A stretch of 50,030 nucleotides of DNA, from positions 1 through 50,030 of the forward strand of contig NIVC01004333.1 of the NCBI GenBank assembly GCA_002269645.1, in the 5' to 3' direction. Source of the DNA: Macrostomum lignano. Its lineage: Eukaryota. The notes beneath the pieces were generated by a model. That model saw nothing but the letters and a program-made list of their open reading frames with translations, did no database searches and was not told the DNA's origin. A program made the translations under genes and the position numbers. Within the stretch, counting starts at the first letter, position 1; each line of letters starts with the position of its first letter. Positions 1 through 50,030 of this stretch are shown piece after piece.

Positions 1-2
1 TG

Positions 3-245
3 CTGAGCGACCCACTGTCGCGCTGCCTGACGCATCCCCGCCACATGCTGCTGTTTCTGCTGCGCTACTTCGGCCGGGCCAAGGCGCAGCCGGAAGATCT
101 GCGCAGGGCCTGCCTCAATGAGTCAACGGCGGCCCGGTTGCTTGAGCAGGCGTCGCTCGCGCTGAGCCCCGGTCTCTGGCGCGGTTCTCGAGCGGAGCGA
201 GTTGCGACGGCTGAAGCAGATCCCGAGCTCAGGTACGAGTCTTAG
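3..245 (+). CDS. 3' end of an unidentified ORF running in from the window start
   Basis: The frame is open from base 3 (LSDPLSRCLTHPRHMLLF...RYES*) and is GC-rich, followed by a T-rich tract. No recognisable domain. Confidence 0.3.
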   Translation: MSDPLSRCLTHPRHMLLFLLRYFGRAKAQPEDLRRACLNESTAARLLEQASLALSPGLWRGSRAERVATAEADPELRYES

Positions 246-350
246 AGCTATTGCTTGGACCTGGCTTTTTTAGCTTGGTTTAATTTTTTCTGCGGCTCGT
301 TGATTTGATTTTACACGCTTGTCTCCTTCCTCCCTCTTTCTGTTGGTGTT

Positions 351-754
351 GGGGTTCGTTTTCCCTTTCTGGGCCGCGTCTGCCGGTCTTTTGTGCCACT
401 TGCTTTTACTCTGCGTTAGTCTTTTGGGGTTTAATACGTCAGTTTGAGGCAGGTATCTGACTCTAACTGGTTTTAAACCCCCCCGCGCCGGCCCGGCCTC
501 GCTTTGGTGGGTTGGTGGGGTGCTGGTGCTCTGCGTGCGTGCAGGGCTTAGGGCAGCCTCCCCCCCGCTCTGTGCTATTTAGTCACGCGTCGCGGCCGCT
601 GAGTCGGCGTAATTTTGGCAAAATATTTTTTTCTCTTTTAAATTACAAAATCAATATATTTCGTCGCTTAAGGGGTTCGTTTTCCCTTTCTGGGCCGCGT
701 CTGCCGGTTTTGTGCCACTTGCTTTTTCTCTGCGTTAGTCTTTTGGGGTTTAAT
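351..754 (+). repeat. About 85-bp direct repeat (351-435 and 672-754) flanking a GC-rich spacer
   Basis: ggggttcgttttccctttctgggccgcgtctgccgg...tgcgttagtcttttggggtttaat occurs twice with only a few differences. Confidence 0.85.
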
Positions 755-1871
755 GGAGAATGATTTTAAATTAGTAATAAATTTTGTTTTAAACATCTAA
801 CAGACCTGAAACTGTTGAAAGTTCGTGCAATACTGAAAATTTAAATGTGGGAATAATTACTCAGAGGAATCAATCAGCCTATGTTTGTTCGAATTTATTT
901 GCTAATATTTTTATTGTAGGTTCGCACTTACTAGTTGCTGGGCTTTCGGTCTCAAATGTGTCAGGAAAATCAGCCATCGATACTGAGTTCGATCGTTTCT
1001 TCGAATACCAGATAAGGTTTGGTTATATAAGAATTTTTTGTGTAATTAATCTGAAAAGGGGAAATTTGGATTTTTGGATGGAAAGTTAATATATACAATA
1101 AAGCTATTTTGTAATGTAAAACTAATTCTAAGCTAGCTAAGCTAGTAACTGTGTATATATACTTCTATACTACTATATGCACTCGTACTCCTATACACTT
1201 GTAGATACACCTATATATTAACTAGCTAAGTTATACTAAACGTTGGTCAAAATAAAAAAGCAGACATTCGGTGACAAGCGGAAAACTCTTAGTTTCCTTT
1301 GATTTATTTGAATTGAGTTGTTGTACTTGATTAGATAATCGTTCATATTTAAATAAACAATTGAATTAGGAATCAGCAATTTACGAGCCTGTTAGTTTTA
1401 TGTTTACTATAAATAAATGAATCAGAGTAAGAGAAAAATATAATTCAGTGATGCACTACAATCGAGGGCCAGTCGCAGTTTGCGATTTTGATACATTCAA
1501 ATTCAAAAGATCGATTACATTAAATACAACTATAACATTTACTCGTACTCCAATGTTAGAAGTATTTCTTTAACTTCTTTCAATAAAACATTAAAAATCA
1601 GGAAAACTTTGTATTCATTTATAATGAGTTTTAATAATGAAAACATACACTAGGATAACGTTTTTCTCAATCAAAAATTCGGCAACGGTTAGTTATAGCG
1701 AGAGCAATTCTGCTGCTGTTTTTAACTTAGACTGGCTTAAACTGTTTAGAACAGTCACTGTATATCGTCTTTCATTAAACAATAAAAACTAAATTTGTTC
1801 CATCGAGGCACTAATGAAAACACGCTCCTTTTGTAATAATTATGTTATTATACTACGTAGTAATTTATTAC

Positions 1872-2220
1872 GGGGGCCGTAGCCTTGTGGTCTAACGCGG
1901 CGTTCTGATGTGCCAGCGGCCCATACTCGATTCCAAGTGCAGTCAGCTTGGCTCTGCTCATGCAAGTAACGGCCTTAAGGGCCAACCTCAAGACACAGTA
2001 AAGTGTACATGCCTAGCGATAAAAATTGTTAAAGCCACTGTACACCCCTGTGTGCGTGTGTGCCTTTACGAATGACTGTATACATATCCGCGCGCTTGCT
2101 TGTGTGCCTGCTTAGGGGAGCCGGCGGAATGGGCAGTAATGCCTCTCGCTGATTGTGTGACAATGTCGCTTAAAGTGCACCAGGGTAAACAGCCCCCTGC
2201 CTCTAACCAAGAAGCTAACT
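1872..2220 (+). mobile_element. Putative tRNA-derived SINE
   Basis: tRNA-like head GGGGCCGTAGCCTTGTGG with an A-box (TAGCCTTGTGG, 1880-1890) and a B-box-like TACTCGATTCC (1924-1934). There is no full cloverleaf. The GC-richer body sits in AT-rich flanks. The 3' limit is approximate. Confidence 0.55.
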
Positions 2221-2510
2221 AGCAGTTTATTAATTTAATATTTGTGTAAAAAGTCTTCAAAGTAAAACAAATTTACAAACGCCTATAAACAGGCGTTATC
2301 TATAATTGTCCCAACAGTTGTCAATAGTAAATTTTTTATGGTTTGAATGTTAAAATCATATATACCGCTCTCACAGAAATTCATCAGATTTTGAACCGCT
2401 AAGAAAAAATGTAAGGATTAAAATATAGCCACTGGTAGCTACAATATAAGCAATTAAACCTATTCAGTCACCACAATAGTCAAATTGATAAACTGCCTCT
2501 GCGTAGATTA

Positions 2511-5500
2511 TTACAACCGCATTTTTTGAAGAAGTTCCGTCACCTGAACCCTGCAGTCATTCGTTGTTTGGTTCCTAGCTGAATTGGCTTGTTGGCGCGA
2601 TTCACGACTGCTTTGAGGAGGCTCATTGACTCGAATCCAAAATTTCTTGCTTGTCTGCACAGACCACCAGGGCAGCTGGCTGATGCCCAGATTAAAAGTG
2701 GCGTTTTGCACCACATAATTAACGATAGGAACCATTGATGCAATGTCGCACTTGTCGGCGAACAGGTCGAGAACAGTGCACAGACACTGGATGAACCGAC
2801 TGCCTCTGTCTGTCATTCGGTAGCTGCTTTCATCCGGCGAAGTCGAGTGAGCGACGATCATGTCAGGAAAGAACGCCAGCTCTGATTTAGGCCATCGACC
2901 AGGGTCTCGACAGTTCTCAAAGATAACCAATTGCTGCTTTCTACTTGTGCGTTTTCCTTTGGAAATTCTCTTTAGAATTTTACTTTCCTTTGCTGATTCG
3001 CCGTCGAAACCAACTACTTCACCGAGACATCCGTGAGACATAAAAGCAACTACGACTGAGCTGCCGTGTCGTGCGTCACTGCAAAACATGTCTAATTCGC
3101 TTTCGATTTCTACTTTGGTGAGATTCGACCTGATGCTCACTGAGTAGCCAAGCCTGAGCAAAGTGTCAGCCATTCGCTGGCAGTCGTACTGACTTCCGAA
3201 CCGAGTAGATAGTTCCTTTTTCTGAAAGACAACGTTGTGAACGATGAGGGCTACAGCCTTGCACTCTTGAGTGTCTAATCCAGGTGCATTCCATTCGCTT
3301 CTGAAAGTCTCTAATCGGAGAGAACCTCTTATTGCTGGTCTCGTCTGCGTGTCGTCACTAACGTCAATTGAAGTCAGATTTGGGTGCGATGAACTCTCTT
3401 CTATATAAAAGTTTTCAAGCCAAGTGATTCTCTTCCTCCAGCCTGGGTTTTCATCATTGACTTTGCAGTGCATTATGCCGTGATGGCAGGAATGGCAGGA
3501 AAAATCTCTACCAACCACAAAGCTGCCATTGAGAGAGATGTTCTTCCTGGGAGATTCCAGCAGGGAGTCCAGAAATTCAATCACGCCGCACCGATTCCTG
3601 CAAACTCTGACAACGCTGAACTTCTCGGGTAGCTCCTCTGGCATCTGAGTGTTCGCGAAATTCTCTTCAGACTCGGACACTTCGCAAAGAATAAGCAAAA
3701 TGCTACTGCTGCACTTTTGAGACGATTGCTGTTTAGAAAGTTCATCGAATATTTCTTGCAAGACGTTGTCGTTGCGATGCGTGCGTACAATTAGATAAAG
3801 GACAACATTTCCTTCAGTTTCTTTTGGAAGCCTGATGGCTGTCTTGATTGAGCTCGAATTGCCATCCGTGTAATCGAAGAGCACTTTGAAGGCTGCATAC
3901 TCCAGAAACATCTGATAGTTTCTGGCCCCATCAAACTGTCCTTCGGTGAGAATCATCACAAACCCTGTTCGATCTGAAATTAAAAAGTGCAAGTACGGCT
4001 GAGCTTTGCTGAGATTATCGAGTTTTATTGACTCATGCAAGCAAAGTTGTTCTTTAATACATGAATCTAATAATGTTTATAACTCAAGCGTATCTTTCTG
4101 AAATACATGTACTTATCAGAAGGTTTTTAGATGAAATAATTCTTCATAGGATAAAAATGTTTGGACATCGCAGAAAAAAACGGAACAGATACCAGTATAA
4201 TTAGAAGTGAGTAGTCTTGCAAAGATGTTGCACATAGCTTTATATGGCTATAACGCATGAATCGGATCTCTACGTCGTAAGAGGTGTTTCTCGATAATTT
4301 AATATGCCACTTACCAATTCTGGCGCTTTTAGGTTCTTTAGATTTCTTCTCTAGACTTTGTTTAGGTTCTTTAGATTTCTTCTGTAGACTTTGTTGCGAA
4401 ACCTCCTGACCGGTAGCTAAAAGCAAAATAGTGCAAATGATTATGCAATAATGATTTCTGCATAGTTGTAACTTTTCAATTTCGACTTTGGCAAAAGTGA
4501 CCAATTTTGACAACAACAAGGAGAGACTGAAGACGACTAGTGAAGTACCTCGACATAAATGTAAACACGGCCAAAGCAGTCAATCACAGATTTGTCATTC
4601 AAGATTGTATTGTTTAAAGGCAACTAGAAGGAACCGTTAGGTCAAAATTTACACCACCAGTGTCGCGCCCTAACACCAAAAAATGTTGGCGGTGGCACAA
4701 GCAGTCTAAGCTACAGAACTACAATGATATTGATCACAAAGAATTTTAAGTCACTTTGACAGTAACAGTGACAGTCATAATTTATCGTGTTGCCGAAGTT
4801 GAAGTCACTTTTGGCAAAGTTCGAATTGAAAAGTATACATGCATTGAGCTAAAAAAAGTGCTCTTACCCTGGATTCCGTCTGTTCCCATGATATAAAAGA
4901 GCTTGCCAGTCTGAATAAACCACTTGGGCACAGATTCATCTAGTCGTTTGTGCTCATTAATTATGGTAATCATAGAGGCCACGTCCTCTGTGTGCCCATA
5001 CTGTCTGAAAGTTTCGCACAGTGTCTGAATAAAAGCGCTGCCCTCTGCTCTTGTCACATCGCTACTAACTGATCGACCGAACACCATGCCGCTGTGTGGA
5101 TGAACCTTGATGGTTGAATCATGCTTGCGAAAATAGGCCTGCAAACCGTCCACAGCATCTTCAATGATCTCATAAGTATTGCTGCTGAAACCATCAGTAA
5201 CAGAGTCTGTCTGCAGTGTTGTGACATCCCACTCGTGCAGAATAAAGAGTCGGGGCTTGGCCTCGAGCTTTTCGCCAATAGCCAAGCTTTTGTACAAATT
5301 CATGACAGTAGAGCTGCTCAGCTGCTGCTGCGTCTGGGACAGCACGACAAGGATGCAGGAGTCACCGTGTTCAGTATCTTCTGAAAAAAGCTCGATCCTT
5401 CTTTTCAAGGCGTCATTGGAGCGGGTTTGCACGTCCGTTACAATGTAGCCAAGATTTTTTAGCATACGCATAACTCTGCTGCGGTCAACTTGCAGAGCAG

Positions 5501-6745
5501 AGTATAGAGAGTCTCCTCGGTCATAGTTGATGATGACCAACGCTCGAGGCTTTTTCGGATTGCGCCGATTCGGATAGATTATTGAGGCATTCTCGCGCAT
5601 CCAATCAGTCGGTTTGTCTTGAGCAGCCTGCTCTGATGCTGCTGGTAAGGCATCAACTTCATCAAGGTTGCTCTTGGGTTCCCTGATAAATTTGAAAATG
5701 TCGCGCAGGAAATCTCCACCGAGCTTTCCTTCTCTATGATACAGAGAAAGGGACTCGTAAGCGAGTGGTAGCTTCAATGCCGTCTCCAGGATAGAAAATA
5801 TACTTTTAGTCTCCCAACTGCACCTGCAGTCATCCAGAAAGCTTCTATAGAAGCCCTGTACGCTTTTAGTTTCCTTAGCCACGACGTAAGCGATAGTTGT
5901 ACACTTGTATTTAAAATTCGCATTCGAAAATTCGTTTGCAAGTTTCGTGTCATCCGGGCTTTCTTCACCAGCGCGACAAAATAATAAACATCTGTTTTGG
6001 CAGTTGGGAAATGTACCCATTGTCATGAAATCTAGGACGTCCTTCATGAAAGCATTGCCAGCTATCACGACTACAATTAGCTGCTGGACCTCGGAATTGT
6101 TCACGAAGTCGGATAGACACGAGCCCAGTTTGCTTTCATACTGCTGTTCCAGGCTCCTCTTTACGTTAAAACTGCACTCTTTTAGAAAGTCGGCGTACTC
6201 ATCTGTCACTGACTCACTGCCAGCGTCGAAGAACAGAGCCAATCTTCGGGAACCTTAAATATCATTATTTGGCAGAGGGTTTTTCATAGTTGGTTATTCA
6301 ACAAGGGATCAGCGGGTTTTCATTGCTATTGTAGCTTAGTTAAGTTCTATAACTCTAGTAGTAAGGGTCGCCGCTCTGAGCAAAGCAGAAATAGCTACAG
6401 GATTCTACTTGAAACTACCAGTCTCAACAGTGTAAAATCTGTACATCGCGTATTTTAGTTCGTTTGCAAGGAAAAATTTTAGCAAAACTTGATTGTAAAA
6501 CTTACATAGTTCATCTTCAAATTTGAAATCATCGGCAGAACTACTTTCAAGAAGAGCTGAAAAGCAATAATAAAGACAACAGTGCGGTAGTGTTAACCTT
6601 CCTTTCGTAAAGTTCAGAAGAATGAGCTTAAAGTTCGACAGGTAAAAACTCTTCTATGGGAATTTAAACTACATTCATCATTCAAAAAAGACCTACTTGA
6701 CGGTCTTAAGCGTATAATTTTTTTCACGTCGGTGACCTCGCTCAT
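2511..6745 (-). CDS. Multi-domain caspase-family protein, about 1016 aa, with four caspase-fold units; join(6745..6697, 6556..6506, 6253..4868, 4416..4315, 3973..2511)
   Basis: ATG at 6745. Donors are gtaggt, gtaagt, gtaaga and gtaagt; acceptors are cttttcag, atttaag, gcttttag and taatttcag. All four introns are phase 1 and the total is 3051 nt (1017 codons) with no internal stop. The last domain has ALIVHN, STRFGSQYD, AFMSHG, IFENCR, DMIVAHST, SSYR and GSRFIQCLC caspase motifs. The two small 5' exons are the least certain part. Confidence 0.8.
2640..3260 (-). other. Catalytically intact-looking caspase (peptidase C14A) domain, unit 4
   Basis: His in SHG (codon 3033-3035) and Cys in ENCRD (codon 2910-2912, the QACRG position). 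The two S1-pocket Arg residues (TRFG and SYR) are retained. Confidence 0.85.
4880..5550 (-). other. Pseudo-caspase domain, unit 2 (dyad lost)
   Basis: PRALVIINY, LKNLGYIV, HGDSCILVVLSQ (in place of SHG), KPRLFILHEWD (in place of QACRG), GSAFIQTLC and PKWFIQTGKLFY. Confidence 0.8.
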
Positions 6746-7939
6746 TAAGACAGGCCGAACGGTGGCGGCTTAGCTGGAAATTTGAAAGTGTAAACGATAA
6801 TTTCGTGGTTGCTTCGCCAAACTTAGCAAGGGAGAGAGGGCTTGCAACGGTTGTATTTAAAATAGCCACACAAATAAAGAGACACTCCAGAATGGGGGCA
6901 AAAGCGTTGCCCGGCCAGATAAATTAACCATAGGCTACAAGACCCCACCAGCAGCAGCAGCAACAGCAGTACAGTGCTGCACTTGGCAGCGGATTCTTTG
7001 GCGGCGGCTGATGCGGCCAGTAAGACCTTGAGTTCATTCGCTACTGATATCATCGGGTGCCCAGTTTAAGCTGCATATTACGCGGGTCTAAAAGGGGGTA
7101 AATCATTTTCCACGTCAATTGAGCCAGTAATTCAAGCCTTAGTGGGGAAAATGTGGCTACGGGATCGAAACAATCTTTTCAAGACAAGATGCTACTATTC
7201 GCGGTAAAACTTGACAGTAGTGTATTTTGGTTGGATCGAAGCAGCAAAGTGCGAACAATTGCTTCAGATTTTGCTTTTATAAAATGAAAAGTTGACGCCT
7301 TTTCACCTCCCCGAAATCACTGGTGCAGGTCTCTTCCTTAAAATGAGAAAGGAGAAGGAAGAGAGGAAAGGGAAGGAGGGAGAGCACGAGGATAGGAGGG
7401 GCGGACAGAAGTGGAGGAAGGAGGAGAGACCATTTCAAGCATTCAGTGAAAATCTCACCCCTGATAGCAACCCTAAATAGTGTAACGGGGAACTGAATTC
7501 ATACCAGTCTCACCAGAGTTAGAATGAGCTCTCAGACAAATCTCAAACTCAAACAAGAGTTTCTGTGACAGAGTTTTGGTATACAATGTTCATTTTAACA
7601 TTGAATAACGTTAGCACTCGATTGCAGCAGGCTCAAAGGTAATTCTTGACAAAAAGACAAAAGCAAAAAAAGGTTGGCATGATCGCAATTTAGTATTTCC
7701 CTTTTTGGTCAAATTACGAGCATACCCCAAACTGTTTCTTTACTTACGAGCGTATGTCTTTTTGTCACAAATTACTTTTGAGCCTTCATCTCCATGTCTC
7801 CTCATATTCCTTGTCTCCCCATTTCCCCTACCACCGTTATCCGCAGCTCCCGATGCACAGACCGCAAAATAACTTTAAAAGCGAACTAAAAAGAAGAGAG
7901 AGAGGGAAAGAGACAAGGACAAAGAGAGGAGAGAGGGGA

Positions 7940-7945
<6 letters not shown>

Positions 7946-8024
<79 letters not shown>
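7946..8024 (+). repeat. (GA)n microsatellite, about 40 units
   Basis: Directly visible. Confidence 0.97.
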
Positions 8025-8035
<11 letters not shown>

Positions 8036-9386
8036 TTTGCATTTGAACAACCAACTGAATGACAAATTAACGCATAAAACAATTTAAATCTAACAATTAT
8101 ATTGTAACAAATGAAATGTGCTGCTTCGAACCTGTTATAGTAGGCCTAGTGTAATCTTTCACACTACTATAAATTATAAAGAAAGTAAAATAAGCAAATA
8201 TGCAACATTAAATTTTGTTCACAAGAATATAAAAATTTGATTCCAAATGGCATCGCCCTTTATTGGCGCACTGAAAGAGGGTCCTCTGAAAGATTTCTGT
8301 GTATCGCGCTAAGCCGTATCTTGAAAACTGTACTCTACCCGTATTTTTGCCGGCGCAACCTTTAACATTTAAAGGAAGTACCCCTGCCATGGGTACAGTG
8401 CTTCTCTGAATGGGTCATTGCTCCCCAGTAGTACATCGCACAAACATGTCATTGGTGATCGATTACTCAACGCAATCAAACTCAGTACCGATTTGAGCTT
8501 TAGCTTTGTAATTCGTATATCGCTTTTCTTGCACCCCTGCCTAAATTGAAATACAAATAATTTGAAAATTACAAAAAAGTACTCGAAAAGTGCTCGTTTT
8601 GCTACTTTTGAGCAAAAGTACTTTTTGGTTTCCAAAAATGCTAAGTCTTGAGTTCCCGGCAATCTTCCTCATGCTTGTTGCCAACAATAATTCAGCAACT
8701 TTCGACCCTTCTAACCTCGTGGACGGCGTTAAACAATAGAGGGGCGAGTTTCAATGCTGCTAAGGATATCATAACAGACTCTTTTCTTTAAAATAAACTT
8801 GTTTTAGTTATTTAAAATGAAAACAAAATAGACACAGCAGACAGGCAGTAAAAACTTACTTGGCACGTTAGAGTGAATTATTAAAAATTCAAGAGCTGTT
8901 GACTAATTTTGTGTCTGCGACACTGTGAAGCTTTGACCAACAGCTTACATTTAAACTCGTAAGTTTGTTTATGGCCTCTTGCAAATGCATCCGTGCAAAG
9001 TATACACTGCTGCCCCTAGCTCTACCTAGCTGTTGCAGATAAATGGCTCGTATGAACTGCACTACCAGCTAGCCACCTAAATAGTCAAACGTGAGGGTAG
9101 AATGAACGCATTGATATTTTTGGACCGGAAACCCAACCCATCACACGATAAGAATCTCACTTCAGCTTAGCAAAATACAGGGAGGTCCAGAAAGGTCTCC
9201 CGGACTAGAAGCAGAGTTTTCTCTGCACTGGATTGATGGATTGGGCTGAAACTTGACCTGCTTAAACTTTATTCTGAAAATATTTCTTGTCTAAAAATCT
9301 TAGCAATTGCTAAAAAAATCATGAAGTTACAGCAGTTTTTTGTTAAATCAGTAGGGTTTTAGCACAATCTGCTATGCAACTGTTAG

Positions 9387-9887
9387 TCAGTGCTCCACAT
9401 GATGACCTTTGTTGTCGATACAAGTCTGCAGGCGCTTCTTAAAGCTATTAAGGCTGTTGACACCAAAATCCACTGGCATATCATGCATTAGCTGCGTTTT
9501 CCGTGCCTTAGCTCATCCAGGCTGTCCACTGGCTGTCGGTAGACGTTGTCCTTCACCCATCCCCAGACAAAGAAGTCCTTAGGGTTGAGATCAGGACTGG
9601 GTGCAAGCCAATGAATTGTCTCATAGCGTCCGATTTCGCGCTCCTCAAAGTTGTGCTGAATCCATTCACGCACATTAAGCTCGATGTGGGCTGGAGCACC
9701 ATCCTGCATCAGCCACAAGTCACCAGCAAAAAATGCCTCGTAATTCTGAACCACAGGCAGAAACTTTGTATCCAGCATTTCCACGTACCGCTCAGAATCC
9801 AACGTAACAGTTGCACCCTGCGCATCCTCACAGAAGAAAGGTCCAACAATGCCGCGGGACCAAATTCCAGCCCAGCATGAGACGCGT
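9387..9887 (-). pseudogene. C-terminal half of the DD41D transposase
   Basis: WAGIWSRGIVGPFF, QDGAPAH and WLAPSPDLNPKDFFVWG are present. A frameshift near 9495 precedes the true C-terminus DMPVDFG...FKKRLQTCIDNKGHHVEH*. Confidence 0.88.
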
Positions 9888-10173
9888 TGTACTATAGAAA
9901 TGAAAAGACCGATGGTCCGCCAATAACTATTTTGGAGCTGAGGCTCAAGCGAGACGCTAACAAAACGAAAAGCGTAAACCGTACACAGGGCTAATAAGCC
10001 CTCTCGATGATATATTTATTGCAGTCAGTCAGAATCAGCCAGCGTGGAGGGGGGTGGGTGAGATGGGCCTGGGCTAAATCAGCGTACATAGAAAATTGAA
10101 TAATAAACACGTACATTAAATCACGCAGTGGAATTGGAAAGAAAATCAATGCTACTAATCTACCTCCCAAACA
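9888..10173 (-). repeat. 3' LTR of the BEL/Pao element
   Basis: Reads identical to 16347-16632. Confidence 0.97.
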
Positions 10174-10186
10174 TACCCCCCACCTT
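10174..10186 (-). other. Polypurine tract
   Basis: AAGGTGGGGGGTA immediately precedes the 3' LTR on the minus strand. Confidence 0.85.
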
Positions 10187-10900
10187 GGCATAACAATGAC
10201 AAAAACTATTCGAGGGATGAAACAATGAAAACGAATACGGTAATAGGAAAATATTCGAAAACGATGCGTGATACAAAATCGAACTCAAAAAGCAAAAAAG
10301 CAACGTTGCATGAAACATTGATGGCGAAATTGTGAATGGTAGAAAATTAGAGCAAAAGGTGAAGATAAGTACGCAGATCGTAGATGACAATCGAAAATTT
10401 TGCAGAAGTACGTCAGCTATCATATAAAATTTCAAAATTGAACACGAACGCAGACTTCCGCCACCAAACGCAACTGAAACAAAAACTGAAACAAAAATTG
10501 TAAGCATTGGGCTATCAAAAGGTCGGAACTGGCGCATAAACTATGGTACTTCTAAGCGCAGAAAATCAAGCAATATTAAGTAGAGCTCAAATAATGCAAA
10601 CATCGCTCGTAAAAAACTCAAAAAACGCAAAAGACAAACTTGCCGACAAATTCACTAAACCGTAACGACTGCTATTCAGCAAAAATTCACGCAGGAAAAT
10701 AAATAGCTAAATAATGAATGTTAATCGCGTTGAACACTGAAAGCGAAAATTGGGTTAAGACGGCAAAAACAGGGTGATTCCTATTAGCATGAAAGGGAAA
10801 GAAGACTTTACGAACAATGCAACAAACAGGAAAATTGAACAACTCATCAGAAAAATTGCGAAACCTGACAAAGTCTAATTCTCTAGCAAAGGTTCGCAAA

Positions 10901-13029
10901 CTAACCTGCAGATATTGGACACAACTTTGTTATTGGTCTCGTCATTGTGCGATCACCGACTCTGATTGAGGCGACTCTCACGTGACCGTCCGAACCGCGC
11001 ATGACCTCCAGCACGCGAGCCAGCGGCCAGTGACCCCGAGGCGAGTCCGGGCTCACCAGCAGCGCCACGTCTCCAGGTTGTAGGTCAGGCAGCTCGCGGC
11101 GCCACTTGCTCCGCGGTGCGAGTCCCGGCAGCCACTCGCGCAACCACCGGCGCCAGATCTGCGACACCAGCTGCTGGACGTGACGCCATCTTCTTGAAGG
11201 ACTGCGGGCGATGGCAGCGTCGACCTCCGGTGCAAACTTCCCGCCGACTTGCCCGATGAGGAAGTGATTCGGCGTCAGCGGCACATCATCACTCGGATGC
11301 GCCGTCTGGTACGTCAACGGCCTTGAATTCAGAAGTGCCTCCGCTCCAGCAAACGCGCTTAGCAGCTCCTCATCCGTGACGTCCGCCTCCTTCAGAATTG
11401 CCCAGATTGCCTTCTTCGCTGCTTTGATCATGATTTCGTGCACCCCACCGAAGTGCGGCGCAGCGGGCGGGTTGAAATGCCATCGCAACTGCTGAGAAGC
11501 CGTTCGCTGTTGAAGCTTCTGGGTATCCAAGACGTCGACTAGTTCTCGAAGCTCGCGCGCCGCACCGACGAAGTTCGTGCCGTTGTCCGAGAACAGCTCG
11601 ATCGGTTGGCCTCGTCGACTGATCATCCGCTGTAGAGTCCGTAGGAAGGAATCGGTATCCATGCCGAATGCCACTTCCAGATGTACAGCTCGCGTTGCCA
11701 AGCAGGTGAACAATGCCAGGTACCTTTTCTGCCGAGCCTTGCCACGGCCCTGCTTAGTGATGAATGGACCGGCAAAGTCGACAGCGACACGAGCGAAGGC
11801 ACGAAGCGGCTCCTTGAATCGGCAAGCGGGCAAGGGGGCCATAATCTGGCTGGCTGGTCTGGCTTTCCGTCGGCGACATTCGGCGCACTTTGCTTCCCAA
11901 GACTTAATGGCTTCTCTGGCCGAGACGATCCAAAATCGGTTTGACAGTGCCACCAGAGTTTGGTTTGTGCCTAGATGTTGGACACTTTCGTGGTGATGCT
12001 TCACGATGAGCTCCGTCACGCGGTGTGATCGTGGCAGAATGATAGGAAATCGAGTGCTAAACGGTAGCACATCGGCGAACTTTAGTCTCCCATCAGCGCG
12101 AAGCAGGTCGTTGACGTCGAGCTTCGGGTTCAAGTTAGAAATCACACTGCGTCCCGGCAACTGCTTTCCTGCTCGCAGACAAGCGATCTCTTCCGCAAAC
12201 GTTTCTTGCTGGGCTCTCTGGATGATCTTCGATTCAGCTGCTTCAATCTCTGCTGGTGATAGCTCGCCAGTATCTCGGTGCTCCTTCATCAAACGGCAGT
12301 TGTTAGCGAACCTGGCCACCCAAGCGTGAACACGGACAGCTCTGATCCAGCTGGAGAAGCGCTCTGGCTCCAGTCGATGATTGCGCTCTAGCACATCGGT
12401 GACATACGTTCTCTGGCTCTCACCGGCCGGCGACTGATCCTCGCATCTGCGTCTCTCTTCCACCTGCTCAGGAACCTGCACTTTGTTCTTTGGCCAATTC
12501 TCTGCCTCTTCTAAGAGAAACTGAGGTCCATGCCACCACAACTGGCTAGCCGCCACTGCCTTGATCGATAGTCCTCGAGAGAGCAGATCTGCTGGATTCT
12601 TTTCCGTCGAAACATATCTCCACTGGTTCGGCTCTGTTGAAGCTTGGATCTCGCCCACTCGAGAGGAGACAAACGGCTTGAACATTTTTCCTCGGCCACG
12701 AATCCAGTACAACACGTTTAAGCTGTCAGACCAAAAAACTGCGTCACGAAGCGGCACTTGCAATGACTGCGCGACTTTGCTTGCGAGTTGGACTCCCAGA
12801 ACTGCTGCCATCAGCTCCAACCTCGGTGTACTCATGGTTGTGATTGGAGCTACTCGAGTCTTCGAGATGATAAGTCGAACGGAACGTTCACTGTCAGTTG
12901 CCGTTTCACTTCTCCAGTAGCATACAGCTCCGTAAGCTTTCTCGGATGCGTCAACGAACACGTGCACACTACCCGACAGGGAATTTTCTCCTTCAAGCGC
13001 CCTGGAAAGCCGAATCTCGCTTAAATGCT
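10901..13029 (-). CDS. pol: BEL/Pao pol, RNase H plus integrase portion
   Basis: VHVFVDASEKAYGAV (RNase H), an HHCC finger (HHHESVQH...CAECRR) and DDE motifs (VDFAGP, SDNGTNF, GGVHE). It is separated from the upstream ORF by a 1-nt frameshift near 13032. Confidence 0.93.
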
Positions 13030-16000
13030 TCAGTCAATGCACCAGGCGCTCACTTTTGCACTAAGTTCTGCATTCAGCGGTTCATCCCAATCAAGACCTG
13101 TCTGCCAAAGCTCCTGCATCAGAATCTTCGCCTGCACGACAAATGGAGAGATCAGTCCAAGTGGATCAAAGACGCTCGCTAGCTTCTTCAGCAGACCTCT
13201 TTTTGTGGTCACCTGACGCGACTCGTTTTCATCTTTAAAGGTAAATTCGTCCTGCTCACTCTGCCACGTGACACCCAGTGTCTTGGTGCTTGGTAGTTCT
13301 TTGCTGTCCAAGGTAACTTCGGCTGCACGGTCTTCAGGTGGGATTCTATCGAGCACAGCTCTCGAGTTCGAGACCCACTTGCGCGCGTGCATGCCGGCGC
13401 GCCTCCAGAGCTCACTGAGTTGATCGTACAGCCTGCAGGCGGCTGCCTCGGTGGGCGCAGAGTCCAGGCTGTCATCCATATAGGTAGAGTGCAGTACTGT
13501 CTCGGCCGCCTCTGGAAGCTCACCTTTTGACTTTTCAGCATGGCAGCGGGTAACGAACTGTGCCAAGAACGGAGAGCTGGTGACGCCGAACACCACTCTG
13601 TTGAACTCGTAGACATCCGGCTGCTTTGAAGGATCGGCGTCCCGCCAAAGGAAACTGTGCAGCGGCCTGTCCTTCGGGTCCATCTCGATCTGGAGATACA
13701 TTTCCGCTACGTCGCATGCGATCGCAATCGGGTGTCGGCGGAACCGAAGCAGCACGTCAACCAAATCCCTCTGCAGTTTGGGGCCCTGGCGGATCTGGTC
13801 GTTCAATCTGGCAGCCGATGCATCAAAGACTATTCGCACTTTTGTCGTAGCCTTGTCTGGCCGCAGCACTGGGAAGTGCGGCAGGAAACAGCGGCCTTCA
13901 GTCTCAGCTTGCGACACTTTTCGGATATAACCTTGCTGTTCATACTTTTCAAGGATCTCCTGATACTGCTTGCAGACGTTCATATCCTTAATCAGCCGCT
14001 GTTCGGTGTTCTTTAGTCGCTTCAAGGCCATTGAGAAAGTGCCTGCTGGAGCCAGCCGATCCTTTTTCCATGGAATCCCGATCTGGTAACGGCCCTTCGT
14101 GTACTTTAGCGACGACTTGGCTTGCTGGACGGCTCTCTCCTCATCGGCGGTCAGCGGACTTCGATTGGCACCTTCTGAGACGTTCTCGATCTCCCAAAAC
14201 TGCCGCAGGATCTTAGCCACCTGACCAGATTCGGAATCGCAGCTGAAGAAAGTGGCAGCAAAATGGGCGTTCTGCATCTCAGAATTGTCCTGCTCTGTGC
14301 GACCGATGCACGTCCAACCCAGGGGAGTCAGGCGCGCCTTTGGCTCCAGCGGCTGTCCGACGATTTCTTTGAGAGACACGTGAAGATCCGGGTGATCAGC
14401 ACCAATCAGCAAGTCCACTACTGCAGGCTCACACAGCTTCGGAAACGGCACATTTCTCAGATGAGGCCACTGCTGCGCTTCTTCGTGCCAGTCGACGCCT
14501 TTGAGGGACCCAGTCACGTGATCAGCGGTGAAGGCGACGATCATTGAGCTGGTCTGACCATCCAGACTTTCCAAGCTAAAGCAGACTGGGGCTGTCATGA
14601 AGGTCTCTGTTTGGCCATTGATGACTCCGACTTTCACCTTTTCGAGCGCTCCATGCACTCCAAGCGCTTCTGCTATCCCGATGTTGACGTAGCTCCTGGT
14701 ACTGGCATCGTCGAGCAAGGCATTCACCTTCAGCTTCCGGGACCCGTTCCGTAGGACTACAGGTACCGTTCGTAGCGAGATTGCCGTTTCACCAGCCGAC
14801 AGAAGCGTCACCGGTCCAGTCTTTCCTGAACTGGAAGCGGATTTAGCGTCCTTGGATGCAGTCTGCTTCGCTTCACCAGACTTGGCCAACACTTTTTCTG
14901 CATGAAGCAGGCGATGATGGAACTTTGTGCAGCTGCTGATGCCGCACCGACGACCACGCCGACATTGGCTACCAAGATGTCCTTGGCCCAAGCACCGGAA
15001 ACAACACTTCGAGCTCTGCGCCGCGTCCCAGCGTTTTTCCACCGGAAGCTCCTTGAACTCACTGCAGGACCACAGCTCGTGATCACCTTGACAAACAATG
15101 CAAATCTTTCGCTGTACCTTCTTGTCACTGTCCGTAGTAACGAAAGTCTTTGGTCGCTGCTCTCGCTTTTGACGCTCCTGCTGCATGGTGGCAACGCCCT
15201 GCACAATCTCTGACGCTTCAGTCTGAAACTCTGCTTCTTGCAGCACCCAAATTCTCAGATTTCTAACACTCTCCGGCTTCCGCTGCTCAAAGATCCACCT
15301 CCGGTAGCTGGCAACCATCTGCTCAGGCAACTTTTTCTGCAGCCTCACATACAACATCCCATCTTGAAGCTCTGCCTCTTTACCCGCATCCTCAAGGTTA
15401 ACGACAGCCACATCCAGTAGATTAGCAAAGCTTTTCAGATCCTTGGCGTTTCCATTTCGCACGATCGGGAAGCTGTCCAGCTCTTCCAAGTGCAGAGCAA
15501 GTTGCCTACGCTGTCCACCAAATTCTCTCTCTAATCTCTCTTTTGCAGCTTCATATGCCGCAGCAGAGTGTCCTAGATGTTCTATAACCTTCAAAGCTTC
15601 ACCGCTGAGGTACTGCCTAAGCTGCAGCAACTTGAATTCTGGTGTTGCAGGGGCGCTGTCGATGCACGCAACAAAGGCTGCCTTCCAGTTTTCATACTTC
15701 TGCTTTTCTCCACTAAACGTTGGGATTTCAACACGCTTCAGCATCTTCCACAAATCCTTTGAAAGCTCCTTCGGGTTGGATCCTTTGCTGGACGCAGCAC
15801 TGCCAGAAAGTTTGTGTAACTCACCAGCTGCTTCTTCTTGGTCACCCGCAGCGTTCTCACCGCTTGAGCTCGCGGCAGGAGGAGCTTCTTTGGCGCGCTG
15901 CAATCTCCGGTTTCTGGCGCTTTCGACGCGCTGCATGGCAGCTTGGTAGTCGCGCTCCGTCTCCTCCATTTCGTCTAGTAGGCGCTGTCGCCTCTCGTTG

Positions 16001-16278
16001 TCCTTGGCGTCGGCGTAGCCTTCATGCAGTTCTTCCTGGATGGCGCTGACCAGATCTTGCAGGTCTGACAGAGCGTCACAGGCAACTTGCACTTCGTCAT
16101 CAGAGGCGTGCGTCTTTAACAGCCAAGACAGCTTGTTTTTGCAACGAGTGAACGCTGCTTTTTTTCGGGATTTCTCGAAGCGCAGCTTCTCTAAACGTAG
16201 GGCGCCGGCATCGTCTTGGGCTTCCTGCTGCTGCTGCTCATTGGCGTCGTCACTGTCCATCCTGGTCCTTCGTTTCAC
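13030..16278 (-). CDS. gag-pol: BEL/Pao gag-protease-RT polyprotein
   Basis: IPTFSG gag motif, three Cys/His knuckles (CIVCQGDHELWSC, CFRCLGQGHLGSQC, CGISSCTKFHHRLLH), protease ALLDDAS, and RT motifs KVRIVFDAS and YMDD. Confidence 0.95.
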   Translation of the reverse strand: MKRRTRMDSDDANEQQQQEAQDDAGALRLEKLRFEKSRKKAAFTRCKNKLSWLLKTHASDDEVQVACDALSDLQDLVSAIQEELHEGYADAKDNERRQRLLDEMEETERDYQAAMQRVESARNRRLQRAKEAPPAASSSGENAAGDQEEAAGELHKLSGSAASSKGSNPKELSKDLWKMLKRVEIPTFSGEKQKYENWKAAFVACIDSAPATPEFKLLQLRQYLSGEALKVIEHLGHSAAAYEAAKERLEREFGGQRRQLALHLEELDSFPIVRNGNAKDLKSFANLLDVAVVNLEDAGKEAELQDGMLYVRLQKKLPEQMVASYRRWIFEQRKPESVRNLRIWVLQEAEFQTEASEIVQGVATMQQERQKREQRPKTFVTTDSDKKVQRKICIVCQGDHELWSCSEFKELPVEKRWDAAQSSKCCFRCLGQGHLGSQCRRGRRCGISSCTKFHHRLLHAEKVLAKSGEAKQTASKDAKSASSSGKTGPVTLLSAGETAISLRTVPVVLRNGSRKLKVNALLDDASTRSYVNIGIAEALGVHGALEKVKVGVINGQTETFMTAPVCFSLESLDGQTSSMIVAFTADHVTGSLKGVDWHEEAQQWPHLRNVPFPKLCEPAVVDLLIGADHPDLHVSLKEIVGQPLEPKARLTPLGWTCIGRTEQDNSEMQNAHFAATFFSCDSESGQVAKILRQFWEIENVSEGANRSPLTADEERAVQQAKSSLKYTKGRYQIGIPWKKDRLAPAGTFSMALKRLKNTEQRLIKDMNVCKQYQEILEKYEQQGYIRKVSQAETEGRCFLPHFPVLRPDKATTKVRIVFDASAARLNDQIRQGPKLQRDLVDVLLRFRRHPIAIACDVAEMYLQIEMDPKDRPLHSFLWRDADPSKQPDVYEFNRVVFGVTSSPFLAQFVTRCHAEKSKGELPEAAETVLHSTYMDDSLDSAPTEAAACRLYDQLSELWRRAGMHARKWVSNSRAVLDRIPPEDRAAEVTLDSKELPSTKTLGVTWQSEQDEFTFKDENESRQVTTKRGLLKKLASVFDPLGLISPFVVQAKILMQELWQTGLDWDEPLNAELSAKVSAWCID

Positions 16279-16325
16279 AGTAGGGTTCTATTGCTTGCCA
16301 CGTCAGTGGTAAGTTAGGCTTGTCC

Positions 16326-16343
16326 AACCACGCTCTGCTACCA
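16326..16343 (-). other. Primer-binding site complementary to initiator tRNA-Met
   Basis: TGGTAGCAGAGCGTGGTT lies 3 nt after the 5' LTR and matches the ...CTCTGCTACCA 3' end typical of eukaryotic tRNAiMet. Confidence 0.8.
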
Positions 16344-16346
16344 AAA

Positions 16347-16632
16347 TGTACTATAGAAATGAAAAGACCGATGGTCCGCCAATAACTATTTTGGAGCTGA
16401 GGCTCAAGCGAGACGCTAACAAAACGAAAAGCGTAAACCGTACACAGGGCTAATAAGCCCTCTCGATGATATATTTATTGCAGTCAGTCAGAATCAGCCA
16501 GCGTGGAGGGGGGTGGGTGAGATGGGCCTGGGCTAAATCAGCGTACATAGAAAATTGAATAATAAACACGTACATTAAATCACGCAGTGGAATTGGAAAG
16601 AAAATCAATGCTACTAATCTACCTCCCAAACA
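16347..16632 (-). repeat. 5' LTR of the BEL/Pao element
   Basis: Reads identical to 9888-10173. Confidence 0.97.
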
Positions 16633-17095
16633 CGCGTGGTCTGTGAAGGGGCATCTGGATAGAGAAATCTGGGTTTTCAATGGCCCAATACCGCGAGTTC
16701 CAGGTGTTAGTGTGGCCATGCAGGGAGAAATGAGCCTCATCAGAGAAAATGATGTTGGTTAACATTTCAGGATCACTGTCAAACATCTCCAGCATATCAG
16801 TTGCGAATAGCACTCGCGCCTCATGGCCGGCCTCATTCATTGCCTGTTGACGGCGCATGCGATAGGGGTGAAAGCCACTCTTATCCAGCACACGAAGGAT
16901 GGACTGATGGCTAACATTCAGCTCCCGACTCGCACGACGTACTGACTGTTGTGGTCGCTCCTTGAAGTATTGAACAACTTGTTCCACATTCTCAGCAGAA
17001 CGAGCAGTCCGTGGACGCCCAGAAATTGGTCGTCGAGCCAAACCAAACTCACAGGCCACCTTAACCACTTGTCTACGACAGAATTCCTTCCCCAC
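16633..17095 (-). pseudogene. N-terminal half of the DD41D transposase
   Basis: SGRPRT, HTH region (SVRRASRELNVSHQSILRVL), HPY, IIFSDEAHF and NSRYW. Confidence 0.9.
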
Positions 17096-17096
17096 A

Positions 17097-19428
17097 TCTC
17101 TATCTTACCAAATGGCAAGCACTGCATGCCATAGACAATTTAGATCTGCGCTGTACACTTCGAATTTCAAAACAGTTGCTTTATTATGCAGAGGCAAGAA
17201 AACACTTTCTCAACAGGAGAAGTGACATCTTTGACTGGAGAATAGTCTATGGCCAACCTAGAAAAAAGGCAAGAGGGAGGGAATACAGGCATGAAAAGTT
17301 AACTGCAAGAATTTTTACTGGTGCCTCCTTAGCTCACCACCCCAACTTACCAAATCTACAATGCAAGCGGTCAGACAGCGACGGCAAGCAGCCAAGCAAG
17401 CCTTGTGAAACTTGGGCCTCGACAGCGAATCGAGCGATGAGTCGAGCGATGACTCATTTTTCACTGCCGAGAGCGAGGGAGAGGACGGTGACGAAAATCA
17501 AGAAGGCAACGATGGATCGGAGGAAGACGATCAGGGAATGATGCACGATGATTGGAGATCAGTAACTCCAGAGACTGATGCTCGAGCTAATTCCCTTCCC
17601 GAGTTCCTCGGGGCAAGCGGAGTCAATCCGGGATTCTCCGTACCTGCTGATGTTGACGACGGCTGGACAGCCATTTTCGAGCAACTTTTACCCGATGAGT
17701 TGCTGCTTCAGATGTGCATGTGGACAAACAAGAGAGCGCAGCTGGATATTGCCAAGTTTCAAGAACACGGAGATGATGAACTGCCTTACGGGCTCAGAAC
17801 GTGGAAGCCCTGCACTGTTTCTGAGATGAAGAAGGTGATCGGCGTTATATTATATACCGGAGTTGTACAGAAACCGGAGGTGACGGCTTACTGGTCCACG
17901 GACCCGTTTTACTTTCATCCCTACCTTCAAAGCATGAAGATGCTTCCTCGCTCGCGGTTTCAACAAATCATGTCATGGCTGCGTTGCTATGACTGTCTTG
18001 ACTTCGACGCTGGTGATCCCTTGTGCAAGATCAGGCCGTTCCTAGACATGGTCCAGACAGTTTGCAAGAACAGCTACCTGCCCGGTCAAAGCATTGCCGT
18101 TGATGAAGCGCTGCTGCTCTATAAAGGGAGGCTGATTTTTAAGCAGTACATGCCCAACAAGAGAGCCAAGTTTGGCATCAAATTGTACTGCCTTGCAGAG
18201 TCTTCTACAGGCTACATGTGGAACTATCTGATACATTCAACCACCATTGCGAATGAACAGTTCGGCAACGATGTGCCGCAGCTCTCAATCAGTGAGAGAG
18301 TCGTCGTAGAACTTTGTCGCGACATTCTGGACCTTGGATATCGGGTCTTTTGCGACAGTTGGTTTTCATCGGTGCGACTGGCCAAGTTCCTTCTGACCAG
18401 AGGAACAACCTTAACTGGGACCGTTCGCAAAGACCGAGGCGTTCCACCGATTCTGCGAGATATGCTCTTGCAACCACCGAGTCATTCCTTTGCCCGACAT
18501 GGTGACATCCTTGCTGTGAAGCTGGTTGACAGGCGAAGCTCAGAAACAAAGACGGTCTATCTGTTGGACTCCGCTTCAACGGCTGCTAGCTCTTTGGTTA
18601 GCCGGGTACTGCGCGGTGGTGTGGAGCAGCAGCTGCTGAAGCCCAACTCGGTTTTGCAATATAATCACAACATGGGAGGTGTGGATCGGATGGATGCCGC
18701 AGCCCAGCCTTACAGCGCATGCCGCCGAACGCACAAATGGTTCGTAAAGTTGGCGGTGTTTCTGCTACAGCAGCTGGTTCGCAACTCCTGGATTGTGTAC
18801 CGACATCTAGGTGGATCCATGAGCTTTCTCAGCTACACTGAAAGGTGTGTAAAGCACTTGATTGAAAGCAGCGGAAATGGTCGATCGAGAGTTAAGCGTC
18901 AGGCTCTTCCCCGTCAGCCAGGCGAAATTCATCACCGGCTGGAAAAGCTACCCGCTACCGCAGCACAAGAACGGCCTACCAAGCGTTGCCGAGTTTGTTA
19001 CCAGCGCAGACTGAAAAAGCGGACCGTCTACTTCTGCCAAGGCTGTGACGGTCAGCCTGGGCTTTGCCTGGAGCCGTGCTTCTTTGAGTGGCACTCGGCT
19101 AACTGATTGCTGGCGCTTTGCTGAAACTGTAATCGAACTGTTGCTAAAATTATTTTCATTCACTTGCATGCAGCTTCATTTGCCCTTATGTTCTCAAGAT
19201 TTACCTTTGTGCATGCAATGTATGTCGTTTTCTATTTGTTTTGTGACACCGACGCAGTATGACAATACAAACAGTTTTTTGGCCTTGGCATGCATAGCAT
19301 TCCATTTGGTTGAGTCAGACAATGATTCTGTCTAAACTCGCTTTCCCATCGACTTCAAATCTGTCTATGGTCAATTGACAGAATGAGCGATGGCATGCAC
19401 AGCATGCCACTGGTAATCATAAGGTTAA
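17097..19428 (+). mobile_element. piggyBac-like DNA transposon
   Basis: The right end is ...AAGG|TTAA (19425-19428). Imperfect subterminal inverted repeats are present (ttaccaaatggcaagcactgcatgccat at 17105 versus the reverse complement of 19390-19416). The left TTAA is not where symmetry predicts. Confidence 0.75.
17361..19106 (+). CDS. piggyBac (PGBD4-like) transposase
   Basis: The DDD triad (IAVDEALL, FCDSWF, GGVDRMD) and the C-terminal Cys-rich domain (CRVC...CQGC...LCLEPCFFEWH) are intact. The in-frame ATG at 17361 is followed by TGA at 17406; the next in-frame ATG is at 17538. Confidence 0.88.
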
Positions 19429-19777
19429 GCCGTTAAAGTGTATTTAAGCTTTTTTATCTGCATTGGCTCCTTTTCGCTGATTAAGAGAGCAAATATCTTT
19501 TATCAGAAAATAAAATGAAACTTAATTCTCTGACAAGATTGACACTAAGACTGTTATGATGCCTCTTTTTTGCTCAAAAAAGAATGTAAGCTCGTATTTC
19601 TTTGTCAGTGAAGCATGAAAAAGTAAGTTTTTTATGCAACCAATATTTTTCATGAGTGTAGCCTGTAGTAAAGGCAAAACTGGGATAGCTAGCCTTATTG
19701 TCAGCCACGAAAATCTAGATTTCAAGATCTCCATGAGTAAGCAGACGAATTAAAATTATATACCGGATTGCATTTTG

Positions 19778-19827
19778 ATTGGATGAGGCGTGATTGGTTT
19801 TGGTGAGGATAGAATTTGGTTATAAAA
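19778..19827 (+). promoter_or_regulatory. Putative CCAAT (ATTGG x2) plus TATA core promoter of WSC-PAN copy 1
   Basis: ATTGG at 19778 and 19793 and TATAAAA at 19821, about 68 nt before the ATG. TATAAAA also occurs before copy 3 (32203) and copy 5 (41782). Confidence 0.4.
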
Positions 19828-19888
19828 TTCCGTAAGATTTTTCGCCACCAAATCGGCTATCAAACTAAAAATCAACTGCGTTTGTAAA

Positions 19889-20626
19889 ATGAACCGAGAA
19901 AATCAACTGTCAATTCTGTTTTTCGCTCTCCTGGCTGGCGTAACTGGCAGGCTAGTCAGTCTCTTCTATCTGGGCTGCTACGTTGACAAAGAGGCTCGCA
20001 GAGACATAAACGGGCTGAGAAACCTCATCAGCATTGGCTCGTTCCGCGTCACCTCCTGCAATTGCGTCTCCAATGGCAGGGAGATGTCGCCGGAATTCTG
20101 TGCTGCCATCTGCGCTCTTAACGGCTTTGTTTATTTCGGGCTGCAGTACAGCAAGGAGTGCTTCTGCGGCAACTCCTACGGATCGTACGGCAAGGCTAAC
20201 GAGAGCGACTGTAGCTTGAAGTGCTCTGGAAACTCAAATAAGATATGCGGAGGATATTACCGCAATTCGGTGTTCGCTCTGACTTTTACCGGTATGAAGC
20301 TTCTTTCAGCCTAATAGAATTCAGAAATATGCAGTGAATTCATACACAAAAAATGAGCCAAGACAGTTAATTTTCTTTGATAAGGTCTGGACAACAACAC
20401 CTACACGGTGGTGCGGACGTCCAGCCCTCCGGTGACTTCCGACTCGACTTCCGTCTGGCCGGCCGCTGCCCAGTCTGACGCGGACTGCCTGCTTCAGTGC
20501 AGCGCCAGAGCCGACTGCCAGGCCGCCGTTTTCTCCAAGCGGCTGCTCGCCTGCCACCTGCTGGCGTTCGCCTACCCGCCAGCCAGCCTGACCGGACCCG
20601 ACTGGACTCTCTACCAGCGTGGCTGA
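19889..20626 (+). CDS. Secreted WSC-PAN/Apple protein, copy 1 (214 aa); join(19889..20291, 20385..20626)
   Basis: Hydrophobic signal peptide, WSC motif (YLGCY...FC..IC...YFGLQY..ECFCGN...ESDC..KC.G....CGG..RNSVF), a 93-nt phase-1 GT-AG intron, and a PAN-like C-x3-C-x5-C...VF...C-x-L exon. Confidence 0.88.
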
Positions 20627-21120
20627 GGGATAATTGTTCAACACTGGAGTTATAAGATATGAGAACAACTAATTAATCACAAAAGCCGCTAAAAGTTAAT
20701 TAAAATCGCTTTCCAGAATCATTTTCGGTGATATCAAGTCTCTAATTAAACCAGGCCAGAAAAGGCGGTTTTTTTCTTCAGCGATGGAAAATCTTGCAAT
20801 TATCCTCAACTCCGCCACCAGGTGGCTTAAAGCTGACATTGCCAACTAAACTCCCACATCAATCACAAAGCGATAGAGCCAGCTGGGATACGTGCTTGTA
20901 GCTGGATGAAAAATCGAAAAAGAATTGTACGACAAACTGACGGAGTCAATACTAAAAATGTATGTCACTTTTGTGAGCTTGACACTTTATTTTGGAGGAT
21001 TCGAATTTTTTGTATTGTGAAGTTTTAAGCCGTCTTTGATTTTCTTTTTTCTTTTCAATAGACTTTTTGAAGTATTCAAAACGTTTGCCTCGGCTTTCGT
21101 CTGCCTTTTGAAGCGGTATT

Positions 21121-21345
21121 AGATTGACATTTAGATTGACATTGAGATTGACATTGAGATTGACATTGACATCAAAATTGACGTCGAGATTGACATTGAG
21201 AAGGAGATTGAGAATGAGATTGACATTGAGATTGACATTGGAAATGAGATTGATATTGAGATTGACATTGAGAATGAGATTGACATTGAGATCAAGATTA
21301 AAATTGAGATTAGGATTGAGAAGAAGATTCATATTAAGATTGGCA
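21121..21345 (+). repeat. Degenerate 12-bp (6-bp periodic) minisatellite GATTGACATTGA
   Basis: Directly visible. It produces spurious NLNV/LTLR-type ORFs. Confidence 0.85.
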
Positions 21346-21663
21346 CTGTCCCACGCCTTCATATTCAGACTTCATTCTACCAGGCACACCTCCAAAATAC
21401 TTATGAGACTATTGTCCCTAGAGGCAAGCAGCTGTTCCTGAAAGTGCAGCAAAAGCTAGTCTTAATGCACTACTAATACAAGTAGCAACCTGCTGAAATT
21501 TAGAAAATTAGAAAATGAGGGAGAGAGCAGAAAACTTTGTGATGCGTGTTCTACATAAAGCAACAAAATTGGCTAAAATCTTGATACGAACGGTGAGAAG
21601 AATTTTTTTGAGTTCAATTCTGACAGTGCTCAGTCAAAGAATTGGTGACTGTTTTAAAAGCTC

Positions 21664-24600
21664 ATGAATCTCCGGGTGAGCAGCTGCCGTGAGATTAAAT
21701 TTCAATGTTGAATCCAAATTAAAATCCACAGACTCTCACTCGGGGAATTTCAATGCCGAAATACCATTGAAACCCTCAGACTCTAGCCGACTATGTCCTC
21801 CGCGGTGACTACAACCAGGTCAGGCAGCTGGCAACGCACAACCTGGTAACTAAAGTTGATTCAGATCGTAAGAACATACTAATGCTCGTGGCCGACGCTC
21901 CTGAGACTCCCGTGCAGACTGAAAAGTGCATATTGTACTTATTTGAGCTGGGCGCGAACCCCAATGCGGCTGACGCGAACGGCGACACGGCTGCGCACCT
22001 GGCAGCCCGATGGGACCACCTGCGGCTGCTGACGCTGATGTCGTTCGATGCGAAGTGGGTGCGGAGCGACAACGACACCACTCCGCTGATGGAGGCGGCG
22101 CGGACTGGAAGCTGGAAATGCGCCAAGCACCTGCTGCACCTGCTCAGGCAGATGAGGTTCAATGAGTGCAGTAGGCGCGGAAACTCGAAGAGGTCACGGC
22201 TGCTCGGACTGAAGGATCGCGAGGGTCGGACGGCTTCGGATCTGGCAAGGCTCAGCGGCCACTCAGAGCTGGCCAGCTACATCGAGCGGTGAGTGAGCAG
22301 TTTTGTTTAATTTTAGTCTCAATATTGCCGCATTCGGCTGGGTAAGCCAGAATCAGTCAATAAACTGGTCGATTAGTTAAATCATCACTAAAATTACTTA
22401 TTTTTTTGCGTGATAGGACCAGTGCGGGGTGCGTGAATGCCAGTATATGCTGCTTCGAAGGAAACAGCTTAATAAGCTTCGTGTGAGAAATCTGAAACGC
22501 TATCGCCATGCTAATTGTTGAAAACCACTTGACTTACTTGACTTATCGGAGCAGGGGGCTCCGATTTCACTAACCCCTGGCGACCACGGGCAGCTAGTGC
22601 AGCGGTGTCGCGCAGGGAGTTCCGGTGGTGCCGTTGTCCGCAGCGCGGTCCCCCTCTGGAGAGTCCAGGAGGTGGATGGTCGCTCGCCCGGTAGCCCTTA
22701 GGTAGCAGACGAGCTGGCAGAGATTCTTGGGCCTGAAAACGTCGGAGAGGTCCGGGTTTGGGCCGAAGTAGGTGAGCCTGTCCTGAGTAAAGGCGGGGCA
22801 TTCATAGATGAAGTGCTCCGCATTCTTGACATCGGAGAGGCAGACAGGGCATTCCTCACTGTGGATTTTTCCCTGGAGGTATCGATGCCGGGCAAAACAG
22901 CCATGACCTGAGAGAGCCATGGTCACCGCCCTGATGTCCCTGCGATTGAGTCCAAGCAGGGCCCTGCGCAGGGCAGAGGAAGGTTGAAAACCACTTAGAA
23001 TCTTCATATGCTTGCAGATTGGGTAATGAGTAGTAAATAATTATGATTAATTGTCATAAATTGAAAGGCAAAAAATTACAGTTTGTTTTGTTGTTGCAGG
23101 GAGATGCGACTGTTTGTTATCAAAAGCGGCATGATCTTCGGCCTGACAGACCAGGTGAGCGGCATCTGCAGTGCCGATGCGGCTGCAACTGAGCAGCTGT
23201 GCTCAAATTTCCCGCTCGCCTTTGCAGGAGGAAGCGGATCGACAGGAACTGCAGCGGCTGGCCAAGGCGGACGACTCGGCGGGGCTGCAGAGAGCGGCGA
23301 CCCGCGGCAGTTGCGACCTCCCTGACTTGTCGTGTCAAACCGCGTTGATGCTAGCAGCTCAGAGCAGCGGTGATGGGGCTCTGTTGAAACATTTGATGCA
23401 GCTGGGTGACCCCACCTATGCGGATAGATGGGCTGACAGTTGCCTGCACCATGCAGCCAAGGCTGGCAATTCTGCCGCAGCCTCCGCTCTGCTGGACTCT
23501 GGAGCCTCCGCCAACGCGTTAGATCACTGGGAATCCACGCCCCTCATGGAGGCAGCCACTTCCGCGACCCTCACCACCGCCGCTGCAGTCAGCCAGGTTC
23601 TGCTGGACTCGGGGTCAGATTGGAGACTGAAGAACAAAGATGGCAAGACTGCGCTGGATTTGGCCAGACAGAATGAGAAGACCGAACTGGCTGATCTGCT
23701 GCTTGGGTGAGTTTCCATGAAGAATGGAGAAACTCCGACTTTAAAGTGCATGCATGAGTAGTTTTGATTGAGATGCATTGTGGGTGTTTGCAGTACACTT
23801 TGACTGCCGATTTCATATCTTGCTGATTATTATATAATATGTATAGCGTCCAAAGCACGTTTGCTTTGACAAGTTCAGTTCCTGAATGAACCAGCTGCGG
23901 TTTAAAAAATACTACATGTAGACACGAAGATAAGTTACTACATTTATTTCGTTTATTCCAGGTTCAAGGACTTGATCTTCTTCGAGGAATCTCTGTGAGT
24001 GCATGCATTTTCGCGCAGGGGAAACTAAGGCAGAAATAGCTGGGAGCACAGAAAAATCAGAAAATAGTTCCTTGTTGCTTCAGTTCAAACATCCTTAACA
24101 AACCTAACTCAGCTCACCATTCCGGGAGCGCTGGGACGTCGTTCGATTCATTGGTCGCGGAGGCTTCGGTGAGGTCCATGAAGTCATCACTGACATTGAC
24201 GTCACGTGCGCTGCCAAGACTCTCAGACTGCCTGTGCAGCTCGGTGATGAGCTGCACTCTGTGAGCAAGGAGATCCACAGAGCTATCGAGAGCGAGAGAA
24301 ACCTGTGCCGACTGCGGCATCCCAACATCGTCAGGTTCTTGCACATCGCTCAGCCGGAGCCCGCCACAGTCGTTGTGTTCATGGAGCTGCTGGACGGCCA
24401 AACCTTAGAGAGGTTTATCAACCACAGGCCTCTGAACGAGCTGAAGATTCGAGACTTCAGCAAGCAGGTGAGCATTGTGCATCCTTGATGCTTCTGTTCC
24501 ATGCTCCCATGAATGATGACTGCTCACTGACCGACCGCTCGCAGATCTGCAGCGCCCTGCTCTACATGCACAATAGGAGGCCACCCGTGATCCACAGAGA

Positions 24601-25033
24601 CATAAACTGCAGCAATATCATCATTTGCGCCGACAACATAACCATCAAGCTAATCGACTTTGGTTTGTCAATCAAGCTGGAGCAGTCAGTCAGCCACATC
24701 TCAGCCTCCACTCAGTCACCCAAAGGCACTCTGAACTTCATGGCACCAGAGCTGCTCGGAGCGGGAGAGTCGGACAGCGTGCAGTACAGCAGAGAGTCGG
24801 ACATCTGGGCGTTCGGCTGCTCGGTCTTCCAGATGGCCTCCGGCGCGAGGCCCTTCAGAGGCAACCAAAGCATCTATCAAGTCGCATTGAGAATCGCTAA
24901 CAGCGGTGCCCCTGCCCTTCCAGATGGCCGGTCCGCAGAGCTGAGGGATTTCTACAGCCGCTGCACCGCCAAGGACCGCAGGGACAGAAGCTCAGCACAG
25001 GAGCTGTGGGAACACGAGTTCCTAGCTGAATAA
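21664..25033 (+). CDS. Ankyrin-repeat Ser/Thr protein kinase (MAP3K/STE11-like domain), about 643 aa; join(21664..21675, 21780..22288, 23100..23154, 23228..23706, 23962..23994, 24113..24467, 24545..25033)
   Basis: All six introns are GT-AG with matching phases (0,2,0,2,2,0) and the total is 1932 nt (644 codons). Ankyrin motifs include [32 protein letters not shown] and GKTALDLA. Kinase motifs are [38 protein letters not shown] and DIWAFGC. The 12-nt first exon is tentative. Confidence 0.83.
22531..22982 (-). mobile_element. 5'-truncated non-LTR retrotransposon (R1/LOA-like ORF2 3' end) in intron 2 of the kinase gene
   Basis: [10 protein letters not shown]...CPVC...[15 protein letters not shown] finger, a (TAAGTCAAG)2 tail, and a 14-bp TSD gttgaaaaccactt at 22517-22530 and 22983-22996. 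Confidence 0.9.
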
Positions 25034-26589
25034 TGTCGGACTTGACAAAACGAGCTAAGTACGAGTAACTGACTAAAATGGAAGAGATCAGGTGAGAGCT
25101 CAGTGGTTAGCTCAAATTTGTTTTGTATTTTCAACTTTTTGCTCTTTTAGATTAGCCATCCTTTCACCCGCGCTCTCCCTACTGTGGCCATTGTGCACTC
25201 CTTCCATCCGTCCCACTTCCGTCCCTTTCCATATGTAATACTTCCAGCTCTGTATTAAAAGACAATTTTTTGAGTAGGTACACTCTAGACTTTTAGCCTC
25301 GCCTTGCAGGTTGTACTATTGGAGTTAAAATCGCTTTCTCAAGTTTCTTAAACTCAAAAATTTGAGACCTAAATTCACGCTGCATAAAGTGCATGAATCA
25401 TTAATAACTAAGTTTTTATCAATGCTGTAGAACTCTTGACTCCAGCGTGAGAAATATTGTAAAAATATACAAATTACAAATATAAGCACACTAATTAGAA
25501 AAAAAATATTTAACATCACTTCAATGCGAATTTCTAATAATTCTTTCATCAGAAATAATGGCGTTCTCGAGTTTAATTTTTTTCTAGAACGCGAGATGTG
25601 AAGAATAGAGTAATAATCGGGCAAAACATTGTAGGACAAACGCGATGGTCAGAAGTGCATGCGTTGCAAGTCCAGACAGTTAGACACAACAGCAGCCACC
25701 CGTATGACTGCCAGACTTATGATGTGATACAATAACGACAGTTAGAAAGAAAATGAGATAGAGAAAATTAAAGCTCACAGATGCCCCTATTTGTTTCCAG
25801 TAGCTCATATGAGACTGCAGCCAAGAAGAGCATTCAGCGCGGGCTATTTATGGAAGCTTCTCTTCCATGCTTTATCTACAGCTCATGATGAGACATTCAT
25901 GCTAGGAGCCATTGTTACGCTTCAGCTGAGATCGGCCACTTTGTATTAGATTCAAGCCCAGGCTGCTCAGAAATAGACAGGCTATGAGACTGCACGGAGA
26001 GAAGTTCTTTGAAAAGATTCTGAGCAGCACAAAGGCTGAGCGAACGTCCTCTAATGAGTATAGGCTGCCAAAAAATTAAGCTCTTGGGCACTTTAAGAGA
26101 GTGGAGGCAGAAGCACGGAGACAGAATGAGCTGCTCATAAATTTGCAGAACGAATCGTGGCTTTAGTCGCAGCCTCCGACCGCAGGAATTTCAATTTCAT
26201 TTTAATGCAGTGCTCTGAAGACAACGACTTATGTGCCGCAAATGCAACTCAAAATAGAGAATGACGGCATTGCCCTGCAGTGGAGCCTCTGTGCACTAGA
26301 TATATGCGTCAGCTAAATTTAAACAGACCATAAAATACGGCTGAAATTTTCTCCGCTATACTGGGAGTAGTTATTTAGAGCTCGCCATATAATTATTAAA
26401 ATTAATAAAATAGGAATTTTAAAAGTTTTTTTAGTAGCCAACGTCAAATATTGAGGGCGCACAATTGTGCTTTATGCTTTATGTGCTTTGTGCTTTAAGG
26501 TCAAATAAACTTTTCTGTAGTCTATGGCCGGGCCCAAGTGAAATGGCTCGTAAGTATAAAATAGTATTTCTTTTGCGGCCTAGTTGTTA

Positions 26590-28153
26590 CTGCAAGCTTT
26601 CAGTTTAATCATAGATACGGAAATCAGACTTGCGAGACTGAGAATTTTCTGTCTATCGTCGACACTCGTTGGCATAGATCAAACATCAATTTGATCATTC
26701 TATGTATTCAATGAACATTTTTACTGTCATCGTAAGTTGTTCTTACCTGGCCTGTTTTTTTTAAATGAGTAATTTGGACGAGCTACTCGAAGAGGATGGC
26801 AGTGAGTGGAGTTTTGAAACTGCAAATAACGACATCGACCAGCAAATGACGACATCGACCAGCTAGCTTAAGTACACCGCGTTCAGTACAACAAGATTAG
26901 CGATGAGAAGTGCGGTCCGATTGTCACCGCCTAAGAGCTCGGCGATGTTCCGATGAAAATTTCTCAGTGGCTACTTAGGTGAAAGTCCGTACTGTTTGCT
27001 CGATTTGAAGGCGGTACGAACTCACTGGTCGCAGGAACCGACTAATTGTCGAGAAGGTGCTCGTCTAGTGAAACTTACTGACGCTCATGTGCAGCACCTA
27101 CTGGAATTAATTGAAGAAAACCCTCTGCTAGCTGAAGCTTAAGCTTCGTGAAGCCGATCCGGAGTTTCAAGTATGTGAGTCAACTGTAAGCCGAATGTTG
27201 GACAAGCAGCTCATCACTCTAAAATGCTTTAGCCGAGATGCCGACATTCCAATCGCATAGAATTCTGCAGAGAATCGAATTTTGAGAGTTTGCTCAGAGG
27301 TTGACTGGATTGTCCCCTGAGATTCACTTGATTGTCATCGACGAGACAAGTTTTAACATCTGGACACGTCGGACTCAAGGTCGCAGCCTAGACGCAAAAG
27401 TTCACACGCAACGTGGAGTGCAGATGAACGTTGTGCAAGCAATTGCACCTAATCTCGGCGTGGTACATCATACGATACTCGGAGAGACTATGACGGCAGC
27501 CAGGTTCCAGACGTTCATCAATGATCTGGTGCAAAGCGATCTGGTGATGTACCTGATGGCGAGGAGTTCTGTTTGATTATGGAACCCGTTTTCATCATGG
27601 AGTGACAATATCCCAGATCAATTTCAGCCCGCTTTGCGCCTGGTGACATTGCCTCCATACTTGCCATTCCTCAATCCTGTGGAAAACGCGCACGCTTGCC
27701 TGAAGGCAGCCATCAAACGCCAGATGGCTCAACCACAATTGCAAAAGCTTGACACTCCGCCTGACACTCATTCGCTACGAGAGTGGCAAATCCTTGTCCT
27801 ACAGACTGCAAAATTACTGCAAAATTCGGAGGCTGTACCGGCAGATGCTGAGGGTTTATTCCACCCAGCATCGCCGGACAGCCAGTCCTCTAAACCTTTT
27901 TTGACTCGACGACACCCAGCGCTAAAAGCGTTTATTTGTTTATTGTGTAGTTCTACTTTTAGTTTTTCTCAAGGATAGGTAAACGATTTGTGTTATAGCA
28001 CTGGATATCTAACGTTAAATGATTAGAATAATCAAATTGATGCCCTCAGGCTTAAATTGAACTCCGCTATGTCAACGAGTGACGACCATAGACAAAAACT
28101 TTCTGTCTCTCAAGTCTGATTTCCGTATCTATGATTAAATTGAAAGCTTGCAG
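26590..28153 (+). mobile_element. Decayed Tc1/IS630-like DNA transposon
   Basis: About 90-bp TIRs (ctgcaagctttcagtttaatcatagatacggaaatcagacttg...) at roughly 90% identity, with TA on both sides. Transposase remnants IVIDETSFN and LPPYLPFLNPVEN carry many stops and frameshifts. Confidence 0.9.
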
Positions 28154-29382
28154 TACCATCTAAGCCGCAAAAAGGAATACCCCCCAAAACGAAGTCGGCT
28201 GAGGACTCGTGTCTGGTGTACAGCGTGCGGACATATGTCGCGTGACTGGACATTCCAGTTCCGCTGTGGAGAGACACATCGGTGTATCTGTGTCAATGCA
28301 GAAGAACACGAGTGCAATTGTTGTCGGAGTTTCACCGGCTGGGGAGAAGGCTGTCAATTCGCGCAACGAGCTACCAGAGCAGACGGCGGCGGTTTAAATT
28401 CTGCGAGACCAGAAAGATAGTTTACTCGGCTGTTCAACTGAATCAATTGGCGGGGAAAATAAAACATCTCTAGACACGTCGGAGTTTATTTCTGCTGAGT
28501 TGCTTGACTTCTACGAAGAGAAGCATGAAGAAATCCAACTTTTCAGGATGATCATAAATGAATAAATTGAAGGAGAGTTGTTGGCCTGCGTCAACGATGA
28601 AAAAGGCCGATTGGGCTTTGGAGCGTCTTTACCGCTTAAATCTGTAAATTAGTCATTTTTGGGCACAACAAATGAAACAAAGACTTTTTATCCTGCTGCC
28701 GTATGAGACAGTTCACGGAGGGCGTAACCAATAGAGTGCCATCTTCCCAATGACTGGCAATACTAGCCTGTACAGTGTTTATACGAGCAATGTCGTTCTT
28801 CATAGTATATGATAAATAATTGGTTTTTTGCCCCCCTTCGATGTACATGTACGATGAAACACCCCTTGAACCAGATGAAGGAAGCTCCCTCACCTCGTCA
28901 TTCCCTTCAACCTTCATCCATCTTCCTCTCAACCGGAGACAGGCAGACGTCGCTCGCTATGGCGAAACAATTTTTATGATAAATTATGTAAAAAAATAAA
29001 AAAATAAAAAAATAATAAAATAAATTCAAATCTTCCAATCGAGTTGAGCAACTTATTAGACAGCGATTCAAAACTAGAAAAATGCGCATAGAATATCAGC
29101 CTCTCAATGACGAGTCCTGGCTATGCCCCTGATGAGACGCATCTGACAGGCCTCGTTAGGTTCCAGACATTAAAACCCATACTTATTGACTTAGAGCTCA
29201 ACCTGACGAACGATGTTGATAGGCCTTGAAAGACGTGAAAACGGGTGATAGGCCGTCATCGTCATTGGATGGCGTGTCCATTGGCTGCTAACTAAAAAGC
29301 AGTATGTATTTAACCTCTAGTAAGTCTCAACTTTTCTGCAATCTAGATTAGCAGCCACATTAGACTCTTGCAAAGAATCAAA

Positions 29383-30123
29383 ATGCAACGCACGATTCGC
29401 CTATCGCTTCTGCTCTGCGCCGCCCTGGCCTGCGCCGCTGGCAGGCTGTTGCACTTATCCTATCTGGGCTGCTATGTGGACGTAGAGGGTGCCAGCAGAG
29501 ACATAAACGGGCTGAGTAACTCCAGCCGCATTGGAGAGTTCAGCGTTACTGATCCCATGTGCGTGTGGAATGACAGAGAGATGTCGCCCGAGTTTTGTAG
29601 CGCTATCTGCGCTCTTGGCGGCTTTGCCTACTTCGGGCTGCAGTACAGCAAGCAGTGCTTCTGCGGCAACTCCTACGGATCGTACGGCAAGGCTAACGAG
29701 AGCGACTGTAACATGAAGTGCCCTAGAAACTCAAATAAGATGTGCGGAGGACGTTATCGCAACTCGGTGTTTGCTCTGACTTTTACCGGTATGCACCTCC
29801 TTTCAGCCTAATAGAATTCAGTGACATGCACTGAATTAATGCATAAAAGCTGAGACAAAACAGTTTATTTTTCTTGAAAAGGTCTGGGCAACAACACCTA
29901 CACGGTGGTGCGGCAGTCGAGTACTCCGGTGACTTCCGACTCAACTTCAGCCTGGCCGGCCGCTGCCCAGTCTGACGCTGACTGCCTACTTCAGTGCAGC
30001 GCCAGAGCCGACTGCCAGGCCGCCGTTTTCTCCAAGCGGCTGCTCGCCTGCCACCTCCTGGCGTTCGCCTACCCACCAGCCAGCCTGACCGGACCCGACT
30101 GGACTCTCTACCAGCGTGGCTGA
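29383..30123 (+). CDS. Secreted WSC-PAN/Apple protein, copy 2 (215 aa); join(29383..29788, 29882..30123)
   Basis: Same architecture as copy 1, with a 93-nt intron homologous to the copy 1 intron. Confidence 0.88.
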
Positions 30124-31379
30124 GCGCGCAACTCCGAGAGGCTTAAGGCCATACTATAACTCAAACGTTTTTCTCGGAGTTTTTTATCGATTAACTCAAA
30201 AGCTGGTGGCGATGGTCGTTTAATAAAAAATAAAAAAAATGAAGGTTAACACCAAATTTACTTATACGAGCTGAATTCATCTGCCTGGTTTTCTATTTCC
30301 TGTGAATGTGTTCGTGAAAAACAGAGGCACTGCCAGTGCATTTTGTCTAAAAAAAGTTGAAAATTTTCTTCAGGTAGCCGGGGACTGACTTACTGTGGAG
30401 TAAACGTTGTTAAACTTCAGTAGAAAGCTTTTTTGGATTTATACGTACTATTTGTTGCAATTTAGAGTTTAATGAAGTTCGCGTGTTTGCCGATATCATT
30501 CGTAGGGCGCTTTAGGTCTTACATAGCCCGTACATGTATCTGCATAACAAGGAAAATGAATCATGTGGCATGGATTAGCGAAATGAATGAATTAGAAACC
30601 TGAAAAATGACCGGAAAAAAGTACATAAAAATGAATTTACAACCATGAGATCGCGAGAATAAACGAACAATTTAACCTGAAATTCAGAAAAAGACTTAGA
30701 TAAAACATCATTATAAATTTATTGATGTACAATGCGATTCAGGCAAACGTTATTTTACTAACTGTGGAAAATCAACTATCTGCAATCTGAAGTCAAATAT
30801 ACTTCCGAAATCAAATTAGATTCAAAGACGGGAGATCAATAAAGCGTCTCTTCTTCTTTAAGCGTTGTACTGCCGCGACAGTACGACCTGCCGCAACACA
30901 GGCAAAGCTGTTCGGTCTGTTGAACAAAAGCCTGCAGTGCTACGCCAATGTTGTGTCGCAGCTGTTCCACTTCCTGGATTGCGAGGCTCAAATCATCAAG
31001 CAAACGCGAGGCAGTGAAATCCACAACTCGCTGCGCAGTCTGCTGGCTGCCATGGCAACTGGACCTGGGGCAGCAGTGAGGCTGCAGTTCCCGCAGAAGT
31101 TTCAGCCGAGGTAGCAGCATTGCACGAACGAGCTGCTGGAGTGCATCCTTCCGCATCTCACGCTCAAAGGCAGCTGTCTCACTGAGTTTTCGATTCTTCG
31201 CCCGTGCAGTGGCTGCCACAGTAATGGATTCCATTACAGAAGCCACAGACAGCCGTGTGCTCACCATCCTGCTGCACCAGTTCACCAGCCAGCCCGCTCA
31301 GTCTCGATGGCCTGTACACAGTGGCCACAGCACCACAGCGAGTACCGTGTAGCACTGCGAGCTGTGCAGAACAATGCGT

Positions 31380-31720
31380 GGAGGAGGTGCGGGTGTCCAC
31401 TGGTCGAGTGACGTTGCTTCACTTCGACTGAACAGGACAGCGTGGCCAGAAGCTTTACAGTAGCATCAACTGGTGCAGTTGTGCTGGCAGCGTGTCCAGC
31501 CTCGAATACCCCATTTCCACACTGTCGCATCACGGAAGCTCTCTCGCGCACGGCTACTACACCTGCTGCGTGCTGCAGGGAGGAGACTGGCTGAAATGTG
31601 ACGACGTACAAGTCACAACTAATGCCAACCCGTTTTTGTGCACCAAGCAGATTCGATCGTGGTTGCATTGCATCAGGTGTAGCACAGCTCTGCGCACAGA
31701 AGTCCGTTCCCACGGATGAG
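31380..31720 (+). pseudogene. Degenerate ubiquitin-specific protease (peptidase C19) His-box fragment
   Basis: LSHHGSSLAHGYYTCCVLQGGDWLKCDDVQV resembles the H-x-G...GHY...W-x2-(F/C)DD-x2-V box, with the catalytic His read as Tyr. A broken CELC and a TLLHF stretch lie upstream. No Cys box was seen. Confidence 0.45.
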
Positions 31721-31963
31721 GTTAAATCGGACTTTTAACCTCCAACGGAGTAGTCCTGGGTCAAATTTGAAGTGGCTGGCACTGAAAACTTGTCACTAGT
31801 TGAGTGTTTCATTCATTTGTTGCTTAAGTTGATAGGCCCTTCACCTGCCTGTGTACATAAAGCTACTTTTCACTCCCGGACCATAGATGGTCCTCATTTA
31901 GCAACACTTAGCATGCATACTTTAAGTTAGGATGATATTGGTTTTGTCAGCCTAACTGAGAAT

Positions 31964-32165
31964 AAAGCCATCCAAAGTGAGAATCCTGCCTACGCTGACT
32001 GCGAAGGGTCTGGCTGCGTGCAGCCTTAGTCTATGGGCCATAGACTATAAAGGATAAGCAAAGTGATAAAAAGCCATCCAATGTTAGAATCCTGCCTACG
32101 CTGAATACAAAGGGCCTAGCTGCGTCCAGCCTAGTCTATGAGCCATAGACTATAAAGGATAAGCT
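31964..32165. repeat. About 105-bp tandem duplication, each unit with a 21-bp palindrome
   Basis: tagtctatgggccatagacta (32027-32047) and tagtctatgagccatagacta (32132-32152). Confidence 0.85.
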
Positions 32166-32251
32166 AGGATTGGCTAGTCATATGGCTCAGAAGCTCAGAA
32201 GGTATAAAAATAAAAGAACACGACGCATAGACCAATCGATTCTCACATTGG

Positions 32252-32920
32252 ATGGCTCGCCCCACCTACCTGGGTTGCTACAACGACGACGATGACGATG
32301 ACGATATTGATTTGGATGGGCTGAGCGGCTTCAGCCAGATCGGGCCCTACAGCGTCTCCAACACGCGCGTAACTGATGGCACAGCGATGACGCCAGAGCT
32401 ATGCGGCGCCATCTGCGCTCTGGTCAATTTTGGGTACTCGGGAGTGCAGAACAATTTCGACTGCTACTGCGGCAACTCGTACGGATCGCTGGATAGGGAC
32501 CTTGAGAGCAACTGCAACAAGCCATGCGCAGGTGACGCTACGAAGATTTGCGGAGGCAGCAACAGAAACTCGGTTTATGCTCTGACCTACCTCGGTATGT
32601 GCTTAATCTACTATATGCTCAATTAAGGTATTGACTTATGTACTTTCATGTAACAATAAAAAACGAAATACTCTTCACCAAAAAGCTTCGAAGAACACCT
32701 ATATGATGATTGACCAGTCCAATCAACCGGTGAAGTGCGATCTGACTGTGCATTGGCTCGGCTTGACTCGGCTCTTCGTTGCGCGGCCAAGTGCAGCACC
32801 AGAGACGACTGCCAAGCCGCTGTCTTCTCAAAGCGACTGGTCAACTGCCACCTGCTGGCGTTCGCCTACCCGCCAACCAGCCTGACCAGACCCGACTGGA
32901 CTCTCTACGTGCGTGGCTGA
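32252..32920 (+). pseudogene. WSC-PAN copy 3, probable pseudogene; exons 32252..32594 and 32686..32920
   Basis: The WSC exon is intact but has no signal peptide (in-frame TAG at 32228). It contains an Asp run (DDDDDDD). Exon 2 is frameshifted near 32760, before the PAN cysteines. Confidence 0.75.
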
Positions 32921-33459
32921 GCGCGGAAACCTGTTGAAACAAAACTGGAAACTTAAAATCGATAACTTTTGCAACGAGTTGTAACGAGTGTGAACATTAA
33001 TTAAGTGGGGTCCATTCTTCTATCATCGGCAGAGCTACCTAAAACACTGAAAGAATAAAAACTACATGACTTAAAACAAAACGAAGTCGTCAGAGACCCA
33101 AGAAAAAATACTATAGCTAACATTTCAATGATGCAGTTTAATGATTTGGAAATTTCGATTTCGATAAACTTTTTTCATCCGGGATTGGAATCATCAATTC
33201 AGCAAGTTTCCCAAAACAGCGGAAGACAATTCCCATTGGATTGGTTTAATTGTGTAGAAAATTTTAACAGAACTGCATGTTGAAGCATTTTTTCTGCTTT
33301 TGGGGATTGTGATAAAAAACGGAGAAAAACAAGGAATGTTGCCGTGGTTTCCAAAAAGTGAAAAACAAATTGTTGGCAATGAAAAAATAACTATGGAAAG
33401 TCAGAGATCGGAAATATCGAGCTCCAAACGAGCTCTCGCAGAGTTCAACTCAGCAGGGA

Positions 33460-33788
<329 letters not shown>

Positions 33789-34125
33789 TCGCTTCGCTCG
33801 CTCTTTCTCGCTATCTACTATCTATAGCCAGGACCTGCACCGGAGCGGTTACGAAAATTAGATTTCTCGGTAGTTGCACGTACTCTTTTGCACTACTTGA
33901 GTAGTCTGATTTTCGTTCGGCATGGCTGGTTCCAGCAGGTAGTTCCTCTGGATAAAAGCGCTTACCGCGCCCATTGGCTTTCCAGCTGCCTTAATCGTTT
34001 CCGGTGATCTTGTGTGCGTGCTTTCAGCTTGATTGGCTGCGGCCAATCTGCCGCAAGCTCGCTTCGCCGCTTTGCCGCAAGCTCTGCCGATTGGCTCGCT
34101 TCGCTCGCTCTTTCTCGCTATCTAC

Positions 34126-34680
<555 letters not shown>

Positions 34681-35330
34681 ACTATGCTACATTATATTAT
34701 ACTATGCTATATTGTGTCTTCTTATCTGCTCTCTTTCGACACGCTTCACTAGCAGATTTTTTATCTGCACTGTTACATTCGCGCATCCTTTGTAAACAGA
34801 GACTAGAATTAGCTAAGCAAAATCATGGTTTGATGAAATTTGTATTGGATTTAAATGCTTTTACGCATGTTGAAACATGTTACGCATATTTCCTAAGCGT
34901 CGCTAAAATAATACACACCATCCAGATACAAGTTTCACTTTACTGAAATGTAGAATTCTTCTAGGTTATTAGAATATCATAATTAGCAGAGTTTCAAAAT
35001 ATTTCTGCGTTTCCCCATGCAGTACTTAAGTAGGATTATGCTAAATTTCCAAATCATGATGGCTTTATTGCATTGGAAGCAAGTTTTACCGGAAAAACTG
35101 CGATTGCTAGACCTGGAACCAGTGATCGATTTTAGTTGGTTTGATCTAATATTTTGCTTTTGTTGTATATGGGCGTATATAGTAGGTTGAAATCCCACTT
35201 GCACGGCGCACATTCGCTGCGTCTTTACACAAGTTTGGCTAAGAACATCTAGACAGGTGGTAAAAAAAGTCTTTTGTCTTCCAGGTGCGTGAGTCGTCGA
35301 CTTCTGAATTCACGTTCCAGTCGGCGGAAA

Positions 35331-35449
35331 AGTACAGCGCCAGAGCCGACTGCCAGGCCACCGTTTTCTCCAAGCGGCTGCTCACCTGCCACCTGCTGGC
35401 GTTCGCCTACCCGACCAGACCGATAACACTCTGTTTGTGCGTGGCTTAG
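35331..35449 (+). pseudogene. Orphan, internally deleted PAN exon of the WSC-PAN family
   Basis: cagcgccagagccgactgccaggccaccgttttctccaagcggctgctcacctgccacctgctggcgttcgcctaccc is near-identical to exon 2 of copies 1, 2 and 4. The 3' flank resembles that of copy 2. There is no WSC exon upstream. Confidence 0.85.
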
Positions 35450-36339
35450 CGCTCGAATTTGAGACGCTTACAGCCATACTCTAAGTCAAACGTTTTTCCC
35501 GGATTTTTTTAATCAACAAACTAAAAATTGCGGAAAGATTGCAAAGAAACAAAATTAGCTCGTAGCACGTTTCTACGCATTGAATTTGAAGCTGGAATCG
35601 ATTAACAATCGAAGAAATTAAGAAGAGTTCTCACGCTATACTCAGTAGTGTGAACTCCTGCCTTACTTCTGGATGAAAGAGAAGGAGTTTCGCCCTACAG
35701 AAAAGAATTGTCAATAGGTAGATGTTGGTCTGGGCAATTGTCACTGCCATTGTCAGTGCGTTTTCAGCTAGGAAGGGTGAAGTTTTTCTTCAGGAAGCTG
35801 ATTTCTCTCAGCGATTTGCCGATGTAAATGTGGTTAACTATAAAACTTTTTCTTCGCGTCTTCATCACTCAATATATGTAAGTAGGCATCTGTCATTGTA
35901 GGTTTAGCTAATTTCTGAAATACAGTTGCTTCCTTGTAAGCTGACTTAAGTCACAGGCATAAATATCGTTCCGGTTTTGTTAGTCTTGGGTTGGGAGGAA
36001 GTTTAAAACCAATATGTGAAACGTGACTTTTTAACTTCCATTCTTCCATTAGGACCCTACACTGGGAGTTTGCTGTTTGCCACAGGCCAATTCTGTTTAC
36101 CAGTAGCAAATCTTTACAAAGTAAGTCTCTGCCCATGGTAGGTAAAGCGAAACAATACACTGACAGCCATTGGGGTTGTTCTCATTTGGCCTCCGTCTAA
36201 TAGGCAATGTCTAAAATTTTTCGATTGCCTGTTTTGTAGGAAGGTAGGAAGGGGCACTGCTGCGAGTCAATTCAACAGCTGACCCGTAAAAGTTACGCCA
36301 TTTTCCCGATATGCTCATAAAACGCTCACACATGCAGAG

Positions 36340-36770
36340 TGTACAGCGGTGCGGACTTCTCAGTGCCAAGCGTGTGTAGTGCATGCGCCCTTGTCGGTTG
36401 GCAGGGCGCGTTGCACTTTGGGGCTGGCTAGGGGGGGGGGGGTTGGCAGGCGTGGCAGGGTCTGGCTGGCGGCCGGGCTTTGCGCGTGCCCCTCCCCAGC
36501 CGTGTCCCTGCCCCGTGCTCAGGGCTGGTTGGCTGCGGCCGGGCCAGCTTTGGCACGGGTGCGCCCCCCCCCCCTAGGCGGGGTTTTGATTGGCCGGCCG
36601 GCGCGGCCAGTCTATTTTCTTTGGGTAGGTTGGTTGTTTTGTTGGGCTTAGCCGGTAGGGCCGTCTGCCCCAGGGTTTGGGTGCTATTTATGGTGCGACT
36701 CCAGGTTTGCCCACGCCCTGCGTGCTGTTTGTGTTTTGGTGTGCTCCGAGATAGCAAGCGCGAGACTTGA
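36340..36770. other. GC-rich island with inverted ctag(G)n...(C)nctag arms; unknown repeat or regulatory element
   Basis: A G-run at about 36431-36442 and a C-run at about 36563-36573 are each bordered by ctag. The composition resembles 436-670. Confidence 0.35.
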
Positions 36771-37074
36771 CTTGAGTAAGAAACAGCGACATTAGCTACC
36801 TACGATAACAGAAACCCGAGAGCCCAATTGAGAAGTCAGTCTTTGAAAAGAGTCTTTGAGAATTGACAAGAAGTTAGAAGCCGCGCTTGAGACCTACGAG
36901 CCAATCAACAAACGTGCGAACCTGGGCTTGAGACCTACGAGCAATAAACGTACGAACGGCAATTTGGCCACTGGTAAGCCGCCTGCTGCTTGAGTTCATT
37001 CTTTTCTGGGGAGCTTGTTAGGCTGCAGGGAGTTCTAGCCAGAGCGTCATAATGCCGGGAGAGCATATAGCGTA

Positions 37075-37336
37075 TGTAGTACTGTACCGGCTACTCTATA
37101 TAGTGTGTACAACCTACAGTATCGAGACTAGAAGCACTCGAGAGTGCCACCACACCTCGAGCCGCAGCGTGAACTCTGAGTGTCACAACACCAGCGGGAT
37201 CGAATTATTATCACAGAGCGTCGTCACGCCTGCTCGTATCCATAAAAGTACAGACAGAGCGTCACTACGCCTGTATATTACGTTTAATATATATTGTACT
37301 CGGGACTGGGAACCCAAACCGACCCGGGTTACAACA
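37075..37336. mobile_element. Solo LTR (262 bp), probably Ty3/gypsy type
   Basis: It begins TGTAGTA and ends TTACAACA, with a 4-bp TSD cgta at 37071-37074 and 37337-37340. Confidence 0.7.
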
Positions 37337-38030
37337 CGTATATGTAACACTATCTGTGTCTTGGGGCTTGGATACCATGGTCGATCATTGTAAAGGCCTG
37401 GAGCAAATTTTAAACAAAGCAATCTGACGCAAGAGTCAAACCTGGTCTCTGTCTGGATGTCTAAAACTTTGTCTTGCTCAAATAATGTTTTTCTTGCAAA
37501 GCGTCCCAAAGCGTTCCGTTTCTACAGGTGGAAAATGCAATGCATTTCTAGAGAGAGTGAGAGACAATAGGAAAGATTTAGTGAGGGAAAATGTGGAGGA
37601 ATCTCAGGCAGAGAATTGTAGTTGAATGCAAAAACGAGTTGGGGAGGAAGCTGGATTCCGGTGTCCAACTCTTTGTAAGGCAGTGAAGAAAAACGGAAAG
37701 CCACTTCCTATCGTCTTCTGTGGCTAGATGAGTAGAATAATCAATATAAGTAAGAATAGCCTGAGCTATAAGATTAGTTCGGAAAAACACTATTCAAGGG
37801 GAAAACACTAAGAATACTGCACAGCTTCATATACGGATTTCGATAAATATTTTCTCTTCTGAATAACAATGTATAAGGTTTCATTATAGAAAACTTCTTT
37901 AGTAGGTTGAAATCGAAAACATTTATTTCGATCCAACGCTGATTTCAGATTTTTGAACATCTGAACTTTAAACGTAATTTTTATTGCTTTTGGGTCTCTG
38001 ATAGAAAATTAATAAGCAGAAAAAATTATG

Positions 38031-38690
38031 GCGCAAGGCTTGATTTCTTAGAAATGACGCAAGGCTTGATTTCTTAGAAATGACGCAAGGCTTGATTTCT
38101 TAGAAATGACGCAAGGCTTGATTTCTTAGAAATGACGCAAGGCTTGATTTCTTAGAAATGACGCAAGGCTTGATTTCTTAGAAATGCCGCAAGGCTTGAT
38201 TTTCTTAGAAATGACGCAAGGCTTGATTTCATAGAAATGACGCAAGGCTTGATTTTCTTAGAAATGCCGCAGGCTTGATTTCTTAGAAATGACGCAAGGT
38301 TTGATTTCTTAGTAATGACGCAAGGCTTGATTTTCTTAGAAATGACGCAAGGCTTGATTTCTTAGAAATGACGCAAGGCTTGATTTCTTAGAAATGACGC
38401 AAGGCTTGATTTTCTTAGAAATGACGCAAGGCTTGATTTCTTAGAAATGACGCAAGGCTTGATTTTCTTAGAAATGACGCAAGGCTTGATTTTCTTAGAA
38501 ATGACGCAAGGCTTGATTTTCTCAGAAATGACGCAAGGCTTGATTTTCTTAGAAATGCCGCAGGCTTGATTTCTTAGAAATGACGCAAGGTTTGATTTCT
38601 TAGTAATGACGCAAGGCTTGATTTTCTCAGAAATGACGCAAGGCTTGATTTTCTTAGAAATGACGCAAGGCTTGATTTCTTAGAAATGAC
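38031..38690 (+). repeat. 26/27-bp minisatellite gacgcaaggcttgatt(t)tcttagaaat, about 25 units
   Basis: Directly visible. Confidence 0.97.
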
Positions 38691-39031
38691 CTGGAGTATG
38701 CACCACAGATACGAAATACCTATTTAGTATTTAGTATTTGGGGTATGCACTCGCCAAATCAGATTTTTCTAGCGTGGGATTTTATCCTACCGAATTTGTC
38801 TATGGCTAAAACCCCATTCAGCTATATGCGTTCTCTGGAAAGAAAGAATTAAGGTAACTCCTGCTACAATTTTTTTTCGTTGCTGAAATTTTGACAGATT
38901 TCATTGGACCAGCTGCAGTTCCGGCACTAATACTGTACATTTAGGCCTAAAAAACGGCATGTTTGCTTGCCACTGATTTCCAATCAAGTGAATACGTCAT
39001 TCTCCAGCAGTGAACTCATCGAAATTTTGTC

Positions 39032-39770
39032 ATGCCGCACTCAACAGCAATTTTCATATTCTACTGTGCCTTCCTGATCACAGTGACTTGTGGGTTGGCT
39101 CGCTTTACCTACTTGGGTTGCTACATCGACAGGACTGCGTCAAGAGACTTAAACGGGCTCGAAGAAATGAGCTCAATTGGAGACTTCACCGTCTTATCAG
39201 GCGGATTAGTAAACACTGGGGGTGAAGCTTCGCACGAGTTCTGCGGCGCCATCTGCTCTCTGGGAAGCTTTCCGTACTTCGGACTCCAGAATAGGATAGA
39301 GTGCTTCTGCAGTCACTCTTATGGACACTACGGCAAAGCCAGTGAAAGTGACTGCAGCCACATGTGCAGAGGAAACTCTCTGCAGAAGTGCGGAGGGTCC
39401 AAGAGAAACTCGGTGTTCGCTCTGAGAACTGGTGAGTTACTTGTGTTTAGAGATATCACGGGTTCCATGCTGCTATAGGCTTTGTTTTTCTTAAAAGATG
39501 ACAAAATCGCGTCGTATCTACAATAAATTTTCAGATAAAAACACGTACGTGGTAGCGCAGCAGTCCGAGCCCACGATAACATCTTCAAAGACATCTGTCT
39601 GGCCCACCGCTGCCCATTCTGACGCTGACTGCCTGCTCCAGTGCAGCGCCAGAGCCGACTGCCAGGCCGCCGTTTTCTCCAAGCGGCTGCTCGCCTGCCA
39701 CCTGCTGGCGTTCGCTTACCCACCAGCCAGCCTGACCGGACCCGACTGGACTCTCTACCAGCGTGGCTAA
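39032..39770 (+). CDS. Secreted WSC-PAN/Apple protein, copy 4 (211 aa); join(39032..39431, 39535..39770)
   Basis: Signal peptide, WSC cysteines, a gtgagt...tttcag phase-1 intron and a PAN exon. Confidence 0.87.
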
Positions 39771-40335
39771 ACGCGGGACACTGCATGGAAACTGGATGGC
39801 AGCAGATGATGCAAGTACTGTCAATCCTTGAAAAATTGAATTCTGGAAAATAATATTTTCACCTTTTTTGATTGAGAAATCTAAGACATGATTCAATGTA
39901 TTGGCGAAATATGAAAATCTTAGTAGATAGCATTCTGACTAATCTAGTGCCTTTTAGGCAGCTCTATCATTTTTCTACATACTTAACTGGTCAGTTGCAT
40001 ATGTTGTGAGTCGGTTTTGGCTGACGTTGAGACTTGAACGTGTCTCGATATCGTTTGCTGTCATTTTTGTTTTCTCCTCTGTTATTACCCTCTGACGGGC
40101 CCTCTCTTCGTCCTGCCGTGGTTTTGTTAGTGTAAAGTAGCACTCTAACTTTCTATCGTTATTATTACTCGCTGCCCCTGACTTGCACTTGAAGAAATCA
40201 AGAAAATGGTAGCCTGCGAGCTACGCATTATGTTCAATGGGTGATCCGGAATTGAAGTCTTATTGACAGTGCTCAGTACAAAGTGGTTGACTTGCACCAT
40301 AGTAAGCTAAGATACTTTTTTACCCGGCCTTTGTT

Positions 40336-40337
<2 letters not shown>

Positions 40338-40376
<39 letters not shown>
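40338..40376 (+). repeat. (CAAT)n microsatellite
   Basis: Directly visible. Confidence 0.95.
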
Positions 40377-40600
40377 CGTAATTAAGTTTGAATTGACGTA
40401 AATATATCTATCTCCCTGACTGGGTGTTCATTCCGCCGCTGACCTTCGACTCTTTTCTTTTCAAGATAGCCAAGCCCGTGGACAACTAGAAGCTGACGTA
40501 AATTATGTTTACTTAGTAACTTATTGCCCGTACCGTGAGCAGAGCCGAACTTCTGGCGTACCCGATCGAAAAATTATTGGATTAATTCAAAAATGCCTCA

Positions 40601-41552
40601 GCAACAGGGGCTTTAGCACCTAGGTCTTTAGCAACAGGGGCTTTAGCGCCAGGGACCTTAGCAACAGGGGCTTTAGTGCCAGGGACCTTAGCAACAGGGG
40701 CTTTAGCGTCAGGGTATTTAGAAACAGGGGCTTTAGCGCCAGGGTCTTTAGAAACAGGGGCTTTAGCGCCAGGGTCTTTAGAAACAGGGGCTTTAGCGCC
40801 AGGGTCTTTAGAAACAGGGGCTTTAGCGCCAGGTTCTTTAGTACCAGGGGCTTTAGCGCCAGGGTCTTTAGAAACAGGGGCTTTAGCGCCAGGATCTTTA
40901 GCAACAGGGTTTTAGCGCCAGGATCTTTGGCAACAGGGGCTTTAGCGCCAGGATCTTTAGAAACAGGGGCTTTAGCGCCAGGTTCTTTAGTACCAGGGGC
41001 TTTAGCGTCAGGGTCTTTAGAAACAGGGGCTTTAGCGCCAGGATCTTTAGCAACAGGGTTTTAGCGCCAGGATCTTTGGCAACAGGGGCTTTAGCGCCAG
41101 GATCTTTATCAATGGGGCTTTGGCGCCAGAGTCTTTAGCAACAGGGGCTTTAGCGCCAGGGTCTTTAGAAACAGGGGCTTTAGCGCCAGGGTCTTTAGCA
41201 GAAGGGGCTTTAGCGCCAGGATCTTTGGCAACGGGGTTTTAGCGCCAGGATCTTTGGCAACAGTGGCTTTAGCGCCAGGATCTTTATCAACGGGGCTTTA
41301 GCGTCAGGATCTTTAGTACCAGGGGCTTTAGCGTCAGGGTCTTTAGCAACAGGGGCTTTAGCGCCAGGTCTTAACAACAGGGGCTTTAGCGCCAGGGTCT
41401 TTAGAAACAGGGGCTTCAGCGCCAGGGTTTTTAGCAAAAGGGGCTTTAGCGTCAGGATCTTTAGCAACGGGGCTTTAGCGTCGGGATCTTTAGTACCAGG
41501 GGCTTTAGCAACAGGGTCTTTAGCAACAGGGACTTTAGCAACAGGGTCTTTA
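40601..41552 (+). repeat. 30-bp minisatellite built from two 15-bp halves (gcaacaggggcttta / gcgccagggtcttta)
   Basis: Directly visible, about 60 half-units. Confidence 0.95.
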
Positions 41553-41866
41553 CAGTGGGAGTTGGTTTCTTGAATAAGCATTTCGAGAAAGCAAACATTA
41601 AATGAGAATTGTTTTTTATTTGCTGGCATCTAAATTAGAGTCTGGGAGCAGCTGGCTGCTCAGAAAATATCATCAAGTAAAGTTAAAATTACTCTTAGAA
41701 GCTACATAAGCTACTGGAACTAATGCATTGCGCTCATTAGTGCACTGGTTTTTATCCAACCAGATCATTTTTAAAAATCGGTATAAAAGCAAGCACTGCA
41801 GTTTTCATCTCTTCCTACGCTCCTATGAGCAACAGGAGAACTGAAATCCCATCTACCCAAGTAACT

Positions 41867-42585
41867 ATGCTCAAAACAATCGTCTGCATTGTGGGTCTCG
41901 CCGTCCCAGTGCTTTGTGCTGCCCGTAGGGTAACTCAGGTGTCCTACATTGGCTGCTTTGTGGACAACGGAGGCCGAGACCTGAGAGGACTCACCGGAGT
42001 AAGCAGAATCGGGCATTTCAACACCGGCCGCCTCATGCTGAGCAGTGCTAATATGACGCACGAGCTCTGCAGCAGCCTCTGCTCTCTGGGCGGCTTCCCG
42101 TACTTCGGTGTGCAAATCGGTAGAGAGTGCTTCTGCGGCACCTCCTACGGATCTCTGGGAGCTGCTAGCGAGAGCGACTGCAACCGCGTCTGCGCTGGAA
42201 ACGGAGCTTCTAAATGCGGTGGCACGTGGCGCAACTCTGTGTTTGCTTTGACCTATCCAAGTGAGTCTGCCTTCTTCATTACGACATTTTGTTGGGCTTT
42301 TCAAACCAAAGTTCGGCCAATTTTGTAAAATCTTATGTACATTTTGTAGATAGTAAGTATTTTGAGCCGTCGCAGAGGCCCAACCAGACGGTGGAGTCCA
42401 CCCAGAGCACTTATTGGACCAGCGCTACCCGATCCGACGTCGAGTGCATGGGGCTGTGCGAGGCCTCAGCTGACTGCCAGGCTGTGATTTACTCTGGCCA
42501 GCAGCGCCTGTGCCACTTGCTGAGATTCGCCTACCCGCCTGCCAGTCTGAGCAGCACCGATGGAGACTTCTTTGAGCGCGGCTGA
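41867..42585 (+). CDS. Secreted WSC-PAN/Apple protein, copy 5 (209 aa); join(41867..42260, 42350..42585)
   Basis: Signal peptide MLKTIVCIVGLAVPVLCA, a WSC domain, an 89-nt phase-1 intron and a divergent PAN exon. Confidence 0.87.
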
Positions 42586-44181
42586 GCTCGCTTTGAAACA
42601 GTCTCGTTTTCGATCAATCTAACATTCCAAAGCGCCACTAGTCCCTTTCAGCTTGCTTGAGTTTTTCACCAACCAATACGGAAACACACCACTCGACAAG
42701 AGTCAGGTGGAAAATGCTTTTTGGCGTTCTGTGTTTGATCAGTGCATATTTAAGTAAAACGGCGTTTGTTGGATCCAAAGCTTCTACAGAGTCAGTTTCT
42801 GCATATTTTACCTAAAATAATTGTTAATTAATTAACCGGTGGACTTTCCAGTGTGCTGTTTTGTTTGCCTGTGCCCATCTACGTTGGGATTTTTCAAAAA
42901 TTAAATATTGACCAATTTTCTAACTGCATAAGATATGCTTAGGGGTGTAAGTAGAGGTCAATTCCAGTTAATTAGTGTGGTTGGTCCCTGGCCCCGGTGG
43001 TTGTTTTTCTTCCAGCCTGACAGACGAAACACCGGCCCATTTAATTTCACTAGGAATTTTTTGTTCCTCCGAAAGCCGGGTTCAACAAGTGCGCCCTAGA
43101 ACATGGAGGACTATATTTAAGCACCTAGGAGAATCTAGGAGTCCATGCCTCGAAACAATAATTTCACTGCTGTTAAATTCGAACGTCAGTTAGGTAATCG
43201 ATTTCACTCAATTCAGCTTTTAATTCGAATCAATTGAGAAATGCTCAATTGAATTATTTTATAACAATAATCTAGTAACATGGATACTTGACTCTGGAAT
43301 TGAGAATTGCTTTGAATTGTGAAGTAGTGCTTTAGAGTTTTCTGCTGTCAATCAGTTTCCGGAGTGTAATCAGCAGTGAGCAGCCTTCTTAAGATCGTGA
43401 GACTTAAGCATCAAAAGCATCACCTCTTTGCAGTTTGTCAACTAACCTTTGTTTAAATAGGTTGTCAAAGAGTAGCTCGAAAATTCTGTTTCTCGAAGCA
43501 AGCTGCAGCTAAAAAACATTTGCAGGATAGCCGTGGACATTCTGGCGCAGCGCCTTCGGAGACATTGTCCCGCAAGCTGCTCTGACGACAATTCTGCTCA
43601 TTCCGCTGTCTCCTGAGCGCTTACAAACGCATCAATACTGTACGCAGACACGCACTCATACTCACGCTCACACAAGGTGTACAAGCGGCCCCGACCTTCC
43701 TATCGTTGGTGTGAATCGCACGACCAACCTGTCTCGCACGACAGTCACCGAAGTTCAGAGGTTTTTGCTGTCTCAGAGACAGACGTCAGGAGCTGAGCTG
43801 AAAGTGGGAAGACCTTGAAATTTGAAATTGGAAAAAAGAGAAAATCCCATTTCATTGATTGCCGCCTCAATCGATTCACTTACTTGACTCGATAGACTGC
43901 AGCTACAGATAAATAGCTGAGTCAATGGAAGAACTCCCTGGTCTGTGGAGTAGTAAAATATTTTGATTTTACTTTTTTATTTTTTATTTTTTTATTTTTA
44001 GAAAACCATTTCTTGTTTAGACTACTATAGGTAATGTAATTTTTAGTGATGAAAATGGAGCCTTGATGGACCAAGTTGAATGAGTATATTTACCTGTCTG
44101 ACTGCCTTCATTTCATTTGTTCAATTTTGTGCTCAGTTTTGGTAGGCGCAAAGAGGAAAAGCCACAGTAACATGAACATCA

Positions 44182-44314
44182 CCTATTGACAAATTTCCAT
44201 AGACAATTGCCTACAGACAAATACTCATAGACAAAGGCCTATGGACAAATAAATACCCATGGACAAATTTCCATAGACAATTGCATAAAGACAAATACCC
44301 ATAGACAAATTTCC
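44182..44314 (+). repeat. Degenerate 14-bp tandem repeat (ccatagacaaatt-like)
   Basis: About 9 units visible. Confidence 0.8.
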
Positions 44315-44430
44315 ACTGCTTCCGCACAAAACTTGTCTTAGAGATGCAAAAGAAGCAATTGTTCACGTACTCATGGGTTCTTTTTGCTTAAATTTCAAGG
44401 ACATACGATGACTACAACAGTCATATTTTA

Positions 44431-44791
44431 CAGGGGCATCACAAACCCCCCTGTGATTTACAACTCCAGGGGGAGTTGTTGTTGAAAATTTACAACTCCG
44501 AAAAGCGCTTTTCATCATAAACCCAAAATATTATTAACTAATAGCAACTAACTAATAACTAATAGCAAAAACAAATAGCAACGCACATCATAAACTCTAA
44601 ATATCACAAACCCGAAATATCATAACTCCGAAAGTTCAAGCAATGCCCAATACTATTTTGGTTTTCAGAGTTATGGTATTTTGGGTTTGTGATGGGCCCT
44701 GCTAGTAATTTTGGAGTTATATTTCGAGTTTGCGATATTTCGGGTTAGTGATATTTCGGGTTAGTGATATTTCGGTTTATGATGGCGACCC
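44431..44791. mobile_element. MITE/foldback-like element with 16-bp subterminal repeats
   Basis: TA|caggggcatcacaaaccc at 44431 matches the reverse complement of gggtttgtgatgggccctg at 44683-44701. Repeated aatatcacaaacccgaa and ttcgggttagtgatat units are in inverted orientation. An extra terminus-like block extends to 44791. Confidence 0.55.
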
Positions 44792-44897
44792 ATTTACAGA
44801 TCACTTTTCATGAGTAACCCGATATAATTATGCACTTGTCTATACGCTCGTAGATGTAACTCTACGATTAGGATTATGGTTTAGGTTAGAGTTCACA

Positions 44898-45180
44898 GCG
44901 GCGCATTCACCGAAGACACGCTCACCTACCTCGGCCCAAACCCGAACCTCTTCTGCCAGCTAGTCCGCTACCTAAGGGCTACCGGGCGAGTGACAATCCA
45001 CTTCTTGGACTCGCCGGAGGAGGACCGCGCTGCGAACACCGGCACTACCGGATCTCCCTGCGCGACACCGCAGCACCAGCTGCCCGTGGTCGCCAGGGGT
45101 AAGCGGAATGTGCGGCAGCGCCTCCTCGCTGCATCCGGATGCCCGAACCCCCTGCAGCTGACTCAATTAAGTCAAGTCAA
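44898..45180 (+). mobile_element. Short 3' fragment of the same LINE family
   Basis: Homologous to 22531-22982 and 47625-48190, with a ttaagtcaagtcaa tail and an internal deletion. Confidence 0.85.
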
Positions 45181-46381
45181 AGAATCCTCAGACGTCACCC
45201 AGGTCAAATCCATTTGTTTGTCTTTAATGCGAAACGTTTAGTGTCATGCATCCAATCTCTTCATTTACGAGGGTACACAGAATAGATAGGCGAGTTTCAG
45301 AGTACTTTCTCACGCAATCTAGCATGTGCAACCATATCCGTATAATCCCAGCTACATTTTACAGCGTCATGATGTCTCTAAAACTCACTTAAACGTGTAT
45401 TCTTTTGATACTACAAATAAAATCCGACAACTGATATAGATCAAGTAACTGACGCGTTTTGACCAAGTTGACCTTTGGCTTAAATACACATGTAAAGTCA
45501 ACTAACTACAGTAACTACAATGAATGACCTATTGAACCTCACCACTACAGGTAAAAAACAGTCTCATACAGAAGCACCCTCATAGCGGTGAAGCAGTCCG
45601 ATTGTTGAGTGACTTCAGTGACGCCTTGAAGAACTTCAGTCCGGCCTACCGCTGCCGCATCATACATTATAGGCCAGATTGCTACAGCGTTCAATACTTC
45701 TTTGATGCTTTTGGCTCCCCGTGCTAAAATGTTGTTAGATTTCCATTAGGCTGTGTAAGTTTAAGAGGTTGTTTTCGGTCAATAAAGTGATGGCATGTCT
45801 CCCACAGCATTTACTGGGGTGGGACATGCTTCTCTGTGTCCCATCGGCGACTTCAAAGTCTGAATACTCGAGGTCCATTTTATACTAATCTTGCAAATCA
45901 AGCGACCTTTCATTCAAATTTGCTTTTAGGCGAATCGGGGATCGTACAACATTATTTATTTCAGCACATCAGTTAAATGTGATGACTGCCACACTCAATA
46001 TTCATTAGCATCAGGTCCCGGCAACTTAGAAATATTGACACACGTGTGAAGCAAGCATTCGAGCTGATAGAGTGGGTTGCACAAGTCTGGCTTTTAGGCC
46101 TCTCAACTACAAATATACAGCAGATATTTTAATCAGTCTTTCATTAGCATATACGTCAGGTTGAGTTGATTGGAACTATTTGCTTTTCATTATCGGAATT
46201 TTCTATCCATCCATCGCCTTTCACAAACTCAGCCAGTTAGCTTGAATTGTTTACCGTGTCCTGCACTTCACTCATTCGGCTTTTGGGGATAAATTCGCTT
46301 GATCATAGCCGAGCTGATTTGACAGAAGCTTTTCCGGAAAAACAGCACAAAACTCAGCGCTGCTGCTTGTCACTGGAGACC

Positions 46382-47116
46382 ATGAAGGCATTGAGAAACT
46401 GGCAACTGATCTTTGTGGCACTGTTCCTGAGCCTCTTGCTTCTGGGCGCTACTGGGAGACTCGCCCGTTTTGAGTATCGCGGATGCTACGTGGACGCGAC
46501 GAACGATACTAGGGACCTTCACGGACTGCGGGGAGTGCAGAGCCTGGCCGAGTTCTCCATGCTCTCCATTGGCTGCGTCTCCTTGATGTCCATGACGCTG
46601 GAGCTGTGCAGCCGCATCTGCTCTCTGGGCGGCTTCCCGTACTTCGGCCTGCAGTACGGCAAGGAGTGCTACTGCGGGCTGTCGTACGGCTCCCAAGGAG
46701 CGGCCAACCAAGCCGAATGCAACATGACCTGCGCCGGTCAACCAAGCGAGATCTGCGGCAGTCGAAATCGAAACTCTGTCTACTCTCAGACGTATTTGTG
46801 TGAGTGACTCTTTATTTTTTTAAATACTACCAGAACACTGCACAAAAGTCATGGCTCCTATCAATTTTCAGCAATGAAAAGCTTCAACATCCCTGTGGAT
46901 CGCGCCAGCTTCACTGTCGGAGATTCTTTCCCCCGACAAGCTTACCGCAGCATCAAATCTGAGCAGCTGGTCACCTGCCTGATTGAGTGCACCTCAACCG
47001 ACGAATGTCAGGCTGTGGTGTTCTCGCAGCATCAGCGCCTGTGCTACCTGCTGCCGTTCGCTGGAGTGCCGCCATCTCTGGCGAACGTGACTGGGGAGTT
47101 CTTCCCCCGCGCCTGA
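46382..47116 (+). CDS. Secreted WSC-PAN/Apple protein, copy 6 (220 aa); join(46382..46799, 46872..47116)
   Basis: Signal peptide, a WSC domain, a 72-nt gtgagt...tttcag phase-1 intron and the most divergent PAN exon (TCLIECTSTDECQAVVFSQHQRLCYLL). Confidence 0.87.
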
Positions 47117-47624
47117 TGGCCTCGACATGTTAGAGTTTTGAGCTGGAGTTTTAGACATTCGAACTAACTTTGGACAATCATTTTGCTAAAATAAACTCTG
47201 AGTTACTAAGTGCATGGCATCACAGGATCTTGAAAATGAAACCTATTTGAAGTATGATCAACACATACTACTTTAGCAGTCACAGTAGCAATGGTCGTTG
47301 TTAGTCAGTAGTCAGTTCATTGCTCTGCTATCAAACGATCCGGATGATTAATAATGAGAACAAAGATCACTGAAAGTGGGTATATAATCAAAGTTTATGA
47401 ATTTAAGAAATTTTATGTTGTGTTTTTCGTTATTTTACGCTCGCATTTAAGGCACTACGCATAGTTAGCAGTGTCTTTTTAAAATCTAGGCTAATTATAA
47501 GCTTGCTCGCGCCTAACTCAACGTCCTGTTTATGAGTTCGTTCTAAGCTGAAGCTTGGATGTAGTTTGGCCCTGCCACCAGTTCCTTCAGGTCTGTTGTG
47601 CCTGTGGAAGTTCGCACATCGTGC

Positions 47625-48190
47625 AGTTATCGGATGCAGCGAGGAGACGTTACGCGTCCATTTCGCTAACCCCTGCGACCACGGGGAGCTGGTGCTGCGG
47701 TGTCGCGCAGGGAGATCCGGTGGTGCCGGTGTCCGCAGCGCGGTCCCCCTTCGGAGAGTCCAGGAGATGAATAGTCGCTCGTCCGGTAGCCCTTAGGTAG
47801 CGGACGAGCTGGCAGAGATTGTCGGGCCTGAAAACGTCGGAGAGGTCCGGGTTTGGGCCGAGGTAGGTGAGCCTGTCCTGAGTAAAGGCGGGCATTCTCA
47901 GGTTAAGTGCTCCGCATTCACCGGAGAGGCACCGCAGAGGCAGAAGGGGAATTTCTCGCTACGGATTTTCCCCTTGAGGTAACGATGCCTAGCAAAACAT
48001 CCATGACCCGAGAGGGCCATGGTCACCACCCTGATGTCCCTGCGGTTGAGTCCAAGCAGGGCCTTGCGCATGGCGATGAAGGACAGGGAAAAGCCGCGCG
48101 GAATTGCCGGCAGTCGGCGCGTTAGTAGTCTACCTCTCCCTGTGCTTTGAAGCCACACCACGTGGTTGATCCGAGTGGTGACAATGGCGT
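47625..48190 (-). mobile_element. 3' fragment of the same LINE family (degenerate)
   Basis: [29 protein letters not shown]...[17 protein letters not shown], with a stop or frameshift. No tail was seen. Confidence 0.88.
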
Positions 48191-49137
48191 TGGGAGCAAA
48201 TGTTTTTTTAGTTTCTAAGGCAGAAATTTTTCAGAAGTGTGCAGATCAACAGTGGATCAAATGGAAGCTTAGTCAGAACGAAAGGTGTTGCTCGGATTAA
48301 GCGCCTGACGGAAACAAGCCTATGGGAGTCCGTACTTATAGTCTGAGGAGCTTCACCGGAAGTAGTTTTAGGTAATAACTCCTGTGAAACATTCTTACTG
48401 CGTTTGAAAAAATGGACACGGAAAATGGCGAAAAACTGTCACAGGAATTATTTCACGTTATATATAGGTAAAAAAACTCACTTTTAAAGCCGAGAACAAT
48501 CAATGAGAGGGACAAAGCGGACACATAGTTTAAGGCTTCGAACCTTTGCATGCTCAAAAAGAAGCTGCTCAACAAGCGAAAGCAAACAAACAAACTCTCC
48601 TTGATCAGTACTCATTGATCATCCAATCGAACTAGGGGCCCTGGACGAGATATTTAAAAGGGATGAGTCGCATTTCGAATTTCTATGGTATACATGTGAG
48701 TATATAAAATTATGTGTTTGGCAACATCATGTATTGTATTGAGTACTATTAGCTGTAAATATACCTGTTGGAAACTGTCCAAGTGACTAAAGTTATTAGA
48801 CTCATTTTAACTCCTCCTTCGTCGTTTGTTTGTTGTTTTCCAGTTACGTTTCGTCACTTATAACAGATTTTCGCACGAAATTTGAGTTCAACTACCGATT
48901 CACCTAGCAGGCTAATCTATTGGCTCACTACATAAGTAAATTTCTTCGTATCAAATATGGCCAATGAGAAAGTTCTCTTAAACCTCTATTGGTTGAAAGA
49001 AATTTTGCCATTGTGAAAAATTGACTCAATACTATTGGATCCAAAGAAGCAAACGTAGGACCAAAAAAACTGTGAGCTGCACATGTCAACTTCCCTAAGA
49101 TACCTTCTAATCACCAAATCACCCAGTGTTCAGAGAT

Positions 49138-50016
49138 ATGGTTCGCCCGAAACCGCCACTTATTTTCTTTGCCGCTCTTCTCACCATTAACGTTGCTGGC
49201 AGATCCGTTCAATTTTCTTACCTGGGCTGCTATGTGGACAGAATCAGTGCTAGAGATTTGAACGGTCTCAACGCCAGCTGCACGTTCGGCCAATTAGCGT
49301 GGCTGCCGGCGGCTTCGTGCAAACCGGTAGGGAGGCAACGCACGAGTTCTGCAGCGGCATCTGCTCGTAGGCAGCTTTGCGTACTTCGGCCTGCAGTACT
49401 ACAGACAGTGCTTTTGCGGCAACTCTTTCGGTTCCTATGGTAAAGCCAACGAGACCGACTGCCCTACTCGTGTCCAGGAAAATACGCTGCAGAATTGCGG
49501 TGGGTCGCGGCGAAACTCGGTTTTTGCTCTGACTTATCTCGGTAAGTTGCTCACTTTCTATGAAAACTCTTGAATATTGCTCAGCAACAGCTAGCTCAAA
49601 ATTTCAAATGTCAACGAACAACGAAGCATCAAATGTCAATATCACTTACGGAATAGATTTTATGAAGTCTAGCATCAAAAAACACCAATGACATCAATCA
49701 GATAGCGGGTTGGCAGTTGCTGGGCACAGAACTATCAAAATGCTAAACAAGTCTGACTTCAAATTAAACAGTGTCAGACAGGAACACCTACACGGTGGTG
49801 CGACAGTCCAGCCCTCCGGTGAAATCCGAATCGACTTCCGTCTGGCCCGCCGCTGCCCAGTCTGACGGCGACTGCCTGCTCCAGTGGCAGGCGCCAGAGC
49901 CGACTGCCAGGCCGCCGTTTTCTCCCAGCGGCTGCTCGCCTGCCACCTGCTGGCGTTCGTCTACGCCGCCAGCCAGCCTGACCGGAACCGACTGGACTCT
50001 CTACCAGCGTGGCTGA
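49138..50016 (+). pseudogene. WSC-PAN copy 7, frameshifted in this sequence; exons 49138..49541 and 49772..50016
   Basis: The signal peptide and both splice sites are intact, but several 1-nt indels fall in both exons. This may be a pseudogene or uncorrected read error. Confidence 0.7.
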
Positions 50017-50030
50017 GCGCGCGCGAGGCA

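Follow-up and report, generated by a model that had tools for sequence, protein, structure and literature searches.

Caspases are the textbook case of enzymes that dimerise on death-fold platforms to become active, and a caspase domain requires a partner caspase domain for activity. Separase, which belongs to clan CD family C50, is regulated by securin and has a large N-terminal helical region, contains within one chain an inactive caspase-like domain packed onto an active one. The closest described analogue of the flatworm protein that we analyse here is mammalian caspase-16, a caspase with a pseudo-caspase prodomain that arose from duplicated caspase-domain exons and for which an intramolecular dimer has been proposed (PMC12198278, Eckhart et al. 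2025); this duplicated domain was termed "unique among caspases known so far" (PMC12198278). Four Mytilus coruscus caspases also carry two CASc domains (PMC10967218). Together, these reports outdate the premise of the initial annotation of this locus, which held that animal caspases have one protease domain each. Lophotrochozoan caspases are described in another report as swapping CARD/DED for other domains, such as TIR in Metaphire and kinase-like in Macrostomum lignano (PMC11463336); term searches of its main text brought up no mention of multiple or tandemly arranged caspase domains, and the family described below is absent from it.

We analysed a window of 50,030 nucleotides from M. lignano (the whole of the stretch taken from contig NIVC01004333.1). 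The best explanation of our data, to which we give a probability of roughly 0.62, is that one gene in this window encodes two modules, each consisting of a domain that we call X followed by a caspase domain (X1-C2 and X3-C4), that only C4 has a catalytic dyad, and that X1 and X3 are diverged caspase folds. The layout is X1-C2, a Lys-rich linker and X3-C4, with no death-fold prodomain, and each module is a single exon flanked by phase-1 introns. The domains and one linker motif are:

5739..6251, minus strand: unit 1 (X1), residues 35-205, a compact degenerate caspase-like domain
5652..5663, minus strand: DEVD, residues 231-234, a candidate site for caspase cleavage within the linker that joins unit 1 to unit 2 and is predicted to be disordered
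4868..5552, minus strand: unit 2 (C2), residues about 268-496, a pseudo-caspase domain
3462..3971, minus strand: unit 3 (X3), residues 531-700, a compact degenerate caspase-like domain
2607..3266, minus strand: unit 4 (C4), residues 766-985, a caspase domain with the catalytic dyad

Like caspase-16, X3-C4 combines in one chain a dead N-terminal caspase-like domain and then an apparently active caspase domain, with no CARD/DED. The same architecture occurs in the X-caspase paralogues P0010 and P0061, and the analogy is one of layout only. While caspase-16 has two domains, the flatworm protein has four; its X domains are far more degenerate than the caspase-16 prodomain (no Pfam match, about 170 aa, a family of their own); and only in the flatworm is the module itself duplicated, giving it a second pseudo-caspase, this one conventional. 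Orthology to caspase-16 is excluded because the taxon ranges differ: caspase-16 is mammal-specific, whereas our orthologue search found the X + caspase family only in M. lignano. The protein also resembles cFLIP(L)/caspase-8, where a caspase-fold domain without His/Cys pairs with one active caspase domain. However, cFLIP and caspase-8 are separate chains joined by tandem DEDs at the DISC, whereas the flatworm protein is one chain with no death-fold domain. We rejected cFLIP orthology, as there is no tandem DED prodomain before unit 2; the domain that precedes it is an X domain, and neither unit 1 nor unit 3 has a PDB sequence match. AlphaFold2 predicts this X domain as an alpha/beta fold with no six-helix death fold. 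Separase shares with the flatworm protein the presence of inactive and active caspase-like domains in cis, but comes from another family of clan CD. Chains with two Peptidase_C14 domains are predicted in Mytilus coruscus (PMC10967218), Betta splendens (XP_055364141.1), Notodromas monacha (CAD7275743.1) and a Lycorma drICE-like protein. Unlike in the flatworm protein, both domains of the Betta and Notodromas proteins are canonical, with a QACRG-type Cys motif, and cryptic X domains are absent. Among the predicted two-caspase-domain proteins, some may have arisen when gene models fused tandem genes.

The gene runs on the minus strand from 6745 to 2511, where five exons splice in frame to encode 1016 aa. 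All junctions have canonical GT donors and AG acceptors, and the spliced ORF of 3051 nt has a single, terminal stop. The exons are:

6970..7041, minus strand: a probable exon of the 5' UTR of this transcript, to which the N-terminus of the partial models P0003 and P0162 maps in part
6697..6745, minus strand: coding exon 1, with its ATG at 6745-6743, residues 1-16 plus 1 nt, and a GT donor at 6696
6506..6556, minus strand: coding exon 2, 51 nt with both ends in phase 1, with an AG acceptor and a GTAAGT donor, conserved in the paralogous loci L001 and L002
4868..6253, minus strand: coding exon 3, 1386 nt with both ends in phase 1, holding the entire first module (unit 1 + unit 2)
4315..4416, minus strand: coding exon 4, a micro-exon of 102 nt with both ends in phase 1, for a linker that is rich in Lys/Ser and includes an 11-aa tandem repeat
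2511..3973, minus strand: coding exon 5, phase-1 start, the entire second module (unit 3 + unit 4), then the C-tail and stop

The initial annotation had proposed that a 486-aa ORF (4782..6242, minus strand) and a 509-aa ORF (2511..4040, minus strand) join with three small exons in one frame of about 1016 aa. The spliced model bears this out, and the junctions predicted at 4868/4416 and 4315/3973 are exactly correct. The N-terminus encoded by exon 1 matches models P0161, P0001 and P0159, and P0159 has the same four introns. For P0003 and P0162, the N-terminus aligns at 100% with 7041-6970 and 6773-6696, where the frame is non-coding. Since the 1016-aa protein is 100% identical to UniProt A0A1I8GDU4 (P0161, UniRef100_A0A1I8GDU4), the gene model is not new; the entry is named an uncharacterised "CASPASE_P20 domain-containing protein", and the gene is thus not hidden, as had been claimed, but already annotated. 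The four-domain make-up of the protein is undescribed so far, though the gene model is public. A search for expression or functional data on the gene returned none.

Unit 4 is an apparently active caspase domain and the sole unit that keeps the catalytic His and Cys. Residues 743-951 matched caspase-3 (E 1e-12, phmmer), the unit-4 family profile matched caspases with E 3e-57, and P0001 has a precomputed PF00656 match; this homology, spanning the p20 and p10 regions, places unit 4 in the caspase family (MEROPS C14A). The catalytic His843 (3033-3035) and Cys884 (2910-2912) both align with the caspase-3 dyad. The SHG and ENCR motifs reported by the initial annotation are present, the former at residues 842-844 (MSHGC) and the latter within ENCRD at 882-886, although the pentapeptide E-N-C-R-D is atypical next to the QACxG motif of caspases. 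The caspase S1 triad for P1 Asp consists of Arg179, Gln283 and Arg341 (caspase-1 numbering). Unit 4 contains the S1 residues Arg787 and Arg915, with Glu882 (2916-2918) at the Gln position. This position is Gln in L001, L002 and all six of the aligned paralogues, and Glu only in this copy; across the six paralogues, the H843, C884, R787, Q882 and R915 columns are invariant. Near-identical copies diverge in the active-site pentapeptide (ENCRD vs QNCLD), and these differences, together with Glu882, could reflect relaxed constraint on catalysis. We also count against the best explanation that the region linking the large and small subunits of C4 has only ~13 residues.

On its sequence, unit 2 is a genuine pseudo-caspase that is homologous to caspases and has lost both catalytic residues. 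It matched CED-3 with E 1.3e-6 (phmmer) and unit 4 with E 3e-9 (BLASTP), while its family profile matched caspases at 99.4% (E 4e-21). The dyad-equivalent positions carry Gln for His (LSQTQ) and Trp for Cys (HEWD), confirming the earlier description of a caspase fold lacking both residues. The dyad is absent from unit 2 of all paralogues, with Gln, Leu or Glu in place of His and Trp or Tyr in place of Cys. The DEVD motif, with an expected count of 0.019, lies in the linker that precedes unit 2 (pLDDT <50) and is unchanged in L001 and L002.

Profile comparison revealed that units 1 and 3 are mutual homologues (98%, E 1.9e-13, hhalign). A joint X profile aligned with a 57-sequence caspase profile over 151 columns in register, Cys on Cys, with a score of 35.2 (E 7e-5), compared to 12.5 for the reversed alignment and at most 18.2 for 30 column shuffles. 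The joint profile matched unit 4 of this family with E 3.3e-5, and scores with caspase profiles were 35-38 overall. For unit 3, the profile matched caspases with E about 1e-4. Unit 1 alone had no sequence signal (E 0.19-0.43) and is linked to caspases solely via its 98% match to unit 3. C126 of unit 1 (FCRAG) and C626 of unit 3 (LCEVS) lie on the catalytic Cys column, as does a Cys in seven of the eight distinct X domains aligned (the exception is unit 3 of P0006); the Cys is also in the motif of P0061. At the catalytic His position unit 1 has Gly, while the His of unit 3 is one position off the column and is absent in P0010. The X domains thus keep a relic Cys without the catalytic His and are therefore non-catalytic relics at best.

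AlphaFold2 models of both X domains, which are of moderate confidence and derive from alignments of X domains only (7 sequences), follow the caspase element order b1 a1 b2 a2 b3 a3 b4 / b5 a4 a5 b6, with strand 6 at low confidence. The unit 1 model (pLDDT 62.7) contains b1 a1 b2 a2 b3 a3 b4 h b5 a4 a5 b6; the unit 3 model has a pLDDT of 70.5 and a pTM of 0.75. When the unit 1 model was compared with the PDB using Foldseek, the top 14 matches were all caspases or cFLIP; the best was CED-3 (E 3.9e-5), the cFLIP(L) protease-like domain (3h13, 3h11) was among the matches, and TMq was 0.50-0.56. The top 50 for unit 3 were almost all caspase-3/6/7/8/9, CED-3, drICE or MALT1, with no TIR. E-values for the X models against caspases ranged from 4e-5 to 1e-2, and on the whole the statistics that link X to caspases are moderate. 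The proposal in the initial annotation that units 1 and 3 are degenerate caspase folds is thus supported by the 98% hhalign match, the joint profile (E 3e-5 to 7e-5) and the Foldseek searches, in which models at pLDDT 63 and 70 gave matches dominated by caspases. X1 and X3 are best read as compact caspase folds of ~170 aa that were copied very long ago and have diverged very far; they keep the strand/helix order and a relic Cys but have neither the catalytic His nor long loops for substrate binding. X is a cryptic domain family overlooked by standard domain databases.

Caspase and flavodoxin-like folds have the strand order 21345 in common in their first five strands, so X and caspases could have converged. 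The caspase resemblance would then be shared topology only, units 1 and 3 being a lineage-specific flavodoxin-like or TIR-type alpha/beta prodomain, two copies of a novel or TIR-like adaptor in a two-caspase-domain protein (pseudo + active). We consider this unlikely. It would fit the automatic UniProt name "TIR domain-containing protein" on P0008 and P0163, two fragment models of a paralogue, and the TIR-domain caspases reported in the annelid Metaphire vulgaris (PMC11463336). In addition, the best PDB profile match of X was a designed Rossmann 2x3 fold (E 0.0033), and the hhalign probability of X with caspases was no higher than 63-72%. However, the same search of the PDB returned no TIR chain at E<=10, while Sf-caspase-1 appeared at E 0.2 in the correct register. 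Against a TIR profile built from hand-entered sequences, X scored 15.2 (E 0.13), equal to shuffle level, compared to 35-38 against caspase profiles. In the Foldseek results for unit 1, CheY-like receivers come in from rank 15 onwards, but with TMq of only about 0.33, well below that of the caspases, and TIR is absent from the top 50 in both searches. The a4-a5-b6 that follow b5 in the predicted X elements are caspase-type, and the conserved X Cys coincides with the catalytic Cys column. On the profile and Foldseek comparisons, we rejected a TIR identity of units 1 and 3.

In paralogues, the building block is one X + caspase module per phase-1 exon, which is doubled in the 1016-aa protein. P0010 and P0061 are single-module proteins, with X and one caspase that has active-site residues, and P0007 is predicted from sequence to be X + pseudo-caspase + active caspase. 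L001 and L002 are 97.8% identical to our locus and keep all splice sites and an intact ORF. The locus is part of a tandem array, as the window also contains:

921..977, minus strand: coding exon 1 of the next tandem-array gene, a four-unit paralogue of P0006 type, the rest of which falls beyond the window

This exon (ATG GCT GAT TTT ..., then a GTAAGT donor) corresponds to P0006 residues 1-19 with 74% identity (tblastn), and the same gene order occurs on contig NIVC01000896.1.

Could X1-C2 and X3-C4 be independent genes, wrongly joined by transcript assembly or annotation? Read-through and chimeric models exist in this region (the 1821-aa P0162, which crosses both tandem genes, and an alternative tail of P0159), and NCBI models of near-identical loci are fragmentary (P0153, 162 aa; P0157, 150 aa). 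Nevertheless, we regard such a fusion as highly improbable. At least five models have identical junctions; one of them, P0158 from NCBI, spans the junction between both ORFs and runs from Met1 into unit 3. The gene for P0006, a paralogue with 34% identity, shares the intron positions and phases and the module-exon layout, with a single exon for unit 1 + unit 2 in the same phase and an equivalent micro-exon whose flanking introns are both phase 1. An isoform model that skips the linker micro-exon (P0002) keeps the reading frame; exon 5 has a strong acceptor, and its first in-frame Met (residue 536) lies within strand 1 of unit 3; and the full 3051-nt frame is intact in three copies. The identical UniProt model and the introns kept in the P0006 gene uphold the single chain that the initial annotation had put forward. 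It is somewhat less improbable, though still quite unlikely, that the gene is a recent, decaying duplicate of an expanded family, in which the pseudo-domains are roleless relics and the C4 copy is losing activity. Consistent with decay, Glu882 replaces an otherwise invariant S1 Gln, unit 4 has 12-13 non-synonymous differences, of which 7 cluster near the active site (residues 870-900), exon divergence (1.8-2.0%) is just under intron divergence (2.0-2.6%), and non-synonymous to synonymous differences in unit 1 are 5:1. However, there are no stops, frameshifts or exon indels in the three copies (0 in 3051 exon columns), whereas introns carry indels in 11-18 alignment columns relative to L001 and L002. 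For the whole coding sequence dN/dS is 0.38-0.48, with 0.22-0.42 for units 3 and 4, and substitution counts per unit are too few to show relaxation. The four-unit layout, including both pseudo-domains, is also kept in paralogues at 34-43% identity, where units 1 to 3 are 22-41% identical, compared to 15-36% for the linkers.

For the preferred reading, one gene with two X + caspase modules, we envisage that an ancestral caspase gained a duplicated, degenerating caspase domain as a prodomain (as in mammalian caspase-16) and that the whole module exon may then have been duplicated in tandem. The non-catalytic domains could supply in cis the partner that a caspase domain requires, as cFLIP(L) does for caspase-8, and the outcome would be a protease with a single active site that is independent of a CARD/DED platform. 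Alternatively, control might be exerted through the linkers, with DEVD231-234 a candidate cleavage site. Intramolecular pseudo-dimer activation is plausible. Besides intramolecular dimers, the initial annotation had suggested a sensor-effector fusion, which, like its term "polyprotein", is hypothetical. A bolder version, which we put forward only tentatively, is that the chain mimics a caspase dimer of dimers, X1:C2 + X3:C4 (or C2:C4 with the X domains at its sides), with one active site of four. Activation would then be wholly intramolecular, through partner supply, allostery and cleavage of the linker at DEVD231-234, with no death-fold platforms, and X would be an unrecognised minimal caspase-derived regulatory fold.

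The gene is apparently confined to one flatworm lineage and does not touch long-standing open questions. A protein with four caspase-derived domains, one of them catalytic, and no CARD/DED would extend the 2025 caspase-16 idea. It would also give a tractable system for pseudo-protease regulation of a caspase in cis; M. lignano is amenable to RNAi and transgenesis.

We read the DNA directly and checked each junction, which established that two long open reading frames are fused by splicing into one five-exon gene at the coordinates proposed by the initial annotation.

Gene model in the window (open reading frames from the ORF listing of the window; exon junctions checked)
4782..6242, minus strand: long open reading frame, 486 aa
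2511..4040, minus strand: long open reading frame, 509 aa
6745-6697, minus strand: exon 1
6556-6506, minus strand: exon 2
6253-4868, minus strand: exon 3, 1386 nt, symmetrical phase 1, encoding X1 (unit 1) and C2 (unit 2)
4416-4315, minus strand: exon 4, 102 nt, phase 1 to phase 1, encoding a Lys/Ser-rich linker
3973-2511, minus strand: exon 5, starting in phase 1, encoding X3 (unit 3) and C4 (unit 4)

All introns have GT-AG boundaries, and splicing yields a 3051-nt reading frame (1016 codons) that has a single terminal stop. The fusion, which had been described as hidden behind two separate ORFs, is real but not hidden, since cluster look-up and direct comparison revealed that the fused frame is identical at every residue to an already annotated model, UniRef100_A0A1I8GDU4 (P0161). 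A search of a large protein collection returned M. lignano proteins, including a 1016-aa "CASPASE_P20 domain-containing protein" with 97% identity over 100% of the query. Other models cover the same chain: P0159 shares residues 1-986 and differs solely in an alternative 3′ end, P0002 is an in-frame isoform model without the 102-nt exon 4, and the NCBI model P0158 spans Met1, units 1 and 2, and the micro-exon and continues into unit 3. A literature search for the gene identifiers found no mention of them.

Two models splice from an internal GT donor in the last exon (window ~2601, minus strand, after ...EPPQSSR). In P0159, it is joined to an alternative tail, which matches nothing in the window exactly and resembles only a dispersed repeat (minus strand, ~39065-39310, 19913-20167, 29404-29664, and 41921-42136), whose translation is 31-38% identical to that tail. 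P0162 (UniProt, 1821 aa), a read-through model across the window gene and a downstream paralogue, splices from the same donor to exon 3 of that paralogue. Both products could be genuine read-through isoforms, or they could be chimeras introduced by assembly.

X1-C2 and X3-C4 might instead be made from two separate mRNAs. However, two further loci in the NCBI assembly, with 97.8% identity along the full 4.7 kb, keep all splice sites and the whole frame, and the 11-18 indel columns that separate them from the window gene are all intronic, with none in exons. Moreover, the gene for P0006, a paralogue with 34% identity, has the same layout (an exon with units 1 and 2, a small linker exon, and an exon with units 3 and 4), and its introns, like those of the window gene, are all in phase 1. 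Thus, two independent mRNAs are unlikely. Overall dN/dS between the window gene and the near-identical loci was 0.38-0.48; substitutions per unit (for example, one synonymous and five non-synonymous in unit 1) were too few to draw conclusions unit by unit. Across paralogues with 34-43% identity, unit 4 was the most conserved, followed by units 3 and 2 and then unit 1, while most linker segments were less conserved and more variable, which points to constraint on the pseudo-domains.

Two of the four units are readily recognizable. Unit 4 (residues about 766-985), which the initial annotation had called a caspase with SHG and ENCR motifs, matched caspase-3 with E 1e-12, and its family profile matched caspases with E 3e-57. 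His843 (MSHGC) and Cys884 (ENCRD) occupy the catalytic dyad positions, and Arg787 and Arg915 those of the two S1 arginines. These four positions are invariant in six paralogues, as is Gln at position 882, which is Glu in the window copy. At window 2910-2918 (minus strand), the active-site pentapeptide is ENCRD here versus QNCLD in the two near-identical loci and in P0001, although the copies are ~98% identical in DNA. Together with the clustering of seven non-synonymous changes near the catalytic Cys (residues 870-900), this difference suggests that the active site may be under relaxed or diversifying selection. Unit 2 (residues about 268-496) matched CED-3 with E 1.3e-6 and unit 4 with E 3e-9, and its profile matched caspases with E 4e-21. 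As had been proposed, it has a caspase fold without the catalytic pair: Gln occupies the His position and Trp the Cys position, and both catalytic residues are absent in all paralogues. By its sequence, unit 2 is a long-retained pseudo-caspase. Units 2 and 4 also have in common a C-terminal motif that is specific to the family, (L/V)P.W.(V/I)QT.K.F.

Units 1 and 3 had been viewed as highly degenerate caspase folds. As single sequences, neither had PDB matches at E<=10, and pairwise BLASTP detected no similarity between them; their homology is visible solely with paralogue-based profiles. Paralogue-based HMMs of unit 1 matched unit 3 regions and vice versa, and hhalign comparison of the two profiles gave 98% probability (E 1.9e-13, 143 columns). 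We refer to the common domain as X. When X was compared with an alignment of 57 caspase domains, the hhalign score was 35.2 (E 7e-5, 151 columns), while the reversed alignment scored 12.5 and 30 column shuffles scored at most 18.2. The match is in topological register: strand 1 and helix 1 of X each align with their caspase counterparts, and its hydrophobic strand 3 aligns with the caspase strand ending in SHG. X also has a conserved LLxxC that falls on FxQAC of caspases, placing its cysteine in the catalytic Cys column. Against the unit 4 profile of its own family, X scored 38.5 (E 3.3e-5). The caspase signal comes mainly from unit 3 members. Since unit 1 alone was not significant, its profile link to caspases runs through unit 3 only. 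Scanning the X domains against NCBIfam and PADLOC returned nothing meaningful.

AlphaFold2 models, built from alignments of the X domains only, gave a similar picture. The unit 3 model (pLDDT 70.5, pTM 0.75; order b1 a1 b2 a2 b3 a3 b4 (short helix) b5 a4 ... b6) retrieved nearly exclusively caspase-3/6/7/8/9, CED-3, drICE, and MALT1 among its top 50 Foldseek PDB matches, with a best E of 1.3e-3, probability about 1.0, and TMq up to 0.53. For the unit 1 model (pLDDT 62.7; order b1 a1 b2 a2 b3 a3 b4 h b5 a4 a5 b6), the top 14 matches were caspases and the cFLIP(L) protease-like domain (TMq 0.50-0.56; CED-3, E 3.9e-5), and CheY-like receivers ranked after them (TMq about 0.33). The profile match (E 7e-5) and the mostly caspase Foldseek matches support the earlier view with moderate confidence, and we put the probability that X is a compact, degenerate caspase-derived fold at roughly 75-80%.

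TIR and flavodoxin-like folds share the five-strand order 21345 with the caspase fold. As UniProt also automatically gives two P0006-type fragment models (P0008 and P0163) the name "TIR domain-containing protein", and as TIR-domain caspases are reported in an annelid (PMC11463336), we tested directly whether units 1 and 3 are TIR domains. The X profile matched no TIR domain among PDB sequences at E<=10, while Spodoptera caspase-1 was matched in register (E 0.2). Its hhalign score against an approximate seven-sequence TIR profile was 15.2 (E 0.13), the level of the shuffles, and TIR domains were absent from the Foldseek top 50 of both models. These three comparisons, none of which reproduced a TIR signal behind the UniProt name, led us to reject a TIR identity. 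One possible source of the name is a local 48-column match between a generic caspase profile and TIR box 1.

After unit 3 lies a Cys/His-rich stretch, FSCHSCHHGIMHC (window 3462-3540, minus strand; residues ~675-700). It is not conserved in the paralogues P0005 or P0006, and in the P0009/P0155 paralogue the corresponding position holds a longer Cys-rich insert that resembles a zinc finger.

To characterize the family, we used phmmer to search 1.84 billion representatives exhaustively with P0001, which is 97% identical to the window protein. Paralogues with several compositions were recovered, all from M. lignano.

Paralogues recovered by phmmer
P0006, 1017 aa: all four units
P0005, 838 aa: units 2-4
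P0007, 691 aa: units 1, 2, and 4
P0010, 580 aa: unit-3-like domain and one active (predicted) caspase
P0061, 600 aa: same composition as P0010

Among the looked-up matches that extend beyond the caspase domains, no orthologue came from outside M. lignano, and a word-indexed profile search with X matched only P0153. In P0010, a single X+caspase module occupies one exon behind a phase-1 intron. Since the module exons of the window gene are also in phase 1, tandem duplication of a module exon would fit. The module itself may derive from an older caspase-domain duplication whose N-terminal copy then degenerated; the same duplication logic has been proposed for caspase-16 (PMC12198278).

The first coding exon of a P0006-type four-unit paralogue lies at window 921-977 (minus strand; MADFPDTFETESPAT..., with a GTAAGT donor), 1.5 kb downstream of the stop codon of the window gene. 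The genes thus form a tandem array, and this gene order is repeated on contig NIVC01000896.1. Elsewhere, the window contains a piggyBac-type transposase ORF (564 aa, 17412-19106, plus strand; piggyBat transposase, E 3.9e-51) and a long (GA)n/(TC)n microsatellite (~7880-8030) that gives rise, on either strand, to spurious ORFs encoding poly-LS and poly-RE. Two very long ORFs of 688 and 1082 aa (10901-16278, minus strand) lie in a GC-rich block (0.50-0.54) and could represent one large exon or a mobile element; a PDB sequence search with the 1082-aa ORF gave no match at E<=0.001.

Among described proteins, mammalian caspase-16 comes closest. It has a pseudo-caspase prodomain followed by a caspase, and its authors regarded it in 2025 as unique among the caspases then known (PMC12198278). 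Two-domain caspases are also reported in Mytilus (PMC10967218), and two-caspase-domain chains are predicted in fish, an ostracod, and insects. Thus, the premise that animal caspases carry one protease domain is partly outdated. Our literature searches turned up neither a chain of four caspase-derived folds nor the X domain, and term searches of the main text of a lophotrochozoan caspase survey (PMC11463336) did not reveal this family. While the gene model is already public, reading it as four domains is new, and the support for that reading is moderately good.

For activity, a caspase domain must pair with another domain of caspase fold; cFLIP(L) activates caspase-8 by such pairing. The chain lacks a death-fold domain, and its three non-catalytic caspase-fold units could provide a built-in partner for C4. 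Control would then come from conformational change or from cleavage of the disordered linkers. The linker between units 1 and 2, which is modelled with low confidence and predicted to be disordered, contains a canonical DEVD (residues 231-234; window 5652-5663, minus strand; expected count from composition, 0.019) that is kept in the three near-identical copies but not conserved in diverged paralogues. The earlier suggestions of intramolecular dimers or of a sensor-effector fusion are plausible hypotheses. Most simply, the protein would be a caspase with a built-in partner domain.
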